Shown here: one piece after another, positions 1 to 64,000 of the stretch
Position numbering within the stretch: the first letter of the stretch is position 1
How the letters are laid out: every line of letters starts with the position of its first letter
Source of the DNA: Parcubacteria group bacterium LiPW_15
GTDB lineage: Bacteria; Patescibacteriota; Minisyncoccia; UBA6257; 2-01-FULL-56-20
Direction: 5' to 3'
DNA: 64,000 bases
Assembly: GCA_007375645.1 (NCBI GenBank)
Contig: VMER01000001.1
Span: 273,211-337,210 of the forward strand
Made by a program: the position numbers and the translations under genes
The notes under the pieces: generated by a model
The model's input: the letters and a program-made list of their open reading frames with translations, nothing else
The model's database searches: none
What the model was told of the DNA's origin: nothing

Positions 1-64
1 TAGCCCTGCTCACACTCATTCGCAAGCATTGTAGCATGGCATCCCCCAAAATGTCAAAGGCCAC

Positions 65-712
65 TTAGGAAGAAGCGATTGGCTGGTCCTCGACCGGCTC
101 CTGCTTCTTAAACACAATGAACTTATACCCCAGGAAATTCCAAATGAAGGATGCGAATATTCCGCAAAGGACGGCAAAATTTGCCCAAAGATTGACCGCG
201 ACCGCTTCGCCCCGCGCCCCGTTAACCAGCGTTGCCACACCGACATTAACCAGGAGCCCGATTCCGGCAATAATATAAAATTGGATCGCCTGCTTGGTCG
301 CATCCCCTCCCTTGGAATCAAAAGTCCAAAACTTGTTCCAAAAAAAGCTGTTGGTCGTGGCAAACAAAAAGGAAATCGCTTTAAAGATCGAGAAAGCGAT
401 TCCTGTGGCAACTCCAAATATCGCGATCAAAAGATTTACGACTCCAAAATCTATGAAACTATTTAAGGTTCCCACCGCCGCGAACTTCGCGAACTGATAG
501 ACAACCTTTATCCAGCGGCCGATAAATGCGGCTACAAAAAGCGCGATTGGCGCAAGGATAGTGAAAAACACAAAAGCTAAAACTCTTGTTTTTACATCGA
601 TCGCTAACCCGAAACTTACGATAGTTTCCGCCAAAGTGGAAATCATCGGCTGGATCAAAAGACCCACCGCCGCGCCGATTATCAAACCCAACAATCCGTC
701 TTTCTTTGCCAT
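65..712 (-). CDS. GtrA-family polysaccharide-synthesis membrane protein; appears to be two tandem GtrA-like halves
   Basis: 215-aa multi-TM ORF with the GtrA-like motif NKFWTF and two similar hydrophobic halves. Confidence 0.55.
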   Translation of the reverse strand: MAKKDGLLGLIIGAAVGLLIQPMISTLAETIVSFGLAIDVKTRVLAFVFFTILAPIALFVAAFIGRWIKVVYQFAKFAAVGTLNSFIDFGVVNLLIAIFGVATGIAFSIFKAISFLFATTNSFFWNKFWTFDSKGGDATKQAIQFYIIAGIGLLVNVGVATLVNGARGEAVAVNLWANFAVLCGIFASFIWNFLGYKFIVFKKQEPVEDQPIASS

Positions 713-727
713 AGTGTTAATAATGAT

Positions 728-1453
728 TTATTTTACCGAACTAATGATTTTTGCGAATTCCTTGGGATCCAAACTCGCGCCACCGACAAGGGCGCCGTCG
801 ATTCCCTTTTGTGAAATAAATTTCTTCGCATTCTTCGCCGTGACCGATCCGCCGTAAATTACCCTTACCGGCCCGCCTGTCGGCGAGACAGACAGGAGTG
901 ATCTAATAAAATCTGCCATCGCTATTGCATCCGCCGGCTTATCCGTCCGGCCGGTGCCGATCGCCCAAATGGGTTCGTAGGCTACAATTATGTCTTTCAA
1001 AAACTTTTTCTTCACTCCGAAGAGCGCGGATTTCATTTGCGCACGCACGAAATTTTTGGCCGAGGTTATTCCTTTTTTTCTGACGTCTTCACCCTCCCCT
1101 ACGCAAAGAATAACTTTTAGCCCGGATGCAAGCGCGGTCTTTAGCTTTTTACCGACGATCTCGTTCGTATCGCCTAAAGCACGCCTTTCCGAATGTCCGA
1201 TGAGCGCGTATTTAACCCCGAAATTTTTAAGCATTTGGGCAGACACCTCTCCCGTATACGCTCCTCCCGAACGCAAGTTCTCCCAAAAAACATCCTGCGC
1301 GCCCAAGATCGTGTCTTTGCGTCCCGAAAATAATGGGATGTGTAAAAATGACGGAAACATAACAACCTCCGCCCCGCTCGTAGGTTTAAACTTTGCCCAA
1401 GCCCTAAGATCGGGCTCATGCATCTTAAAATTCGCCGCGATGAATTTCTTCAT
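728..1453 (-). CDS. tpiA: Triosephosphate isomerase
   Basis: 241 aa; N-terminal KFIAANFKMH and catalytic AYEPIWAIGTG motif are classic TIM. Confidence 0.92.
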   Translation of the reverse strand: MKKFIAANFKMHEPDLRAWAKFKPTSGAEVVMFPSFLHIPLFSGRKDTILGAQDVFWENLRSGGAYTGEVSAQMLKNFGVKYALIGHSERRALGDTNEIVGKKLKTALASGLKVILCVGEGEDVRKKGITSAKNFVRAQMKSALFGVKKKFLKDIIVAYEPIWAIGTGRTDKPADAIAMADFIRSLLSVSPTGGPVRVIYGGSVTAKNAKKFISQKGIDGALVGGASLDPKEFAKIISSVK

Positions 1454-1503
1454 ATCTCATAAGAATAACATAAATGGCCCCGCCTTGCGGCGGAGCCATG
1501 GAA

Positions 1504-1803
1504 CTAGTTCTTGAAACGAATCCTGTTCTTGAACCTCACCTGAGCGGTGGTCTGAAGGTCCGGAACCGCGAAAATGACCAGCTTCCTTTCCCGTTTCCGA
1601 TAGACTCGAAGCCACCTCTCCAGGTATTTGGCTTCCACCTGCACGACATACATCGCCGCGGCCGGAGAAAGGTCGGAAGGAACTAACCTCACCTTGGGCT
1701 TCCGGCCCTCATACCTTTTGGGCAGAGACTCCAGAATCTCTTTCCGCTTTTCTTCCGGGAGTTCTTCGCCCGAAATCACAATGATCGTTCTTTCTTTGCT
1801 CAC
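1504..1803 (-). CDS. Hypothetical basic 99-aa protein
   Basis: ORF only; no motif recognised. Confidence 0.35.
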   Translation of the reverse strand: MSKERTIIVISGEELPEEKRKEILESLPKRYEGRKPKVRLVPSDLSPAAAMYVVQVEAKYLERWLRVYRKRERKLVIFAVPDLQTTAQVRFKNRIRFKN

Positions 1804-2144
1804 TGGGGTCCCCCTTACTATGGAACTGGCTGGATTATATAAGATTTTTTTAAAGAAGTCAACAAAAAACTCGTGTTATTAAGCCCTCATGGAAACTTCT
1901 GGTTCGAGAGAAGTCATCGGAGCCGCTTGAAGCTCGGTCATTTACAGAGTAAATGTTCAAGCGGCGAGATACAGTCGCGCCCCGATGCTGGAATCGGGGC
2001 GACGACGGTTCTCGAAAATCAGAAGTTGTAATCCGTAGCGCCAGGGGGCAGAAGCAAAGCTTCTGCACTTCCACTATGTTTTGCAAAGCAAAACAAATTA
2101 TTGAAGGTCGGAATCTCACCGAGGTTCAATTCCCTAAAGCCAAT

Positions 2145-2176
2145 AAAAATACACCGCATCTGTGGTGTATTTTTAT
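2145..2176 (-). terminator. Intrinsic terminator hairpin immediately 3' of tRNA-Glu; stem ATACACC/GGTGTAT flanked by A-run and T-run (bidirectional)
   Basis: aaaaATACACCgcatctgtGGTGTATtttt seen in sequence. Confidence 0.55.
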
Positions 2177-2179
2177 TAG

Positions 2180-2250
2180 TAGCGCCAGGGGGAATTGAAC
2201 CCCCGTTCCCGCCGTGAGAGGGCGGTGTCCTACCACTAGACGATAGCGCC
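2180..2250 (-). tRNA. tRNA-Glu (anticodon CUC)
   Basis: Reverse complement GGCGCTATCGTCTAGTGGTAGGACACCGCCCTCTCACGGCGGGAACGGGGGTTCAATTCCCCCTGGCGCTA folds as a cloverleaf: 7-bp acceptor, TCTAGTGGTAGGACA D-arm typical of tRNA-Glu, anticodon loop CTCTCAC, T-loop GGTTCAATTCC. No encoded CCA. Confidence 0.85.
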
Positions 2251-2487
2251 GTTATTAAAAATTCTTTCCCTGGAAATTGCACTCGTTTTAAGGTGCACTT
2301 CTCTTGCCCTGGCTGCGGCTCTATTTTTACATTTTTCAGTGTAAATTGCTACCCAAGGTTTATAAAACTTAGTCGACTTTACGGCTCCAGAATTATGCTG
2401 AGTTAATCTGCTTTCTGGATTTCTAGAAATACCAATGTAGTGTCTCGGGAAGTTTTTACTCTTTAACACGTAAACCCAATATTCCAT
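2236..2487 (-). CDS. GIY-YIG nuclease-family protein (YhbQ-like). Its 3' end overlaps the tRNA-Glu 5' end by about 15 nt.
   Basis: YVYVLKS...HYIGIS...RLTQHNSG = GIY-YIG motifs; 83 aa. Confidence 0.7.
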   Translation of the reverse strand: MEYWVYVLKSKNFPRHYIGISRNPESRLTQHNSGAVKSTKFYKPWVAIYTEKCKNRAAARAREVHLKTSAISRERIFNNGAIV

Positions 2488-2565
2488 TTTTATTTAGCCA
2501 CTACCTGCCTGCCGGCAGGCAGGGACGATAGCGCCGTATTTAATTTTCAATTTTGAGCCTTCTTT

Positions 2566-3810
2566 TTAGAAGGACTTTATCTCTTCCACCACCTTATCGA
2601 GCTGCATCGCATGCGAGCCTTTCACCAACACTATATCACCTTTTTTCATAATGTCTTGGACCGCGGCCCCCACTTCGTCGGCCGTATCAAATTCGTAGAC
2701 ATTCCGCTTCGGCATTCCCGCCGCACGGGCTCCTTCGGCGATAAATTTAGCGCGCGGGCCTACGGCAAAAAGTATATCCGTAACCTTTGAAGCTATCGCC
2801 CCCACCTTTTCATGCGCCTGCATCGTGTATTTACCGATCTCAAGCATATCGCCCAAAACGGCAATGCGCCTCTTAGCGGGCATTTCCCGCAAAACATCAA
2901 GCGCCGCGTAAACGGACTGCGGACTCGCGTTGTAACAATCATCCAAAATGTAGGTGTACTTCACTCCCGGAATTATATTCATCCGGTGTTCGGCCGGCGC
3001 GTACTTTTCCAGTCCAGCGGAGATTTTAACCAAGTTGAGTCCGAAAATCAAACCCACTGCGGCTGCTGCGGCCGAAGCATATCCCTGCGTGCGGCCATAA
3101 GCGCCATCGAGCCTCACGGGCACAAAACTCCCGCCGTATTCTATCTTGAAAGAAACCCCGATCGGCCGCTCGCTTTCATGCCGCTCTTCAAACCCGGTGA
3201 CTCGGACCGCGGCTCCTTTTTCGAATCCGAAGGTAACAACGTGCGCGCGAGTACGCTCTTTCACGTCCATAACCGTCTCGTCATCGTAATTCAAAACCGC
3301 GAAACCTGCCGCCGGTAAAGACTCGATGAGTTTCGCTTTTTCCTTGGCCACCTCCTCCGGACCGCTATAGTGTTCCACATGCGCCGGTATCTCCCCCACC
3401 GTGGTGATAACGCTCACGTTTGGTTTGGCGATAGAAAGCAAGTATTTCATATCCCCCAGATTATCCACGCCGTATTCCAAAATCAATATCTCCGGATAAT
3501 CTTTTTTGAGAATAACATTCCAAAACGCTTTAAAAATAACTTTTGGCCAGAAAAACATCCCCTCGATCTTTTCATAATTTCCAAGGATCGTAAGCGGCAA
3601 GCCTAACTCGTTGTTGAAATTGGCGCGCGAATAGCGCACGGAACGTTCCCCTTCCAAAACCGAGGCTATCGCAAGCTTGGCGGAAGTCTTCCCCACGCTC
3701 CCGGTTATGCCGATTATGCCCGGCCTATAGCGCCAAATGGTTAACTTTGAAAGCTCTTTGAGCTTCCAGCGTAAAATTTTTAGTAAAGTTTCTTTGAGTT
3801 GTATTTTCAT
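2566..3810 (-). CDS. murF: UDP-MurNAc-tripeptide--D-Ala-D-Ala ligase (Mur ligase, MurF-type)
   Basis: P-loop GITGSVGKTS, NFNNELGLPLTIL and DDCYNASP motifs; sits in dcw cluster context. Confidence 0.8.
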   Translation of the reverse strand: MKIQLKETLLKILRWKLKELSKLTIWRYRPGIIGITGSVGKTSAKLAIASVLEGERSVRYSRANFNNELGLPLTILGNYEKIEGMFFWPKVIFKAFWNVILKKDYPEILILEYGVDNLGDMKYLLSIAKPNVSVITTVGEIPAHVEHYSGPEEVAKEKAKLIESLPAAGFAVLNYDDETVMDVKERTRAHVVTFGFEKGAAVRVTGFEERHESERPIGVSFKIEYGGSFVPVRLDGAYGRTQGYASAAAAAVGLIFGLNLVKISAGLEKYAPAEHRMNIIPGVKYTYILDDCYNASPQSVYAALDVLREMPAKRRIAVLGDMLEIGKYTMQAHEKVGAIASKVTDILFAVGPRAKFIAEGARAAGMPKRNVYEFDTADEVGAAVQDIMKKGDIVLVKGSHAMQLDKVVEEIKSF

Positions 3811-3824
3811 TGGAAATTAATCAT

Positions 3825-5441
3825 TTATTTGGTTATCCTATCCGGCGCGACATCGTAATAATGCAGAATAAACTGCCCCAGCTCTTTGAACGCCGGCACC
3901 ACCGTTGTTCCGGCGAGAAGTTCCTGCGGCAAATCATCTATTTTTATAAGCGCTACAAATTTTGGATCGACGGTCGGACCAAAACCGACATAAGTATCGA
4001 CAACTCTGTCGCTATAGCCTCCTTTTTTGAAATCCGGTATCTGCGCCGTACCTGTTTTTCCCGCAATGCTGAATCCGTCTATTTTCGCAACTCCGGCTTT
4101 GTCTACCGCGGAGACCATCATTTTAGTAACCGCTCTGGCGGTATCCGCGCTTATAACCTCGCGGATGAGCTGCGGTTCGGAATTCGCGTTCAGATACGGC
4201 CTCATCAATTTTCCCCCGTTTGCTATCGCGGAAACGGCATTTATAAGCTGTATCGGAGTCACGGAAACGCCCTGTCCGAATCCCGCGGTCGCGAAAGCGA
4301 TAGCCGGAGCTTTTGGAACCAAACGCGAAACATTTCCCTTGAGTTCTCCCGGAAGATCGATGTTTGCTTTTTCACCGAAACCAAATTTTTTAATATACGA
4401 TGTTAGAACCGACGAACCCATTGTTTTGACGGCAAACGCGGTACCGGTATTGAGCGACTGTTCAATAACATTGGTCATTGTAACCTTGCCGTGAGCCTTA
4501 AGATCCCAGTTGGATATTTTTTTTCCGCTGATAGTCACGCTCCCTGAATCGTAATAAGTCGTATCCGGGGTGATCTTCCCGGCATCTATTCCGGCAGCCA
4601 TCGTAAAAACTTTAAAGACCGAACCCGGCTCATAGACCGCTTCGGTTATCGGATTAGTGAAATTTTTAATACTGAAAGTGGAGTAAGTATTCGGATCGTA
4701 GTTCGGAAAACTGGCGGCAGCCAGGATCTTACCGGTATTCGGATCTTCGACTATCACACTGCCGCTCGGAGACCCCGTGTCCCGAATAAGTTTTTCCAAA
4801 GTCTGTTCCGCTTGCCGCTGGATGTTCGGATCTATGGTCAAAACCAGCCCTTCTCCGGAAGCAAGCTCGTTATTACTATCGGCTCCCGACAAAGAATTGT
4901 CGTAGAATTTTTCGAGTCCGTAACGGCCGACTTCTCCGTTCTTCTTGTCGTCCGGACCGACAAACCCGATCACCTGCGCCGCAGTGGTTCCGAAGGGATA
5001 AAACCTATCCGGAGATTGCTTCGCGTAAACCCCTTTAATATTGAGTTCCTGTATTTTGAAAACGGACTCATTGGGAGCTTTTTTAAATAATGATGAGTAT
5101 TGGCTCATTTTATCGGAAAGCTTTGCTTCCAGATCTTCCGCCGGAACGTTAAATGCCAGGGATAGCTGATGAGTCGTCTCCTGAATATCCTCGATTTCCT
5201 TCGGCACGGCATAGATCTCGTTAAAATCCTTATTTAAGGCCGCCGGAACCTTGCCCCCGTCTTTGTCCGCAAAATAAATTATCCCCCGGCGGGAGGCTTG
5301 TGAATTCGTAGCGCTGATCTGAGCTTCGGCCTGAGCAAGATACGAAGAGCCTTTGGTTATCTGCACCTCATAGAGGTGGAACAGCAAAAAGCCGTAACAC
5401 AAGGTTACGACCGCGATTAAAGATGCGAAGCGAGCGCCCAT
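3825..5441 (-). CDS. ftsI: Class B penicillin-binding protein / peptidoglycan transpeptidase (FtsI-like)
   Basis: N-terminal TM, SVFK (SxxK) and KTGTA (KTG) transpeptidase motifs; dcw context. Confidence 0.85.
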   Translation of the reverse strand: MGARFASLIAVVTLCYGFLLFHLYEVQITKGSSYLAQAEAQISATNSQASRRGIIYFADKDGGKVPAALNKDFNEIYAVPKEIEDIQETTHQLSLAFNVPAEDLEAKLSDKMSQYSSLFKKAPNESVFKIQELNIKGVYAKQSPDRFYPFGTTAAQVIGFVGPDDKKNGEVGRYGLEKFYDNSLSGADSNNELASGEGLVLTIDPNIQRQAEQTLEKLIRDTGSPSGSVIVEDPNTGKILAAASFPNYDPNTYSTFSIKNFTNPITEAVYEPGSVFKVFTMAAGIDAGKITPDTTYYDSGSVTISGKKISNWDLKAHGKVTMTNVIEQSLNTGTAFAVKTMGSSVLTSYIKKFGFGEKANIDLPGELKGNVSRLVPKAPAIAFATAGFGQGVSVTPIQLINAVSAIANGGKLMRPYLNANSEPQLIREVISADTARAVTKMMVSAVDKAGVAKIDGFSIAGKTGTAQIPDFKKGGYSDRVVDTYVGFGPTVDPKFVALIKIDDLPQELLAGTTVVPAFKELGQFILHYYDVAPDRITK

Positions 5442-5728
5442 TGGTTAGTTTCGAGGTAGCTTGGTTTGTTTTCTTTAACCAATCCCCGATCTTTAGCCAA
5501 AACCTCGACTTTGCTTGGATCAAATATTTTAAAAAGTTGGTCTTTAAGCTCGGCGCTTTGCACGCCCAGTTTTTGTGTTTCCGCCCTCATATCGGATATT
5601 CCGTGTCGTAAATTTACCATCTGATTATACACTGCGATCAGATAAATAAAACCGAAAACCAGAAGCGCTCCAAAAATTATAAGAAGGATGTTCGAGATAT
5701 TTTGTTTTTCGGATCTTACAAATGTCAT
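5417..5728 (-). CDS. ftsL: FtsL/FtsB-like septum formation initiator (single TM + coiled coil)
   Basis: 103 aa with one TM then coiled coil; position between rsmH and ftsI. Confidence 0.6.
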   Translation of the reverse strand: MTFVRSEKQNISNILLIIFGALLVFGFIYLIAVYNQMVNLRHGISDMRAETQKLGVQSAELKDQLFKIFDPSKVEVLAKDRGLVKENKPSYLETNQWALASHL

Positions 5729-5729
5729 T

Positions 5730-6602
5730 TTATATAATTTTTATGGCTCGAAGTTTTGCGGAGCGGCTGCGTGGATTGATCTTTGTCTCTTCCCTTGAGG
5801 CAACTATCGGTTTTTTGTTTAAAAGTTCTGCGAACTTACCGCGGCTCAGCTCCCTGAACTTCTCCTTAACTATTCTGTCTTCAAGCGAGTGGAAAGAAAT
5901 TATCGCGACCCTTCCACCCGAGGCGACTATGTCTTTTAGGTCTCCCAGTATCTTTTCCAAATTCTCCAGTTCGTGATTCGCGTATATTCGAAGCGCCTGG
6001 AAAGTTCTGGTTGCGGGATCCATTCTGCGGCCCTCATAACCCCTCGGCAAACTCTTTCTCACTACTTCCGCAAGACGTCCGGCGGTTTCTATTTTCCCCG
6101 CCGACTTTATCGCTCTGGCGATTCGCCTCGAGTATCTTTCTTCGCCGAATTTGTAGATTATGTCCGCCAGCGCGTCTTCCCGTGTCCGCCTCAAAATTTC
6201 TTTGACCGGCACATCGTCTTTATCGAAAGTCATAAGGAGCGGCTCATCTCTCGCCTCCTCGGCGAAACTGAATCCCCTGCCGGAGACAAGTTGTTCCGAA
6301 GAGAACCCGAGATCCAAGAGAAGCGCGTCCGCTTTCCCCAGCTTTTGGACGGAAAGTATTTCTCTTAGGTCGGCGTAATTGCCATGCCTTAAGATCACAT
6401 TCTTCCCTCCAAGGCGTTTCTTGGTTTCGGAGAGTATTTGTTCGTCGAGATCCAAACCTAAGATTTTTCCTTTGGCTCCGACCAGAGGCAAAAGTGCCTC
6501 CGCGTGTCCTCCTCCGTCCACCGTCCCATCAACCACAAAGTCTCCGGGGACGACAGAAAGCGCATTTTTTACTTCTTCTAAAAGAACTGGAATGTGAGCC
6601 AT
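5730..6602 (-). CDS. rsmH: 16S rRNA (cytosine1402-N4)-methyltransferase RsmH (MraW)
   Basis: MAHIPVLLEEV...DGTVDGGGHAEALL N-terminus and SAM-binding region; follows mraZ. Confidence 0.9.
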   Translation of the reverse strand: MAHIPVLLEEVKNALSVVPGDFVVDGTVDGGGHAEALLPLVGAKGKILGLDLDEQILSETKKRLGGKNVILRHGNYADLREILSVQKLGKADALLLDLGFSSEQLVSGRGFSFAEEARDEPLLMTFDKDDVPVKEILRRTREDALADIIYKFGEERYSRRIARAIKSAGKIETAGRLAEVVRKSLPRGYEGRRMDPATRTFQALRIYANHELENLEKILGDLKDIVASGGRVAIISFHSLEDRIVKEKFRELSRGKFAELLNKKPIVASREETKINPRSRSAKLRAIKII

Positions 6603-6603
6603 C

Positions 6604-7035
6604 TTAGATTCCCAATTGGCCCAGCTGTTCGGCTATTTCTTCGGAGGCGCCTTCGGTCTTGGCTTTATACTTTTCCCAAGCATCGGCGTCCCAAAGTTCT
6701 ACCCGGCTGTAAAGACCGGCTACCACAACTTGTTTTTTAAGATCTGCGAATTTTTTTAAATATTCCGGGACGAGTATCCTCCCTTGTTTGTCCAATTCCA
6801 CATCCGTGGCTCCGGCGAGCATCAAACGAACGAATGCTCTGGAGTTTGATTGAGAGAGCGGAAGAGCCGTTAATTTCGCAACGAGCTCCTGCCATTCTTT
6901 TTGGGCAAAAACAAAGAGACAATTATCCAGTCCCCTGGTTATGATGGCCCCGGCGGACAACTGCTCGCGAAACTTGGCCGGAACCGCTATCCGACCTTTT
7001 TGATCTATATTGTGTCTGTATTCGCCGAGCAGCAT
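6604..7035 (-). CDS. mraZ: Transcriptional regulator MraZ
   Basis: 143 aa, N-terminus MLLGEYRHNIDQKGRIAVPAKFR is typical MraZ. Confidence 0.9.
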   Translation of the reverse strand: MLLGEYRHNIDQKGRIAVPAKFREQLSAGAIITRGLDNCLFVFAQKEWQELVAKLTALPLSQSNSRAFVRLMLAGATDVELDKQGRILVPEYLKKFADLKKQVVVAGLYSRVELWDADAWEKYKAKTEGASEEIAEQLGQLGI

Positions 7036-7089
7036 TGGATTTGGTTGGGTTAAATATAAATAGGGCTTTAAATATGGGGGTTTTGACTT

Positions 7090-7138
7090 ATCCCCAGAAG
7101 TGGGTGTTTATCCCCAAAGTTATCCACAATTCCCCACT
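7090..7138 (-). promoter_or_regulatory. Putative MraZ operator: four GTGGG-like repeats (GTGGGG, GTGGAT, TTGGGG, CTGGGG on the minus strand) phased at 10/20-bp spacing upstream of mraZ
   Basis: Plus strand tccccaGAAGTGGGTGTTTAtccccaAAGTTatccacAATTccccac; the repeat centres at 7092, 7112, 7122 and 7132 are in helical register. Established MraZ boxes are GTGGG direct repeats with 10-bp spacing. Confidence 0.55.
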
Positions 7139-7378
7139 TCCATCTTATTCTATTCCACTTCTGCCTACTGTCAAAATGTGCATATCTTTTGGTTTTCCAC
7201 CCAAGCACGCAAACTGGCCCTTAAAGGCACTGCCCGGTTCCCCACCCCGTAAAACTTTGCCGCGGGGCAAGGTGCAATTGCGAAATTTCGAGCTAAACAT
7301 TATAGTTTCTTGGTGAGAACGGACGATTAGCCCTGCCTGCCGGCAGACAAGTCAGTTGGTTAGAGCGCTGCATTTTCA

Positions 7379-7489
7379 CCCGCCCACCAATTAACGGACC
7401 CATAGCTCAGTGGTAGAGCGTTCCGTTCACATCGGAAAGGCCACAGGTCCGATCCCTGTTGGGTCCACATCGCAGAATTGGTGGGCGGG
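7379..7489. repeat. Perfect 14-bp inverted repeat (cccgcccaccaatt / aattggtgggcggg) bracketing tRNA-Val
   Basis: Seen directly at 7379-7392 and 7476-7489. Confidence 0.8.
7396..7467 (+). tRNA. tRNA-Val (anticodon CAC)
   Basis: GGACCCATAGCTCAGTGGTAGAGCGTTCCGTTCACATCGGAAAGGCCACAGGTCCGATCCCTGTTGGGTCCA; perfect 7-bp acceptor stem, anticodon loop TTCACAT, T-arm ACAGG/CCTGT. Confidence 0.85.
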
Positions 7490-7623
7490 CAAGTTGCAAG
7501 GGTCATACCTGCCTGCCGGTAGGCAGGGGTTCGATCCCTACAGGGTGCACAAACAGAAATTCAAAAGGTAGGGCGGGCAAGTCGGAAAGGTCACGGGTCC
7601 GACTTCCGATATTCGACAACATT

Positions 7624-8040
7624 ATGGAAATAAAAAATAAACTTATTGAACTTGATCTTAATTCTGAAAATACAGTTGTTATCGGTTCTGGTATTTTGAA
7701 CGCTTTAAATCTTCGAGAAAACAAAGATATTGATGTTGTCGTAACTGAAGAAAAATATAAGGAACTTTCTGACAACAGTCGTTTCAGAAAAGAGCAAAAT
7801 CATGGTCGAGAAATTTTGAATGATGACCTATTTGAAATTGGAACGAGTTGGACTGTTGTCGGGGAAAATTGGAAATTTGATGATTTGCTAAATCATTCGA
7901 TAACAATAGACGGCGTTCGCTACAATACAGTTGAATTTCTGTTAGACGCGAAACGCCGTTGGATTGCAGATGGAGAAGGCCGCCAGAAAGATATTGACGA
8001 TGTTAAGCTAATGGAACAATATCTTTCTGGTCTAAAATAG
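7624..8040 (+). CDS. Small nucleotidyltransferase-domain protein (Pol-beta/MNT superfamily) in an AT-rich foreign-looking gene
   Basis: From MEIKNK...; motif GSGILNALNLRENKDIDVVV fits hG[GS]x9-13DhD. The ORF-track N-terminal extension (7459-) runs through tRNA-Val and is rejected. GC is markedly lower than the flanks. Confidence 0.6.
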   Translation: MEIKNKLIELDLNSENTVVIGSGILNALNLRENKDIDVVVTEEKYKELSDNSRFRKEQNHGREILNDDLFEIGTSWTVVGENWKFDDLLNHSITIDGVRYNTVEFLLDAKRRWIADGEGRQKDIDDVKLMEQYLSGLK

Positions 8041-8092
8041 TTAACCGTCATTTTTTCAAAACAGAGAACGAATCCATCACATCACCAAAAAC

Positions 8093-8121
8093 AAAAATAC
8101 CGCTCCCGCGGTATTTTTTTC
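8093..8121. terminator. Bidirectional intrinsic terminator (ATACCGC tccc GCGGTAT + T6; A-run on the other side)
   Basis: aaaaATACCGCtcccGCGGTATtttttt seen in sequence. Confidence 0.6.
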
Positions 8122-8133
8122 TTACGCTTCTTT

Positions 8134-8529
8134 TTACTTCTCGATCATCCCCAGCGTCTCCTTAACTTTTCTGACCACATCTTCAATTTTCCAATCGGCC
8201 TTCACTAAATAATAGGAGGGTTCTTCTTCGGAAACTTCCCCGCTTATTTTATCGTTTGCGGAAAGATTCGTAAGAATTATCATGGGGACTTTCTTGCCAT
8301 AATCCGAAGACTGCCTTAGTTCGTGCATCATCTGCAATCCTGTTTTTTTCGGCATTATAAGATCTAGGAGTATCAGATCCGGCTTTTCAGCTAGCGCGAC
8401 CTTAAGTCCGTCCTCCCCATTCTCTGCTCTCAACACGCCGAAACCTTCACCCGCGAATTTATTCGTGAGAGCTTTGAGAACCGATCTTTCATCTTCGACT
8501 ATCAACAATATTTTTTTATCTTCCGCCAT
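8134..8529 (-). CDS. Single-domain response regulator (CheY-like receiver only)
   Basis: LLIVEDE...PDLILLDLIMPKKTG receiver motifs; 131 aa, no output domain. Confidence 0.85.
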   Translation of the reverse strand: MAEDKKILLIVEDERSVLKALTNKFAGEGFGVLRAENGEDGLKVALAEKPDLILLDLIMPKKTGLQMMHELRQSSDYGKKVPMIILTNLSANDKISGEVSEEEPSYYLVKADWKIEDVVRKVKETLGMIEK

Positions 8530-8556
8530 GTTGTTTCTTATTATAGATTATCTTAT

Positions 8557-11500
8557 TCAGCCATCCAAACTTCTGGCCCCGGTTCTCTGTTTCATGCCGC
8601 TTATGGGGATGGTCACCGAGAAAGTCGTTCCGACATTCTCTTCGGACTCAAAACTAACGGCGCCTCCCGACTTCTCCACGATCTCTTTGACGATATAAAG
8701 TCCGAGCCCCGTGCCGTCTGTTTCTACCGGAATTATATTGTCGGCGCGGAAAAATTTTTCGAACACTCTCTCCTGTTGATTCAACGGTATTCCATATCCA
8801 TTGTCCAAAACCTTCACCACTACATCACGCTCCGTTTTAGAAATAAAAATTGATATTTTCCCTCCGTCCGGAGTGTATTTAACGGAATTGGAGATTAAAT
8901 TCTGAAGTATCATGCGCGTCAGATTCGGGTCGATGTTTATCAATTTTGGCACATCTTCGGAATAATTACTGACAACAACTTGGTTTTTTGTTAAAATTTT
9001 TGGCTCCAGCTCTTTTATGACCGAATTCGCGATATCCCGAATATCTGTTGGTTTAGGTTCGATAGCAAAAGTCCCGAGCTCGATACGCGACACATTGAGG
9101 AGCGCGCCCACCAATTCGGCCATCCGGCGCGAAGAGGCATAGATCTCGGAAGCATAATCTTTCTGTTTATCATTCAAAGCTCCGGCGTCGCCCCCTAAGA
9201 GCATTTCCGCATACCAATTAATGGCGGAAAGCGGAGTGCGAAGTTGATGAGAAGCCAGAGAAACAAATTCACTTTTCGAGCGATCTATCTCCTCCGCTTT
9301 GGTGATGTCGCGCTCAACGCCGACGAAAAAGATAATATTTCCATCCTCGCTCAAAATGGGACTGATGCTGAACTCCGAAAGATACGTTTCCCCGCTCTTT
9401 CGCCTATTGGTAACCTTGCCGGTGAAAGATTTTTTCTCGGTCTTAATCACGCGCCACATGTTGGTATAAAATTCTTTCGGCATTTGACCGCCCCATAAAG
9501 CCGGTGTTTTACCGATCATCTCTTTCGCCGAATATCCCGTCGTCCTTTCGGCGCCGCGATTCACGTAAATAATCTTGGCATCCGGGTCGGTAATAATAAT
9601 GTGGTCAGAGGCATTGTCGACCGCGCGCTTGAATTGCTGCAGTTCTGCAGCGGTATGTTCCAATTCTGTGAAAACCCTCTCCTTTTCCGCCTTAGTGCGA
9701 ATGCTTGCGATACTGAAAGCTAAGTCGCCCGCAAGCTCTTCGAGCATTTTCACCTCCGCAGAGTTAAAAAGATCGGCTGCTGCAGAATAGATGTTTAGAG
9801 CTCCAAAGACACGCCCCTCTAAGAGAAGCGGCACAACTGCGCTACCCACATAGCCCAACGCCCTGGCCTCTTTAAACCAAGGACCAAAATTCGGATCTTT
9901 GGAAAAATCCGGGTCTATGACAACTCGCTTCTCACGAATAGCCGTACCGGTTGGTCCCCTGCCGCGCTCCGTATCCGCCCAGCTTATATTCAGCTTTTCT
10001 ATATAACCATCGGTGTGTCCGGCCCAAGCCATAGGACGAACGGATTTGTTTTCATCATTTTCCGCATATCCGACCCACGCCATTCTATAGCCGGCGTTTT
10101 TAACAAGTATATTGCAAACATCTTTGAGGAGCTTGTCTTCGCTTGTGGCTTGAACCGCAACCTGGTTGGCTTCGCTTATGGTCATGAGCGCCCGATTCAG
10201 ATTCTGCGATTCCTCGGTCTGCTCCCGAAGCGCGGCGTCGGCCCTTCTCCGTTCGGTTATGTCCCGAAAGATACCCAAGACAAACTTTTTATCACCTATC
10301 GTTACCGGAGAAGAAGTGATGTCGGCATAAAAAATACCTCCGTCCTTTCTTTTGATCGGAATGTCCCTCGCGACGTCAACCTCTTTCCTGAGCAGTTTTT
10401 CAAATTGATCGAGTACGTGCGAAACAGCTTCGTCGGGATGAATATCGTTTATCCATAATTTTCTTATTTCGTCCGGACTAAACCCAAGCATCTTTGAAAA
10501 CGCTCCGTTGCTGTCGGAAAACTTCTTGTTTTCCAGATCCGCCAACACCATTCCGTCGCTCGCGTTATCAAATACGATTTTAAATCGCTCTTCTGCATAT
10601 GCCTTCAACTGCTCCTCGATCTTCTTGCGCTCGGTAATATCCCGAACAAGAGCGTGAAGAAAAGACTTTTTTCCGTAGTCCACCCGCGAGAGCAGCACCT
10701 CCGCCGGAAAATCTTGTCCATCTATCCTTCGGTGCGTCCATTCAAAGAAATTGTGCCCCTCGCGCATCGCCTGCTCGATCATTTCTTTGGCCTTCGCCAT
10801 GGATGGGCGCCCATCCGGCTGAGCTTCCGGTGATAATTTCCACGGCTCATATGACATAAATTCCTTCTCATCCTTCGCTTTAAACATCTCTACCGTCGCC
10901 GGGTTCCCGGAAGTAAAATTCCAGGTCGGGGGCTCCAAAGTCATAACCGCGTCCCGCGAAGAGAGAAAGAGAGTTCTATATCGATTCTCGCTGGCCCTCA
11001 CCAGTTCCTCTTCCATCTCGCGCAGATCTGCCGTCATCTTGTTCGCGATCTTAACCGCCCTGACTCTGGACTCCATCAAAAGATAAACGGCAGCGGCTAC
11101 AAGAAGCGCGATAAGCAAACCTCCGAAAAGCAAAAGCCGCGGCCCCAATCGAACATCCATATAAGCATCAAAGGCCGGAGTTGAATAAAAACCCAGCGTC
11201 CAAGTCCGGTTGCCGATGACATAGGGGCGATAAGCCACAAATCTCGGCGCATAGCCGGCCGTCTGCTTCAATAGCGGATTGGATTCATATGTCGCCGATG
11301 AAGAAGTTGCGCTGCCGCTCTCATATGCGCTTACTTCTACATAACCTTCGGGATAGGACGGAAGGATAGAGCTAAGCAGTGCTTGTGTATCAAAAACCAA
11401 AACCGCGTAGCCCTTAAGCGCCGCCCGCCTTTCTTCCACTGTATTGCGCGACAGGTTCTTTCCATAAATTGCCTTAAACACTATTACGCCGTTCCCGTTT

Positions 11501-12051
11501 ATAAAATTAACCTTAAAATCTTCGGTGGAAGTTATTATATCCTTATCCCTGGCTTCCAGCATGTCCGGAACCGAAACCTGGCCTTCGGCGATATCGAAGC
11601 CTATGGCCAGAGCGGTACTCGTCGTCACCGGCACAACGTATTTTATTGGCAGATATTCGTCCTTATCTTTTTCCGGAAAAATTTTGAAGTTCGGATACCC
11701 GTCCGGGAAAATGGCTTCGTCCTTTCGGATCGTGCTTATAAACTCGGGAAGCCCCGCCTTAGGCACTCTTTCTACATACGCGAACGCGCGCACCGCCGGA
11801 TTGTTTAGAGCTCCCACATCGTTCGCGAAAGTGGCCCATTCGCTCCTCGTGACGTCTTCGCTGGCGCTAAAAAGCTCCTGCACCGAGAAAAGCATGTTTC
11901 GGTAGAGCAATTGAAAACTCTCAACTTGGCGCAGTCTATCAAGCTGCTCGCTTTCGAATATATTATTAAATTCCGTTTGCGTGCTCGCGTTAAGCTGCGC
12001 GTAAAAAACCAAGGCTGCGGAACAAAACGCGGCGAAAACCAAAACGGACAC
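8557..12051 (-). CDS. Multi-sensor histidine kinase, 1164 aa: N-terminal ~300-aa extracytoplasmic domain between two TMs, then PAS/GAF/PAS modules, HisKA and HATPase_c
   Basis: H-box SHQLRTPLSAINWYAEML; G-boxes DNGYGIP and GTGLGL; TM LLLFGGLLIALLVAAAVYLL around residue 310. Confidence 0.85.
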   Translation of the reverse strand: MSVLVFAAFCSAALVFYAQLNASTQTEFNNIFESEQLDRLRQVESFQLLYRNMLFSVQELFSASEDVTRSEWATFANDVGALNNPAVRAFAYVERVPKAGLPEFISTIRKDEAIFPDGYPNFKIFPEKDKDEYLPIKYVVPVTTSTALAIGFDIAEGQVSVPDMLEARDKDIITSTEDFKVNFINGNGVIVFKAIYGKNLSRNTVEERRAALKGYAVLVFDTQALLSSILPSYPEGYVEVSAYESGSATSSSATYESNPLLKQTAGYAPRFVAYRPYVIGNRTWTLGFYSTPAFDAYMDVRLGPRLLLFGGLLIALLVAAAVYLLMESRVRAVKIANKMTADLREMEEELVRASENRYRTLFLSSRDAVMTLEPPTWNFTSGNPATVEMFKAKDEKEFMSYEPWKLSPEAQPDGRPSMAKAKEMIEQAMREGHNFFEWTHRRIDGQDFPAEVLLSRVDYGKKSFLHALVRDITERKKIEEQLKAYAEERFKIVFDNASDGMVLADLENKKFSDSNGAFSKMLGFSPDEIRKLWINDIHPDEAVSHVLDQFEKLLRKEVDVARDIPIKRKDGGIFYADITSSPVTIGDKKFVLGIFRDITERRRADAALREQTEESQNLNRALMTISEANQVAVQATSEDKLLKDVCNILVKNAGYRMAWVGYAENDENKSVRPMAWAGHTDGYIEKLNISWADTERGRGPTGTAIREKRVVIDPDFSKDPNFGPWFKEARALGYVGSAVVPLLLEGRVFGALNIYSAAADLFNSAEVKMLEELAGDLAFSIASIRTKAEKERVFTELEHTAAELQQFKRAVDNASDHIIITDPDAKIIYVNRGAERTTGYSAKEMIGKTPALWGGQMPKEFYTNMWRVIKTEKKSFTGKVTNRRKSGETYLSEFSISPILSEDGNIIFFVGVERDITKAEEIDRSKSEFVSLASHQLRTPLSAINWYAEMLLGGDAGALNDKQKDYASEIYASSRRMAELVGALLNVSRIELGTFAIEPKPTDIRDIANSVIKELEPKILTKNQVVVSNYSEDVPKLINIDPNLTRMILQNLISNSVKYTPDGGKISIFISKTERDVVVKVLDNGYGIPLNQQERVFEKFFRADNIIPVETDGTGLGLYIVKEIVEKSGGAVSFESEENVGTTFSVTIPISGMKQRTGARSLDG

Positions 12052-12125
12052 CAGTAGAGATCTCCAGGAAAAAGTAATGTGCTTATTTTCTGCGTGCTCC
12101 TCTGTAATGTGTAATACTATTTAGA

Positions 12126-12497
12126 TTATTTTATTTCCGTTAGCACGCTTTTAACTTTCTCCACGATCTCGTTTATCGGGTGCTGACTCTTAACAAAATA
12201 GTCTGCGGCGCCAAGCGTTAACGCCTTTTTTATGTCGCTATCTTCTCCAAGATTGGAGACGACCACGATTGGTATCAGCTTCATTCCCGCATCCTCCTTG
12301 ATCTCCTCCAAAACAAGAAAGCCGTTCTTTTTGGGCAACACCAAATCCAAGACTATGACGTCCGGCTTGCCATCCCGCGCCATAGTTATAGCCACCTCTC
12401 CGTCGGAAGCCACTAGGCATTCAAACCCGGAACGCTCGAACTTTTCCTTTAGAACCTTGGAAAGAACTGCTTCGTCTTCGACGATTAAAATTTTCAT
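12126..12497 (-). CDS. Single-domain response regulator (receiver only)
   Basis: MKILIVEDE...PDVIVLDLVLPKKNG...ADYFVKS. Confidence 0.85.
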   Translation of the reverse strand: MKILIVEDEAVLSKVLKEKFERSGFECLVASDGEVAITMARDGKPDVIVLDLVLPKKNGFLVLEEIKEDAGMKLIPIVVVSNLGEDSDIKKALTLGAADYFVKSQHPINEIVEKVKSVLTEIK

Positions 12498-12572
12498 ATT
12501 ATTTATTTTTTGTTATTGTCCGCCTTGTCTTATTGCGACTTTTCGCCTTAAAAACACTGATTATATTATACC

Positions 12573-14306
12573 TTAATCCTGCATTTCCTCCACATTTTCG
12601 GACATATAACGCTTCATTTTCTCGAGATTATCCCGCATCCGCTTGAGATAAAATTCGATTTCTTTGGCCTCAGACTCGTTTATCTTTTCGTCGCTGTAGT
12701 CGTCCAGCATTTTGTCTATGTCCTTTCGGAGTGAATTGAAAATAACGGAAATGTCCCGCTGGGCTATGACCACCTTCCTCCCCCGCTGTTCCTTGGCCAG
12801 TTTTTGCGTAAAATATCCGGCGAAGAAGCCGCCGATCAAAAGAAGCAAAAGAAAGACCGCCAATGTTCCCGAAGTTATTTCCAATCCGAAAATAATAAAG
12901 AGCGGTCTGGGGCGTACGCTAAAATCCGTTTTGATCGGAAAACTCGTAGCGCCGCGCGCGTCTTTGGCCAAGATTTCCAAATAATAGGCTCCCGCCTTTC
13001 GGGGTAGGTCAAAAGTAGCGCTCCAGTTTCCATTGGCATCCGGAATCGGATCCGCGTTCGCAATAAGGTCCCCGTTTTTACCCTCCATGGAGATAGACGG
13101 CGTTGTCCCCGTCGCCGCCGAACCGTTTATCTGAAGCGGACCTTCACCCAAATATGTGTCTTTGGTTATAAAGGTCACGGTTGGTCCGGCTATCGGCACC
13201 ACGTTCAAAGTAATATTATTCTCGGCCGCGTTCCCCGCTTTATCGATCGCCCGCACCAAAACGGTGTGCTCACCCGGCGCCTGAACGGGCAGCGTGTAAG
13301 AAGTCGATGTGGATACGAACAGTTCCTTGCCGTCAACGCGTATCTCGTAATGATCTATACCCGAAAGCGCGTCTTGTGTTTCGTAAAATATTTTTGGAGT
13401 CGGATTATCGCTCGACACATTATCCGCCTTAAGTTTAAACGGCAAAGGTGAGGCGGTATCGATAGATATTCCGTAATACGCGGCCGGCCCCCAGCCCTTG
13501 AGATTTTGGAATTGTACTCGCGCGTACCAAATTCCGTCATCCAAAACGCCCAGATCTTTTCCGTTAACAAGCTCCCGTTCCGGCGTGCCGGTTTCGGATG
13601 TTTTTGCGCGCACGACCCGAGCGGAAACATCCGTAATATCCGCCGGAACATCCCAGAAAACGACGGTGTCCCCAACCTGGCTATACCATTTGGTTTCATC
13701 CGGATACAAAGGAATCCTGAGTTTCGGTGCCGCCGGTAAACCGGTAGCCGGCGCTGGCGCCCTGCTGATCACCGCCGGTTGTTCCTGCGCGGATTGTCCC
13801 GACGGAGTTACGGAAACGGCTACACCGACGCCGATTGTTCCGTTTTGGATCCCGTCCAAAATGTTGGTGCCCTTCCCGTCGTTTGAAGTTATCGCGGCAT
13901 CGGAAGCGGATATCACGGCGGAGCCGGAGCCCACCGCTTTAAAATTAATGGTTAAAACCGAAAGGGCCGCTCCGGAAATGCCGGCGGTAGTCCCTCCGAT
14001 AAATTTTATTGTCCCATCGCTATTCGAAATATTCGGCCCGTCCAGCCAAAATCCGAATGCACTGTTTTTTGTGTCAAAACTTGTCGCCTGCAGTTTATCC
14101 GGCGGAAAGCTGATGGTCGCTTGCGCCGCGTTAATCGAGGCGCTGGAACTGTTGATTCTTACATACACCGTTATCTGATCCCCTCGACGGACCGTGCCGC
14201 TCGCCGGAATAATAGAAAGCGTCGCCGCGGACGCCGCTGAGACGCAAAACATCGCCCAAAGCGACAAAACTACAGTTACGCCAGTTAAATATTTTTTAAT
14301 TTTCAT
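12573..14306 (-). CDS. Secreted cell-surface protein with N-terminal cohesin-like domain, beta-rich repeats, a C-terminal TM anchor and a charged cytoplasmic tail
   Basis: Signal peptide; residues ~28-170 (TLSIIPASGTVRRGDQITVYVRI...ISFPPDKL...GTIKFIGGT...LSVLTINFKAVGSG) match the cohesin beta-sandwich pattern; TM IIFGLEITSGTLAVFLLLLLIGGFFAGYF near the C-terminus. Confidence 0.55.
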   Translation of the reverse strand: MKIKKYLTGVTVVLSLWAMFCVSAASAATLSIIPASGTVRRGDQITVYVRINSSSASINAAQATISFPPDKLQATSFDTKNSAFGFWLDGPNISNSDGTIKFIGGTTAGISGAALSVLTINFKAVGSGSAVISASDAAITSNDGKGTNILDGIQNGTIGVGVAVSVTPSGQSAQEQPAVISRAPAPATGLPAAPKLRIPLYPDETKWYSQVGDTVVFWDVPADITDVSARVVRAKTSETGTPERELVNGKDLGVLDDGIWYARVQFQNLKGWGPAAYYGISIDTASPLPFKLKADNVSSDNPTPKIFYETQDALSGIDHYEIRVDGKELFVSTSTSYTLPVQAPGEHTVLVRAIDKAGNAAENNITLNVVPIAGPTVTFITKDTYLGEGPLQINGSAATGTTPSISMEGKNGDLIANADPIPDANGNWSATFDLPRKAGAYYLEILAKDARGATSFPIKTDFSVRPRPLFIIFGLEITSGTLAVFLLLLLIGGFFAGYFTQKLAKEQRGRKVVIAQRDISVIFNSLRKDIDKMLDDYSDEKINESEAKEIEFYLKRMRDNLEKMKRYMSENVEEMQD

Positions 14307-14354
14307 TTTATTTAGTTATCAAGAATATATGGTTATTATAGCAGACGGCCTTTT

Positions 14355-17225
14355 TTATTGGGAATTTCTTGCTTGCTGGAATGCGTTTAGAAATATGCTG
14401 AAATCTATGATGTCTATTTTGCCGTCGCGATTAAAATCGATGGTCCCCCGCGTTTTCTTGTCCTCGGTGCGCCATCGGGAAAGAAAAATACTCCAATCCG
14501 AAATAGTTGCCGATTGATCCCCGTTCAGATCAACAACGGATTTCGCTTCTGTTGTGAGATTGAAGGTTTTTTGAAGTGATGGATCGCTTGTTTTTCCGGA
14601 AAATATTTCTTTGGCGTAAACCGAATGGGAGCCCAATGAAAGCCCCGTACTCGTCGCCGCAAAAGTATAATATCCGGAAGAATCCGGTTTCGTACTGCCA
14701 ACCGTCTTCCCGTCGACAAATAAACTGACTGTCGCTCCGGGAATGGCGTAACCATTCAAAAATATCGGACTTTTGCTCCCGATCACGCTCGAATCAAGCA
14801 CCAATGTTGGCGGGAGAATTATGTCTTTGATCGTCCAATCGACGCCTGCGACCGCAAGCTGAGCAAAAGAAATTATCGCCGTGGAATTATTGTTCTTATC
14901 TTTGGCTTGTATGGCAAAGAAATAATCTGCCTGCAAAAAGTTTTCGAGCGAGACTTCAAAACTTCCGTTATTGGCGATAGTTACGGTTTTGAAAGGAACG
15001 CTTGCGTATACTCCGCTCACGGAACTCTTGGTAAAAATTTGTATGTCCGCGCCGGGATACGCGTAACCGTAAAAATGAGCATTGGCCGGACCGTAGCCGC
15101 TTAGATTCACCGGCGGCGCGGAAGAACTCGGCTGCGGACTGGTTCCGGAAGAAACCGTAACCGTGGCGACCGCAGTATCGGAACCGGCGACATTGGTACA
15201 AGTGAGCGTATAAGCGCTGGTCGTTTGCGGCTGAGTCGTGGTCGCGGTTCCGATTATGCCGCCCGAACCGATAGTCGCGTTACCGGGGTCGGTGATCGCG
15301 CAAGTGGTAGCCGCGCCGATAGCGCTCCAGGTGAAAGTTATCGTTTGTGACTCGCCGATCGATACGCTCGAAGGAGACGCATCGAAACTCTGTATGGTCG
15401 GAGCAACCGGGGCGCTTGATACCGTAAGCGTTTGCGCATTGGAAGTTCCTCCGCCCGGAGTCGGATTAAATACCGTTATCGATCTGGTTCCGGCCGAAGA
15501 AATATCTGAGGCGAGAATGTTGGCCGAAAGCTGGGTTGAAGATGCAAATGTCGTCGTTCGATTTGATCCCCCTATCCGCACAACAGAATCACCATCGAAT
15601 CCGGAACCGTTTACGATTAAAGAGAAACCGGATCCGCCTGCGGCAACCGTAGTCGGAGAAATAGAGGTTGTAACCGGCGCGGCATGTGTCGGCGAAAAAG
15701 GCGAACCGGACGGAACAACGCCTGCCGCATAATTCCCGCTCGTATCACGGCTCAAGAGTTTGTAATGATAGTTCGTGCCTCCGGTAAGTCCGGAGTCTGT
15801 GCATCCCGTGCCCGGAGACGCGGTTACGCAAGCGACGATTGAGGCTCCGATTGAATTGCCGACGGTGTATACGGTTCCCTCGACAGGCGTATCGGTTACT
15901 GCGCTTGTGGAACGCAAGGCGACAATGCTGTGTAGATCGGCGTCTCCCGGATTTGTCCAAGAAAGAGAAACTTGGGCGACACCCGCCGTGCCGGAAGCTC
16001 CGGTCACATCCGCTGGCGACTGATTATCAACGGTAATTGTGGCCGAAGAAGCGTCGGATCCCGCCTGCGAATTGGTGCCGGTAAAAGAAGTTACTGTGCC
16101 GGTTACGGAATAAGCGGAACCGGGAACTGCGGGCATATTGGCGTGGCTTTTCGGAGTGATTCTCACCTTGAACTGAACCGGGCTTGTGGAAACCGGGATG
16201 CCGCAACCGGAAAGCGCCACCGTATTTGAAACCGGATCGTTCTCTGAACAATAAGTCGTTGCTCCGTCGTTTGAAGTGATTGCGACTGAAGACAAACTGC
16301 TTGTGGTGTTTGCTCCGAGCGTTACGGTCGCGGCAGTCACGGTATCGCTGCCGTCCGTAGTTTGGAGAGTGAAAGAGTCCAGATCCGTAGCCGAAGCTCC
16401 GGGAGCGATCGTGGCGTTAGAAGGATCTGTGCCGTTGGCAAGCGTGGTAACCGGCGGCTGAAGCGAAATTGTCATCATACCTTTTACGGTGGCAGTAGCA
16501 AAAGTTACAGTCGTTGTTGAGTAAGCGCCCGCTGTCGCTTTTTGGCCATCGAAGACCGTTAGGCCTCCGCCGTCACCGGTACCGGTTTCCGCGTTAACTC
16601 GCACAGCAGAGATGTTTGCCAAACTGGAATTCACAACCGTAGCAATCGGAGTGTCGGCAGCAGTCGCGCCGGCCCCGACAATCACAACAAGACGATCCGG
16701 ACCGATTGTGGTTGCTCCCGCAATATCCCCGGACACATCACTCGTGGCGTCGACAGAACCAGATGTAACGTCCCATGGATTTCCCGTGGTTACGACACCT
16801 CTATAAGCGCAAATGGATCCACCTTGGTGGTTTCCGGAATCGGAAGTTGTGGGATCGCCTTGAGTGCCGTTATACCGCGACCAAAAAACGGTAAGCGTGA
16901 CTGCGCCACTGGGAGACTGCGGAGAACCGGAAACTTCGGTCCACGTTCCCCCGTTTCCGTTAGCGATAGTGATTGCTTGACCCGATGTTTCTAAAAATAG
17001 CAGTAGAATATCATTGGCCGCGATACCTGCAGGTAAGACTGGTGTGATTGCTGCAGCGGCGCCCGCGGCGGCACCGCAGCCGACAAAGGTTGGGATTGCG
17101 GCGTTGGCGGACGGTATCCCCCAGATCAGACCGGAAAATCCGCCGGTCAAAAAGACTGCGCAAAAAAATACAACAAATAGAAATTTGCTGGTTGAGCTAG
17201 TCGAATTTTTTTTCTCTTTTTTCAT
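14355..17225 (-). CDS. Large secreted Thr/Ser/Gly-rich surface protein with C-terminal type-I dockerin (two Ca-binding repeats)
   Basis: C-terminal DLNGDQSATISD and DFNRDGKIDIID match the dockerin DxNxDGxIxxxD loops. Start chosen at MKKEKK (17225) just before the signal peptide; the ORF track extends to 17297. Confidence 0.65.
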   Translation of the reverse strand: MKKEKKNSTSSTSKFLFVVFFCAVFLTGGFSGLIWGIPSANAAIPTFVGCGAAAGAAAAITPVLPAGIAANDILLLFLETSGQAITIANGNGGTWTEVSGSPQSPSGAVTLTVFWSRYNGTQGDPTTSDSGNHQGGSICAYRGVVTTGNPWDVTSGSVDATSDVSGDIAGATTIGPDRLVVIVGAGATAADTPIATVVNSSLANISAVRVNAETGTGDGGGLTVFDGQKATAGAYSTTTVTFATATVKGMMTISLQPPVTTLANGTDPSNATIAPGASATDLDSFTLQTTDGSDTVTAATVTLGANTTSSLSSVAITSNDGATTYCSENDPVSNTVALSGCGIPVSTSPVQFKVRITPKSHANMPAVPGSAYSVTGTVTSFTGTNSQAGSDASSATITVDNQSPADVTGASGTAGVAQVSLSWTNPGDADLHSIVALRSTSAVTDTPVEGTVYTVGNSIGASIVACVTASPGTGCTDSGLTGGTNYHYKLLSRDTSGNYAAGVVPSGSPFSPTHAAPVTTSISPTTVAAGGSGFSLIVNGSGFDGDSVVRIGGSNRTTTFASSTQLSANILASDISSAGTRSITVFNPTPGGGTSNAQTLTVSSAPVAPTIQSFDASPSSVSIGESQTITFTWSAIGAATTCAITDPGNATIGSGGIIGTATTTQPQTTSAYTLTCTNVAGSDTAVATVTVSSGTSPQPSSSAPPVNLSGYGPANAHFYGYAYPGADIQIFTKSSVSGVYASVPFKTVTIANNGSFEVSLENFLQADYFFAIQAKDKNNNSTAIISFAQLAVAGVDWTIKDIILPPTLVLDSSVIGSKSPIFLNGYAIPGATVSLFVDGKTVGSTKPDSSGYYTFAATSTGLSLGSHSVYAKEIFSGKTSDPSLQKTFNLTTEAKSVVDLNGDQSATISDWSIFLSRWRTEDKKTRGTIDFNRDGKIDIIDFSIFLNAFQQARNSQ

Positions 17226-17406
17226 GGAACAGCGTTTTAACGCTCCGATACGCTTTATTCGACTTCCGCGAGATGCCGCCCGGCTGGTGCAATCCACACG
17301 CCAGCAATCTATTGATAGATATAGTATAGCAAAGACAAAAGAATTGTGTGGGATAACAAAAACCCGCCCGACGCGAATGCGTTTAGGGCGGGTTTTTGAT
17401 TGTGAG

Positions 17407-17441
17407 CTATCTACTATCTGCTATCTACCATCTACTATTCA
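17407..17441. repeat. Five tandem heptamers CTATCT(A/G) in the intergenic region upstream of the dockerin gene
   Basis: ctatcta ctatctg ctatcta ccatcta ctattca. Confidence 0.7.
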
Positions 17442-17456
17442 CTGTATTTACGGTAT

Positions 17457-17819
17457 TTACAGTATCTCTACAGTCGCTCCGGCTTCCTCAAGTTTCTTCT
17501 TGAGCTCGTCGGCTTCTTCCTTCTTCAAGCCTTCTTTGACCATCTTCGGAGCGCCATCAACCAAGTCCTTCGCCTCCTTGAGGCCAAGACCGGTCACTTC
17601 GCGCACAACCTTGATGACATTGAGCTTCATATCGCCCGCAGCTTTCAAGTTAACGTTGAAAGAGGTCTTCTCTTCGGCGGCAACGGCAGGACCGGCGGCG
17701 GCCACAGGGGCGGCGGCGGAAATGCCAAACTTCTCTTCCATTGCCTTTACGAGCTCAACGAGTTCGCCGACGGACAATTTTTCTACTTCGGAAATTATGC
17801 TGTTGAATTTATCGGACAT
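17457..17819 (-). CDS. rplL: 50S ribosomal protein L7/L12
   Basis: 120 aa; Ala-rich hinge and C-terminal [12 protein letters not shown]...EAGA.VE. Confidence 0.95.
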
Positions 17820-17850
17820 GTTATTTGTTTAAGTTAGTTTATCTTCGACC

Positions 17851-18366
17851 TTAAGCTTTCTTAGATTTCTCTACCATCAAATACATAAAGGATTTGATAG
17901 GCGCGATGAACATTCCAAGGACCATAGAAAGCGCGACTTCTCTTGGCGGCAATTGGCCGTAGAAAAGTATCATCTCTCTCGTGGCCATTTCTTTCTTTGC
18001 AAGATCCAATCCGCCCAAGATCTTCGTCATCGCCGCGGCTTTGGCTTCTTTGTCTTCGCCGAGCGAACTGAAAAACTTGTAAACGGCAGAGCTCGCGGTC
18101 TCAAGACCGTTTCCGGAGAAAACTGTTCCCAGCGATCCGGCAAACTGCTTGGAGTCGAACTCGATTCCCTTCTCCTTTAAAGCCACGCCCAAAAGACGTT
18201 TCTTTAAAACGAGCATGGAATTTCCCGCGGCGCGAACTGCGCGGCGCAGGTTTCGAAGGTCTTCCGCGGAAACTTTATTGAAGTCCACGAAAACCAAGGC
18301 ATCGCTCTTTTTAAGGAGTTCCTTCGCTTCACCGACTTCCACTTCTTTTTGTGCTTTTGTTTTCAT
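17851..18366 (-). CDS. rplJ: 50S ribosomal protein L10
   Basis: 171 aa, typical L10 N-terminus; immediately upstream of rplL. Confidence 0.9.
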   Translation of the reverse strand: MKTKAQKEVEVGEAKELLKKSDALVFVDFNKVSAEDLRNLRRAVRAAGNSMLVLKKRLLGVALKEKGIEFDSKQFAGSLGTVFSGNGLETASSAVYKFFSSLGEDKEAKAAAMTKILGGLDLAKKEMATREMILFYGQLPPREVALSMVLGMFIAPIKSFMYLMVEKSKKA

Positions 18367-18843
18367 GCCAAATTTGTTTTAATTTTTGGCCTCTCCTTTG
18401 TAGAAAATTATCTACAAATTTGAGCACCCGGTGAGATAGGCGAAGCCGCCATCTCACGGGGTTTTTATTAGCTAGGCTCGCTATCTCGCCAAGATAATAA
18501 AAAAAACGACCTTTTATTCCAAAAGTCGCACAAGTGCGAGCATGTAGTCCCGTTAGAAGTAGTTTGTTTTAACAAACGTAAATTCTAATGGGAACCCTCG
18601 GCAGGTCTTAGGCCCTTTCGGGTTCGCCTGCTGTCTTTGGAACGTGAGAACAGTATAGCTTAAATATGACTTAAGTCAACCCTATTTCGCCCGTATTTTC
18701 TTAAACACTCCAGGGAGGATGACCGTCCGAAAAGGGGCCGCCGCAAGCATAAAAAGCTTGGTTTTTCTATTGAAAAATTTTTATGCCGAGGCCGCAGACA
18801 CGCCCGTTCGCCGGAAGCGGGCGATGGCGTCCCTTTAGGGCGG

Positions 18844-19074
18844 TTATCCGACCACCTCCGCGCTATAGCCGAGTTTCTTTATTATCTCCACTATTTTCTC
18901 GGGCGAAACCAGTTTTTCGTCAAAAGTCACTTCGGCCTCTGATTTCGCAAAGCTTGCCTTCACTTTTTTTACTCCCGGAGTGTCTTCCAACTCCCCCTCT
19001 ATATTCATAATGCAGCTCGTACAATGAAGCCCCTGGAGATTTAATTTAATTGTTTTGATATTTTCTTCTGTCAT
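18844..19074 (-). CDS. copZ: Copper chaperone CopZ (heavy-metal-associated domain)
   Basis: GLHCTSC = GMxCxxC metal-binding motif; 76 aa. Confidence 0.85.
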   Translation of the reverse strand: MTEENIKTIKLNLQGLHCTSCIMNIEGELEDTPGVKKVKASFAKSEAEVTFDEKLVSPEKIVEIIKKLGYSAEVVG

Positions 19075-19088
19075 ATTTTTTGGTTTTT

Positions 19089-19116
19089 CTATCCACCATT
19101 CTCTATCTACTATCTA
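19089..19116. repeat. Four tandem heptamers CTATC(C/T)A immediately upstream of copZ
   Basis: ctatcca ccattct ctatcta ctatcta. Confidence 0.65.
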
Positions 19117-19131
19117 CCGGCAATTATTGTC

Positions 19132-20196
19132 TTACTGGACAATAATTGTGCCTCTATACATCCCCATCGAACACATAAAAGGAATTGTGGTCGGTTTGTC
19201 GGGCGCGGTAAATTCCAAAGTTTGCGAAGTCCCTGGCGGCACGGAAGCGCGGAGATTCAAGCTCGGAATAACAAAGCTCTGCGCACAGCTATAGCCATCG
19301 TCATTTTTTAAAGTTATTTTAACTTTCTCCCCCGCTCCGACGTAAAGCGTCTTCGGACTATAACCATAAGAATTAATAGCAATGGTGGGATTATTGTTGG
19401 TTTCGTTATTGAAACCAGACCCATTATTTGCAGGTCCGTAGTTATCACCCGGTACAGGTTCCACAAAATAATTCGGCTTATTTAAAGATTCCCAGACGCT
19501 CACAAAGTTCGGCACTCCCGCCAAGGCCAGCGCTCCATTCAAACTGAATAGCGCCAGAAAGATTATTGCCACCGCCGCGAACTTATAGAACTTTTTCTGC
19601 ATCGAGTCTCCCATCTTGGTCACGAAATATCCCAGGATGAAAAACAAGGGCGTGGTTCCCAAAATGAAGGCAAAGAGGATTGCCATTCCGGAAAATGCTT
19701 TACCGGAAGAGATCGCGAGAGCCATCATCGCCTGCGTCGTCCCGCACGGGATAAATATGGTAAGCGCTCCCAAGATTGCCGGAGCGAAGATGGATTTTGA
19801 CTTGGCCTGGCTCCTCAGCCTTCGGGTCAAGAACCTGGGCGGTTGGATAATAAAATAGCGGAAAATGGGATGCAGGTTTAACAAATTTCCCGCAGTGCCC
19901 AGCATGAAGATGATTACCGCAAATTGTAAAGCCACGCTTGCGCCAACCGACAACTCCAAGGCCGATCCCAAAAGTCCCAGAAGAAGTCCTAATATAGTGT
20001 AAGCAACGAGCTTCGCGCTCAAGAACCAGAGGATAGGCATGGCCCCGGGGCGTTTTTTCTCGCCGTGTCCATCCCCTTCCTGCTGTTCCTCTTCCTCCTG
20101 CGCCATCGCGGTGGCCAAAAGCCCGCCTTGTACGGCAAGGCAGGTCAATCCCCCGGTTAGAAGTCCTGTTCCAAAAATTACAAATAGGTTTGGCAT
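19132..20196 (-). CDS. Membrane protein with a DsbD_2-like Cys-containing TM domain plus C-terminal cupredoxin-like domain (probable copper handling)
   Basis: TM Cys motifs GGLTCLAVQGG and IFIPCGTTQAMM; Glu/His-rich loop; C-terminal LYVGAGEKVKITLKNDDG...FMCSMGMYRGTIIV resembles cupredoxin_1. Confidence 0.55.
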   Translation of the reverse strand: MPNLFVIFGTGLLTGGLTCLAVQGGLLATAMAQEEEEQQEGDGHGEKKRPGAMPILWFLSAKLVAYTILGLLLGLLGSALELSVGASVALQFAVIIFMLGTAGNLLNLHPIFRYFIIQPPRFLTRRLRSQAKSKSIFAPAILGALTIFIPCGTTQAMMALAISSGKAFSGMAILFAFILGTTPLFFILGYFVTKMGDSMQKKFYKFAAVAIIFLALFSLNGALALAGVPNFVSVWESLNKPNYFVEPVPGDNYGPANNGSGFNNETNNNPTIAINSYGYSPKTLYVGAGEKVKITLKNDDGYSCAQSFVIPSLNLRASVPPGTSQTLEFTAPDKPTTIPFMCSMGMYRGTIIVQ

Positions 20197-20219
20197 TGGA
20201 TTAGCTTAATTGTTTTTTA

Positions 20220-21314
20220 TTATTTTAAATTAAATGAGGTTTTGGCTTGTTTGCTTCTAGAGTAAAACGGATGGCCGGTCTTTAATGCTTTCATCATTTT
20301 CTCGGTATCGGATGGCAGATCTATCAAAAATCTTTTTGTCACACCCAGCATGTATTTCTCGTGATCCCGATATGTTCTCGCCTTCCCGTAGGACGCTGAA
20401 AGACCCTTAAAACCGTAACCCTTTCCAAAAACTTTTTTGAATATCCAAATTGCCCGCTCCATATGATAATCGGACGTTATGAGCCAAATCTTTCCCTTGA
20501 CCTTCATTTTCTCGACTATCTGCTTTGAAAATACTGCGTTGCCGATCGTATCTTTGGATTTTTCTTCCAAGATAATATTTTTCTCCGATATTCCGTTCTT
20601 CAGCAGATAATTTCTCATTGCCCCGGCCTCGGTTATGGGCGGTTTCTTTTTTAGCGAACCGTTAAACCCTCCGCTCAAGATAACCTCAAAAGGAGAAAGT
20701 TTACCCGAAACTTTCAAAAATAGATCCAACCGTTCTTTGCCGCCTCTGATCGGTTTGCCGGCATGGCTGACCCCTCCTCCGAGAACTATTACGATATTCT
20801 TCGGACCGCTGTTTTTATTAACATCCACATAGTATCGCCTTATCATCCTGCCCTTGTTCATTAATTTGTCTTTGAGAACTCCACCGTTGGCCTCGATTAT
20901 TTTCCAAGAACCGACGTTGTCGTCATCGCAAGTGATAAGCGCCTTTTTAATACCCATCTTTTTTATCTTCTTTAAGGCCAGCGCCAGGATCTTTGTTCCG
21001 TATCCTCTTTTGCGCTTCGAAGGACGGATTCCGTAGCCGACATGCCCGCCCTCTTTTGTAAGCTTTGCGTTTAGCCTGTGCCGAATAGTGGTCTCCCCGA
21101 TAAACCGATTCCCATCCATCATCCAGTAGCTCGTGCACGGCACGTACCCTTTTTTGAGATATTTGTTGCTGTACATTTTAAGAAGATAGGTCTTAAAATC
21201 CCGCTCCATTTCTTGGATTCTCTTCTCTGTCGTCTCGCCTTTCCGCGTGGATTCCCGCTCGCTCGCGAGATATTCTTTCTTATATTTAATTGTCGGCTTG
21301 ATCAGGCGAAGCAT
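20220..21314 (-). CDS. Fusion protein: N-terminal GNAT acetyltransferase domain + C-terminal DUF218 (YdcF/ElyC-like) domain
   Basis: GNAT: HVGYGIRPSKRKRGYGTKILALAL. DUF218: IVIVLGGG...ILSGG...SKDTIGNAVFS...LITSDYHMERA. Confidence 0.65.
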   Translation of the reverse strand: MLRLIKPTIKYKKEYLASERESTRKGETTEKRIQEMERDFKTYLLKMYSNKYLKKGYVPCTSYWMMDGNRFIGETTIRHRLNAKLTKEGGHVGYGIRPSKRKRGYGTKILALALKKIKKMGIKKALITCDDDNVGSWKIIEANGGVLKDKLMNKGRMIRRYYVDVNKNSGPKNIVIVLGGGVSHAGKPIRGGKERLDLFLKVSGKLSPFEVILSGGFNGSLKKKPPITEAGAMRNYLLKNGISEKNIILEEKSKDTIGNAVFSKQIVEKMKVKGKIWLITSDYHMERAIWIFKKVFGKGYGFKGLSASYGKARTYRDHEKYMLGVTKRFLIDLPSDTEKMMKALKTGHPFYSRSKQAKTSFNLK

Positions 21315-21316
21315 AT

Positions 21317-23656
21317 TTATAGTTTTATTCTTTTTAGCCTTAGCGAATTGGCGACCACAGAGATAGAACTCATGGCCATCGCGGCGGAGGCGAATATGGG
21401 GCTTAAGAGTATCTCGAAAAATGGATACAAAGCGCCCATCGCCACGGGGATAAGGACTATATTATAACCGAACGCCCAGAAAAGATTGCCTCTAATTATT
21501 CCCATCGTCCGGCGGGAAAGCTTGATAACATTCGCGACCGAATCCAAATTCTTATTAACCAAGGTGATATTCGCCGCTTCAATTGCTACATCCGTACCCG
21601 TACCCATCGCGAGACCTACGTTCGCGGCCGCGAGAGCCGGAGCGTCGTTTATTCCGTCCCCTACCATCGCCACAATCTTTCCTTCTGCCTGAAGTTTTTT
21701 AATTATCGCTTCTTTTTCTGTGGGCAGCACTTCCGAAATTATCCGTTCTATCCCAAGCTCTTTGCCGATAGCTTCTGCCGTGCGTTTATTGTCTCCGGTA
21801 AGCATCACAGTCTCTACTCCCATTTGTCGGAGTTTTTCTATCGCCTCCTTCGCGCTCGCTTTCGGCCGGTCGGAAACCGCAACAAGTCCTATAAGAGATT
21901 TATTGAGCGCCAAATACATCACGGTTTTTCCTCCTCGTTCCAATTTATCCGCAATTTCGGTTGCCGAGATGGACTCCTTGTCCGCCGATGAAACGGAAAC
22001 CCCCAGTTCATCCATTAACTTTTTATTCCCGAAATATATATTCCTCCCTCCATGAGTCGCCTGAACGCCTTTCCCCGGAATAGCCCTGAATCCCTCAAGC
22101 CGCGAGAGAGCAAAACTTTTGGGTAACGTATTTTCAGCATGTTTCACTATCGCCTCGGCCAAGGAATGCTCTGAACCCTTCTCGATCGCGGCGGCCAATT
22201 CCAAAACCTGATTCTCAGTCATCCCAAACCCGACTATATCCGTGACCTCGGGCTTCCCTTCGGTAAGTGTGCCGGTCTTATCAAAAACGATTGCGTTTAC
22301 TTTGTGCGCGGTCTCCAGGCTCTCCGCGTCTTTAATTAAGATTCCATGTTCCGCACCAAGCCCCGTGCCCACCATGATTGCCGTAGGCGTCGCGAGTCCC
22401 ATAGCGCAAGGACAAGCGATGATAAGGACTGCCACGGCGTTTAAAATGGCGAGCAAGAGCCCCGCCTGCCCTGAGCTTGTCGAAGGGCCCAGGTCATACC
22501 ACAAAACGAACGTTAATATAGAGAGCATTATGACTATCGGCACGAAATACGAGGAAATTGTGTCGGCAATGCGCTGAATCGGCGCCTTGCTCCCCTGCGC
22601 TTCCTCTACCAGTTTAATAATTTGCGCGAGCATGGTATCCGCGCCAATCTTCTCCGCGCGAAAAAGAAAGCTGCCGGTTTTATTTACGGTCGCACCGATG
22701 ACTTTACTTCCCACGGATTTGTCCGAAGGAATGCTCTCGCCCGTGACCATAGATTCATCAATAGATGATTCCCCTTCTATAATTACGCCGTCCACAGGGA
22801 TCTTTTCGCCGGGACGCACGCGGATAATATCGCCGATCTTTACTTGTTCCACCGGTATGTCTGTTTCTTGTGGAACAACCCCATGGGAACCGAAAGGTTT
22901 CCCATCGGGGTAATACAAAACTCTCGCCGTCTTTGCCTGAAGCCCGATAAGCTTCTTTATAGCTTCCGAAGTTCCCGCTTTGGCCCGAGCCTCGAAATAA
23001 CGCCCAAGGAGTATGAGACCGATAACTAAGGTGGAAACATCGAAATACGGCATTGCTTCCACTCCGGCAGAAGTTATGATGCCTGGAAAAAATACCGCAA
23101 AAACGGAATACAAAAAGGCCACGCTTGTGCCGATGGCCACAAGTGAGTCCATATTTGCACTTCTGTGTCTTAGCGCCCTGCCCGTAGCCTTATAGAATCC
23201 CCAAGCCGCCCAAAACTGCACGGGAATGGCCAGCGCCAACTGCACATAAACATTTTTTAATATCTCCGGCGCGAAATTCACAAGCCCCGGAAAACTACCC
23301 CAAAGAATGAGTGCGCCGGCAACCAAGGCAACGCAGGTGCGGTTCAATAGATCTCTTTGCGCCTTTTGTTTTTCTTTTTTAATATCCCCTTCGTGCATGC
23401 TGGCGTCTTCGAGCATCGCCTCGTAGCCGACGTTCGAAACAGCCGACAAAATATCCGTGTCTTTGACCTTAAGGGCGTCATACGAAACCGTGGCTTTCTC
23501 GGTCGCCAAGTTTACGACAGCCGAGTTTACCCCGGGCACCTTTCTAAGCGACCGCTCGATAGTAGAGACGCACGAAGCGCAATGCATGCCTTTTATCGGA
23601 TATGTTTTCCGCGCCAGCGCCCCGTTAGAAGTTTTATCGGTCATCGGTTTATCCAT
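21317..23656 (-). CDS. copA: Copper-translocating P1B-type ATPase
   Basis: N-terminal HMA GMHCASC; CPC motif [11 protein letters not shown]; DKTGTLT phosphorylation site; GDGINDAP. Confidence 0.92.
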
Positions 23657-23735
23657 TTGTCTTATCTAATTGAAAAATAATTGATTAATATATTTGCCCC
23701 GCCCCTAAACTTCTAAGCGGGGTATCGGGACCAAC

Positions 23736-23858
23736 CTACATATTCATATGTTCCTCCGCGGTCATCTCCGGCATCGCATCCTTCTTTTTTCCGAAAAAGA
23801 ACCAGGCGACAAACGCCATAAGTATCACTCCTACGATTGTTACGATAATTTTATCCAT
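23736..23858 (-). CDS. Possible 40-aa single-TM peptide (MDKIIVTIVGVILMAFVAWFFFGKKKDAMPEMTAEEHMNM) between csoR and copA
   Basis: Unlisted short ORF, ATG start, hydrophobic N-terminus and Met/His/Glu-rich tail; weak SD. Confidence 0.25.
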   Translation of the reverse strand: MDKIIVTIVGVILMAFVAWFFFGKKKDAMPEMTAEEHMNM

Positions 23859-23865
23859 GTATTTC

Positions 23866-23900
23866 TACCTACTACATACTACTCACTACTCACTACCTAC
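23866..23900. repeat. Five tandem heptamers CTAC(C/A/T)(T/C)A spanning the csoR stop / downstream spacer
   Basis: ctaccta ctacata ctactca ctactca ctaccta. Confidence 0.65.
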
Positions 23901-24165
23901 TGTTTTTAAGTATCTCCGCCAACTCTTTTACCGCTTTCTCCCCTTCTCCTCTTTTAATCATACCAGCCGCGCAAGTTTTTAAATGATTCTCCAAAAGCAC
24001 CTCGTCGGTCGCCCGGAGGGCCTTCTGCACCGCCTGGGACTGCAAAATAACGTCTATGCAGTAGGCGCCGGATTCCACCATATCTATAACCTTCTTCAGA
24101 TGCCCCAAAGAGATCTTATATCTGTGCTCAATCCTCTCTTTGCTGGTCGCGGGTTTAAATGTCAT
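23893..24165 (-). CDS. csoR: CsoR/RcnR-family copper-sensing transcriptional repressor
   Basis: GHLKKV...YCIDVILQSQAV..AL matches the CsoR C-H-C metal site region. Start set at MTFKP (24165); the ORF-track extension to 24294 is rejected. Confidence 0.75.
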   Translation of the reverse strand: MTFKPATSKERIEHRYKISLGHLKKVIDMVESGAYCIDVILQSQAVQKALRATDEVLLENHLKTCAAGMIKRGEGEKAVKELAEILKNSR

Positions 24166-24175
24166 AAAACCAGTA

Positions 24176-24196
24176 TATCCCCCCATGGGGGATATG
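24176..24196. promoter_or_regulatory. Putative CsoR operator: G/C-tract pseudo-palindrome ATATCCCCCC-ATG-GGGGATAT just upstream of csoR
   Basis: Seen directly; known CsoR operators are ATACCC..GGGTAT-type G-tract palindromes. Confidence 0.55.
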
Positions 24197-24207
24197 TAAA
24201 GCGCCTG

Positions 24208-24321
24208 CTTTGTGCATATCTTTGATACGCAAACAAAGCCAGTGCCGAGTACTCGCGGCGTCCCGTTTTGTGCAAATCTTTGATTCGCAAACAAGAACGC
24301 AATCCCGAGTATTCCCTCGGG
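24208..24321. repeat. Imperfect tandem direct repeat, 2 x ~57 bp (tttgtgca.atctttgat.cgcaaacaa...cgagta.tc), in the csoR leader
   Basis: Copy 1 at 24208-24265, copy 2 at 24266-24321, about 75% identical. Confidence 0.7.
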
Positions 24322-24484
24322 AGGCTGCAGAAACTATTGCTCGGGGACGGCAATCCCGCTCCAGCGGCAAAATTGCCTATATTCCAACCCGCGAATCCCC
24401 CGTCGGGGAACCTATCTTCGCGGATTTCCATAATCCCCTATGCAATTAGTTTCCTCCGCGAGGCAGAGACTATAAAACGCTCAA

Positions 24485-24988
24485 TTATTCTCTAATCGAA
24501 ATTAGGCGCCCTTGCTCCGGTTCAAGTTCAATACGAAAAAGATATTGGTAGCCATAACGTTTTTTCATGTCAATCAACTTTAGTTCATCTATTCTCCTAT
24601 TCTTTCGATTCCAGTGACCCTTCACCTCAATAGCCACCAAATTATTTTCTGGCGAATTTCTTTCCCCGCGATCTGGTGTCCGCCGGTGGATGATTATATC
24701 TGGGAATATACTATCCCCACCAGAATTCTTCTTTGTAACTTGACCGTCTCGGTTATATTCGATATCAACATTCCAAGTTTTAAAATATGGTTTTAGATAG
24801 TTGGTTAGATGTGCGGAAATGGATTCCTCTTCGGCCTCAACCCTTATCAAGCCAAAATCATCTTTGTATAAGTTTGATAATGCCTGCGTTATGCACATCG
24901 CTATCTCTGCCTCGGTCATAGGATGAATACAAAATATTATTTTATTTAAAATTTCTGCGTAGCAGGTACAAATTCCGTCCAAAAACAA
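24485..24988 (-). CDS. Small PD-(D/E)xK (restriction-endonuclease-fold) nuclease; candidate effector of the ATPase operon
   Basis: Motif ...VDIEYNRDG...SIFPDIIIHRR(x19)LVAIEVKGHW = E ... PD ... EVK. 14 nt downstream of the ATPase gene. TTG start at 24988 (alternative ATG at 24919). Confidence 0.55.
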   Translation of the reverse strand: MFLDGICTCYAEILNKIIFCIHPMTEAEIAMCITQALSNLYKDDFGLIRVEAEEESISAHLTNYLKPYFKTWNVDIEYNRDGQVTKKNSGGDSIFPDIIIHRRTPDRGERNSPENNLVAIEVKGHWNRKNRRIDELKLIDMKKRYGYQYLFRIELEPEQGRLISIRE

Positions 24989-25002
24989 AGTTGAAATTAT
25001 AT

Positions 25003-26760
25003 TTATATCTCTCTATATTCCTGCCTAAGAAATGGGGCTTCCCTAGTAAACGTAGCCCTAACCTTCTTGCGATAATCAAAGTCAAAATCTTTTACCGACG
25101 AATCAAACTCGTCTTTGTTTATTGTTACGATGTATTGGAATTTAGGTTTCTTAAGTGAAGCAGCATTAAGATAATTTAAGGCTCTACTCATATCATCCTT
25201 GCCCACAGAAGCAAAAATGTTGTCGTGGATTAGGAAGCCAAGGTGTCTCTTGGAAGTATAAGTATTAAGCATCAGGAGAACGTCGTAAATAAAAGTCTTA
25301 ATGCGATTTATGCCAGAACTTCCATCTAGTTTTATCCTGTAATCAAAATTTATGAATTCTTTGCCTTTTTCATTAACTTCGATTTGGAAATGGTATGCCT
25401 TATTGCCAGCAATAAACTCGTGGATCTGTTCCAAGTCTTTTCTGAAAGATTCTATTTTTATCGATAGGCCAATGAGCTGCGCATCTAATGCCTCTATAGC
25501 AGCTTGTCTCTCGCGCATAATTCTTTTATGCTCCCCTTTCTTGGTAGTAAGCATATTATATGCAGAAGAAAGCTTATCCAGCTCGCTGTTTTTTTCTCGG
25601 AAAATGATAATTGCACTTTTCAGCTCTTCTATTCTTTCGGGAGCTGTTGTTTTCGAATATATCTTCGCGATCTTTTCATCGAGTTCGTCTATGCGTATTT
25701 CTAGCTCATTTATCTCTTTATTCAAATCCTGAAGCTTTTCCGTCATCAGACCATTCTGAAATGCCTGAACTTCAAGCTGGAAAGCTTGAACTTCTTCAAA
25801 TGACTTGTTGACCAAATCTCCCAAGCCCTTTTTAAACTGGTTGTATATAGCTTTTATTTCGGCAGAATTTACTTTTTCAACCCTGGGCAAACTTTTAATC
25901 TGTCTTACAACATATTCTCTCGCAACCTTTTCGGAAACCAGCCTTCTAATTTCTTCTTCGAGATTTTTTAATTCTTGTTGTGTCTGAAGCACCGCTTCTC
26001 CTGGTTGTAATTTTTTAATCGAAAAATCCAACTTTTCGACCCTATCCCTCAGCTCGTTGAGATACACTTCAATATCTTTGGGGTCGACATTCTCTTGGCG
26101 AATGTCATCGCGCAAAGCCTTCATCACCTCGGTTATACTATCCAACTTTTTGTCAAAGCTCTTTATCTTGTCCACCAAGGCTAGATCAAAATCAAAGAAA
26201 TATAGATGCGGTTTAATTGCGTCCCCAAAATATCCCTTAGCCGACTCCGTGTAGGGGTAAAGTATATTGTTATACGAAGTTCTTTCGTCTCTGATAGCCA
26301 AAGATAACAAGCTGCGCAAGGAGGGTCTCTCCTTTATGGCTGAGTCCCTAAAGATTAGATCTTCCACATACTCTTTCGCATCTTCAGCTTTCTCGAACTC
26401 TTTTTCTTCCTGCGCATCAAACACAAAGACGTTATTTTTCTCACTAGTGCTCCTTTTTATTGTGAGAGCCTTGAGGGACTTATCGGTTTCTATCTCTAGT
26501 TCCAAGCATAGGAAAATTTGGGGGGATAAAACAGCGGAAGGAATTCTATCCACCCTGCTATTTTTTAGATCTTTGAACAAGCAAAAGTTAATCATTTCAA
26601 TGAGCATGGATTTCCCAACGCCATTCATCTTTTTTGCCTCTATCTGGTTCTCGTTCTTCTCAGATTCCTCCCCGATAATGAAATTCAAACCAGTAGAAAA
26701 TTCTATTGGCTGAATGTCGTTAAAGGTGGGTTCGAAGTAGAACTTTTTCAGGGTTATCAT
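25003..26760 (-). CDS. Coiled-coil ABC/SMC-like (RecF/Rad50-type) ATPase, 585 aa
   Basis: N-terminal GLNFIIGE...KMNGVGKSMLIEMINF (Walker A); ~350-aa heptad-rich Glu/Lys/Leu coiled-coil middle; C-terminal DGSSGINRIK (signature-like) and LGFLIHDNIF (Walker B). ATG overlaps the upstream gene stop (ATGA). Confidence 0.75.
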   Translation of the reverse strand: MITLKKFYFEPTFNDIQPIEFSTGLNFIIGEESEKNENQIEAKKMNGVGKSMLIEMINFCLFKDLKNSRVDRIPSAVLSPQIFLCLELEIETDKSLKALTIKRSTSEKNNVFVFDAQEEKEFEKAEDAKEYVEDLIFRDSAIKERPSLRSLLSLAIRDERTSYNNILYPYTESAKGYFGDAIKPHLYFFDFDLALVDKIKSFDKKLDSITEVMKALRDDIRQENVDPKDIEVYLNELRDRVEKLDFSIKKLQPGEAVLQTQQELKNLEEEIRRLVSEKVAREYVVRQIKSLPRVEKVNSAEIKAIYNQFKKGLGDLVNKSFEEVQAFQLEVQAFQNGLMTEKLQDLNKEINELEIRIDELDEKIAKIYSKTTAPERIEELKSAIIIFREKNSELDKLSSAYNMLTTKKGEHKRIMRERQAAIEALDAQLIGLSIKIESFRKDLEQIHEFIAGNKAYHFQIEVNEKGKEFINFDYRIKLDGSSGINRIKTFIYDVLLMLNTYTSKRHLGFLIHDNIFASVGKDDMSRALNYLNAASLKKPKFQYIVTINKDEFDSSVKDFDFDYRKKVRATFTREAPFLRQEYREI

Positions 26761-27002
26761 TTTTTCTTTAAAATATGAGGGCTTTTAAACAGTATGAGGT
26801 CGTTCATGAATAAAAACGTAACAGCATAAAGCATGGTTCTAAAGTTAAGTCCTCCGAGCTGCTTCCTTATTGTGGAATACAAATCAAAAATCGTAATGCT
26901 ATGCTTTTTATTAAGTAATTTCAATATCAAAAAACCCGTATACACGCTAGACGAGCGCACATCTTGTTCGGAAGATATCAGCAGGTTATTCTCGAGTTTC
27001 AT
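26757..27002 (-). CDS. 81-aa hypothetical protein, translationally coupled (ATGA overlaps on both sides)
   Basis: ORF with 4-nt overlaps at both ends; no recognisable motif. Confidence 0.5.
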   Translation of the reverse strand: MKLENNLLISSEQDVRSSSVYTGFLILKLLNKKHSITIFDLYSTIRKQLGGLNFRTMLYAVTFLFMNDLILFKSPHILKKK

Positions 27003-27535
27003 AGTTCAAGCGGGTTTGGGAAAATATTACACTTTACCAACTCATTAAAAAGATAAAATCGTACCGCCGCTTCGTCGTAATCTTCTTTTATCGGTAAGGC
27101 TTCAAAATGCTCAATCAGCTTCGCAGTTAGCTTGCTTAACGCAGTTATCGGGTTGTTCTCGGATTCTTTTAATACTTCTTCGCTTCTGCGTCTTAAGGTA
27201 ATAGCGATTTTATCGGCGGTAGTTTCCGAAATATCACTTTGTTTTAGCGCCTCTTGATAAAATGATCCATAGTGAGGGAGAAGATCGCTATATTCTTTTT
27301 TTAAGGCTTCTTTAAACTCTGAAAAATTATTTAACTTTTTGTCGATATCTTTTTCGCTCACTTCGCGGCTATCAGCAACCCCTTCCGACAGGACGGAGAG
27401 CACAGAGATGACTTTCATAATAGAGAGCATCTCCGTTGAGGCGTTCTGGGCAACCTTGCCTAAATAAACATTGCCGACAATATTCAACGCCCTATCTCCA
27501 CTACTTTTCTGAACATTTTTAATTTCCTCGCTCAT
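26999..27535 (-). CDS. 178-aa all-alpha-helical acidic protein (candidate middle/adaptor component)
   Basis: No TM; Glu/Lys-rich helical composition; its start overlaps the upstream gene by 17 nt. Confidence 0.5.
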   Translation of the reverse strand: MSEEIKNVQKSSGDRALNIVGNVYLGKVAQNASTEMLSIMKVISVLSVLSEGVADSREVSEKDIDKKLNNFSEFKEALKKEYSDLLPHYGSFYQEALKQSDISETTADKIAITLRRRSEEVLKESENNPITALSKLTAKLIEHFEALPIKEDYDEAAVRFYLFNELVKCNIFPNPLEL

Positions 27536-27713
27536 GGGAGTCGCTTTTTACAGAGTTTTCAGAAATTACATTTAAAGCGCTGTCTCCCTTAGACTGTTGT
27601 TTATTGACCTGCTTATTCTTCTGGCTCCTGACTGTGATGTGAGCGGTAATGCCCCCGCTAATTGCTCCGACAATCACGCTGATAATTAGATTCCAAATAT
27701 CCAAATTTTGCAT
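27519..27713 (-). CDS. 64-aa single-TM peptide, first gene of the operon
   Basis: MQNLDIWNLIISVIVGAISGGITAHI TM followed by a polar basic tail; ATG start. Confidence 0.4.
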   Translation of the reverse strand: MQNLDIWNLIISVIVGAISGGITAHITVRSQKNKQVNKQQSKGDSALNVISENSVKSDSHERGN

Positions 27714-27730
27714 ACATTAATTAAAGTCCA

Positions 27731-27748
27731 AATAGACTATGAAGTCTA
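27731..27748. promoter_or_regulatory. Perfect inverted repeat ATAGACT-atga-AGTCTAT in the divergent promoter region between the operon and the 27862 gene (candidate operator)
   Basis: Seen directly; 7-bp arms, 4-bp spacer. Confidence 0.4.
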
Positions 27749-27861
27749 TGGTGTCTAATACACATCACTGCTCGATATGCGCACCGGAGCTATTTACGCA
27801 CCGCCAAAAACATTATTTTTGGGAGTTTGCCTCAACGTCTCTTTGGGTGTAATTTTTAGGC

Positions 27862-28539
27862 ATGCTCAATAAACTCTGGGCAAAAGAAAAGGTGCTCATC
27901 AGCCTTTCTGGTCTCATTGCCGCCCTAAGCGCGTTGTTTTTAGATATCCCAGTCCCCCAGATCGAAGATGCGAAAATTGCCCTAGCAAATGTACAATTTT
28001 TCTGGTTAGTGCTTTTGACAATCAGCCTAACTAAACTCTTTTTCAGCCTTATAGATTTGACAATCAAGACCGAAAAAGAAATTAAGAAAAAATATGATCT
28101 CCCCATTGGGGTTTTCTCGATGACGTTAGCCACTATTCTTCTTATGGTGCTTGGTAATTTTTGGAAATATATTTTTGACCTGTATGGAAAATCTTTTTGG
28201 GGATTCATGGACATCGTCTTTCCAGAGCTAGTTGCCGTGTCATGCGTTCTTCTGCTTCTTTTCGTAGAGAAAAAAAGAAGTAGATTCACTAGATTTTCCT
28301 ACATCATCGTCCTCTCGTTTGTACTTGGCCTGCTTATAGGCCTAGCAGGAATTTATATTCAGGAGGCATTAATTGGATATTTTTATTTTTATTGGCTCAA
28401 TCTGATATTCCCCGGCGCAACCATAATCGTAGCTCTGGGATTAATGATATTTTCTTACCTGAAGAAAAAACCTTTATTTTCAGCTCTCCCAAAAAGTTCG
28501 GCCTACGGCAAAACACTCACTGCCCAGCAAAACACATAA
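27862..28539 (+). CDS. Polytopic membrane protein (~6 TM), function unknown, divergent from the ATPase operon
   Basis: 225 aa, hydrophobic segments throughout; AT-rich. Confidence 0.5.
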   Translation: MLNKLWAKEKVLISLSGLIAALSALFLDIPVPQIEDAKIALANVQFFWLVLLTISLTKLFFSLIDLTIKTEKEIKKKYDLPIGVFSMTLATILLMVLGNFWKYIFDLYGKSFWGFMDIVFPELVAVSCVLLLLFVEKKRSRFTRFSYIIVLSFVLGLLIGLAGIYIQEALIGYFYFYWLNLIFPGATIIVALGLMIFSYLKKKPLFSALPKSSAYGKTLTAQQNT

Positions 28540-28555
28540 CCTCGAAATACGAATA

Positions 28556-28588
28556 CAAAAATACCGCCCCTGCAGCGGTATTCTTATT
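28556..28588 (+). terminator. Intrinsic terminator ATACCGC ccctgca GCGGTAT + T-rich tail; same stem sequence as the 8093 terminator
   Basis: aaaATACCGCccctgcaGCGGTATtcttatt. Confidence 0.55.
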
Positions 28589-28695
28589 GGCACTCAGGTT
28601 AGCTCTGCGCTGCGCCACACATAGAATTAGTAACGTTTCCCAGGCAATAATCATCTAGGTGGTTTCGCCTCAGGTTGTTCCTGGGAATTTAAGCC

Positions 28696-28989
28696 TTAAA
28701 CTAGCTTGACCTCAAACCTCCTTAAACTTGAGCCCGCTGCCCAATTTCGAAAAGCTGCGAGTTGAAATTTAGTATGTTCAGCATCTATTGTATCTGCAGT
28801 CTCGACTTCTATAACTACTTCCTGCGAACCATGTTTCCCGTAAACGTCAGGAATATACATGCCGATCATTGGTGGTTTTGCCTTTCCGGGCAGGTCAGCG
28901 TACACGATTGACCATCCATTAGAAGCAAGGTTGTTTGCCCAAAATGCTACCCCACTATCATGCCTCTCTTGATTTACTTTTAATCTCAT
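28696..28989 (-). CDS. Hypothetical 97-aa protein (possible degenerate nuclease-like PD...EVE motif)
   Basis: IPDVYGKHGSQEVVIEVET; otherwise unassigned. Confidence 0.35.
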   Translation of the reverse strand: MRLKVNQERHDSGVAFWANNLASNGWSIVYADLPGKAKPPMIGMYIPDVYGKHGSQEVVIEVETADTIDAEHTKFQLAAFRNWAAGSSLRRFEVKLV

Positions 28990-29162
28990 CTGGAAATTAT
29001 TGGATTTGTATTGATCGACCTTTCGGGTGGACGGCAGGACGTCTTATTCCCGCTATGATCATAACCCAATGCAATGTTAAAAAAGCTACACTTATCCACA
29101 GAAAAATTGACAAAATATAATTTTGTTTCTAAATCAAATCCAATCGAAAGTCGCCAGCAAAA

Positions 29163-30368
29163 TTACTCGTACCTCAACGCTTCCGCAGGCTCCATTTTGG
29201 CCGCTTGGCGGGCAGGTAAAAGTCCTGCGAAAATCCCGGTCATAAAGGTCACGAAAAGGATGACTGCGAAGCCGTAGAAGTCTAAGGAAGCAAAGGAGAA
29301 GAGCCCCTGGGTGCCAAGCTTTCCGGCAAAGAGCCCGATAAGGAAGGAGATAAAGACTCCGAGCAAGATTCCCATTAGTCCCCCGGTCAAACCGATTATC
29401 CCCGATTCCATGAGGAACAAGGAAAGCACATTTTCGCTTGAGGCGCCGATGGCCTTTAATATCCCGATCTGCTTGGTCCGCTCTAAAACCGAGGTATACA
29501 TTGTGTTCATTATGCCCACCGCGCCGACCACCAAAGATATGAGGGCTATGACTATCAAAAATATTTCGACGAGCGACATTACGCTCCCGATAAGCTGGCT
29601 GGTTTTCGCGGGAGTAAGAACCGAGAAGTCCCTGACTGTTTCCTGTTTGCCAAGCTCAAATTTTATCTGTCGGGCCAAGAGATCGAGATTCACGCCCGGG
29701 TTGGCCTTAAGTATCGCCGAGATCACGGCCCGCTCGCTCCCCGAGATCATCCAATAATTATTGAGGGATATATAGAACGAGTTGTCATCATCCTGCGCCC
29801 CTATCGGGTTCAACACGCCCACCACGCGCATTCTTTTTGATCCGACGATAAGCTCATCCCCCGTCCGGACGGGTGTTTTAAAAGTTTTGTTCGCCGCTAT
29901 ATCGCCGAGCACCATTTCGTTCGTGTCTTCGTTCTGCGGCCAGACGCCGGAGGCCAGCTTCACGCCCTGCGATTCTTCAAAGATCGGCCGCATGCCGGAC
30001 CAGGGAGCGGCATGTATCGTCGCGCCTTGTTTTTCCCCGCGGAATTCAATATTCATGATCGCCACATCGGTCGGCATGACGTATTTCACGCCCGAGATCC
30101 TTTCTAGATCAAAGAGATCGTCCACTTTGAATTTTTGTCCGCCCATAAGGCTCGCCATAGGATTTGTTTCCTTGCCCGGGAATATAAAGATGAGATCCGA
30201 GCCGAAACTCTGGAGGAGTCCCGAAATCGCCTTCTCTATTCCGGAACTCAAAGAAAAAATAATGACCACGAGCATTATGCCGATAACTATTCCCAAAATC
30301 GTAAGCCAGCTCCGAAGCGAGCGGTAGCGGATGCTTTTTAGAGTTAAGAGGAGAAAACTTTTAAACAT
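29163..30368 (-). CDS. ABC transporter permease, MacB/FtsX family
   Basis: N-terminal TM, large periplasmic domain, C-terminal FtsX-type 3-TM bundle; overlaps the ATPase gene. Confidence 0.85.
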   Translation of the reverse strand: MFKSFLLLTLKSIRYRSLRSWLTILGIVIGIMLVVIIFSLSSGIEKAISGLLQSFGSDLIFIFPGKETNPMASLMGGQKFKVDDLFDLERISGVKYVMPTDVAIMNIEFRGEKQGATIHAAPWSGMRPIFEESQGVKLASGVWPQNEDTNEMVLGDIAANKTFKTPVRTGDELIVGSKRMRVVGVLNPIGAQDDDNSFYISLNNYWMISGSERAVISAILKANPGVNLDLLARQIKFELGKQETVRDFSVLTPAKTSQLIGSVMSLVEIFLIVIALISLVVGAVGIMNTMYTSVLERTKQIGILKAIGASSENVLSLFLMESGIIGLTGGLMGILLGVFISFLIGLFAGKLGTQGLFSFASLDFYGFAVILFVTFMTGIFAGLLPARQAAKMEPAEALRYE

Positions 30369-31230
30369 TGTGTTCGGTAAGAGTCCGTCTGTGAATATTA
30401 TGATCGCGGAGCATCTCGCCGTCCCGGATGGTTATAACCTCATCCGCCTTTTCCGCGATATCCGCGTCGTGAGTCACAACGATAAGCGTTTTTTTCTCGC
30501 CGCGGTTCAGACCGATAAGCATTTCCAAAATTTTGTTGCCGGTTTTGGAATCCAGATTCCCGGTCGGTTCATCGCCCAAGATAACCGCCGGGTCGTTCAC
30601 AAGCGCGCGCAAAATGGCGGTGCGCTGCTGTTCGCCGCCGGAAAGCTGAGTCGGCCGATGCGTTACTCTTTCCTTCATACCCATATCTTCAAATCTCGCG
30701 AGCATCTTCACTCCATCCGTATCCCCGGTCGAAAATATAAGCGGAAGAGTCGCGTTTTCCAGGGCCGAAAGCCAGGGAATCAAATTGTATTGCTGAAACA
30801 CAAATCCGAAAGCGGTGGACCGCAATATCGCGCGCTCGTGATCCTCCGCGTTTGAAACGTCTTTCCCACGGAAAAATACTTTGCCGCTCGAGGGCCGGTC
30901 GAGGAGCCCGATCATATTCAAAAGCGTGGACTTCCCCGAACCGGAAGCGCCGATAATGGCCGTGAAGTCGCCTTCCCAAATGCTCAAGTTTATTCCCTTC
31001 AAAACTTCGGTTTTCGTGTCTCCCATATCAAAAACTTTCCAGACATTTTCAAGGCGAATTAAAGGTTCGCCCAAAAACCGGTCGGGCGTTTGTTTAAACC
31101 GATGTTCGCAACCGTCGCCGCAAAGGGCGTAGGTTTTCCCGGCGTGAGCCACATGCTTCAAGTCGGAAAGGCCCGAAACATCCATCCCGCAGACCGGGTC
31201 AAACAATTTTTCTGTACTCTCCGTCTCCAT
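30361..31230 (-). CDS. ABC transporter ATP-binding protein (MacB/LolD-like) with N-terminal YHS/TRASH-type metal-binding domain
   Basis: N-terminal DPVCGMDV...YALCGDGCEHRF (YHS-like); Walker A GASGSGKST, LSGGEQQR, Walker B DEPTGNLD. Confidence 0.8.
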   Translation of the reverse strand: METESTEKLFDPVCGMDVSGLSDLKHVAHAGKTYALCGDGCEHRFKQTPDRFLGEPLIRLENVWKVFDMGDTKTEVLKGINLSIWEGDFTAIIGASGSGKSTLLNMIGLLDRPSSGKVFFRGKDVSNAEDHERAILRSTAFGFVFQQYNLIPWLSALENATLPLIFSTGDTDGVKMLARFEDMGMKERVTHRPTQLSGGEQQRTAILRALVNDPAVILGDEPTGNLDSKTGNKILEMLIGLNRGEKKTLIVVTHDADIAEKADEVITIRDGEMLRDHNIHRRTLTEHNV

Positions 31231-31236
31231 ATTAAA

Positions 31237-32697
31237 TTAGCTCGATATGATGAGCGTCTCGCCTCCCTCTAAGCCCGAAAGGACTTCGATATTTTCCCCG
31301 TCGGAAATGCCCGTCGTGATCTTCGTTTCGACCGGACCCTTATCAGTCTCTACATTTACAAAAGCTTGGCCGCCGGACTTAAACATGGCGATTTCCGGGA
31401 TAACCACAACATTTTTGTGAAATTCCGCGAGTATTTTAAGATCCGCGCTCATTCCCGAACGGATTTCTACCCCGTCCGTTCCTCCGCCCTCAAAGAAAAC
31501 ATTTGTCCGATAATATTTGTCGGTATCTTTTAAAACCGGCTGCGGATCGACGGAAACAACCCTGCCTTTAAACGATCTTCCCGGAAACGCATCCAGCTCT
31601 ATCGTGACCTCGTTGCCGTTGGACCCGGCAGTGATCTTGCCGATATCCAATTCCGAAATATCGGATTGCAGTTTATAGCCGACCGCCGAAAGCGAAACGG
31701 CGTTTATGCCGGGCTGAGCCGCTTCCTGCCGTTCAAGCCAAACCTTGGTTACACGCGAAGCGATCGGCGCATAGAGCGTTGATTTCGCGATCTTATCCCG
31801 CGCGATTCCGATATCCGCGTCTTCGCTTTCCACCGCCGCGCGTTTCAAATCCAAAGTCTTAACGGCCAGATCTAAATTGGTTTTAGCGGTGGAGAATGCT
31901 CCGTCCGCGGTGGTGAGGTTGGTGATCGCCGCGTTAATGCTGGTTCTCGCCGCGGAAATCGTTTCTTTGTAGGAAGCGAGAGAAGCTGTGTCATTCGTGA
32001 TAGCCGCGAGATTTTGCAAAAAAGTGACGGTCAGATTCAAGGTATCATGCGCCACGGAATCCACGGCGGAAAGATCGCTCAAAGTCCCGGAGCTTGCCGC
32101 GGCAAGTCCATTTTTGAAATTTGTTAGGTCCGTTTCCAGGCGCTGGCGTTCGGTCTCCACCGCGTTCTTCAGGTCGAAGGAATTCGCACCGACTTGATAG
32201 TTAAAGACAGGAACGGTTCTCGGATTGGTAAACAGTGCGTCCATTTTTCCCCTCACCACATCATCGGCTCTGAAATATCCGTCGTTTAAAGAACTCAAAA
32301 GCGCTTTCGAGGCCGCGTCGCTTGCCGCGCGCGCGTTCACAACCGACGCCTCGGCTACCGCGACATCTTTTGCCGCCGCATGCGAAAGCAATTTGTCCAA
32401 GCTCAATTCCAATTCCCTGGTATCCAGTTTCGCCAAAGGAGTTCCGGCCGGGACAACGTCCCCTTCTTTCACGTAAACGGATGAAACCGTGCCGGAAACC
32501 GGAAACTGCAGATCAAAATCCTTTTGGGAAACCACTTCGCCCCGGGCTTTGACGGTTTCTCGAATATCTTTGCGTTCGGCCGTAAAAGTCAGATTGCTTG
32601 TATCCGGAGCTTTAATGTATTTTTCATAAACCCAAATTCCGGTTAAGAGTACTCCGGCCGCAACCGCCACGATTAAATACGTAGAAATTTTTTTCAT
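31237..32697 (-). CDS. HlyD/MacA-family periplasmic adaptor (membrane fusion protein) with long coiled coil
   Basis: N-terminal TM, Ala-rich coiled-coil hairpin, C-terminal beta-barrel region. Confidence 0.8.
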   Translation of the reverse strand: MKKISTYLIVAVAAGVLLTGIWVYEKYIKAPDTSNLTFTAERKDIRETVKARGEVVSQKDFDLQFPVSGTVSSVYVKEGDVVPAGTPLAKLDTRELELSLDKLLSHAAAKDVAVAEASVVNARAASDAASKALLSSLNDGYFRADDVVRGKMDALFTNPRTVPVFNYQVGANSFDLKNAVETERQRLETDLTNFKNGLAAASSGTLSDLSAVDSVAHDTLNLTVTFLQNLAAITNDTASLASYKETISAARTSINAAITNLTTADGAFSTAKTNLDLAVKTLDLKRAAVESEDADIGIARDKIAKSTLYAPIASRVTKVWLERQEAAQPGINAVSLSAVGYKLQSDISELDIGKITAGSNGNEVTIELDAFPGRSFKGRVVSVDPQPVLKDTDKYYRTNVFFEGGGTDGVEIRSGMSADLKILAEFHKNVVVIPEIAMFKSGGQAFVNVETDKGPVETKITTGISDGENIEVLSGLEGGETLIISS

Positions 32698-32756
32698 GTT
32701 TGGTGCCCTTATTATCTATAATTATACATCATTCGCATCTCTTTATGCTGGATTTA

Positions 32757-32794
32757 AATAAAAAAAGCTCCGACCCAGAAACCCAGGTCGGAGC
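32757..32794 (-). terminator. Intrinsic terminator GCTCCGACC...GGTCGGAGC + T-run (minus strand)
   Basis: aaaaaaaGCTCCGACCcagaaacccaGGTCGGAGC. Confidence 0.6.
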
Positions 32795-32801
32795 GGGAAA
32801 G

Positions 32802-33065
32802 CTACTCCAAAAGGAACGACTCGCTCTCGGTTGAGTTAGGCACGACGACGCCCATGGCCTCGAACCAGCCGGTCGGAATGGCATGGGTGTTTGTCATCCG
32901 AGCACCGCACGCTTCGCAGTCGCCCGGATTCATCTTCAAGTTGTTGGGCCGCTCGCTTTTGCAGGCCGAGCACTCGATCCACATGATGTGCGCGGCATAT
33001 TTCTTCGCCACCCACTCGGCGCGCTTCCCTTCGGGCTCCTCGGTGGTCATGATCTCACGCCTCAT
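32802..33065 (-). CDS. Small zinc-ribbon protein (CxxC...CxxC)
   Basis: CSACK...CEACG in an 87-aa ORF, GC-rich. Confidence 0.45.
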   Translation of the reverse strand: MRREIMTTEEPEGKRAEWVAKKYAAHIMWIECSACKSERPNNLKMNPGDCEACGARMTNTHAIPTGWFEAMGVVVPNSTESESFLLE

Positions 33066-33083
33066 TTCTTTGCGCTTCGCCGT

Positions 33084-33476
33084 CTACTTCCGGTGCGATC
33101 CCAGGGACTTGGCTCGCCCCCGCAGGATATTGTAGAAATCGGTGGCCAAAAGTATCGTTTTGGTGGTTTCAATCCTTTCGTATTTCTCGCGAATGTCCAC
33201 CGTGCCGCCACTCCAGACCTCGACCTCTACATTTGAAAGAGTTGCGCCGCTCAAACGGACCTCGGCCAGCACAACCATTTGCCACGGACTGGTGTTACGT
33301 TTCCGCCCCAGCTTCAAACTCAGACCACCGAATCCGTCTTCTGCGTAAAGCCGGTTGACGGCTTCGATGAGCTTTTGAATAAGCCCTACGAAAACCGAAT
33401 CTTCCAAAAGATTCTGCGCGTCTCCACATCCGTTGTCCAGGATGATAGTCGGTGGTTTCGGTCTGGGCTTCGCCAC
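33084..33476 (-). CDS. Hypothetical protein, paralog A of a local pair
   Basis: TIILDNGCGD...AVNRLYAEDGFGGLSLKL aligns with the 33648 gene. Confidence 0.5.
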   Translation of the reverse strand: MAKPRPKPPTIILDNGCGDAQNLLEDSVFVGLIQKLIEAVNRLYAEDGFGGLSLKLGRKRNTSPWQMVVLAEVRLSGATLSNVEVEVWSGGTVDIREKYERIETTKTILLATDFYNILRGRAKSLGSHRK

Positions 33477-33588
33477 ATGTCCTCCATACCGCTCGGAGCT
33501 CCGTCCTGCGGCTTTGGTTTTTTTGACGTCCGCGAAATGCGCACGCCTGCTGGTTACTTAATACCACTAATCGCGCCTTAAGGTCAAT

Positions 33589-33614
33589 CAAAAAGCGCCC
33601 CTTCGTGGGGGCGC
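33589..33614 (-). terminator. Intrinsic terminator GCGCCCC ttcgt GGGGCGC + T-run (minus strand)
   Basis: Seen in sequence. Confidence 0.5.
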
Positions 33615-33647
33615 GAGACTTCTTCAAAACTGATCTGATTGCCGAAG

Positions 33648-34124
33648 CTATTTCTTGAGCCTCAGCTTCTTCGCCCGCTTTTCGAGAAACTCGATGAGCG
33701 CGGCGAGAGGCGTTTCCCGCTTAACCGGATGCCAGATGTATTCGTCTCCGGTAGGCTTCGGATTCTTCTCCAGGAGATTTCCACCGCCCACCGTGAAATG
33801 AACCCCAGTGGCGAGTAGCTTCCCCCGGAACCGAAATTCGGCTGACGGCTCAGCACAGTTGAAGTTGTTGATGTAGCGGGTGAGCTTAACGCTCACACCC
33901 GCATAGCCGTGGTCGTAAAGCGTGTTTGCCGCCCTGGCGTAGACGACATAGGCTTCCGTGAATTCCCTGCTCGCCAAGGATCTTTCGGAAAGACCGAATT
34001 GGTTGTCCAAAAGAACGATGGCCCACTTCTGTTCCTTGGCCCGAGCCACGACCTTCTTCGCGTCTTTTCTTACCTTGCGCATCATACGAGCCTCCTCTTC
34101 CCTTCTCTGTAGGGAACTGCTCAC
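33648..34124 (-). CDS. Hypothetical protein, paralog B (basic N-terminal extension)
   Basis: AIVLLDNQFG...AANTLYDHGYAGVSVKL aligns with paralog A. Confidence 0.5.
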   Translation of the reverse strand: MSSSLQRREEEARMMRKVRKDAKKVVARAKEQKWAIVLLDNQFGLSERSLASREFTEAYVVYARAANTLYDHGYAGVSVKLTRYINNFNCAEPSAEFRFRGKLLATGVHFTVGGGNLLEKNPKPTGDEYIWHPVKRETPLAALIEFLEKRAKKLRLKK

Positions 34125-34153
34125 AGATTAGCAGGCTGAATTTTAAATATCAA

Positions 34154-34207
34154 TAAAACAAAAACCCGCTCCGACCTAGGTCGGAGCGGGTTTCGTCTCG
34201 TTTTGCC
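34154..34207. terminator. Bidirectional intrinsic terminator CCCGCTCCGACC ta GGTCGGAGCGGG flanked by A- and T-runs
   Basis: 12-bp perfect stem seen; shares the GCTCCGACC core with the 32757 terminator. Confidence 0.65.
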
Positions 34208-34228
34208 TTAAGGCAAGGAGAGATGCAT

Positions 34229-34468
34229 TTACGCAGTAGGCTCTGCAGCAGCAGGCTTTTCGGCTTCTACGCGAGTAACGTTTACTGCGTAAAGACCTTT
34301 ATCACCTTCGGCGACTTCGAAGGAAAGCTTATCGCCTTCCTGCAATTCGTCAAAAGTAATGCCTACGAGATCCTTGGAGTGGAAGAAAAGATCCTTCGCC
34401 TCGCCTTCGCGAGTGATGAATCCAAATCCCCTATCCTTAACAAGAGTCTTGATAATTCCAGTCATCAT
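34229..34468 (-). CDS. cspA: Cold-shock protein (CspA family) with Ala/Pro-rich C-terminal tail
   Basis: GIIKTLVKDRGFGFI...FFH RNP motifs. Confidence 0.9.
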   Translation of the reverse strand: MMTGIIKTLVKDRGFGFITREGEAKDLFFHSKDLVGITFDELQEGDKLSFEVAEGDKGLYAVNVTRVEAEKPAAAEPTA

Positions 34469-34654
34469 TTGATTACGGTTTTAATTAGTTTATTGCTGTA
34501 AAATTCGACTAGGTTTTCGTGCCAAACGCACTTGAGGATAAGTGTATACTATTCTCCGCCGCTTGTCAAGGGTTCCAGGTTTCGCTGGATATATAACACA
34601 CTAAAACGAAAGCCACCCCGATTGTGGAGTGGCTTTTCGGTACAATGTCTATTT

Positions 34655-36118
34655 TTATTCCCCGTTCAGGATGACGCGGGTGCTTGGACCAACGTAGCCG
34701 GCGGCGGTAACACCGTGCGCGCTCTGATATTTTTTAACCGCAGCTTCGGTCGCGGTACCGTAGTAACCGGTTGTCGAGCCGCTAAAATATCCTTCCGAAA
34801 TCAATCTCTTTTGAAGCTCCGTAACTTCGTTACCGGAAGAACCGACAGCGAGAAATAAAGTGAACTTATATTTTATTTGAGTCGTTCCCCCGCCGGAAGT
34901 TGAACCGCCCGCGCTCGCCGCAAGCTGGGTAAGTTTTGCGGCCATCGTTTGGATGGAAACCAAGATCTGCGCGAGCTGGCTTTGCATCGCGGTTATCTCT
35001 GCGAGCAAAGTCATATTCGAGGTGGTTCCCCCGGTCGTGCCCGACACCGTTACATAGAGAGTGCTGCAGGTTCCGGACGAAGCGCATATCGCAATTGAGG
35101 TCGAACCAGCGCTCGATCCATAGAGCGAGAGCGTGGATCCGCTCAAATTGGCCTGCGCCACGCCGGAATTGGAATTGGAGGAAATATAATAGTAGTTATA
35201 TCCGCCGTAGATCGGAACGCTCATACTTTGGCCGATGGAAATAGTCGGATTAGTACTCCCGAAGGAGATGGATTGATTTGTCCCGGATGTATTCACCGTC
35301 ACGTATATGATCCCGCAACCGCCCGAAGAAGAACAAACGTTGACATTCGTGGATCCGTTCGCGGCACCATAGATCGTAAGCACGCTGCCGTTTATGGAAG
35401 GAGTCGCAACACTTGAGTTGGAGTTCGAAGCGACGTAATATCCGCTTCCGCCGTAAAGATTGATCGTCGTATTCTGGCCGGTCGTAAGCGTAACGTTATT
35501 CTGGCTAAAGGAAAGCGATTGCACATTGGCGCTCTGCACGTTGATGGCCAGATTCGCGCAGTTCGATGCCGTGCCGACATAACAAATAGTCGCGTTCGTG
35601 CTTCCGATCTGCCTGCCGGTGATACTTATCTGCGTTCCGTTTATTTGAAGAAGTGCGATAGTCGAGTTCGGGCTTAGACCCGCGTAAACGCCGGTGGTGT
35701 TCCCCTGCGAAGTCACAGTCACCGTCTGTCCGAGTCCCACCGGAACATTGGTCTGGCTAAGCGACGGAGTTCCAAGCGAAGAAGAATTGTACGGCCAGGT
35801 CTGCATTGCCGACTGCTGGCTGTTTACCAAAACATAGACGGAGCTTCCGGAGTTAACCCCGTATGCCGCTCCGCTTATCGTGGTCGTAAACGTACCGCTC
35901 GAGTTGGTGGTCCCGAGGGTCGTGACCTGCATGCCCGATGAACTGCCGATATTGTAATAGAACATCACGCCGGAATTAGCGTCTCCCACCACATTTATCT
36001 GAACCGAATCCCCGCTTGTGCTCGACATCGAGAGAGTCGGCGTCATCGCGTACGCGCTCAATGTTCCGAAAGAACCTATCGACGCGAACAAAACCGCAAA
36101 CACAATTATTTTTTTCAT
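34655..36118 (-). CDS. Secreted repeat protein with C-terminal peptidoglycan-binding domain (PG_binding_1)
   Basis: Signal peptide; two ~70-aa internal repeats (..TINLYGGSGYYVASNSNS.. / ..VPIYGGYNYYYISSNSNS..); C-terminal NEVTELQKRL...YYG..T..AVKKYQ PG-binding motif. Confidence 0.65.
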   Translation of the reverse strand: MKKIIVFAVLFASIGSFGTLSAYAMTPTLSMSSTSGDSVQINVVGDANSGVMFYYNIGSSSGMQVTTLGTTNSSGTFTTTISGAAYGVNSGSSVYVLVNSQQSAMQTWPYNSSSLGTPSLSQTNVPVGLGQTVTVTSQGNTTGVYAGLSPNSTIALLQINGTQISITGRQIGSTNATICYVGTASNCANLAINVQSANVQSLSFSQNNVTLTTGQNTTINLYGGSGYYVASNSNSSVATPSINGSVLTIYGAANGSTNVNVCSSSGGCGIIYVTVNTSGTNQSISFGSTNPTISIGQSMSVPIYGGYNYYYISSNSNSGVAQANLSGSTLSLYGSSAGSTSIAICASSGTCSTLYVTVSGTTGGTTSNMTLLAEITAMQSQLAQILVSIQTMAAKLTQLAASAGGSTSGGGTTQIKYKFTLFLAVGSSGNEVTELQKRLISEGYFSGSTTGYYGTATEAAVKKYQSAHGVTAAGYVGPSTRVILNGE

Positions 36119-36195
36119 ATCGTTAATGATTTATATATCTGCCCTTTACCTAATTCTCCTCTTTGGAGCGAGGTTTTCAAGTGGCGCGAATCCCC

Positions 36196-36254
36196 CTCCT
36201 TCGCTAAAGCTTCGGTGGGCAAGCTCCGCCTTCGCTGAAGCTTCGGTGGACAAG
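36196..36254. repeat. Tandem direct repeat, 2 x ~29 bp (ctcc..ttcgct.aagcttcggtgg.caag), upstream of the PG-binding protein gene
   Basis: Seen directly. Confidence 0.7.
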
Positions 36255-36269
36255 CCTCTTTCAATTTAG

Positions 36270-36842
36270 TTAGGCAAAAATCTCCTCCGAAAGATCGTTT
36301 ATGCCGATTTTCTTCGTTGTGGAACACGGAATTATCACGTGATCTCCCACCAAATCTCCCAATCGTTGAAGTTTCTTTTCGTACTCGGATTTTTTTATTT
36401 TATCTACCTTGTTCGCCACGACCACTATATCTTTCTCTTTTATTTCCAAATTTTTTAGCATCGCGAGATCTTTGTCGGTCGGACCGACATTCGCGTCTAT
36501 AATAAGCACCACTTTTTTCTGTTGATATCCGGAATCCAAGAGGTACCAATCGATAAGCTCCCGAAGCTGCTCCTTCCCGCCTTTTGAGGCGTAAGAATAG
36601 CCGTAGCCCGGCAGGTCCACCAGATAAAACTTTTTATTTATCAAAAACAGATTTATCGCTCGTGTATATCCCGGAATATCGCTCGTTCGCGCCAAACCCT
36701 TCTCGCCTACGAGAGAATTGATAACGCTCGACTTACCCACGTTGGAACGGCCGATAAAAGCGATTTGTGGCTTGCCGTCCGAAAGAGACTCATCCGGACC
36801 GACCAGACTTTTTACAAACACGGCAGAATTTATTTTTGCCAT
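36270..36842 (-). CDS. engB: Ribosome-biogenesis GTPase EngB/YsxC (YihA)
   Basis: G1 GRSNVGKSS, G3 DLPGYG, G4 ANKVD; start set at MAKINS (36842), 5 nt after the RND gene stop. Confidence 0.85.
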   Translation of the reverse strand: MAKINSAVFVKSLVGPDESLSDGKPQIAFIGRSNVGKSSVINSLVGEKGLARTSDIPGYTRAINLFLINKKFYLVDLPGYGYSYASKGGKEQLRELIDWYLLDSGYQQKKVVLIIDANVGPTDKDLAMLKNLEIKEKDIVVVANKVDKIKKSEYEKKLQRLGDLVGDHVIIPCSTTKKIGINDLSEEIFA

Positions 36843-36847
36843 TTGTT

Positions 36848-39800
36848 TTAGAACCTGTCTTTCTCCCCGATCAAAGAAACATAGAGCGTGGGCACGATGA
36901 ACAGAGTAAGGAAGGAGGAAAGCGAAAGTCCGAAGATGACCGCGCCGCCCAAAGACGTCCAAGTTTCATTCGAAAGCGTTACCGGCAAGATCCCGAAGAT
37001 CGTGCAGATAGAGGTGATAAAGATAGCCTCCATTCTGGATTTGCCCGCGTCTACCACGGAATCCATGAACGGGATCCCGCTCTTTATATTGAGGTTCATC
37101 TTGTCCACTAAAATTATCGCGTTCTTAACCACAATTCCAAAAAGCGCCAGAATTCCGATAAGTCCCGGGAAGCTCAAGGCAACATTGAAGATTCCCATAC
37201 CCACGAAAACTCCGATCAAGGCCAGAGGAATCGTGACCAAAACTATCGCCGCCTTCCTAAAGGAATTAAATTGGATAACCAAAGTGATGATGATCAAAAG
37301 GATCGCGATCACCATCGCCTGCAGGATCGAAACGACGGATTCCGTATTTTGCTCGTTCTCTCCCCCGTAGAAGATGGAATATCCGGTCGGAAATTCGTAA
37401 GTTTCTATTTTGGATTGGAAATCCGCCAGGATTTTATTCGAATTGGTGGTCGAATCCGCGCCTGCCGAAAGCAGAACTGTCCGCTTTTGATCTATGCGCG
37501 TTATGGTATCCACCGCGGGTTTCAGCTCTATCTTCGCCACGTCCTTCAGAAACACCGCTTGCTTGCGCAAATTGAGTATCTGCAAATTCTGCACGGCCTC
37601 CAGGCCCGGAAGCTTGGCTTTGTCGAAACGCACCACAATTTTTACCTCCTTGCCGTTTTGGATCACGGTGCTGACTTCGCTTCCGGAGATAGCCATCCTG
37701 AGCATTGAACCTACATAGGCGGCGTTCAGGCCGTTCAATTCAAGCTTCACCGGATCCAGGGTAAACGTATATTCCGGAGCCGCATCCTTAAGCGAAATAT
37801 CCACGTTAATAACGCCGGGAATTTCCTTGAGTTTAACTTCCAGCTCCTGCGCTATTTTATCCAATTCTTTGAGGTCGTCGCCGCTGATGCGGGCTTCAAA
37901 CGCGGCTCCGGTCGGCGGTCCGCCGCTCTCGGTCGAAACGGTTAACTCCGCGCCGCTTACGCTCGCAAAATCGCGCCGCATATCTTCCGCAAGAAGATAG
38001 GATTTCTTGGAGCGCAGCTTCGCGTCCTTAAGGGTTATAGTCATGGAAGCGACATTAGAGCCGCTGCGGCCGTTCGTACTCATCGCGCTCGGGTGGCCGA
38101 CAATAGACGAGAACGTTTTGATATCCGGATATTTAATAAGTTTCTCTTCAACCTGGCGCGCAACCTTATCCGTTTCCGAAATATTCATTCCGATCGGGGT
38201 GCGTACATCCACATATACGTAATCGGAATCCGATACCGGGAAAAATATCATCTGCACGATGCCCGTCGCGGGCAGCATGAGCGAAAATATAAAGATCGCA
38301 CCAACGGTCCACAAGGTTATCTTGCGCGCCCGTTTGGTCCCGATCATCTTGGTCACCGCCCGCTCATAGGACGGCAGGAAAACGTTGAAATGCAATATTC
38401 CGTGGATAAGTTTTTCCGCGAGCGTCGCGTCGGGATGATTGCCCTGCTCTCTCAATTTTTTCTTTATAAGCTCGTCGCTCTGCCACTCCATATCCATCTG
38501 CGCTTTGTTTGCCACAAGCTGATCGTGCCCGCCCCGCTCATACCAAACTATCATCCAAATATTTCCGGCCAAAACCAAAGCTCCCGCACCGAAGCCCAAG
38601 ACCCCGCCGGTCCAGAAAAGCAGACCCATTATCGCGATAAGCAGCAGTTCGATCAAGATGAAAAACCGCTTGGTCATCCGAAGGCGCTCCAAAACCGCCG
38701 CCAGCGGATGGTTGATCATGAGTGCGATAAACAAAGAAGAGATAAGCGTTATGGAAACGGTTATCGGAATGGATTTTATGAACTCCCCCATTATTCCGGT
38801 CGAGAGAAGAAGCGGGAGGAAAGCCCACACGGTGGTAAGAGTCGTGGTCGTAAGCACAACTTTGAAATCGTTCAAGACCAAAAGTACCGCCTCTTCCGGA
38901 GTGTATTTCCCGGTTCGCAAATATTGCTTGGTCGCGGAAACCACGACTATCGCGTCGTCCACGAGAAGTCCCAAGGCCAGGATAAGCGAAAACAGCGAAA
39001 GGAAGTTCAGGGTCTGGCCCATCGCAAGCATTACCGAAAAGGTCGCAAAAAACACGAGCGGTATGGCAAGTCCGGCCACAAACGCTTCTTTAAGGCCAAC
39101 TATCAAAAAGAGGATCACGAAAACCAGAAGAAGCGTCAGCAAAAAATCGTGGCTTAACTGATTAAAATCCCGATCCACCAATTCCGCGAGATCGGTCGTG
39201 GTTTGATATTGCACTCCGGGCGGGAAAACTTTGAGCATCCGCTCCGTAGCCGCCTTGGCTTCGGAAACCGTGTCGATTATAGAACCGCCCGTCCTCTTTA
39301 TTATGGAAATTGTCACCGCGTCCTCCGGAACGGAACCTTCGGAAGAAAGGCGGGAATAAGCGGTTTTTTCTATTGCCTTAAGCGAAACATTAGCCAGATC
39401 TTTTACGAAGATAAGTCCCCCGTCGTTCGTGTGCCCCACGGGAATAGCGCCGATAGTTTCCGCCGTAAACACGCGCGAGTCCGAGCGGATCGGATAAGTG
39501 AATTGGCTGCCCTCAAAGTTTCCCGCAGGAATCGCGAGATTAGTGGCAGCTATCGCCTGATTCGCCTGGTCCGCGGAGATTCCGTAAAAAAGTAATTTTT
39601 CCGGGCTGTAGGCTACCTCGAATTCTTTTTCATCGCCGCCGGAAATATTCGCCTCCCGAACTCCGGGTATTTTTTCGAGCTCGTCCTTAAGATCTTCGGC
39701 CATCTGCCGCATTTCAAATCCGCCGTAAGGTCCGGTAATGGCCAGGGTAAGCACCGGCTGATCGTCCATGGATATTTCCGTGACCACCGGCTCTTTGGCG

Positions 39801-40258
39801 TCGGCCGGCAAACTATTCTTTGCGCTGGTCACTTTGTCCCGCAAACTGCGGATAGAATCGTCGAGGTTCGCCTTCGCGTTAAATTCCACGACTATCGAGG
39901 AAACGGAGTTATAGGAATTGGAGGTGACCTTATCCAGGTCTTTGAGCCCCGCGATGCCGGTTTCCAATTTCTTGGTGACCAGCTCTTCCACGTCCGAAGG
40001 CGAGGCCCCGGGGTAGACAGTCGAAACAACCGCGATCGGTATCTTTACTTCCGGGTTGGATTCGCGCGGAAGCTTCGAAAAGGAATACGCGCCGGCAACA
40101 GCCAAAATGCCGATAAGCAGAATAACAACCCTGAAATTCGAAACGAAAAAGTTCAGAAAACTTTTCCGAAGTTCCGGATTAAATTCGAGGCGCTCCAAAT
40201 ATTTTTCGTCGGAAGACTTGTGGGTCGATTCCGGGATATTTATCTCTTCGTTTTCCAT
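36848..40258 (-). CDS. RND-family efflux transporter permease (AcrB/HAE1-like), 1136 aa
   Basis: 12-TM topology with two large periplasmic loops; characteristic N-terminus and size. Confidence 0.9.
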   Translation of the reverse strand: MENEEINIPESTHKSSDEKYLERLEFNPELRKSFLNFFVSNFRVVILLIGILAVAGAYSFSKLPRESNPEVKIPIAVVSTVYPGASPSDVEELVTKKLETGIAGLKDLDKVTSNSYNSVSSIVVEFNAKANLDDSIRSLRDKVTSAKNSLPADAKEPVVTEISMDDQPVLTLAITGPYGGFEMRQMAEDLKDELEKIPGVREANISGGDEKEFEVAYSPEKLLFYGISADQANQAIAATNLAIPAGNFEGSQFTYPIRSDSRVFTAETIGAIPVGHTNDGGLIFVKDLANVSLKAIEKTAYSRLSSEGSVPEDAVTISIIKRTGGSIIDTVSEAKAATERMLKVFPPGVQYQTTTDLAELVDRDFNQLSHDFLLTLLLVFVILFLIVGLKEAFVAGLAIPLVFFATFSVMLAMGQTLNFLSLFSLILALGLLVDDAIVVVSATKQYLRTGKYTPEEAVLLVLNDFKVVLTTTTLTTVWAFLPLLLSTGIMGEFIKSIPITVSITLISSLFIALMINHPLAAVLERLRMTKRFFILIELLLIAIMGLLFWTGGVLGFGAGALVLAGNIWMIVWYERGGHDQLVANKAQMDMEWQSDELIKKKLREQGNHPDATLAEKLIHGILHFNVFLPSYERAVTKMIGTKRARKITLWTVGAIFIFSLMLPATGIVQMIFFPVSDSDYVYVDVRTPIGMNISETDKVARQVEEKLIKYPDIKTFSSIVGHPSAMSTNGRSGSNVASMTITLKDAKLRSKKSYLLAEDMRRDFASVSGAELTVSTESGGPPTGAAFEARISGDDLKELDKIAQELEVKLKEIPGVINVDISLKDAAPEYTFTLDPVKLELNGLNAAYVGSMLRMAISGSEVSTVIQNGKEVKIVVRFDKAKLPGLEAVQNLQILNLRKQAVFLKDVAKIELKPAVDTITRIDQKRTVLLSAGADSTTNSNKILADFQSKIETYEFPTGYSIFYGGENEQNTESVVSILQAMVIAILLIIITLVIQFNSFRKAAIVLVTIPLALIGVFVGMGIFNVALSFPGLIGILALFGIVVKNAIILVDKMNLNIKSGIPFMDSVVDAGKSRMEAIFITSICTIFGILPVTLSNETWTSLGGAVIFGLSLSSFLTLFIVPTLYVSLIGEKDRF

Positions 40259-40260
40259 AT

Positions 40261-41880
40261 TTACTGATTTACCGAAACCTTTTCTCCTGTTTTCAATTCA
40301 TAAACCGGGGAAACGATGCTCATGTCCGCGGAAATGCCGGATTTAACTTCGACAAACTCGCCGTTAACCGCTCCCAGTTGCACCGGTCGCTCGGAAAGCA
40401 TTCCGTTCTCCACGAGATATACAAACGCTCCATCACTGCTTATTTTCACGGCTTGAAGCGGCAAAAGGAAGGAGGCTCCGCTTCCGGCAATCTGCTTCGC
40501 GGCAATTTTAACCGCTACATTTTGACCGACCACCAAATTGGAAGTCTTAGGATCGGAAACAATCACATCCACCTGGACTTTTTTGGTGCCGGGATCAATG
40601 CTCGGAGCAACCCGATTAACTTTGCCGGCGATATTGTCTCCGATAACCGCGTCCGCTCCCTCTTCAACCAAAGAAACATCCGAAGCGCTTACGAAAGATT
40701 TAACCTTCAACCAATCCTTGTTGACCACGGAAACAACCAATTGCCCGGGCGAAGAAAGTTCGCCCACGCGCGCCGGTATGGCCGCGACCACCCCGTCGAT
40801 CGGAGAACGAATAACCGTTTTCGCCACCTGCGCCCTAAGCGCGTTCACGGATTCCAAAGACTGCTGAACCAAAGCTTCCTGAGAGGCTATCTGGTCGGAA
40901 GTATATCCGGCCTCCTTGAGCTGAAGTTGGTTTTTAATCCCTTGGATCACCAGTTTCTGCGCGGATATCGCCTGCTCTTGCGCGCTTATTGAAGTAGCTG
41001 CGCCGTTCGCTTCCCCTTTCGCGACGCCTAAAGTCAATCGAAATCCATCAACTGCAGTTTGCGACAATCCGGTCTCGTAACGGATCGCGTCGGAAGTCCG
41101 ATCCAAAAATGATTTAATGAAAGCTACATGGGCTTTGGAATTCGTAATAAGCTTGTCGAAGTCACTTTGCGTGGAAGTGCTCGTCACCGCGGATAATTCC
41201 ACGCGCCACTTATTAAGCTCGGCGCTCGCGCCAAGCCTGCCGGTCTCCACGTCTATTTTCGTTTGCGCGTCGCTGACCAAAAAAGTTAATTGAGGATTCA
41301 GCTCTTCGTCGTTCGTAAAAAACTGATCCAGTTGTTTTCTTACCGCGTCCTCGCTTTTTGAATAAGCGTCGCTTAGAAGATTCGGGGTGTTGCTGTAGAT
41401 ATTCCCGAGGCCCTGGTTGGCTTTGTCCAATTCGGTTTTAGTGATATTGAGGTCTTCCGCGCGCACGCCCTTCCTCATTTCCGCGAGTCGCGACTCCTGC
41501 GCATCCAAACCGGCCTGAACCTGTCCAAGTTGCGCCAAGAAATCCGCATTTTGGAAATTAACCAAAGCCTGATCCTTCGAAACCTTATCTCCGACCGAAA
41601 CATTTATTTTGGAAACCTGAGCGGATATCTGGCTCCTGAGTTCCGCCTGCTCCAAAGACTCCACCGAACCGTCGCCGAAAACAAACGACCCGGACTTTCC
41701 GTAGTCCTTAACCGCTATCAAATTTACTCTTTTTGCGGAGTCGGACGATCCGCCGGAGTTTTGAACCGCCAGTCTTGAGCCGACCGCGGCCACGGCAACC
41801 ACCGCGACCAAAAGAAGACTCATTAATATCTTGTGTTTTTTAAACATTTTATTTTTGTGCAAGTCCAGAAAGTGTAGCAA
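40261..41880 (-). CDS. HlyD/AcrA-family periplasmic adaptor for the RND pump
   Basis: N-terminal TM, long coiled coil, beta-barrel; directly upstream of the RND gene. Confidence 0.8.
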   Translation of the reverse strand: MLHFLDLHKNKMFKKHKILMSLLLVAVVAVAAVGSRLAVQNSGGSSDSAKRVNLIAVKDYGKSGSFVFGDGSVESLEQAELRSQISAQVSKINVSVGDKVSKDQALVNFQNADFLAQLGQVQAGLDAQESRLAEMRKGVRAEDLNITKTELDKANQGLGNIYSNTPNLLSDAYSKSEDAVRKQLDQFFTNDEELNPQLTFLVSDAQTKIDVETGRLGASAELNKWRVELSAVTSTSTQSDFDKLITNSKAHVAFIKSFLDRTSDAIRYETGLSQTAVDGFRLTLGVAKGEANGAATSISAQEQAISAQKLVIQGIKNQLQLKEAGYTSDQIASQEALVQQSLESVNALRAQVAKTVIRSPIDGVVAAIPARVGELSSPGQLVVSVVNKDWLKVKSFVSASDVSLVEEGADAVIGDNIAGKVNRVAPSIDPGTKKVQVDVIVSDPKTSNLVVGQNVAVKIAAKQIAGSGASFLLPLQAVKISSDGAFVYLVENGMLSERPVQLGAVNGEFVEVKSGISADMSIVSPVYELKTGEKVSVNQ

Positions 41881-42148
41881 AAACCGAGGGTTATTTCAAC
41901 CAAAAACCGCCCTGCCTCATATAAACCCACGCGGGGACGGACGAACAAACCCTTTGAAAGACTATCCCGCAAAATGAGCGCCCAGGTAATACGGCCAGAC
42001 TATTACCGCGAGCACCCCTTGCCAGAAGGCCAGCTTAAGGAAGCCGATGGTGAAAAACCAGCCGGCTGCCCAAAACACGCCGCACGACCCTCCCATATGT
42101 CCACACTTCATTTTGTCCATTATTAAAATTGATGAGCGACCTTTTGAT

Positions 42149-42493
42149 TTAAATTTCTTCCAACATTCTGGACGCCTTGTTTTTCAGATCAACAGCTTGT
42201 TGTCTGACTGGAGTATCGGTATGTGCCTCGGAATCCGCGTTTAAAACAACATCCCACAACACCTCTTCCGCTTCCGCCTTCTCTCCGGCTTCAAGCAAGA
42301 GTTTCGCCAGTTCTATCTGAAAATTTATTTTGGAAAGCGGACTCTTATCCTCCGCGTCCATGCGCTCAGAAGTTTCAGCTATCCATTTATTAAGGAATTC
42401 TTTTGCTTCCGAATTCGCCAAACCTTTCTCGGCTATTTCTGCCACGACCCGTTCCCGGGATGGGCCCTTTTCGAAATTAGACGCCTTATCCAT
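42149..42493 (-). CDS. Hypothetical acidic helical 114-aa protein
   Basis: ORF only. Confidence 0.4.
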   Translation of the reverse strand: MDKASNFEKGPSRERVVAEIAEKGLANSEAKEFLNKWIAETSERMDAEDKSPLSKINFQIELAKLLLEAGEKAEAEEVLWDVVLNADSEAHTDTPVRQQAVDLKNKASRMLEEI

Positions 42494-42545
42494 AGATTAA
42501 GTATAAATCCAAGATTGCTTCATGTAAAAAACCCTTTTTTGTATT

Positions 42546-42573
42546 AAAAACGCCCCGACCGGGGGTCGGGGCG
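42546..42573 (-). terminator. Intrinsic terminator CGCCCCGACC ggg GGTCGGGGCG + T-run (minus strand)
   Basis: Seen directly. Confidence 0.55.
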
Positions 42574-42594
42574 CGTTGACGAAGAGCTGAACTG

Positions 42595-43722
42595 TCAGTA
42601 GCCGTATTTCTCGCGCAGCGTCGCAAGAGAGGCCCGAACCTGGAACAAAGAACTCTCGAGAGAGCGAAGCGTCTCCTGTCTCGCGCCGAGGGCCCTCTGC
42701 TTCTCTTGGAGATCCCCGAACCCGAAGCTGGCGCTTCCGGCGTTCATGAAAAAGAGCTGGATCTTCGCGATCTCTTCTCGCTCGTCTTTGATCCTCGAAG
42801 CCACCTCTTCCACGAGAGCCTTGGCCCCCTCGTATTCGGCCTTCCGCCGCTCCGTTTCCTTGAAGAATGCCTCGAGATAGCAGAGGACGCGCGCGGGCTC
42901 GTTCCGCCTCCACTCCTTACTCACGAGGGCTTCTTCGAGAGAAGCCGGAACTTCGTCGCTGGACTTGCGATCCCTGGGCTTCGCGAAAACAAGTCCGCGA
43001 AGGATCCCGATGTCCACCGCATCGATGCCCTCGCGATGCATCCACAGCCGGTCGAGTTCGCCCATCTGCAGAAGGATCCTCATGAATCCGATCCTGTGTG
43101 CGCTGAGAAGATTCCTCCACTCGTCCAGCTTTTCACGGTGTTCGCTCCACGGCGGATACATCCTATCCCGCCAGAAGAATTCGCTGTTCCACGCAAAAAG
43201 ACAGAGCTTCAGGAGGAATTCCTTGAGAATGATTTTCTCATGGGCAGTCAAGACGTTGCGATAGTCGAAGCTCCTCGAACTGCCATGGCCCGAGAAATTG
43301 TCGAGAAACTCGAAAAGCTTCGGCAGGACCTCCGCGTCCAGGATATCCGGAAACCAAGAAGGCATTGCAGAACTGGACGCATTCTTGAAAACGCGCTGGC
43401 AGAGAACCGAAGCGGCTTTCTCCGCGATCTTGCACTCCGGACAGACGTTGCCGGCGCTGCAGTGCGACATCGCATGGTCCAGAAAGAACAGCGTCCTCGC
43501 CTGCCTTTCCTTGCAGCTTTTCGGTTCGCTGTCGTAGGCGATATGCAGATGGTTGATGAGCGAAACGGTATACGTTTCGCGATTCCAATCGAAGAGCCAC
43601 GCCTGCCAGGAATAATCCCGGGGTTCGCCCCCCAGGACCTTCCTCCCCTTGAGCGGATGAACCCACTTCTTGCCCTCTTCGGGCGGTTTCTCGGTGACCT
43701 GGGTCTCGCTATTTTCGGCCAT
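42595..43722 (-). CDS. Hypothetical 375-aa protein in a strongly GC-rich (foreign-looking) segment
   Basis: Long ORF with clearly higher GC than the flanks; Cys cluster CSAGNVCPECK; no family recognised. Confidence 0.5.
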   Translation of the reverse strand: MAENSETQVTEKPPEEGKKWVHPLKGRKVLGGEPRDYSWQAWLFDWNRETYTVSLINHLHIAYDSEPKSCKERQARTLFFLDHAMSHCSAGNVCPECKIAEKAASVLCQRVFKNASSSAMPSWFPDILDAEVLPKLFEFLDNFSGHGSSRSFDYRNVLTAHEKIILKEFLLKLCLFAWNSEFFWRDRMYPPWSEHREKLDEWRNLLSAHRIGFMRILLQMGELDRLWMHREGIDAVDIGILRGLVFAKPRDRKSSDEVPASLEEALVSKEWRRNEPARVLCYLEAFFKETERRKAEYEGAKALVEEVASRIKDEREEIAKIQLFFMNAGSASFGFGDLQEKQRALGARQETLRSLESSLFQVRASLATLREKYGY

Positions 43723-43817
43723 ATAGGCCTCCTTTCAATCTAGCCCCATACCAAGCCGGGGCTTTGGCTACGCAAAATATAGACCTCTCGCCGAGGCCCC
43801 GCAAGTGTCGAATAGGC

Positions 43818-44342
43818 CTATTTCGGCTCAAACGTTTTGAGCGGTTTGCCCTGAATTATTTGGTCTACCTCTTCAAACCCTAGCGGAAACGCAAAGTTAT
43901 AGCGCGCCGGTAGAGCAAAAACATATTTAGCGTTCCGGTCAAGTTCGCTAGGAGGAATCGGCGCCGCGCCGATATGAAATTTCTCTTGCTGTAGTTCACC
44001 CCACTGGTTAAGCGTGAAGATCATTATCGGAATATCTTGATACATTACTTCTTTGGTCCATTTTGGATTATGGATAGAGACCACCGTACCGGTCGTGTAA
44101 TGTGTTTCGCCCAATTGATCGCCGATCACGTCTCCGCTCCACTCGTCATTCGTCACCGTGTAACCCATCCAGGTTGCCGGCAATGAAACGCTGAAACCAT
44201 ACTCGGCATTTTTATATTCGAGCTGCGTTATATTCTGTTTTTCGCAAAACTTCGGCCAAGCAAAATACCCGAGCACCATTAAAATAGCCAAAAGACCGAA
44301 GATTATTACCCGCCTTATTATCGAATGCTTGATCATGAACAA
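43818..44342 (-). CDS. Membrane-anchored hypothetical protein (N-terminal TM, extracytoplasmic domain)
   Basis: ORF with one N-terminal TM. Confidence 0.45.
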   Translation of the reverse strand: MFMIKHSIIRRVIIFGLLAILMVLGYFAWPKFCEKQNITQLEYKNAEYGFSVSLPATWMGYTVTNDEWSGDVIGDQLGETHYTTGTVVSIHNPKWTKEVMYQDIPIMIFTLNQWGELQQEKFHIGAAPIPPSELDRNAKYVFALPARYNFAFPLGFEEVDQIIQGKPLKTFEPK

Positions 44343-44354
44343 TCCAAATGCCTA

Positions 44355-44702
44355 TTACTTTGGCAAATGTTTTTTTATATGCTTCCAGGAATGTTTCGCC
44401 TTCGCGGCAAGGATTTTTGCCTCAGCCAAAGAAAGTTTCTTAGCCTTTGCATAGCTCTTTGCTTTTTCAGCGACAAAGGCTTCGTACTCCGGCTCGCCCA
44501 CCTCTTTCATCTTTTTTACCTGCGGAGCGATATAGTTAAGAAATTCTCCGGATAATTTCGTAAAATTCTTCTGCATTTTTTGCCCGGATTCCGACTCCAG
44601 CATGCCGGCCACAACGCCAAGCACTCCTCCGACCAAAGCACCCGCCAAAAGACCTCCTCCTTTTTTCTTTGCTCCTTTCTTGCTAACAATTTTTTTCTTC
44701 AT
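44355..44702 (-). CDS. YtxH-like small protein (N-terminal Gly-rich TM, Lys/Ala-rich helix)
   Basis: GGLLAGALVGGVLGVVAGML then a charged helical tail. Confidence 0.45.
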   Translation of the reverse strand: MKKKIVSKKGAKKKGGGLLAGALVGGVLGVVAGMLESESGQKMQKNFTKLSGEFLNYIAPQVKKMKEVGEPEYEAFVAEKAKSYAKAKKLSLAEAKILAAKAKHSWKHIKKHLPK

Positions 44703-44770
44703 AATATTTTTTATTTAATTTATTAACTGCCTCGTCGCGACCTTTCCGATCTATTCCAACAAACCATACG

Positions 44771-45166
44771 CTACCAATTAAGATACGTTATCGTGAGCTG
44801 GAGAATTGTCGCGAACGAAACCCAAACGAGATACGGTATCTGGATGTAAGTTAACCACTTTTCATGCCGGTAAATCGCCGCCATCCCCCAGATAAGCGTG
44901 CCAAGAATGAGCAGGATATCTATGGCCGCAAGAAAATTATTCTGGAGGGTAAATTGTATCGGGGAGAATGCAAGGTTAAAAATAAGATTTAAGACGAACG
45001 GCAAAGCAACAATTTTATCGATCTTCTTCCTCCACGCCAGCACAAAAACCCTGCCGAAAGAAATTCCGATTAAAATATAGAGCGCTGTCCAAACCGGACC
45101 GAAAAGCCAGGCCGGCGGCGCAAAAGACGGCCTTGCCAAGCTCGCATACCAAATTGCTGTCTCCAT
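44771..45166 (-). CDS. TspO/MBR-family tryptophan-rich membrane protein (short form)
   Basis: WYASLARPSFAPPAWLFGPVWTALYILIG and Trp-rich TM helices. Confidence 0.6.
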   Translation of the reverse strand: METAIWYASLARPSFAPPAWLFGPVWTALYILIGISFGRVFVLAWRKKIDKIVALPFVLNLIFNLAFSPIQFTLQNNFLAAIDILLILGTLIWGMAAIYRHEKWLTYIQIPYLVWVSFATILQLTITYLNW

Positions 45167-45223
45167 GCTCTAATTATAGCAGGACTTTAAAATTTCTCCG
45201 TCTTTAGTTAGAATCCTTCCAAT

Positions 45224-45294
45224 GGGGGCATAGTTCAATGGTAGAACAGCGGTCTCCAAAACCGCTGACCTGGGTTCGATTCCTAGTGCCCCCG
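45224..45294 (+). tRNA. tRNA-Trp (anticodon CCA)
   Basis: GGGGGCATAGTTCAATGGTAGAACAGCGGTCTCCAAAACCGCTGACCTGGGTTCGATTCCTAGTGCCCCCG; anticodon loop CTCCAAA. Confidence 0.88.
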
Positions 45295-45492
45295 CTAGCA
45301 AAATGAGATGGTCTTGTGGCCATCTCATTTTGATATTGGCAGTTAGGAATCGGACTGAGAGGTGGGGTCGGGAGGAAAGGTATTCCTCCCGTGTCGGAAA
45401 TTACTCAAAAACGAGGGTTTTGAGAAGCGAATGAAATGAACGCATGAGATTCCCTTGAGCGCCTGCGCTTAGTGCCCCCGCTAGCAAAATGA
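45285..45492 (+). repeat. 23-bp direct repeat (tagtgcccccgctagcaaaatga) = tRNA-Trp 3' end + 12 nt, duplicated 163 bp downstream (att-like scar)
   Basis: Copies at 45285-45306 and 45470-45492. Confidence 0.75.
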
Positions 45493-45531
45493 CGCCTAGT
45501 ATAGAAAGAGCATAAAAACAAAAATCCCCGG

Positions 45532-45711
45532 TTATTTGCCGGAGATCCTTGTTTCCTTGTGCTTAGTAGACTTCCTGCACCAGGCGCAGTATTTCTTAAG
45601 TTCGATCTTGCGCTCCACTTTCTTCTTATTTTTGGACGTATAATATCCCCTGTTTTTACAGACTTCACACTTCAGGGCTATTAGGTTTTCGGACCGCTTT
45701 ACCTTTGCCAT
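45532..45711 (-). CDS. rpmG: 50S ribosomal protein L33
   Basis: MAKVKRSENLIALKCEVCKNRGYYTSKNKKK...KKYCAWCRKST; the ORF-track N-terminal extension is rejected. Confidence 0.85.
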   Translation of the reverse strand: MAKVKRSENLIALKCEVCKNRGYYTSKNKKKVERKIELKKYCAWCRKSTKHKETRISGK

Positions 45712-45808
45712 AGTTCGGTAATAGTAGCAAATTGCCCAAATCTTGTAAACCCCGGGAGGATGACATATCCTTCCATTTCGGCTAAAATCCAATTGTCTTC
45801 GACCGAAG

Positions 45809-45880
45809 GCCACCTTAGCTCAGCGGTAGAGCAACTCTTTTGTAAAGAGAAGATCCTCGGTTCAAATCCGAGAGGTGGCT
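45809..45880 (+). tRNA. tRNA-Thr (anticodon UGU)
   Basis: GCCACCTTAGCTCAGCGGTAGAGCAACTCTTTTGTAAAGAGAAGATCCTCGGTTCAAATCCGAGAGGTGGCT; perfect acceptor and T-arm, anticodon loop TTTGTAA. Confidence 0.8.
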
Positions 45881-45890
45881 CCGAAAGAAC

Positions 45891-45935
45891 AAAAAAATCC
45901 GTCCGGCGGTGAACGCAAGGACGGATTTTTTGTTT
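45891..45935. terminator. Bidirectional intrinsic terminator ATCCGTCC...GGACGGAT flanked by A7 and T6
   Basis: aaaaaaATCCGTCCggcggtgaacgcaaGGACGGATtttttg. Confidence 0.65.
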
Positions 45936-46179
45936 ACATAGCCGGGGTTTCTGGTGCTGCCGGCGGGGTAACGTCTGCCGGCGGGGTCGCGTCTTTCGCC
46001 TTGGCGATCATGGCCGCCTTCATCTCTTCCGGGGTCATGGTTTCGGCCATCTTTTGAACTACTTCCGGATGGGCCACTGCCGCATGCTGTTCAAGTTTGG
46101 TCGCGGCCTCTTCCGGAGTTTCGCCTTCGGCGACAAACGGGCAGGTAACGCCCATATCCATACAAGAAATATTTTTCAT
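45934..46179 (-). CDS. DUF1059-like small protein
   Basis: MKNISCMDMGVTCPFVAEGETPEEA...HP matches the MKxISCxDxGxxCxF DUF1059 pattern. Confidence 0.5.
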   Translation of the reverse strand: MKNISCMDMGVTCPFVAEGETPEEAATKLEQHAAVAHPEVVQKMAETMTPEEMKAAMIAKAKDATPPADVTPPAAPETPAM

Positions 46180-46322
46180 GGGTATATTTAATTTAAAAGT
46201 TCCGACCTTTCATTGCGACCCGATTTAGGTACGTCTTTATTTTAACCCATAAGGCGCAACACGGGCAAAGTCTGGCTATGGACTTTTCGGCCAAAATAAA
46301 TACAATCAAAGAGTCCTTTTAC

Positions 46323-46395
46323 GCCAATGTAGCTCAGTTGGTAGAGCAACTCCATGGTAAGGAGTAGGTCGTCGGTTCAACTCCGACCATTGGCT
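46323..46395 (+). tRNA. tRNA-Thr (anticodon GGU)
   Basis: GCCAATGTAGCTCAGTTGGTAGAGCAACTCCATGGTAAGGAGTAGGTCGTCGGTTCAACTCCGACCATTGGCT; anticodon stem ACTCC/GGAGT, loop ATGGTAA. Confidence 0.85.
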
Positions 46396-46415
46396 CAGAA
46401 ATAAGCTCGAGATCA

Positions 46416-46437
46416 AGAAGCCCGTAGGGGCTTTTTT
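46416..46437 (+). terminator. Intrinsic terminator AAGCCC gta GGGGCTT + T6
   Basis: Seen directly after tRNA-Thr. Confidence 0.55.
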
Positions 46438-46517
46438 GACACGGTAAAATCCTGTAGTATGTATCTAAAGATCGCCGAAAAGGACGCCTGCCGAATCCCA
46501 AATAGGCAAAATATTCC

Positions 46518-49500
46518 ATGGCCAAATTTACCCACCTACACGTACACAGCCACTATTCTCTCCTCGACGGACTCACGAAGATAGACGAACTTATTAAAAG
46601 GATAAAAGAAACCGGAATGGATTCCGTGGCTTTGACCGATCACGGAGTCATGTATGGTTCCTTGGAGTTCTACCAAAAGGCAAAAAAAGCGGGCGTCAAA
46701 CCGATCCTCGGAGTGGAAGCATATGTCGCCCCGAAAAGCCGCCTCGACCGGGACGCCAATGATGAAAAATATTACCACCTCATCCTCCTCGCCAAGGATC
46801 TGACCGGCTGGAAAAATCTTATTAAACTCGTTTCCCGCGCGAATCTGGAGGGCTATTACTATAAGCCCCGGGTGGATAAAGAAATTTTGCGCGAACATCA
46901 CGAGGGGCTTATCGCCCTTTCGGCGTGCTTAGGCGGAGAAATCGGCCAAGCGTTACTCGCCGAAAATTTTGAGAAAGCAAAAACCATCGCCCTGGAACAC
47001 GAAGAAATTTTCGGAAAAGGAAATTATTTTATTGAGATACAAAAGCACCCGAACATAGAAGATTCCGAAAAGATCGAAGCAGATCTTTTAAGGCTCTCCA
47101 AAGAAACCGGCATACCGCTCGTGGCCACTCAGGACTCCCACTATCCGCGGAAAGAAGACGCGCACTATCACGACATCCTCTTGGCAATCCAGACCGGCAA
47201 TAAACTTTCCGATGATGACCGACTCTCTTTGAAAGCGGACGATTTTTCACTCGCCTCCCCCGAAGAAATGGAATTGAAATTCACCTTCGCGCCGGAAGCG
47301 ATAGAAAATACCGCGAAGATCGCGGAAATGTGCAATGTGGAACTCGAACTCGGAAAAACCCTGCTTCCTAATTTTCCAAAACCGGAGGGTAAGACCGCGA
47401 ACGAATATCTGCGCGAACTCATGGAGGAGCGCCTGCCGAACCGCTATCCGGGCGATAAATTGACTCAAACCGTAAGAGAGCGGGTGGAATATGAATTCGG
47501 GGTTATCGAAAAGACCGGCTTTGCGGATTACTTCCTTATTGTCCAAGACCTTATCAACTGGGCCAAGAACCACGGCATATCCGTAGGTCCCGGAAGAGGT
47601 TCCGCCGCGGGCAGCATTGTTTCTTATATCTTGAATATCACCGATATCGACCCTCTGGTTTATGACCTGCTTTTTGAAAGATTCTTGAATCCGGAACGCA
47701 TTCAAATGCCGGATATAGATATCGACTTTGCCGATACCCGCCGGGGTGAAGTTTTGGCCTATGCGCGCCAGAAATACGGCGAAGATCACGTGGCCCAGAT
47801 CATCACTTTCGGAACCATGGCGGCCCGCGCGGCCATCCGTGATGCCGGACGCGCCATGGGTGTCGCCTACTCTTTCTGCGATCAGGTCGCAAAGCTTATC
47901 CCCTTCAATCCCACCCAGGGTATGAAGGAAGGCTGGCTCCAAAAATGTTTGGATGAAGTTGAAGATTTAAAAACCCTCTACAGCTCGAACGCTCAAGCCA
48001 AAGAGCTTATTGATACTGCATTACATCTCGAAGGCGTGGTCCGTCACGCCTCCGTTCACGCCTGCGGCACGGTTATCTCCCGCGACCCGCTCGTGGAAAA
48101 TGTGCCGCTGCAATTCGCCCCGCAGGATAAAGACATCATCATCACCCAAATAGAAATGGGCGGCATTGAAAAACTGGGTCTTTTGAAAATCGACTTTTTG
48201 GGACTCAAGAATCTAACCATCATTGAAGACACCTTGCGCCTGATACGCGAACTCCAAAATAAAGACGTGAAGATCGCCGAAATTCCATTGGACGATCCAG
48301 CAACTTACGAACTTCTCCAAAAAGGAGATACTACAGGAGTTTTTCAATTTGAATCTTCCGGCATGCGCCGTTACATGAAAGAGATCAAGCCAACCGTGCT
48401 TGAAGATCTTATCGCTTTGGTCGCCCTATACCGTCCGGGTCCGATGGAACTTATCCCGACCTTCATCAAACGTAAAAATGGGCAGGAAAAAATAACCTAT
48501 ATCCACCCGAAGCTCGAGCCGATACTCAAGAACACCTATGGCATCGGTGTGTATCAGGAGCAAATGATGCGCATCGCCCGCGACTTGGCAGGCTATTCGC
48601 TCGCCGAAGCGGACACCTTGCGCAAAGCTATCGGTAAAAAAATTAAGTCGCTCTTGGACGAACAGCAAGTAAGGCTCGTAAGCGGAATGCTCAAGAATAG
48701 TATTGACGAACGCTCCGCTAAAGCCATCTGGGAGCTCTTCCCGCCGTTCGCGCGCTACGGCTTTAACAAGAGCCACGCGGCCTGCTACGCGATGATAGGT
48801 TACAGGACTGCATATCTTAAGGCCCACTACCCCGAAGAGTTCATGGCAAGCCTTTTAAACGCCGATAGCGGAGACACGGAGCGCATCTCTTTCCTCATCA
48901 ACGAGGCCAAGCAATCCAACGTAGATGTCTTGCCGCCGGACGTCAACCAAAGCTTCACCCGTTTTTCTCCGGAGGGCGCGAAAATTCGCTTCGGTCTTTT
49001 GGCGATCAAAAACGTGGGCCAGGCCATCTCCGAAGCGATAATCGAGGAGCGCGGGAGCCGCGGACCGTTCAAAGATTTCGCGGATTTCTTGTCCCGTGTT
49101 AATCATAAAGATCTCAACAAAAAATCATTGGAGAGTTTGGCCAAGGGCGGAGTATTCGATTCCATGGGCATGGAGCGCAACCAGATACTCGAAAATATGG
49201 ATGAAATATTGCGCTTTGCTCAAGCCGCCAGAAAAGGCACGCAGGGCGCCCAAAATTCCCTCTTCGGAGATCTGCCTGCCGCAAGCATTCAAGGATTGAA
49301 ATTAAAGCCGGTTCCGCCCGCGGAAGTCGGTCAAAAACTTGCTTGGGAAAAGGAACTTCTGGGTTTCTATCTTTCCGAACACCCGCTCGCTCGGTTTGAA
49401 ACAAAGATCAAAGAAGTTAAAGCGAGAACAATAGAAGAGATAAGGAAGGCGGAGAACACGAATCTAATTTATCGCACCGCCGGATTAATTTCCAAATCGC

Positions 49501-49715
49501 ACAAAATAATTACCAAAAACGGCCAGCCGATGCTCTTCGTAACCCTCGAAGATCTGTCTCCTTATCAAATAGAACTCGTGGTATTTAATAATACCCTTCA
49601 GAAAACCCAAGACATTTGGAATGAAAACAATGTGATCATAGTTGAGGGCAAAGTGAATCACCGAAACGGCGAACCTTCGCTTATCGTAGAACGGGCAAAG
49701 ATATTGGAGACATAA
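46518..49715 (+). CDS. dnaE: DNA polymerase III alpha subunit
   Basis: PHP domain start MAKFTHLHVHSHYSLLDG; 1065 aa with polymerase core motifs; the only long plus-strand gene in the window. Confidence 0.92.
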   Translation: MAKFTHLHVHSHYSLLDGLTKIDELIKRIKETGMDSVALTDHGVMYGSLEFYQKAKKAGVKPILGVEAYVAPKSRLDRDANDEKYYHLILLAKDLTGWKNLIKLVSRANLEGYYYKPRVDKEILREHHEGLIALSACLGGEIGQALLAENFEKAKTIALEHEEIFGKGNYFIEIQKHPNIEDSEKIEADLLRLSKETGIPLVATQDSHYPRKEDAHYHDILLAIQTGNKLSDDDRLSLKADDFSLASPEEMELKFTFAPEAIENTAKIAEMCNVELELGKTLLPNFPKPEGKTANEYLRELMEERLPNRYPGDKLTQTVRERVEYEFGVIEKTGFADYFLIVQDLINWAKNHGISVGPGRGSAAGSIVSYILNITDIDPLVYDLLFERFLNPERIQMPDIDIDFADTRRGEVLAYARQKYGEDHVAQIITFGTMAARAAIRDAGRAMGVAYSFCDQVAKLIPFNPTQGMKEGWLQKCLDEVEDLKTLYSSNAQAKELIDTALHLEGVVRHASVHACGTVISRDPLVENVPLQFAPQDKDIIITQIEMGGIEKLGLLKIDFLGLKNLTIIEDTLRLIRELQNKDVKIAEIPLDDPATYELLQKGDTTGVFQFESSGMRRYMKEIKPTVLEDLIALVALYRPGPMELIPTFIKRKNGQEKITYIHPKLEPILKNTYGIGVYQEQMMRIARDLAGYSLAEADTLRKAIGKKIKSLLDEQQVRLVSGMLKNSIDERSAKAIWELFPPFARYGFNKSHAACYAMIGYRTAYLKAHYPEEFMASLLNADSGDTERISFLINEAKQSNVDVLPPDVNQSFTRFSPEGAKIRFGLLAIKNVGQAISEAIIEERGSRGPFKDFADFLSRVNHKDLNKKSLESLAKGGVFDSMGMERNQILENMDEILRFAQAARKGTQGAQNSLFGDLPAASIQGLKLKPVPPAEVGQKLAWEKELLGFYLSEHPLARFETKIKEVKARTIEEIRKAENTNLIYRTAGLISKSHKIITKNGQPMLFVTLEDLSPYQIELVVFNNTLQKTQDIWNENNVIIVEGKVNHRNGEPSLIVERAKILET

Positions 49716-50030
49716 AAAAAGAAAAACGGCCGGGGGGAACCCCGGCCGCGGAAAGAGGCGCGTGACACGTCAGACCGACTCGCAATCGCGGTTCTGCCTG
49801 TCGTCGTCCGCTCCCCGAATCACGAGATACATGAAAGCGCCAACGATGACGAGTGCGATTCCGAGTCCGACCATGACGATCACCTCCCTTGCTGAAAGTA
49901 AATATAAGCTATTCCCGAAAAAAGTCAAGTCCCTTAATTTATTTTTTAGGCCTCTTCGACAATTTAAAAAGCCCTCCTTCGCACGAGGCTACGGAGGACG
50001 CATGAATCCCTCTTGGGCCTCATAAGCGTC

Positions 50031-51503
50031 TTAAAGCGCCTTGCGCTCAGACCCGTGCGCCTTTGGGCGCATTAGGGGGAAAAACAATATCTCCCGAATC
50101 GGCTTGTCCATCAAAACTGCGAATAGTCTCTCAGAAATTCCAAAACCCGCGGTCGGCGGCATGCCGTATTCCAAGGCGGTTATAAACTCTTCATCCAGCA
50201 TCTGCGCCTCTGCGTCCCCCGCCTCTCTTAAGCCCATCTGCTCCTCAAAACGAGCCCGCTGATCCAAGGGGTCATTGAGCTCCGAAAAACCTTTACCAAG
50301 CTCTGTGCCTGCGGCCAAAACTTGGAATCTTTCCACGCGCCGCGGGTCTTTCCTGTGTCTCTTTGCCAGAGGCTCTATCTCTACCGGAGGATCCACAAGG
50401 AAACACGGGTCAAAAAGCGTCGGCCGCACTGTTTTTTTAAAAATAAGATCGATAAGCCTGCCCTTGCCCATGTGGCGCTCGGGGTTCAGTTTGAGTTCAA
50501 TGGCTTTTTTGCGCAGCTCTTCCTCCGAGGCGGAAAGCGGATCAAGCTTTACGGCTTTCTTGAAAGATTCCACGTAATCCACTTTTTTCCATTTCTTGCC
50601 CCAGTCGATTTTCTTCCCTTCATAAACGGTCTTCAAACCGCCGGTGGTCTTTTTGATCACAAATTTATAAGTTTTCTCGATGAACTTCATCAGATCTTCG
50701 TATTCATGAAAAGCCCAATAAAATTCCAGCTGGGTGTAATCCTGAAGGTGCTCTTTATCCATCCCCTCATTCCGGAAAATGCGTCCGATCTCAAAAACTT
50801 TTTCATAGCCTGCGACTATGAGCTTCTTGAGCGGAAGTTCCAACGAAATACGAAGATAAAGATCGATATCCAAAGCATTGAGGTGCGTTTTGAAAGGCTC
50901 CGCTTCCGCGCCTCCGGGAATAGATTCGAAGATCGGGGTTTCCACCTCCAAAAAACCGTCATTTAAAAATGTCTCCCGGAAAGCTGCCCAAAAGGCGGCC
51001 TTCTTCCGGAACATGTCCGAAACGGTCTTATCGGTCAGTATCTCGAGATACCTGCGCCTCAAGCGCAGCTCATCGTCCTCCACGCCATACCATTCGGACG
51101 GTATCGGCAAAAGCGCCTTGCTCAAAAGCCTTACCTCTTTTATTTCTACGCTCTCCTCTCCTTTCTTGGTTTTAAAAAGAATCCCGGAGATCTGAATAAA
51201 ATCTCCCCGATCCAAAGAATTTTTCCAAAGCGGAAAATCTTTAACGTTCTTTTTGGTGAGCACGCCCTGCAAAGACCCTGATTCATCCCGTATGTCCAAA
51301 AAAATTATGTTTCCCTGATCGCGGATACTCCAAATGCGCCCGGCAAGAAACACTCTCTTTTTCGCTTTAGACAATTTCGCGAAATCCTTTCTAACCTCCC
51401 CCAGCGTGTGGGTTCGTTTGCAATCTGCCGGATACGCCAAAAGCCCTGCGTCCTTTACGCGGGCAAGCTTCTTTAATCGTTCCTCGCGAAGAGCATCGAT
51501 CAT
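50031..51503 (-). CDS. lysS: Lysyl-tRNA synthetase (class II)
   Basis: N-terminal OB anticodon-binding domain and class II motifs; 490 aa. Confidence 0.9.
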   Translation of the reverse strand: MIDALREERLKKLARVKDAGLLAYPADCKRTHTLGEVRKDFAKLSKAKKRVFLAGRIWSIRDQGNIIFLDIRDESGSLQGVLTKKNVKDFPLWKNSLDRGDFIQISGILFKTKKGEESVEIKEVRLLSKALLPIPSEWYGVEDDELRLRRRYLEILTDKTVSDMFRKKAAFWAAFRETFLNDGFLEVETPIFESIPGGAEAEPFKTHLNALDIDLYLRISLELPLKKLIVAGYEKVFEIGRIFRNEGMDKEHLQDYTQLEFYWAFHEYEDLMKFIEKTYKFVIKKTTGGLKTVYEGKKIDWGKKWKKVDYVESFKKAVKLDPLSASEEELRKKAIELKLNPERHMGKGRLIDLIFKKTVRPTLFDPCFLVDPPVEIEPLAKRHRKDPRRVERFQVLAAGTELGKGFSELNDPLDQRARFEEQMGLREAGDAEAQMLDEEFITALEYGMPPTAGFGISERLFAVLMDKPIREILFFPLMRPKAHGSERKAL

Positions 51504-51517
51504 CGGTATGTCAGCCG

Positions 51518-51973
51518 CTATTCAACGCGGGTTATTTTGTAGGTGGCTTGGCCGTTCGGAGTGGAGACTTGAGCGCTGTCCCCGGCCTTCTTGCCCAAGA
51601 AAGCTGCGCCTAAAGGAGATTCGTTGGAAATTTTATTCTCTTCCGGCTTGGACTCTTCGGAACCGACGATGGTAAAAGTTTTTGTCACGCCGTCTTTTTC
51701 GACGGTCAAAGTGGAACCGATGCGCGCCTCAACTCCCCCATCCCCTTTTTTGATTATGGAAACATGCTTCATCATGTCTTCCAACTCATAGATGCGGGTT
51801 TCCACGCGGGATTGTTCTTCGCGAGCTTCCACGTATTCGGAATTTTCGGACAAGTCGCCGAATTCTTTGGCCCTGAGCAATCGCTCGGAAACTTCGTTTC
51901 TTTTTTGTCCTTTCAATATTTCCAATTCTTTCTTCAACTCTTCAAGTCTCTCGGGGGTAAGGTAATAGGTCAT
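51518..51973 (-). CDS. greA: Transcription elongation factor GreA
   Basis: N-terminal coiled coil with acidic tip (EFGDLSENSEY) and C-terminal FKBP-like domain. Confidence 0.88.
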   Translation of the reverse strand: MTYYLTPERLEELKKELEILKGQKRNEVSERLLRAKEFGDLSENSEYVEAREEQSRVETRIYELEDMMKHVSIIKKGDGGVEARIGSTLTVEKDGVTKTFTIVGSEESKPEENKISNESPLGAAFLGKKAGDSAQVSTPNGQATYKITRVE

Positions 51974-52054
51974 GGGTCGTATATCATATAACGCGTAGCG
52001 TGTAGCATATCACGCCCTGCGTTGGTTATTGATTATTATGCTATATGTTCAGGA

Positions 52055-52798
52055 CTACACGGTTCGTGCTTTGAATGGGTATTTCCTTCTCCAAAGCCAT
52101 AGGCGAATCTTAAGGGTTTCGATGAGAACTTTCAAGTAATCGGAAATTCCGATATGAGAACCTTCAGCGTTCACCCAATGCACGGGAATTTCCTGGATCT
52201 TGTAACCGAGCTCTTTGGCCAGCGCCAAGCACTCGACATCAAACCCCCAGCCGACTATTTTCATCATGCCAAATATTTCTTCTGCCGCCCGATCGCTAAA
52301 AGCCTTGAAACCGCATTGCGTGTCCCAAATCCCGGGGAGCAACAATGCCTGGATGAACAAATTCCCCAGCTTGCCGGGTATTTGCCGATAAAACGGTTCC
52401 GGCGGATCTAGTTTTGCGCCTTTGACCGCTCGACTTCCAATGACCACATCCGCCCCTGTCCTAAAATGTTCGATCATTTTGTCAAAGTGGTCCACGGTCG
52501 TGGCGTTATCTGCATCCATAAATAAGCGATAATTTCCTTGCGCGATAAGCATACCGTCCCTGACCACCGCGCCCTTGCCTCGATTCACATGATTGTCCAC
52601 TACTTTTAAATTTTTTATATGCGAACTCATCTTTTGCGCGACTTCCGCGGTATTGTCTTTGGAACCATCGTTCACCACTAAGATCTCGTAGGTGTAATCC
52701 ACTTTCGCCATGTGCTTATCGATATCGATAAGCGTAATCGGCAGACGTTTTGCCTCATTCCAAGCGGGTATGATTATGGAAAGATAAGGTCGAGCCAT
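52055..52798 (-). CDS. GT2-family polyprenyl-phosphate glycosyltransferase (DPM1/GtrB-like)
   Basis: SIIIPAWNE...VVNDGSKDNT...DADN motifs. Confidence 0.8.
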   Translation of the reverse strand: MARPYLSIIIPAWNEAKRLPITLIDIDKHMAKVDYTYEILVVNDGSKDNTAEVAQKMSSHIKNLKVVDNHVNRGKGAVVRDGMLIAQGNYRLFMDADNATTVDHFDKMIEHFRTGADVVIGSRAVKGAKLDPPEPFYRQIPGKLGNLFIQALLLPGIWDTQCGFKAFSDRAAEEIFGMMKIVGWGFDVECLALAKELGYKIQEIPVHWVNAEGSHIGISDYLKVLIETLKIRLWLWRRKYPFKARTV

Positions 52799-52863
52799 GG
52801 GGTAATTATACCATAAGAAAAAGCCCCCGAAGGGGCCGAATCCGCCAGGCTATGGCACGCAAC

Positions 52864-53625
52864 CTAGGCCTGGGTGAGTATCCTATGCCCTTTTTCTGTT
52901 ATGGCAATTGTGTGCTCAAAATGGGCGGCCATTGAGCCATCGGCGGTCACAAAGCTATCATCCTCAAGCTGCTTTACCCTCGGCTTCCCGGCGCAAACCA
53001 TAGGTTCCAAAGCCAGCACCATTCCGGGCTTTAAAACGTCCCATTCGCCCGGGAGCCCCTCGTTGAAGACATACGGGTCTTCGTGAAGCTTCCTGCCGAT
53101 ACCGTGCCCAGTCAGCCCATCCACCACGTGAAAACCATTCTTTTTTACGAAACTCCCGATTGCATAGCCGATATCTCCCAGGGTGTTTCCGGGTTGTGCC
53201 GCGGCGATTCCTTTTTCGAGCGCCCCGCGAGTCACGGATATCAGCTCCTGATCCTCTTTGGACGTCTTTCCGATCGGAACCGTGATAGCCATATCGGAAT
53301 AAAATTTTTCATATATTAGACCCAGGTCAAGTTTTAAAAGATCACCGCTCTTAAGCGCATAGCCCGAAGGAAGTCCGTGAACCACGCCGGAGTTTATTGA
53401 AGTACAAATGGTCGCCGGATATGGTCTGTCCGCGCCGCTCGGGCGGTAATTTAAAAAAGCCGGAATGCACCCGGATTCTTCTATGAGGCGCTTGGCTTCC
53501 CGATCGATCTCGTAGGTAGTAACACCCTCTTTCACCATGGCCTTAAGAGCCCTGACCACCAGGGCTAGGCGCTTCCCCGCTTCCGCCATTATTTTTATTT
53601 CTTCCTCGGTCTTTATAAGGATCAT
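52864..53625 (-). CDS. map: Methionine aminopeptidase type I
   Basis: Pita-bread fold motifs with metal ligands D..D..H..E..E. Confidence 0.9.
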   Translation of the reverse strand: MILIKTEEEIKIMAEAGKRLALVVRALKAMVKEGVTTYEIDREAKRLIEESGCIPAFLNYRPSGADRPYPATICTSINSGVVHGLPSGYALKSGDLLKLDLGLIYEKFYSDMAITVPIGKTSKEDQELISVTRGALEKGIAAAQPGNTLGDIGYAIGSFVKKNGFHVVDGLTGHGIGRKLHEDPYVFNEGLPGEWDVLKPGMVLALEPMVCAGKPRVKQLEDDSFVTADGSMAAHFEHTIAITEKGHRILTQA

Positions 53626-54293
53626 TACTTCAGTATCTTTTCGATACGTTCAAACACTTTATACGGTGCAGGCCTGGCGTCAAGTTTCAAAACCTTAATC
53701 CCGTTTTCTTTCATAAAATCCAGGATCGGTTCCGTCCTTTCTTTATATTCTTTTAGCCTAATTTTTATCGTCGCAGGATTATCCAAAGTCCGCTTATAAA
53801 ATGGTCCGCCGCAAACCGGACAGTGTTTTGGTTTTTTTACATCGTAATAAGCGGAGAGAAGACCGTAACCGCAAAATTTACACATCATCCTGTTGCTGTT
53901 TCTCTTTATAGAAACCTCTGCCGGCACATTAAGCGCAAAGACATGAAGATTCTTCCGCCCATAAAGTTTGGTAAGAACAGGAATAAAATGCTTCGCTTCG
54001 TACATGGTTCTAAGCGAGCCGCTAAAAATAAGACCGAAACCCGCAGCATGTATTTTTCTTGCTTCTATCTCTTCCGTTTTCACAACCCAGCTTGGCGTTA
54101 AAAGTATGCCAGTGTCGAAAAGTTTTCTTTCTCTTCGGATTATTCGATTTTTTTGGTTAGCCGGATCGTGCAAAATCTTTTCAAAGTATTTACCGGTATC
54201 AAAATGAATCATATTGAGCTTCGCCGCCAAAAGATTGGCTTGCGTCCCCTTTCCAGCTCCAGGAGGTCCATAAATGATAACTACCTTTTTCAT
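53625..54293 (-). CDS. adk: Adenylate kinase (Zn-binding lid form)
   Basis: P-loop GPPGAGKGTQ and lid CKFCG...CPVCGG. Confidence 0.9.
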   Translation of the reverse strand: MKKVVIIYGPPGAGKGTQANLLAAKLNMIHFDTGKYFEKILHDPANQKNRIIRRERKLFDTGILLTPSWVVKTEEIEARKIHAAGFGLIFSGSLRTMYEAKHFIPVLTKLYGRKNLHVFALNVPAEVSIKRNSNRMMCKFCGYGLLSAYYDVKKPKHCPVCGGPFYKRTLDNPATIKIRLKEYKERTEPILDFMKENGIKVLKLDARPAPYKVFERIEKILK

Positions 54294-54387
54294 ATCTTTA
54301 TTCTAAACCAAAATCGGATATATAAAAATACTGAATACAAAAACGACCCACTTTTTTGTGAGCCGTTTTCTTAGACCAATAAGATTA

Positions 54388-55659
54388 TTATTCTAAGCCC
54401 TCATAGCCCCTAATTGTGAGCTGTGAATTCACCTGCCTCATGGTTTCCAAAACCACGGCGACTACGATCAAAAGCGAAGTGCCGCTTATTTGAAGTGCGG
54501 AAACCTTAGTCACAGTCTGCACGAATATCGGCAGTACGGCGATAAGTCCCAGGAACACCGCGCCGGAGAGATTAACGCGGGAAAGTATTCTTTTGAAGAA
54601 GGAAGCGGTGGCCTCGCCCGGGCGAATACCGGTCACAAATCCTCCGCCGCGCTGCAAGTTCTTCGCTACCTCTTCCGGATTAAAGGTAATGGCGGAATAG
54701 AAGAAGGTGAAAGCCACGACCAAAATGAAATATAAAAGTCCGTACCAAAGTTGATTGGCCAGGAATGTGCTGATCGCCGTGTGAAGCTTAAGCCCTAAAT
54801 CCGCCGAAAACACCGAAACAACCTGCGCAAAAAACTGCGGGAAAAGCAAAACGGAAACAGCGAAGATGAGCGGTATCATTCCCGCTTGATTCACCTTCAA
54901 GGGCAGGTAGCTCGAAGAGCCTCCGTACATTTTGTTTCCCCGGATACGTCTGGCATAAGCGATAGGGATCTTCCTCTCCCCTTCGTTCAGATAGACAACT
55001 GCGGCGATTATACCGATTGCGATGATCGCGAAACCAACATAGGTCGGAAGCATTGCCGGAGTGTAGGACGCAATAAGAAGCCTGAAATCCGTCGGCAGTT
55101 GGCTCACGATACCAGCCAAGATGATCAAAGAAATTCCGTTCCCGACTTTCTGTTCGCTGATAAGCTCGCCGAACCAAAGCGCGAGCATCGAGCCTGCGGT
55201 TATCGCCAAAATATTTGTGAGCATTCCAAGCGCGCTCGGCCGCGCGATAGCGCCCTGGGAAATCAAAAGATTCAAAAAACCGAAACCCTGAAGCACGGCC
55301 AACGGAATAGTTAGAATACGCGAGTATTGATTGAACTTGGCCTGGCCGCGGGCGCCCTCCTCGTAATACAGCTGCTTCATCTTCGGAAAGATGATAGTCA
55401 AAAGCTGCATGATAATGGTCGCGGTGATATAGGGACCGACGCCAAGCATCGCGAGCGAAAGGTTCGTCAAACCGCCTCCGGAGAAGAGGTTCAGAAAACC
55501 GAAAAGTTGGCTTGAAGCCAGAAACTGCGCGAGACGCGCCGGATCGACTCCCGGTATCGGAATAGAAGCCAAAACCCGGAAAGCGACAAGAAGGCCCAAA
55601 ACAATGAGGACCTTGTTGCGCAAGTCTTTTACCCTGAAAAGCTCGAGGAATTTATTCAT
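54388..55659 (-). CDS. secY: Preprotein translocase subunit SecY
   Basis: 10-TM 423-aa protein in the spc operon position. Confidence 0.92.
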   Translation of the reverse strand: MNKFLELFRVKDLRNKVLIVLGLLVAFRVLASIPIPGVDPARLAQFLASSQLFGFLNLFSGGGLTNLSLAMLGVGPYITATIIMQLLTIIFPKMKQLYYEEGARGQAKFNQYSRILTIPLAVLQGFGFLNLLISQGAIARPSALGMLTNILAITAGSMLALWFGELISEQKVGNGISLIILAGIVSQLPTDFRLLIASYTPAMLPTYVGFAIIAIGIIAAVVYLNEGERKIPIAYARRIRGNKMYGGSSSYLPLKVNQAGMIPLIFAVSVLLFPQFFAQVVSVFSADLGLKLHTAISTFLANQLWYGLLYFILVVAFTFFYSAITFNPEEVAKNLQRGGGFVTGIRPGEATASFFKRILSRVNLSGAVFLGLIAVLPIFVQTVTKVSALQISGTSLLIVVAVVLETMRQVNSQLTIRGYEGLE

Positions 55660-55664
55660 CCTAT

Positions 55665-56111
55665 TTATTCTACCTTACCGCCGGCTTTTTCGATCTTAGC
55701 CTTTGCGGAGGCGGAAACTTTAAGCCCTTTTACGGTTATGGGAATAGTGAGCTCTCCTTTGGACAAAAGTTTAGCGATACCGCGAAAGTTTTTGGCGACA
55801 AGCCGCGCCTCCTTCAAGGCGGCGACATTAATAAGCACACTGTTATTTCCGGCCGCGAACTTTTTAAATTTGGACTCGATCGCGGAAAGATTGAAAGTCA
55901 CGACTTTGTTGCTCGTCGGCTTGTTCGCAAAACCGCGAAGCTTAGGCAAGCGCTGAATAAGATCGCGCTCGGCCGGACGGATAACGTGACCGGAACGGGA
56001 TTTCTGACCCTTCTGGCCGCGGCCGGAAGTGATTCCCCTCTTACCGCCTCGCCCTATGCGCTGCGGACGCTTCCTTTGTCCTACGGATTTTGTAAATTCG
56101 TGTAATTGCAT
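55665..56111 (-). CDS. rplO: 50S ribosomal protein L15
   Basis: Gly/Arg-rich N-terminus; operon position. No L30 gene lies between rpsE and rplO. Confidence 0.9.
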   Translation of the reverse strand: MQLHEFTKSVGQRKRPQRIGRGGKRGITSGRGQKGQKSRSGHVIRPAERDLIQRLPKLRGFANKPTSNKVVTFNLSAIESKFKKFAAGNNSVLINVAALKEARLVAKNFRGIAKLLSKGELTIPITVKGLKVSASAKAKIEKAGGKVE

Positions 56112-56115
56112 GAGT

Positions 56116-56640
56116 TTAAGCTTGAGCTTCCGCCTTCTGCGGCTTTATAAGACGAACCTTTTTGAGCGCTTCCATGGTAGCCATGGCATTCGTAAGCTTG
56201 TTCGGAGTTCTCGAAATACACTTCGCGGTCGCATCCTTAATCCCGGCGAGGCCCAAAACTACGCGAACGGCTCCTCCGGCCTTGAGTCCGTGGCCGACTT
56301 TCGCCGGCTTGATAATAACCTCAGCCGCGCTGTATTTCGCAGAAGCTTCGTGAGCGATAGTGCGGCCCTCTTTCAGCTTAATGAACAAAAGAGATTTCTT
56401 GGCGTCTGCCTTGCCCTTCGCTACGGATTGCTGGAAGTCGGCGCCCTTGCCGATGCCGACACCGACGCGGCCCTTACCATCGCCGATGACCACGGTCGCA
56501 CGGAAACGAAAACGCTTGCCGCCCTTAACCACGCGCGTTACGCGGCGCATATCCAGAACTTTCTCGTTGAACTCGTCTTTATATTGTTCGCGCGGTCCCC
56601 TGCCCGGTCCCCGTCCGCGATTATTATTGTTGAACATCAT
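56116..56640 (-). CDS. rpsE: 30S ribosomal protein S5
   Basis: Conserved S5 dsRBD plus C-terminal domain; operon position. Confidence 0.92.
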   Translation of the reverse strand: MMFNNNNRGRGPGRGPREQYKDEFNEKVLDMRRVTRVVKGGKRFRFRATVVIGDGKGRVGVGIGKGADFQQSVAKGKADAKKSLLFIKLKEGRTIAHEASAKYSAAEVIIKPAKVGHGLKAGGAVRVVLGLAGIKDATAKCISRTPNKLTNAMATMEALKKVRLIKPQKAEAQA

Positions 56641-56641
56641 T

Positions 56642-56995
56642 TTATATCTTTAATCCTGCTTCTCTTGCGGCTTCGGCCAAAGCCTTAACGCGCCCGTGAT
56701 ATCTGTAGGCACCGCGATCGAAAATAACTCCGGCAAGTTTTAGCTCCTTGGCCTTCTTAGCGATCTCGTCACCAACAAGCTTTGCGGCATCTATCTTCGC
56801 TTTTTTGCCCTTCACAAGATTTCTCGAAGAAACCGAAGCCAGAGTTTTCATGGCCTCGTCGTCGATAAGCTGGGCGTAAATGAACTTGTTGCTACGAAAA
56901 ACCGAAAGGCGAGGGATCGCTTGGGTTCCTTGGAGTTTGGCGCGGGTGCGCTTGGCTCTCCTTTCTTTTCTTTCATAAAGTAGTTTCTGTTTCAT
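56642..56995 (-). CDS. rplR: 50S ribosomal protein L18
   Basis: 117 aa; operon position; sequence typical of L18. Confidence 0.9.
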   Translation of the reverse strand: MKQKLLYERKERRAKRTRAKLQGTQAIPRLSVFRSNKFIYAQLIDDEAMKTLASVSSRNLVKGKKAKIDAAKLVGDEIAKKAKELKLAGVIFDRGAYRYHGRVKALAEAAREAGLKI

Positions 56996-57000
56996 GAGAT

Positions 57001-57546
57001 TTATGCGGCAGCGGCACCGGCTTTCTTGCCGACCTTACGCACTATCACTTCGCCCTGGTAGTGAATGCCTTTTCCTTTGTACGGCTCCGGTTTTTTCTTC
57101 GCGCGGATGGTTGCAGCAATTTCACCGACCATTCCCTTATCCACGCCGGAAATCTTTATCTGGTTCTTTTCTACGGCAATGGTGATCCCGGCCGGAGCAG
57201 CGATCCTTATCGGATTAACAAAGCCCAAAGAAAGAACGATCGTGGTCCCCTCCATCGCAGCTTTGTAACCGACTCCTTCGATCTCCAGCACTTTTTGAAA
57301 ACCATCTTTCACGCCCAAAATCGCGTTCTTAACGAGAGAAGCGGTAGTGCCGGTGTTGGCCAAGGCCTGCTTGCTGTTACCGGTAGTCGTTATCTGCACC
57401 GCACCGTCCAAAATTTCTGTTTTCACAAAAACCGGAACCTTCACGGGATGCTCGCCCTTCGGGCCCTTAAAAATAAGCCTGCCGTCTTCCTCGCGGACGG
57501 TGACCCCTTCAAGTAATTTAATCGGTTTTTTAGCTAGTCTAGACAT
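57001..57546 (-). CDS. rplF: 50S ribosomal protein L6
   Basis: 181 aa, two-domain L6; operon position. Confidence 0.92.
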   Translation of the reverse strand: MSRLAKKPIKLLEGVTVREEDGRLIFKGPKGEHPVKVPVFVKTEILDGAVQITTTGNSKQALANTGTTASLVKNAILGVKDGFQKVLEIEGVGYKAAMEGTTIVLSLGFVNPIRIAAPAGITIAVEKNQIKISGVDKGMVGEIAATIRAKKKPEPYKGKGIHYQGEVIVRKVGKKAGAAAA

Positions 57547-57550
57547 ATTT

Positions 57551-57931
57551 TTACCAAATTTCGCAAAGATATTCGCCGCCGACTTTTTCTTTGCGGGCTT
57601 CCCGGTTGGTCATAACTCCTTTTGAGGTGGAAAGTATGGAAATTCCGTAACCCTGCTTAATGGGCAGGAGTTCCTGGTATCCTTTATAAATTCGCCGTCC
57701 GGGCTTGGAAACGAGTTTGAAATCGGTGAAGTTCGGCTCCTTGCCTTTATAAGAAACCTTGACCTCCAAGAACTGCTTTTTGCCTACTTCTTTTTTGTGC
57801 GCACTCCTAAGATAGCCGGCGGAAACCAGTATTTTTGCGAGGGCCAAATCCATGTTCGAATAAGAAGTTTGAATAAACTCTTTTCTGGCTCTGGCGGCGT
57901 TTTTAATTTTTGGAAGTAAGTCGTAATACAT
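57551..57931 (-). CDS. rpsH: 30S ribosomal protein S8
   Basis: 126 aa; operon position. Confidence 0.92.
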   Translation of the reverse strand: MYYDLLPKIKNAARARKEFIQTSYSNMDLALAKILVSAGYLRSAHKKEVGKKQFLEVKVSYKGKEPNFTDFKLVSKPGRRIYKGYQELLPIKQGYGISILSTSKGVMTNREARKEKVGGEYLCEIW

Positions 57932-57936
57932 ATTAT

Positions 57937-58122
57937 TTACCAGGAAGATTTTTTAACGCCCGGGATGTAGCCGGCGGTCGCAAGTTCGCGGAAGCAGATC
58001 CTGCAGATTCCGAAAGCGCGCATATATCCTCTCTTCCTGCCGCAGCGAAAACAACGCCTCACAATGCGAGTGGAGTATTTCGGCGTCTTTTTGCTTCTTG
58101 CGACTACGGAAGTTTTTGCCAT
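57937..58122 (-). CDS. rpsZ: 30S ribosomal protein S14 type Z (zinc-binding)
   Basis: 61 aa with CFRCG...CRICFR Zn ribbon. Confidence 0.92.
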
Positions 58123-58667
58123 TATTTTTTGTTAGATTTCCTTCTCTTGCGCCCCCTACCTTTTGCCTTGGCTTCCTCTCCCTTCATGAACGGAACCCCG
58201 AGCTTTTTATAGGTTTCGATCATCTCCAAGCGCTTATATGACTTCGGAACAATGTTCACGCCGAAAGAAAAGCTGAAATGAGATTCCTCCGGATTGAGTT
58301 CCGGGAAAACGCCCTGTTCCCTGAAGCCGACATGCAAAGTTCCCCGTTCATCCACGGTACCCACGGAAAGGCCCTTAAAGTCATGAACACGAGGTAATAC
58401 TATTCTATTCATACGCTCAAAAAAATCAACCATTTTCTGGCCCCGGAGGGTTACAACCACCCCGACCACCTGGCCCTCTCTGAGCTTAAAGCCGGCGATA
58501 GATTTCTTGGCGCGAGCCTCCTTCGGCTTCTGGCCGGTTATCTCGGAAATTTCTTTTTTTATTTCCGGCAAAATTTTGTCGTCAAAATTAGCCTGCCCCG
58601 AAAGTTTTCCGACTCCGACATTGACCACGATCTTTTCTAACAAAGTTTTTGGATTAAGTTCTTTCAT
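58122..58667 (-). CDS. rplE: 50S ribosomal protein L5
   Basis: 181 aa; operon position. Confidence 0.92.
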
Positions 58668-58671
58668 GATT

Positions 58672-58983
58672 CTAGTTTGGGGCCTCGCATTTCTTGCAAT
58701 AACGGATCTTTAAGGAACCTTCGGCGCGGAAACCGACCCGGGTCGCTTTTTTGCAATTCTTACAAACAAGGGCAGCGTTCGAAGCGTCCACGGCGCGCGG
58801 TAAAAGAACGGTCTCGCCGGTCTTACCCTGCTGAGTCGGGCGTTTCCTTTTTTTGACGAGATTCAATCCTTCCACAACCACCTTGCCTTCCCGCGCCGAA
58901 AGAACCAAGCCGGTCTTGCCCCGATCCTTTCCGCTCAACATTTTAATTTGGTCTCCTTTCTTGAGGTTCATATGTTTATACAA
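58672..58983 (-). CDS. rplX: 50S ribosomal protein L24
   Basis: KOW motif IKKGDQIKMLSGKDRGKTG. Confidence 0.92.
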   Translation of the reverse strand: MYKHMNLKKGDQIKMLSGKDRGKTGLVLSAREGKVVVEGLNLVKKRKRPTQQGKTGETVLLPRAVDASNAALVCKNCKKATRVGFRAEGSLKIRYCKKCEAPN

Positions 58984-59344
58984 TTTCTTCCGCCATGGTT
59001 ATGATCTTTTCGTAGCCGCGCCCCTTAAGCTCCCTGGGCATCGGGCCGAAAACGCGGGTGGAAACAGGTTCGTTCTTTGCGTTTATTATAACAGCCGCGT
59101 TCTCATCAAAACGGAGATAAGTTCCGTCAGCCCTCCTAAACGGCGCCTTGGCGCGGACCACAACACAGCGGACAATATCCTTTTTCTTGGTGGCCTTCCT
59201 CGGTTCCGCGGATTGGACGGAGGCGATAAATATATCCCCTATCCTCGCGTAGCGATGCCGGGTGCCTCCGAGTATGCGGAAACAGCGTACAAGCTTTGCG
59301 CCCGAGTTATCCGCGACTTTAAGAATAGAACGTTCTTGTATCAT
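58976..59344 (-). CDS. rplN: 50S ribosomal protein L14
   Basis: MIQERSILKVADNSGAK typical L14 N-terminus. Confidence 0.95.
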   Translation of the reverse strand: MIQERSILKVADNSGAKLVRCFRILGGTRHRYARIGDIFIASVQSAEPRKATKKKDIVRCVVVRAKAPFRRADGTYLRFDENAAVIINAKNEPVSTRVFGPMPRELKGRGYEKIITMAEEIV

Positions 59345-59345
59345 G

Positions 59346-59594
59346 TTATTTGATCTTTTCTACTATCTTAAATCTCTTTTCTTTGGAAAGAGGCCGGGTT
59401 TCTTCGATTATTACCACATCACCCACTTTATAGGCGTTCTCTTCGTCGTGGGCCTTAAACCTCTTGGTGACTTTATATAGACGCTGGTACTTCGGGTGCT
59501 TTCTGGTTCCGGATACCGCAACCACGCGCGTCTTGGACATTTTGTCCGAAACCACGATTCCCTGGATCCTTCTTTTTATAGGTTGTTTATCCAT
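59346..59594 (-). CDS. rpsQ: 30S ribosomal protein S17
   Basis: 82 aa; operon position. Confidence 0.9.
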
Positions 59595-59781
59595 TTTGGT
59601 TTAAAAACGTCGAAAGCCTCGCGATTTTTTTCCTTAAGGCTCGCGGGGTCCTGACATTATTGAGTTTCCCGGCTTCCAAGTCAAACGTAGCCTTCCTTAA
59701 TTCGGCTTTAGTCTCGTTAAGCTCTTTCAAAAGCTCAACTTTCGGCTTGGTCCTCAATTCTTGTATATCTTTGCGCTTCAT
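59587..59781 (-). CDS. rpmC: 50S ribosomal protein L29
   Basis: 64 aa helical; operon position. Confidence 0.88.
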
Positions 59782-59782
59782 A

Positions 59783-60193
59783 TTATTTGGATACGAATTT
59801 TACGGTAAACGGCATTTTGTGTCCGGCGCGGCGAAGGGCTTCTTTAGCGGTCGTAAGCGATACGCCATCGATCTCGAAAATTATTCTTCCGGGACGGACC
59901 GGGAAAACGTAGCGGTCAACGGAACCCTTTCCGCCACCCATAGTGAGCTCAGGCGGACGGGCAGTCACCGGCTTATCGGGAAAAACACGGATCCAAAGAC
60001 GTCCTTCGCGCTTTAAGAAGTTCGTAATAGTGCGGCGTCCGGCTTCTATCTGGCGAGAGTTGAGCCAAGCTGATTCCATGGCCTTAAGTCCGAATTTTCC
60101 GAAAGCCAAAGTGAGCCCGCGGGTCTCAACCGTTCTTTTCCTCGAACGTCCTTTATGCCACTTCCTATGTTTTACTTTTTTTGGTACGAGCAT
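59783..60193 (-). CDS. rplP: 50S ribosomal protein L16
   Basis: MLVPKKVKHRKWHKGR typical L16. Confidence 0.95.
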   Translation of the reverse strand: MLVPKKVKHRKWHKGRSRKRTVETRGLTLAFGKFGLKAMESAWLNSRQIEAGRRTITNFLKREGRLWIRVFPDKPVTARPPELTMGGGKGSVDRYVFPVRPGRIIFEIDGVSLTTAKEALRRAGHKMPFTVKFVSK

Positions 60194-60199
60194 GGGAGT

Positions 60200-60919
60200 T
60201 TACTTGGTTTCTTTCTTCTTCCTTTCGAATATTTCGCCCTTATATATCCAAACTTTGATGCCGTTCGTGCCGTAAGAGGTATGCGCGGTCGCGGTTCCAT
60301 AATCAATATCCGCGCGCAGATTCTGCAAAGGCAAGGCGCCGAATTTCAAAACTTCGCGGCGGGAAATTTCATTTCCGTCGATACGGCCGGAAACTAGGAT
60401 CTTCGCTCCCTTCGCTTCCCGGTTCTGGCCGATGAAATCCAAATACTTTTTCATCGTGCGGCGGGTGGACATTCTTTTTTCAATATCCCAGGCAATCTGT
60501 TGCGCGGTGTATTGAGCGGAAATTTCCGTTCGCTTCAGCTCTTCAATGTTGACGCTCAACGGAACCGGCTGCTTTTCTTCGCGGATCTTTCGGATAGCGA
60601 TATCGATAGCCTTGGTCAGCTCTTCCACGCCTTTTCCTCCGCGGCCGATAACGAGACCCGGTTTCGCGGCTTTAATATAAACGCGGACATTGGAAGCAGT
60701 GCGCTCTATTTCGATGGAAGCAACTCCGGAAAGCGCGATCTTCTCGGCCACGGTCTTTCGAATAGCCTCGTCCTCCATGAGGAAACGGGCATACATCTTG
60801 GACTTCGGAATAGAGGTCTTCTTTCCTCCCTTTTCCGGAGGCAGCGCGAAGAACCATCTGGAAGACCAGTTCTTATTTATTCCTGTCCTGAAAGATTTTG
60901 GATTTATTTTTTGACCCAT
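60200..60919 (-). CDS. rpsC: 30S ribosomal protein S3
   Basis: MGQKINP...KH domain; 239 aa. Confidence 0.95.
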   Translation of the reverse strand: MGQKINPKSFRTGINKNWSSRWFFALPPEKGGKKTSIPKSKMYARFLMEDEAIRKTVAEKIALSGVASIEIERTASNVRVYIKAAKPGLVIGRGGKGVEELTKAIDIAIRKIREEKQPVPLSVNIEELKRTEISAQYTAQQIAWDIEKRMSTRRTMKKYLDFIGQNREAKGAKILVSGRIDGNEISRREVLKFGALPLQNLRADIDYGTATAHTSYGTNGIKVWIYKGEIFERKKKETK

Positions 60920-60924
60920 GTTAT

Positions 60925-61539
60925 TTATTCTCCTCCTTTATTGCCCGCTCCTCCGCCGGTCGGTCCGGCGTTTCTCTGGAAGACTTTCTTAAAGAAACCG
61001 GGGTTCTTCGGGCGTTTCGAAACTTTTTCGGGTTGTATCTTCGGCTTTTTCTTGGTGCCTTCTTCGTGAGTCAGGTGCTTCGTCTTTTTGTGCACCAATA
61101 TCTTGTAGCGGGAATTCTTAGCCTTCGTGTCTTCGGCCAGGATCAAAGTGATGTGGCTCATCTTCTTCTGTATCTCGGCCATGGAACCTTGGGCGCGGGC
61201 CATAAAACGCTTGAGCATCGGGCCTCCGTCCACGCGGATGGATTCGATCTTCAGCATTTCCATATTCAGCTTGCCTTTGGCCTTAGCCGCGGCGACCGCG
61301 GAACGCAAAAGCTTCAAGATCGGCTTGGCGGCGCGCTTGGTTACGAAAAGCAATTGAGCTTCCGCCTCATTGACGCTCATGCCGTTGATCAAGCTCGCAA
61401 CCAAACGAACTTTCCTCGGAGCCATCCTCAAGTAGTTGAGCTTCACGATCTGCTTCTCCTCGGCGCTAATCGGAGATTCGGAAACCGCCCGCTTTTCGCG
61501 GTTCAGATTCTTCCTCGGTTGTTTAGCCTGATTGCTCAT
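60925..61539 (-). CDS. rplV: 50S ribosomal protein L22 with a ~90-aa Lys-rich C-terminal extension
   Basis: Core L22 fold then a long basic tail; 204 aa. Confidence 0.88.
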   Translation of the reverse strand: MSNQAKQPRKNLNREKRAVSESPISAEEKQIVKLNYLRMAPRKVRLVASLINGMSVNEAEAQLLFVTKRAAKPILKLLRSAVAAAKAKGKLNMEMLKIESIRVDGGPMLKRFMARAQGSMAEIQKKMSHITLILAEDTKAKNSRYKILVHKKTKHLTHEEGTKKKPKIQPEKVSKRPKNPGFFKKVFQRNAGPTGGGAGNKGGE

Positions 61540-61566
61540 TTTGTGGAATATTTCTTGGATAAAGGA

Positions 61567-61881
61567 TTATTTTTTAGCGGCAGGAGCGGCGGCAGGAGCT
61601 GCAGCCTTCTGCTCGATCTCTTTCTGCATCTTTCCGCCGTGGCGGGTGAATTTGCGGGTCAAGGAAAACTCTCCGAGCCTGTGCCCTACCATTTCCTCCG
61701 CAACTCTGACTTCGATAAAATCTTTTCCGTTATGGACGGCGAAAAGATAACCCACCATTTCCGGGGAAATTTCCGAAGCTCTCGCCCAGGTCTTTATTGC
61801 CGGACCTTCCGGCTTCTGCTTGGCGATCTTCGCGAGGAGATTCTGGTCCACATACGGACCTTTTTTGATTGAACGGCTCAT
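61567..61881 (-). CDS. rpsS: 30S ribosomal protein S19 (Ala/Pro-rich C-terminal tail)
   Basis: MSRSIKKGPYVD...HNGK typical S19. Confidence 0.95.
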   Translation of the reverse strand: MSRSIKKGPYVDQNLLAKIAKQKPEGPAIKTWARASEISPEMVGYLFAVHNGKDFIEVRVAEEMVGHRLGEFSLTRKFTRHGGKMQKEIEQKAAAPAAAPAAKK

Positions 61882-61887
61882 TTATGT

Positions 61888-62712
61888 TTATTTCTTATTC
61901 CTTCTTTTGACTATTAAGCGGTTAGTCGGCTTTCTCTTCGCTCGAGTCTTCCTACCGCCGGTAATGTTACCATAGACATCTTTCGGACGCTTGGTGCCGC
62001 GAGGCTGCGCGCCTTCACCGCCGCCGTACGGGTGATCCACCGGGTTCATCGCGGAACCGCGAACGGTCGGACGAACGCCCATGTGGCGAGACCTTCCGGC
62101 TTTGCCGATGTTAACAAGATTGTGCTCGATGTTCGAAAGCTGGCCCAAAGACGCGAATCCTTCCCAGAGGACGTGGCGGACTTCGCCGGACGGCATTTTG
62201 AGGTCGGTATAGCCATCGGCGTTCGCCAAAATTTCGGCGTAGCTTCCGGCGGAACGGATTATCTTTCCGCCCTGGCCAGGCTGGAGTTCAACGTTGTGCA
62301 CCTGGTAACCTACCGGAATATTTTTAAGCTTCATCCTGTTTCCGTTCTTAAGCGGAGTAGATTCGGCGATAAGAAGCGTCGCGCCCTTAGTGATGTTATG
62401 CGGAGCAAGAATGTAGGCGCGGGAATCGTTTTCATATTTAACGCGAGCGATAAAAGCGGTGCGATACGGATCGTATTCCACGGTTTCAACCAAAGCCTTG
62501 CCCGGCTTCATCTTCCAATCGATTATGCGATATATCTTTTTATTACCTCCTCCCTGGTGGCGCTGGGTAATACGACCGGCGGAATTACGGCCCGAATTCT
62601 GCTTAATTCTTATAAGCAGGGATTTATACGGCTTGTCGCCGGTGAGGAGCTTTTTATACTCCACATTGGTGGCCTGCCTTCTCGACGGACTTGTTGGATT
62701 ATGAACCTTCAT
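61888..62712 (-). CDS. rplB: 50S ribosomal protein L2
   Basis: 274 aa with conserved L2 C-terminal GGGEG...RK region. Confidence 0.95.
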   Translation of the reverse strand: MKVHNPTSPSRRQATNVEYKKLLTGDKPYKSLLIRIKQNSGRNSAGRITQRHQGGGNKKIYRIIDWKMKPGKALVETVEYDPYRTAFIARVKYENDSRAYILAPHNITKGATLLIAESTPLKNGNRMKLKNIPVGYQVHNVELQPGQGGKIIRSAGSYAEILANADGYTDLKMPSGEVRHVLWEGFASLGQLSNIEHNLVNIGKAGRSRHMGVRPTVRGSAMNPVDHPYGGGEGAQPRGTKRPKDVYGNITGGRKTRAKRKPTNRLIVKRRNKK

Positions 62713-62737
62713 ATTATTTATAGTGAGCTTGTCGAAT

Positions 62738-63022
62738 CTATTTGGTTTGAGCGGTATCTATTTTTTCGCCCTCTTTGAGAGTAACCACGGCTTTCTTGTA
62801 TTCTTTCTTATCGCCGATCTTAAAGCCGTAGCGCTTGGCGCGGGAGTAAGAGCGGATAGTATTTACATCGTGAACCTTAACACCGTAGAGCGACTCTATC
62901 GCCTTTCTTATTTCCGGCTTGGTGGCTTTTTTCGCGACCATGAAAACATATTTGCCGCCTTCCTGCATTATCGTGGCCTTTTCGGTAAGACCGATTTTTC
63001 TGATCAAAAGAGTGTCAGCCAT
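62738..63022 (-). CDS. rplW: 50S ribosomal protein L23
   Basis: 94 aa; operon position. Confidence 0.9.
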   Translation of the reverse strand: MADTLLIRKIGLTEKATIMQEGGKYVFMVAKKATKPEIRKAIESLYGVKVHDVNTIRSYSRAKRYGFKIGDKKEYKKAVVTLKEGEKIDTAQTK

Positions 63023-63023
63023 T

Positions 63024-63740
63024 TTATATCTTGTAGTGGTTAGCGATAGTTTCCACGGCCTTTTCCTCGATGAGTAAGTGCTTGTAGTTCAAAATATCGT
63101 AAACGTTCAACGAATTGGAATCCAAAACCTTGGCTTTCGGCAAATTGCGGGTGGCTCTCGAAAGATTTTTGGTTTCGGTTCCGTAGACCAAAAGCGCATC
63201 GTATTTCTTGGTGCTCTTCGGCCTTCCGACAAGCGCGGTTAAGGCGGTCGCCATGAGGGCGGTCTTTGGTTTTTCGATATCAAAAGCCTTTACGATCTTT
63301 ATCTCGCCGTCTTTGAATTTCCTGGAAAGCACGGAGAAGAGCGCGGTGCGCTTCATTTTCTTGTTAACTTTCTGGGTGTAGTCTCTCTCTTTGGTCGGAC
63401 CATGGGATTTGCCGCCACCCTTCCAGATAGGCGAACGGATAGAACCGTGCCTGGACCTTCCGGTTCCCTTTTGCTTCCACGGCTTCCTGCCGCCACCGCG
63501 GACCTCGCCTCTCCCCTTCGCATGCGCCCAGGGACGGCGAAGATTGGCCATTTGGGCCAGAACAACCTGCTTAATGAGTCCCGGATTCCAGGAAACTCCA
63601 AAGACTGACTTCGGCATTTCAATTTTACCGACAGCCTTGTTGTTGAAGTCAAAAACTTCCGCCTCCATAGAACCCAAAGCGACCGCTTTCGGTTTTCTTA
63701 CGGACGGAGCTTTTTTAGTTTTTTTGGAATCGGTCGCCAT
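63024..63740 (-). CDS. rplD: 50S ribosomal protein L4 (basic N-terminal extension)
   Basis: 238 aa; conserved L4 loop region; operon position. Confidence 0.9.
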   Translation of the reverse strand: MATDSKKTKKAPSVRKPKAVALGSMEAEVFDFNNKAVGKIEMPKSVFGVSWNPGLIKQVVLAQMANLRRPWAHAKGRGEVRGGGRKPWKQKGTGRSRHGSIRSPIWKGGGKSHGPTKERDYTQKVNKKMKRTALFSVLSRKFKDGEIKIVKAFDIEKPKTALMATALTALVGRPKSTKKYDALLVYGTETKNLSRATRNLPKAKVLDSNSLNVYDILNYKHLLIEEKAVETIANHYKI

Positions 63741-63742
63741 GT

Positions 63743-64000
63743 TTACTTGGTTTTAATAATTTCCAAAACTCCATTGATCGCGCCTGGAACCGCGCCTTTT
63801 ATAAGGAGCAGGTTCTTTTCCGGATCAACTCCGACGATAGTCAAGTTGGTAACGGTAATGCGGGTGTCGCCCATGTGTCCGGCCATTCTGTGGCCCGGAG
63901 TAACACGCTGCGGAGCGGTCGCGCCGATAGAACCAACGGCTCTCTGGCGATTTTTCTGACCGTGAGTAGCGGGGCCGCCATGGAAGCCGTGGCGCTTAAC
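63743..64000 (-). CDS. rplC: 50S ribosomal protein L3, C-terminal part (gene continues beyond the window edge)
   Basis: Minus-strand reading ends ...[15 protein letters not shown], then the rplD start follows 3 nt later. Confidence 0.8.

Follow-up and report, generated by a model that had tools for sequence, protein, structure and literature searches.

A candidate short-form Lamassu/ABC-3C defence system in a Parcubacteria genome, with a putative motif-coupled membrane peptide as its effector

What is the role of a compact cluster of minus-strand genes that encodes a coiled-coil ABC/SMC-like ATPase, three small proteins and a PD-(D/E)xK nuclease in the genome of a Parcubacteria group bacterium, and which of its products would act as the effector? 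The cluster lies in the window analysed here, a 64,000-nucleotide stretch of contig VMER01000001.1 from strain LiPW_15 (Table 1). A sequence-only reading of this DNA had described five minus-strand ORFs, and the coordinates agree with its account of the junctions: a 17-nt overlap between the 64-aa and 178-aa genes, followed by two 4-nt ATGA overlaps. The AT-rich island that it reported is also borne out, with a GC fraction of 0.37-0.41 over 25-29 kb vs ~0.49 in the surroundings, as are the absence of tRNA genes close by and the accessory, defence-type character of the DNA around the ATPase. That reading grouped all five genes into one novel system. Taking the whole chain of evidence together, we consider it somewhat more probable than not that only the first four genes (27713 to 25003, minus strand) form the system, and that this is a short-form Lamassu/ABC-3C abortive-infection system of the DUF2326(YydD)-MC6 family whose effector is a motif-coupled peptide.

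Table 1. Positions of genes and motifs at the locus, in window coordinates
Feature	Position	Strand	Basis or remark
64-aa single-pass membrane peptide	27519..27713	-	ORF; Kyte-Doolittle maximum 1.88
TM helix of the 64-aa peptide: NLIISVIVGAISGGITAHITV, glycine zipper G16xxxG20G21	27630..27692	-	
Shared motif, C-terminal copy in the 64-aa peptide: NKQQSKGDSALNVISENSV	27549..27605	-	alignment to the N-terminus of the 178-aa protein
178-aa LmuA-position putative adaptor: N-terminal motif, then all-helical CTD	26999..27535	-	
Shared motif, N-terminal copy in the 178-aa protein: NVQKSSGDRALNIVGNVYLG	27458..27517	-	
81-aa middle component, Pfam MC6, probable LmuC equivalent	26757..27002	-	
585-aa short SMC/Rad50-like ABC ATPase, probable LmuB equivalent, DUF2326/YydD family	25003..26760	-	
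ATPase Walker A KMNGVGKS, residues 44-51	26608..26631	-	
ATPase Walker B FLIHDN, residues 509-514, Asn replacing the catalytic Glu	25219..25236	-	
144-aa PD-(D/E)xK nuclease, probable ATG at 24919	24485..24919	-	longest ORF (167 aa) 24485-24988, TTG start

The ATPase and the 81-aa protein are very likely members of the Lamassu/ABC-3C family, as judged from their profile matches. The ATPase matches Pfam PF10088 (DUF2326, 5.3e-22) and AAA_23, the PADLOC model PDC-M68B (2.6e-47) and, over its full length, the PADLOC LmuB model PDLC03859 (1.2e-10; query 14-564, model 14-597 of 611), and the 81-aa protein matches PF20293 (MC6, 'ABC-3C middle component 6') with an E-value of 5.3e-8 and a score of 33.2 bits, above the cut-off of 27.2. 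In Pfam, MC6 belongs to the middle-component families of ABC-3C systems. PDC-M68 is listed by PADLOC as a candidate only; its B model matches the ATPase, and its A model is unmatched by the proteins here or by those of a SMEK-type locus. Lamassu and ABC-three-component systems had already been suggested as the nearest architectures, and this part of the earlier interpretation stands. The accompanying statement that the locus falls outside the canonical layouts does not, given the MC6, DUF2326, PDC-M68B and LmuB matches and a gene order (effector-position gene, middle component, ATPase) that is that of LmuA-LmuC-LmuB. The Walker A motif near the N-terminus and the Walker B motif in the C-terminal part lie where they had been placed, as does a signature-like DGSSGINR at residues 479-486. 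In the Walker B motif the Asp is followed by Asn rather than by the catalytic Glu, a form (hhhHDN) present in 117 of 120 homologues, and D513 and N514 are invariant among 39 sequences; the ATPase cycle may thus differ from that of the LmuB proteins studied so far. Both this motif and the length of the protein fit the 'short' LmuB proteins, which are ~600 aa long and have a non-canonical Walker B (PMC12663957). Its only cysteines are residues 60 and 85, the CxxC zinc hook is absent, and no relative in the PDB is detectable by sequence.

Lamassu itself descended from SbcCD (PMC12663957), and the ATPase shows weak NCBIfam and PHROG similarity to Rad50 and SbcC, as would be expected of an SMC/Rad50/RecN-type ATPase that serves housekeeping DNA repair together with small partners and is not part of a conflict system. 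We regard this explanation as extremely improbable. The Rad50/SbcC matches all fall far below curated cut-offs. The system is patchily distributed across phyla and has unrelated flanks: at this locus they are CopA/CsoR, whereas the related locus L142 is flanked by IF3/SmpB and a serine recombinase. Its polymorphic effector domains, low-GC island and PADLOC candidate listing point the same way, as do relatives on IMG/VR viral contigs.

The gene neighbourhood separates the true partners of the ATPase from its neighbours. Among its homologues (191 at E<=1e-10), the MC6 gene is kept directly upstream in related loci, and in tblastn the homologues of both the 178-aa and the 81-aa proteins immediately precede the ATPase gene at about 50 of the 56 genome loci from CPR, Bacteroidota, Firmicutes and Proteobacteria, and at every metagenome locus in which the upstream region is present. 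The three small upstream ORFs are conserved partners of the ATPase, as the earlier reading had it. That reading had also asked whether the 178-aa protein, the 81-aa protein and the nuclease form a conserved set; the first two are conserved together, and the nuclease is not. No nuclease homologue is present in 133 related loci or beside the closest relatives of the ATPase (three relatives with four loci; 79%, 59% and 60% identity), giving 137 loci in total, and other genes occupy the nuclease slot elsewhere, such as a HEPN-like gene in L143.

Is the nuclease nevertheless the effector of the ATPase in a five-gene system? It lies on the same strand in the same low-GC stretch, 14-83 nt downstream of the ATPase gene; ATPase-nuclease pairings are common among defence systems; and the protein at the LmuA position lacks an enzymatic domain. 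The predicted PD and E-V-K motifs are indeed present, within a family that has E31, D52, P73-D74 and E98-x-K100 as invariants. The reported 167-aa product and 14-nt gap are probably too long and too short, respectively: all 18 homologues are 138-154 aa in length and start at the equivalent of M24, so the gene probably begins at the ATG given in Table 1. The gap is then ~83 nt, and co-transcription of the nuclease is not inferable from the spacing. The homologues are appended to operons of other kinds, namely a type I RM operon, an OLD/DUF2130 pair and a helicase-methylase-HATPase operon. The nuclease also matches the PADLOC model PD-Lambda-3_A (3e-21), having a PD-(D/E)xK core in common with the A component of PD-lambda-3 (Vassallo et al. 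2022). That system acts by abortive infection and comprises three genes, a nuclease and HEPN-containing partners ('Nuclease, HEPN'; PMC9519451 supplement); a scan of the neighbouring ORFs gave neither its B nor its C component. Its AlphaFold2 (AF2) model is confident (pLDDT 91), and the best Foldseek matches in the PDB, all weak, are to Cas4-family, Hjc and tRNA-endonuclease folds. With homologues in unrelated defence operons and none in the related loci, a five-gene system is highly improbable. We conclude with good confidence that the nuclease is separate from the system, a promiscuous defence-associated gene inserted at this site. This small PD-(D/E)xK gene is a mobile add-on that recurs in several unrelated defence operons, and it is not to be taken for the effector of the system next to it.

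In most relatives, the LmuA position is occupied by a protein of ~308-341 aa that carries a SMEK or HNH nuclease domain followed by a C-terminal domain (CTD); among 24 such long-form members, SMEK_N is found in 21 and HNH_2 in two, and SMEK_N matches the PADLOC Aga_REase model (8e-25). Residues 33-174 of the 178-aa protein are homologous to the C-terminal halves of these 308-341-aa SMEK_N or HNH proteins. It has no enzymatic effector domain, only a motif of ~30 aa ahead of the CTD. CTD-only adaptors of this short form (170-201 aa) are encoded here and at 21 other non-redundant loci, mostly in CPR bacteria. Neither the Pfam families CTD1-12 nor structure prediction adds to this picture: the adaptor CTD matches none of the former, and the AF2 model of 6-7 helices has low confidence (pLDDT 54), making the result of a fold search started from it meaningless. 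What links this domain to the LmuA CTD is consequently the position of the gene, the helical content and the fusion partners that the two have in common. A neighbour-joining tree of 88 ATPases places the systems with a transmembrane (TM) peptide in at least three separate positions. To judge from these sequences, different effector modules are exchanged on one CTD.

The short-form loci do have another candidate for the missing module. A coupled TM peptide of ~48-86 aa is encoded upstream of every complete short-form locus and upstream of none of the long-form loci. The product here contains one hydrophobic helix. Its short N-terminus is predicted to lie outside, and the TM helix, which contains GxxxG, leads into a basic stretch and then the cytoplasmic tail. 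Of 20 such peptides, 15 have GxxxG in the helix, and glycine-zipper helices of this kind suggest self-association. We think it reasonably probable that the TM peptide is the motif-coupled effector.

The coupling in question is a G/N/S-rich motif of about 16-24 residues, with shared segments of 10-25 aa, common to the C-terminus of the peptide and the N-terminus of the adaptor, whose genes overlap or abut in these loci. The sequence-only reading had not mentioned this motif, which is the truly unusual feature of the locus. The pair in the window aligns with a score of 45 vs an average of 21.9 for shuffled sequences (z 5.2, p 0.0015). At 20 of 21 loci the pair outscores its composition-preserving shuffles; the median z is 7.3. 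Over the 22 non-redundant loci, Smith-Waterman scores average 60.2 within cognate pairs vs 34.4 within non-cognate pairs, and none of 200,000 permutations attained the observed value (p<5e-6). The motif co-varies within loci and comes in locus-specific variants, for example GDSALN/GDRALN here and GIGSVRN/GMGNVKN in L007. At L005, L038 and L065 the two copies are DNA-identical repeats of ~57-72 nt. Within-locus likeness could also come from repeated local gene conversion without function. Five of the eight identical positions of the window pair are encoded by different codons, and 105 of 247 identical residues across loci differ in codon, so conservation of the motif acts at the protein level.

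The presence of the same motif at the C-terminus of an effector and at the N-terminus of a sensor-side protein, encoded by adjacent collinear genes, is at the level of sequence the genomic signature of amyloid signalling pairs. Such signalling is defined by adjacent-gene pairs with a motif common to the effector C-terminus and the sensor N-terminus (10.1101/2020.01.06.895854), and for the Bab/Agp pair abortive-infection defence against phage was shown experimentally (10.1101/2024.11.07.622273). Like the fungal HET-S/NWD2, bacterial Bell/NLR (BASS1-10) and E. coli Bab/Agp (BASS11) pairs, the genes here are adjacent, collinear and overlapping, as those pairs often are, and encode a small membrane-targeting protein with the C-terminal motif and a sensor-side protein with the N-terminal copy; in both cases the motif is G/N-rich and L-poor, and all-in-one alternatives with a fused effector exist. 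The differences are considerable. BASS motifs are ~25 aa long, rich in G/N/Q/V/I and depleted in K/P/L, with beta propensity, whereas the motif here is shorter, has a conserved Pro and flanking Lys, and is composed of N 18%, S 13%, G 12%, I 8% and L 1.5%, but also K 11% and P 3.5%. Its sensor would be a Lamassu SMC-like complex acting through a CTD adaptor rather than an NLR or TPR protein, its putative effector is a bare single TM helix instead of a Bell/HeLo-like or enzymatic domain, and its hosts are mostly CPR bacteria.

How might such a system work? In Lamassu complexes that have been solved, LmuB2-LmuC keeps the CTD of LmuA sequestered; when DNA ends are sensed, this domain is freed and tetramerises (10.1101/2025.03.14.643221; 10.1101/2025.06.23.660979). 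By analogy, the adaptor CTD would be sequestered by the ATPase dimer and the middle component until phage DNA ends or replication structures are sensed, upon which the adaptor would be released and oligomerise through its CTD. Oligomerisation would bring several N-terminal motifs together, and these clustered motifs might pair with the tails of the membrane peptides that match them, or act as templates for those tails. The glycine-zipper helices of the peptides would then cluster, permeabilise the membrane and kill the infected cell. A bolder version, which we offer only tentatively, is that the templating is prion-like (amyloid or beta-zipper), with oligomers of the CTD-only adaptor nucleating the N-terminal motif and converting the identical tail of the peptide to produce the membrane lesion.

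The matched motifs apply equally to a model in which the TM peptide is a constitutive anchor and a stable beta-zipper between the motifs keeps the Lamassu-like sensor at the inner membrane, for instance to meet injected phage DNA, with killing carried out by something else or by nothing. The very small size of the peptide would suit such a role, and membrane-localised defence nucleases such as SNIPE exist (PMC13190303). We consider this unlikely, given that the module replaces the SMEK/HNH nuclease effectors in precisely their position and is exchanged between systems as an effector cassette would be, that no other effector gene is conserved in related loci, and that the helices suggest self-association. 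Alternatively, the motif copies may be ligands of one ATPase/MC6 pocket, in competitive sequestration, rather than of each other, co-varying because both track the same receptor. Such a pocket predicts within-locus similarity equally well and is in keeping with the sequestration and release through which Lamassu works, yet no candidate for it is known, and in three lineages the copies are almost identical over 19-24 residues, as is seen more typically where pairing is homotypic, making this, too, a distinctly unlikely explanation. We therefore continue to favour the peptide as an effector coupled to the adaptor by the motif.

Viewed against short-form type II Lamassu/ABC-3C systems (LmuA-LmuC-LmuB; DdmABC), the locus has the same ~600-aa SMC/Rad50-like ATPase with a short coiled coil and non-canonical Walker B, the same small middle component between effector gene and ATPase in the order A-C-B, and a helical CTD on the first protein of the kind common to swappable effector domains. 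It departs from them in having a separate TM peptide with a matching terminal motif in place of the effector domain, a CTD outside Pfam CTD1-12 and the hhhHDN Walker B. A survey of Lamassu left unexplained one clade that had 'seemingly lost' its effector. 'Clade O' of Haudiquet et al., compared here by its text description, which gives no sequences, likewise has an LmuA without effector alongside an intact LmuC and LmuB, and neither membranes nor TM peptides are mentioned in that paper. Unlike in the description of Clade O, the effector here appears to have been relocated rather than lost. This locus and the 21 others suggest that in at least one sub-family the effector is a separately encoded peptide that has a matched terminal motif as its link to the sensor, and a TM peptide of ~48-86 aa is overlooked by ordinary annotation. 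If templating proves true, 'effector-less' Lamassu clades would be explained, and amyloid-type signalling would extend beyond NLR/TPR sensors to SMC-family immunity and to the reduced genomes of CPR/Patescibacteria, whose defence repertoire is poorly known. Lamassu ranks among the most widespread families of bacterial defence, and homotypic templating through this motif, if it operates, would join two so far separate fields, SMC-based immunity and amyloid signalling.

Judging from the ATPase, the middle component, the gene order and homology in the C-terminal domain (CTD) of LmuA-like proteins, the first four genes of the locus are best placed in the superfamily formed by Lamassu and the ABC-three-component (ABC-3C) systems. 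The 81-aa protein belongs to the Pfam family MC6, "ABC-three component system middle component 6" (33.2 bits against a cut-off of 27.2), and the ATPase to DUF2326 and AAA_23. Against the PADLOC models, the ATPase matched the candidate model PDC-M68B at 2.6e-47 and, over its full length, the LmuB model at 1.2e-10. The ABC-3C class was reportedly defined by Krishnan et al. in 2020, and what we say of it draws on the names of Pfam families and on subsequent work citing that study. The two groups are now handled together, with the gene order LmuA (effector plus CTD), LmuC, LmuB (SMC-like ATPase) (PMC10586767; 10.1101/2025.06.23.660979). The class of system is one already known, and this family is already a PADLOC candidate. 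A search of PDB sequences with a 39-sequence ATPase profile returned coiled-coil noise only, and the four small proteins found no match in NCBIfam or PHROGs.

Within the superfamily, the ATPase fits the "short Lamassu" class, in which LmuB is about 600 aa long and Walker B reads hhhhD[Q/S/T/E] (PMC12663957), by its size, its lack of a CxxC hook and its non-canonical Walker B. The latter is FLIHDN, with Asn where the catalytic Glu is expected, and hhhHDN is a trait of the family (117 of 120 ATPase homologues, P0001-P0120), whereas the published variants of the class are D[Q/S/T/E]. The His normally found at the H-loop appears to be replaced too (T-I-N), and together with the Walker B Asn this suggests a switch that binds ATP but hydrolyses little or none of it.

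Features of the window and of related loci (L numbers), in the coordinates of each; for the motif DNA repeats, the region that contains them
Locus	Feature	Length	Position	Strand	Basis
Window	TM peptide	64 aa	27519-27713	minus	ORF call
Window	Adaptor (LmuA position)	178 aa	26999-27535	minus	ORF call
Window	MC6 protein (LmuC-like)	81 aa	26757-27002	minus	ORF call
Window	ATPase (LmuB-like)	585 aa	25003-26760	minus	ORF call
Window	ATPase Walker B, FLIHDN		25219-25236
Window	Nuclease, longest ORF, TTG start	167 aa	24485-24988	minus	ORF call
Window	Nuclease, most likely gene	144 aa	24485-24919	minus	homologue lengths
Window	Multi-TM ORF	225 aa	27862-28539	plus
Window	AHJR-like ORF	97 aa	28696-28989	minus
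Window	Direct repeat	33 nt	24204-24294
L005 (Falkowbacteria)	Motif DNA repeat		5017-5751
L038	Motif DNA repeat		5067-5760
L065	Motif DNA repeat		1237-1975
L033/L085 (Shapirobacteria)	Third effector type		4744-5769
L142	Large serine recombinase		7186-8763
L143	Large serine recombinase		1-1001
L143	Downstream slot		5759-6325 and 6335-6940
L006	Downstream slot	179 aa	2792-3331

The sequence-only reading had taken all five genes as one candidate novel system around the ATPase and the nuclease; its observation was largely correct, its interpretation supported only in part. The ORF call bore out the five ORFs, their sizes and their overlaps (17 nt at the first junction, then two of the ATGA type), and the locus does lie in a low-GC stretch (0.37-0.41 across 25-29 kb versus about 0.49 in the surroundings) of this Parcubacteria (CPR) MAG, LiPW_15, with no tRNA nearby. 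The part that stood is the conservation of the small upstream genes with the ATPase. Related loci (56 genome loci, one genome per species, and 77 JGI metagenome loci) were searched by tblastn with the window proteins. The genes directly 5' of the ATPase encode homologues of the 178-aa and 81-aa proteins in about 50 of the 56 genome loci, which span CPR, Bacteroidota, Firmicutes, Proteobacteria, Cyanobacteriota and others, and in all metagenome loci that retain the upstream region. The same four genes accompany the three closest ATPase relatives (79%, 59% and 60% identity). The nuclease did not hold up as a member of the set: tblastn found a homologue in none of the 133 loci, and it is missing beside those three relatives as well.

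The nuclease gene probably also lies farther from the ATPase than the 14-nt gap of the sequence-only reading. All 18 homologues are 138-154 aa long and begin at the equivalent of Met24, so that the gene most likely starts about 83 nt from the ATPase stop, a spacing that does not show translational coupling. A promoter and terminator scan gave fewer promoter-like sites than shuffled sequence, and none between the two genes. The nuclease matches PADLOC PD-Lambda-3_A (3e-21), and E31, D52, P73-D74 and E98-x-K100 are invariant in its family. PD-lambda-3 itself comprises three genes, acts by abortive infection and is labelled "Nuclease, HEPN" (PMC9519451; PMC13190303); the window locus has the A-like gene only. 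The AF2 model is confident (pLDDT 91) and the nearest solved folds, namely Cas4-family proteins, SSO0001, Hjc and tRNA-splicing endonucleases, are all weak matches, so that the protein has a PD-(D/E)xK fold without a close structural relative. One homologue follows genes for a DEAD helicase, a DNA methylase and HATPase_c_3, another separates hsdM from hsdS in a type I RM operon, and a third follows an OLD-like ATPase-TOPRIM gene and DUF2130; tblastn against a phage collection gave one match, unannotated. Because it is missing from the related loci, its homologues sit inside other defence operons and the slot 3' of the ATPase varies, with a HEPN-like gene in L143, a close relative of the window locus, we treat the nuclease as a probable promiscuous defence-associated add-on rather than the effector of the first four genes. 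In the loci carrying related nucleases (L134-L136, L138 and L139), the gene lies 3-25 nt from its neighbour in these three unrelated defence operons, and PD-lambda-3A-like proteins may be general "embedded" auxiliary nucleases.

What stands directly 3' of the ATPase changes from genome to genome, for example a 188-aa protein with a HEPN-like RNKIAH motif in L143 and an unrelated ORF without a PADLOC match in L006, and accessory genes of various kinds seem to land in this slot. Flanking genes also differ from locus to locus, large serine recombinases stand beside two of the closest relatives, and distant ATPase relatives (29-33% identity) occur on six IMG/VR viral contigs (L145-L150). The locus is thus mobile accessory DNA, not housekeeping, and the recombinases and viral contigs fit a locus carried by mobile elements or prophages. 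A search for att-like repeats flanking the low-GC stretch gave nothing convincing. The same stretch holds a multi-TM ORF without a family match and a 97-aa ORF whose similarity to AHJR-like REase/Cas4 proteins is weak (E 0.0045 and 0.046) and which has no counterpart in the related loci. Two 33-nt direct repeats, 88% identical and spaced by 58 nt, lie at the 5' end of, or upstream of, a CsoR-like metal-repressor gene adjoining CopA and may be an operator pair.

If the nuclease is set apart, the LmuA position becomes the point of interest. The 178-aa adaptor lacks the effector domain that LmuA carries in Lamassu. In most relatives the protein at this position is 308-341 aa long, and the C-terminal ~140 aa of these long forms align with residues 33-174 of the adaptor. 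Their N-terminal half is SMEK_N in 21 of 24 (E ~1e-37) and HNH in two; since SMEK_N resembles the PADLOC model of a pAgo-associated REase effector (8e-25), the mainstream form of the family uses a nuclease effector. The adaptor family, searched exhaustively with HMMER, has 164 cluster representatives that fall into two length classes, about 174-199 aa and 311-342 aa; of 62 members, none matched Pfam CTD1-12 at a threshold as loose as E<=1. The AF2 model of the adaptor (three-sequence alignment; pLDDT 53.9) predicts, at low confidence, six helices after an N-terminal tail, and its Foldseek matches (Mcl-1 and similar, E>0.2) were discarded as meaningless for such a model. A third effector type shares the CTD in L033/L085 and their relatives L083 and L089; its N-terminal domain of ~200 aa has no Pfam family and a sub-threshold CTD9 match only. 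In the ATPase tree, L038, a TM-type locus, is sister to the L033/L085 group.

Wherever the context of a short form is complete, a translationally coupled ORF of ~48-86 aa stands upstream of it and encodes one hydrophobic helix and then a basic stretch, with GxxxG in the helix in 15 of 20. Such loci are the window locus, L001-L009, L022 and L038, the metagenome loci L057-L059, L061-L065, L067-L069, L086, L095 and L132 and, by contig look-up, L142-L144; L071, cut at a contig end, retains the peptide tail alone. No TM peptide was reported for the long-form loci. Neighbour joining of 88 ATPases, without support values, groups 20 of 22 TM-type systems in one CPR-rich clade and nests L038 and L022 separately among SMEK-type systems.

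The same motif, commonly [QK]-x-S-x-G-D-x-S-P-N-[IV]-x-G-D-x-N-S, is found in the peptide's C-terminal tail and at the N-terminal end of the short adaptor. The peptide and adaptor copies read GDSALNVI and GDRALNIV in the window, GDRAIN and GDGAKN in L143, and GIGSVRN and GMGNVKN in L007; motif peptide sequences are NKQQSKGDSALNVISENSV, NVQKSSGDRALNIVGNVYLG and, as a 21-mer of L005, TKGKNSPVINGQAEKNHFGDN. The motif is rich in N (18%), S (13%) and G (12%), with I at 8% and L at 1.5%, and occurs in no other ORF of the window. Across 22 non-redundant loci, cognate pairs score 60.2 versus 34.4 for non-cognate pairs (Smith-Waterman, BLOSUM62), a total that 0 of 200,000 permutations reached; against composition-preserving shuffles, p<=0.0065 in 20 of 21 loci (median z 7.3). 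Independent divergence after a single ancient duplication predicts no such excess, which instead implies that the two copies evolved in concert or were selected to match. The two copies are identical over 23, 19 and 24 residues in L005, L038 and L065, and the DNA matches at 62 of 63 positions in L005 and 57 of 57 in L038. Recent conversion alone would not explain the similarity, which appears to be kept at the protein level because codons differ at 105 of 247 identical motif residues, and at more than half once the three DNA-identical cases are set aside. The DNA repeats in these three independent loci are direct, ~57-72 nt long, with a period of 87-88 nt in L005 and L038.

L005 alone has the ORFs of peptide and adaptor in one frame across a single TAA, where read-through would yield a fusion protein. 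Programmed read-through or frameshifting was rejected as a general mechanism because the ORFs are not in frame in the window or L038. A search for "all-in-one" TM-motif-CTD proteins among family members of 205-285 aa turned up HNH fusions and truncated SMEK forms but no TM fusion.

The LmuA CTD of solved Lamassu complexes serves for oligomerisation and is gripped by two LmuB protomers and LmuC; when DNA ends are sensed, LmuA is freed and tetramerises through its CTD, activating the N-terminal effector (10.1101/2025.03.14.643221; 10.1101/2025.06.23.660979; PMC12663957). By analogy, release and oligomerisation of the short adaptor would concentrate its N-terminal motifs, which could then pair with, or template, the peptide tails, so that the glycine-zipper helices would cluster and breach the membrane. 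Since basic residues follow the helix, the tail is predicted to be cytoplasmic, which would place both motifs in the same compartment. Amyloid signalling motifs were discovered as sequences that a small membrane-targeting protein carries at its C-terminus and the product of the adjacent sensor gene at its N-terminus (10.1101/2020.01.06.895854), and Bab/Agp of E. coli is a pair of this kind that acts by abortive infection (10.1101/2024.11.07.622273). Bacterial amyloid signalling motifs (BASS) are, however, longer than the motif here, which also contains Pro and Lys. The two motifs may meet in an amyloid-like manner, as a simple beta-zipper, or indirectly by way of a shared pocket, and we consider it rather doubtful that an SMC-type sensor signals to a TM-peptide executioner in a prion-like way. 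Lamassu Clade O is likewise described as effector-less (PMC12663957), a likeness of description that does not imply identity with the window family. The literature searched makes no connection between amyloid signalling and Lamassu or ABC-3C. As far as could be checked, a split effector coupled by a co-evolving terminal motif is previously undescribed, and, given the separate placement of L038 and L022 among SMEK-type systems, peptide and motif together behave as an effector cassette that can be swapped.
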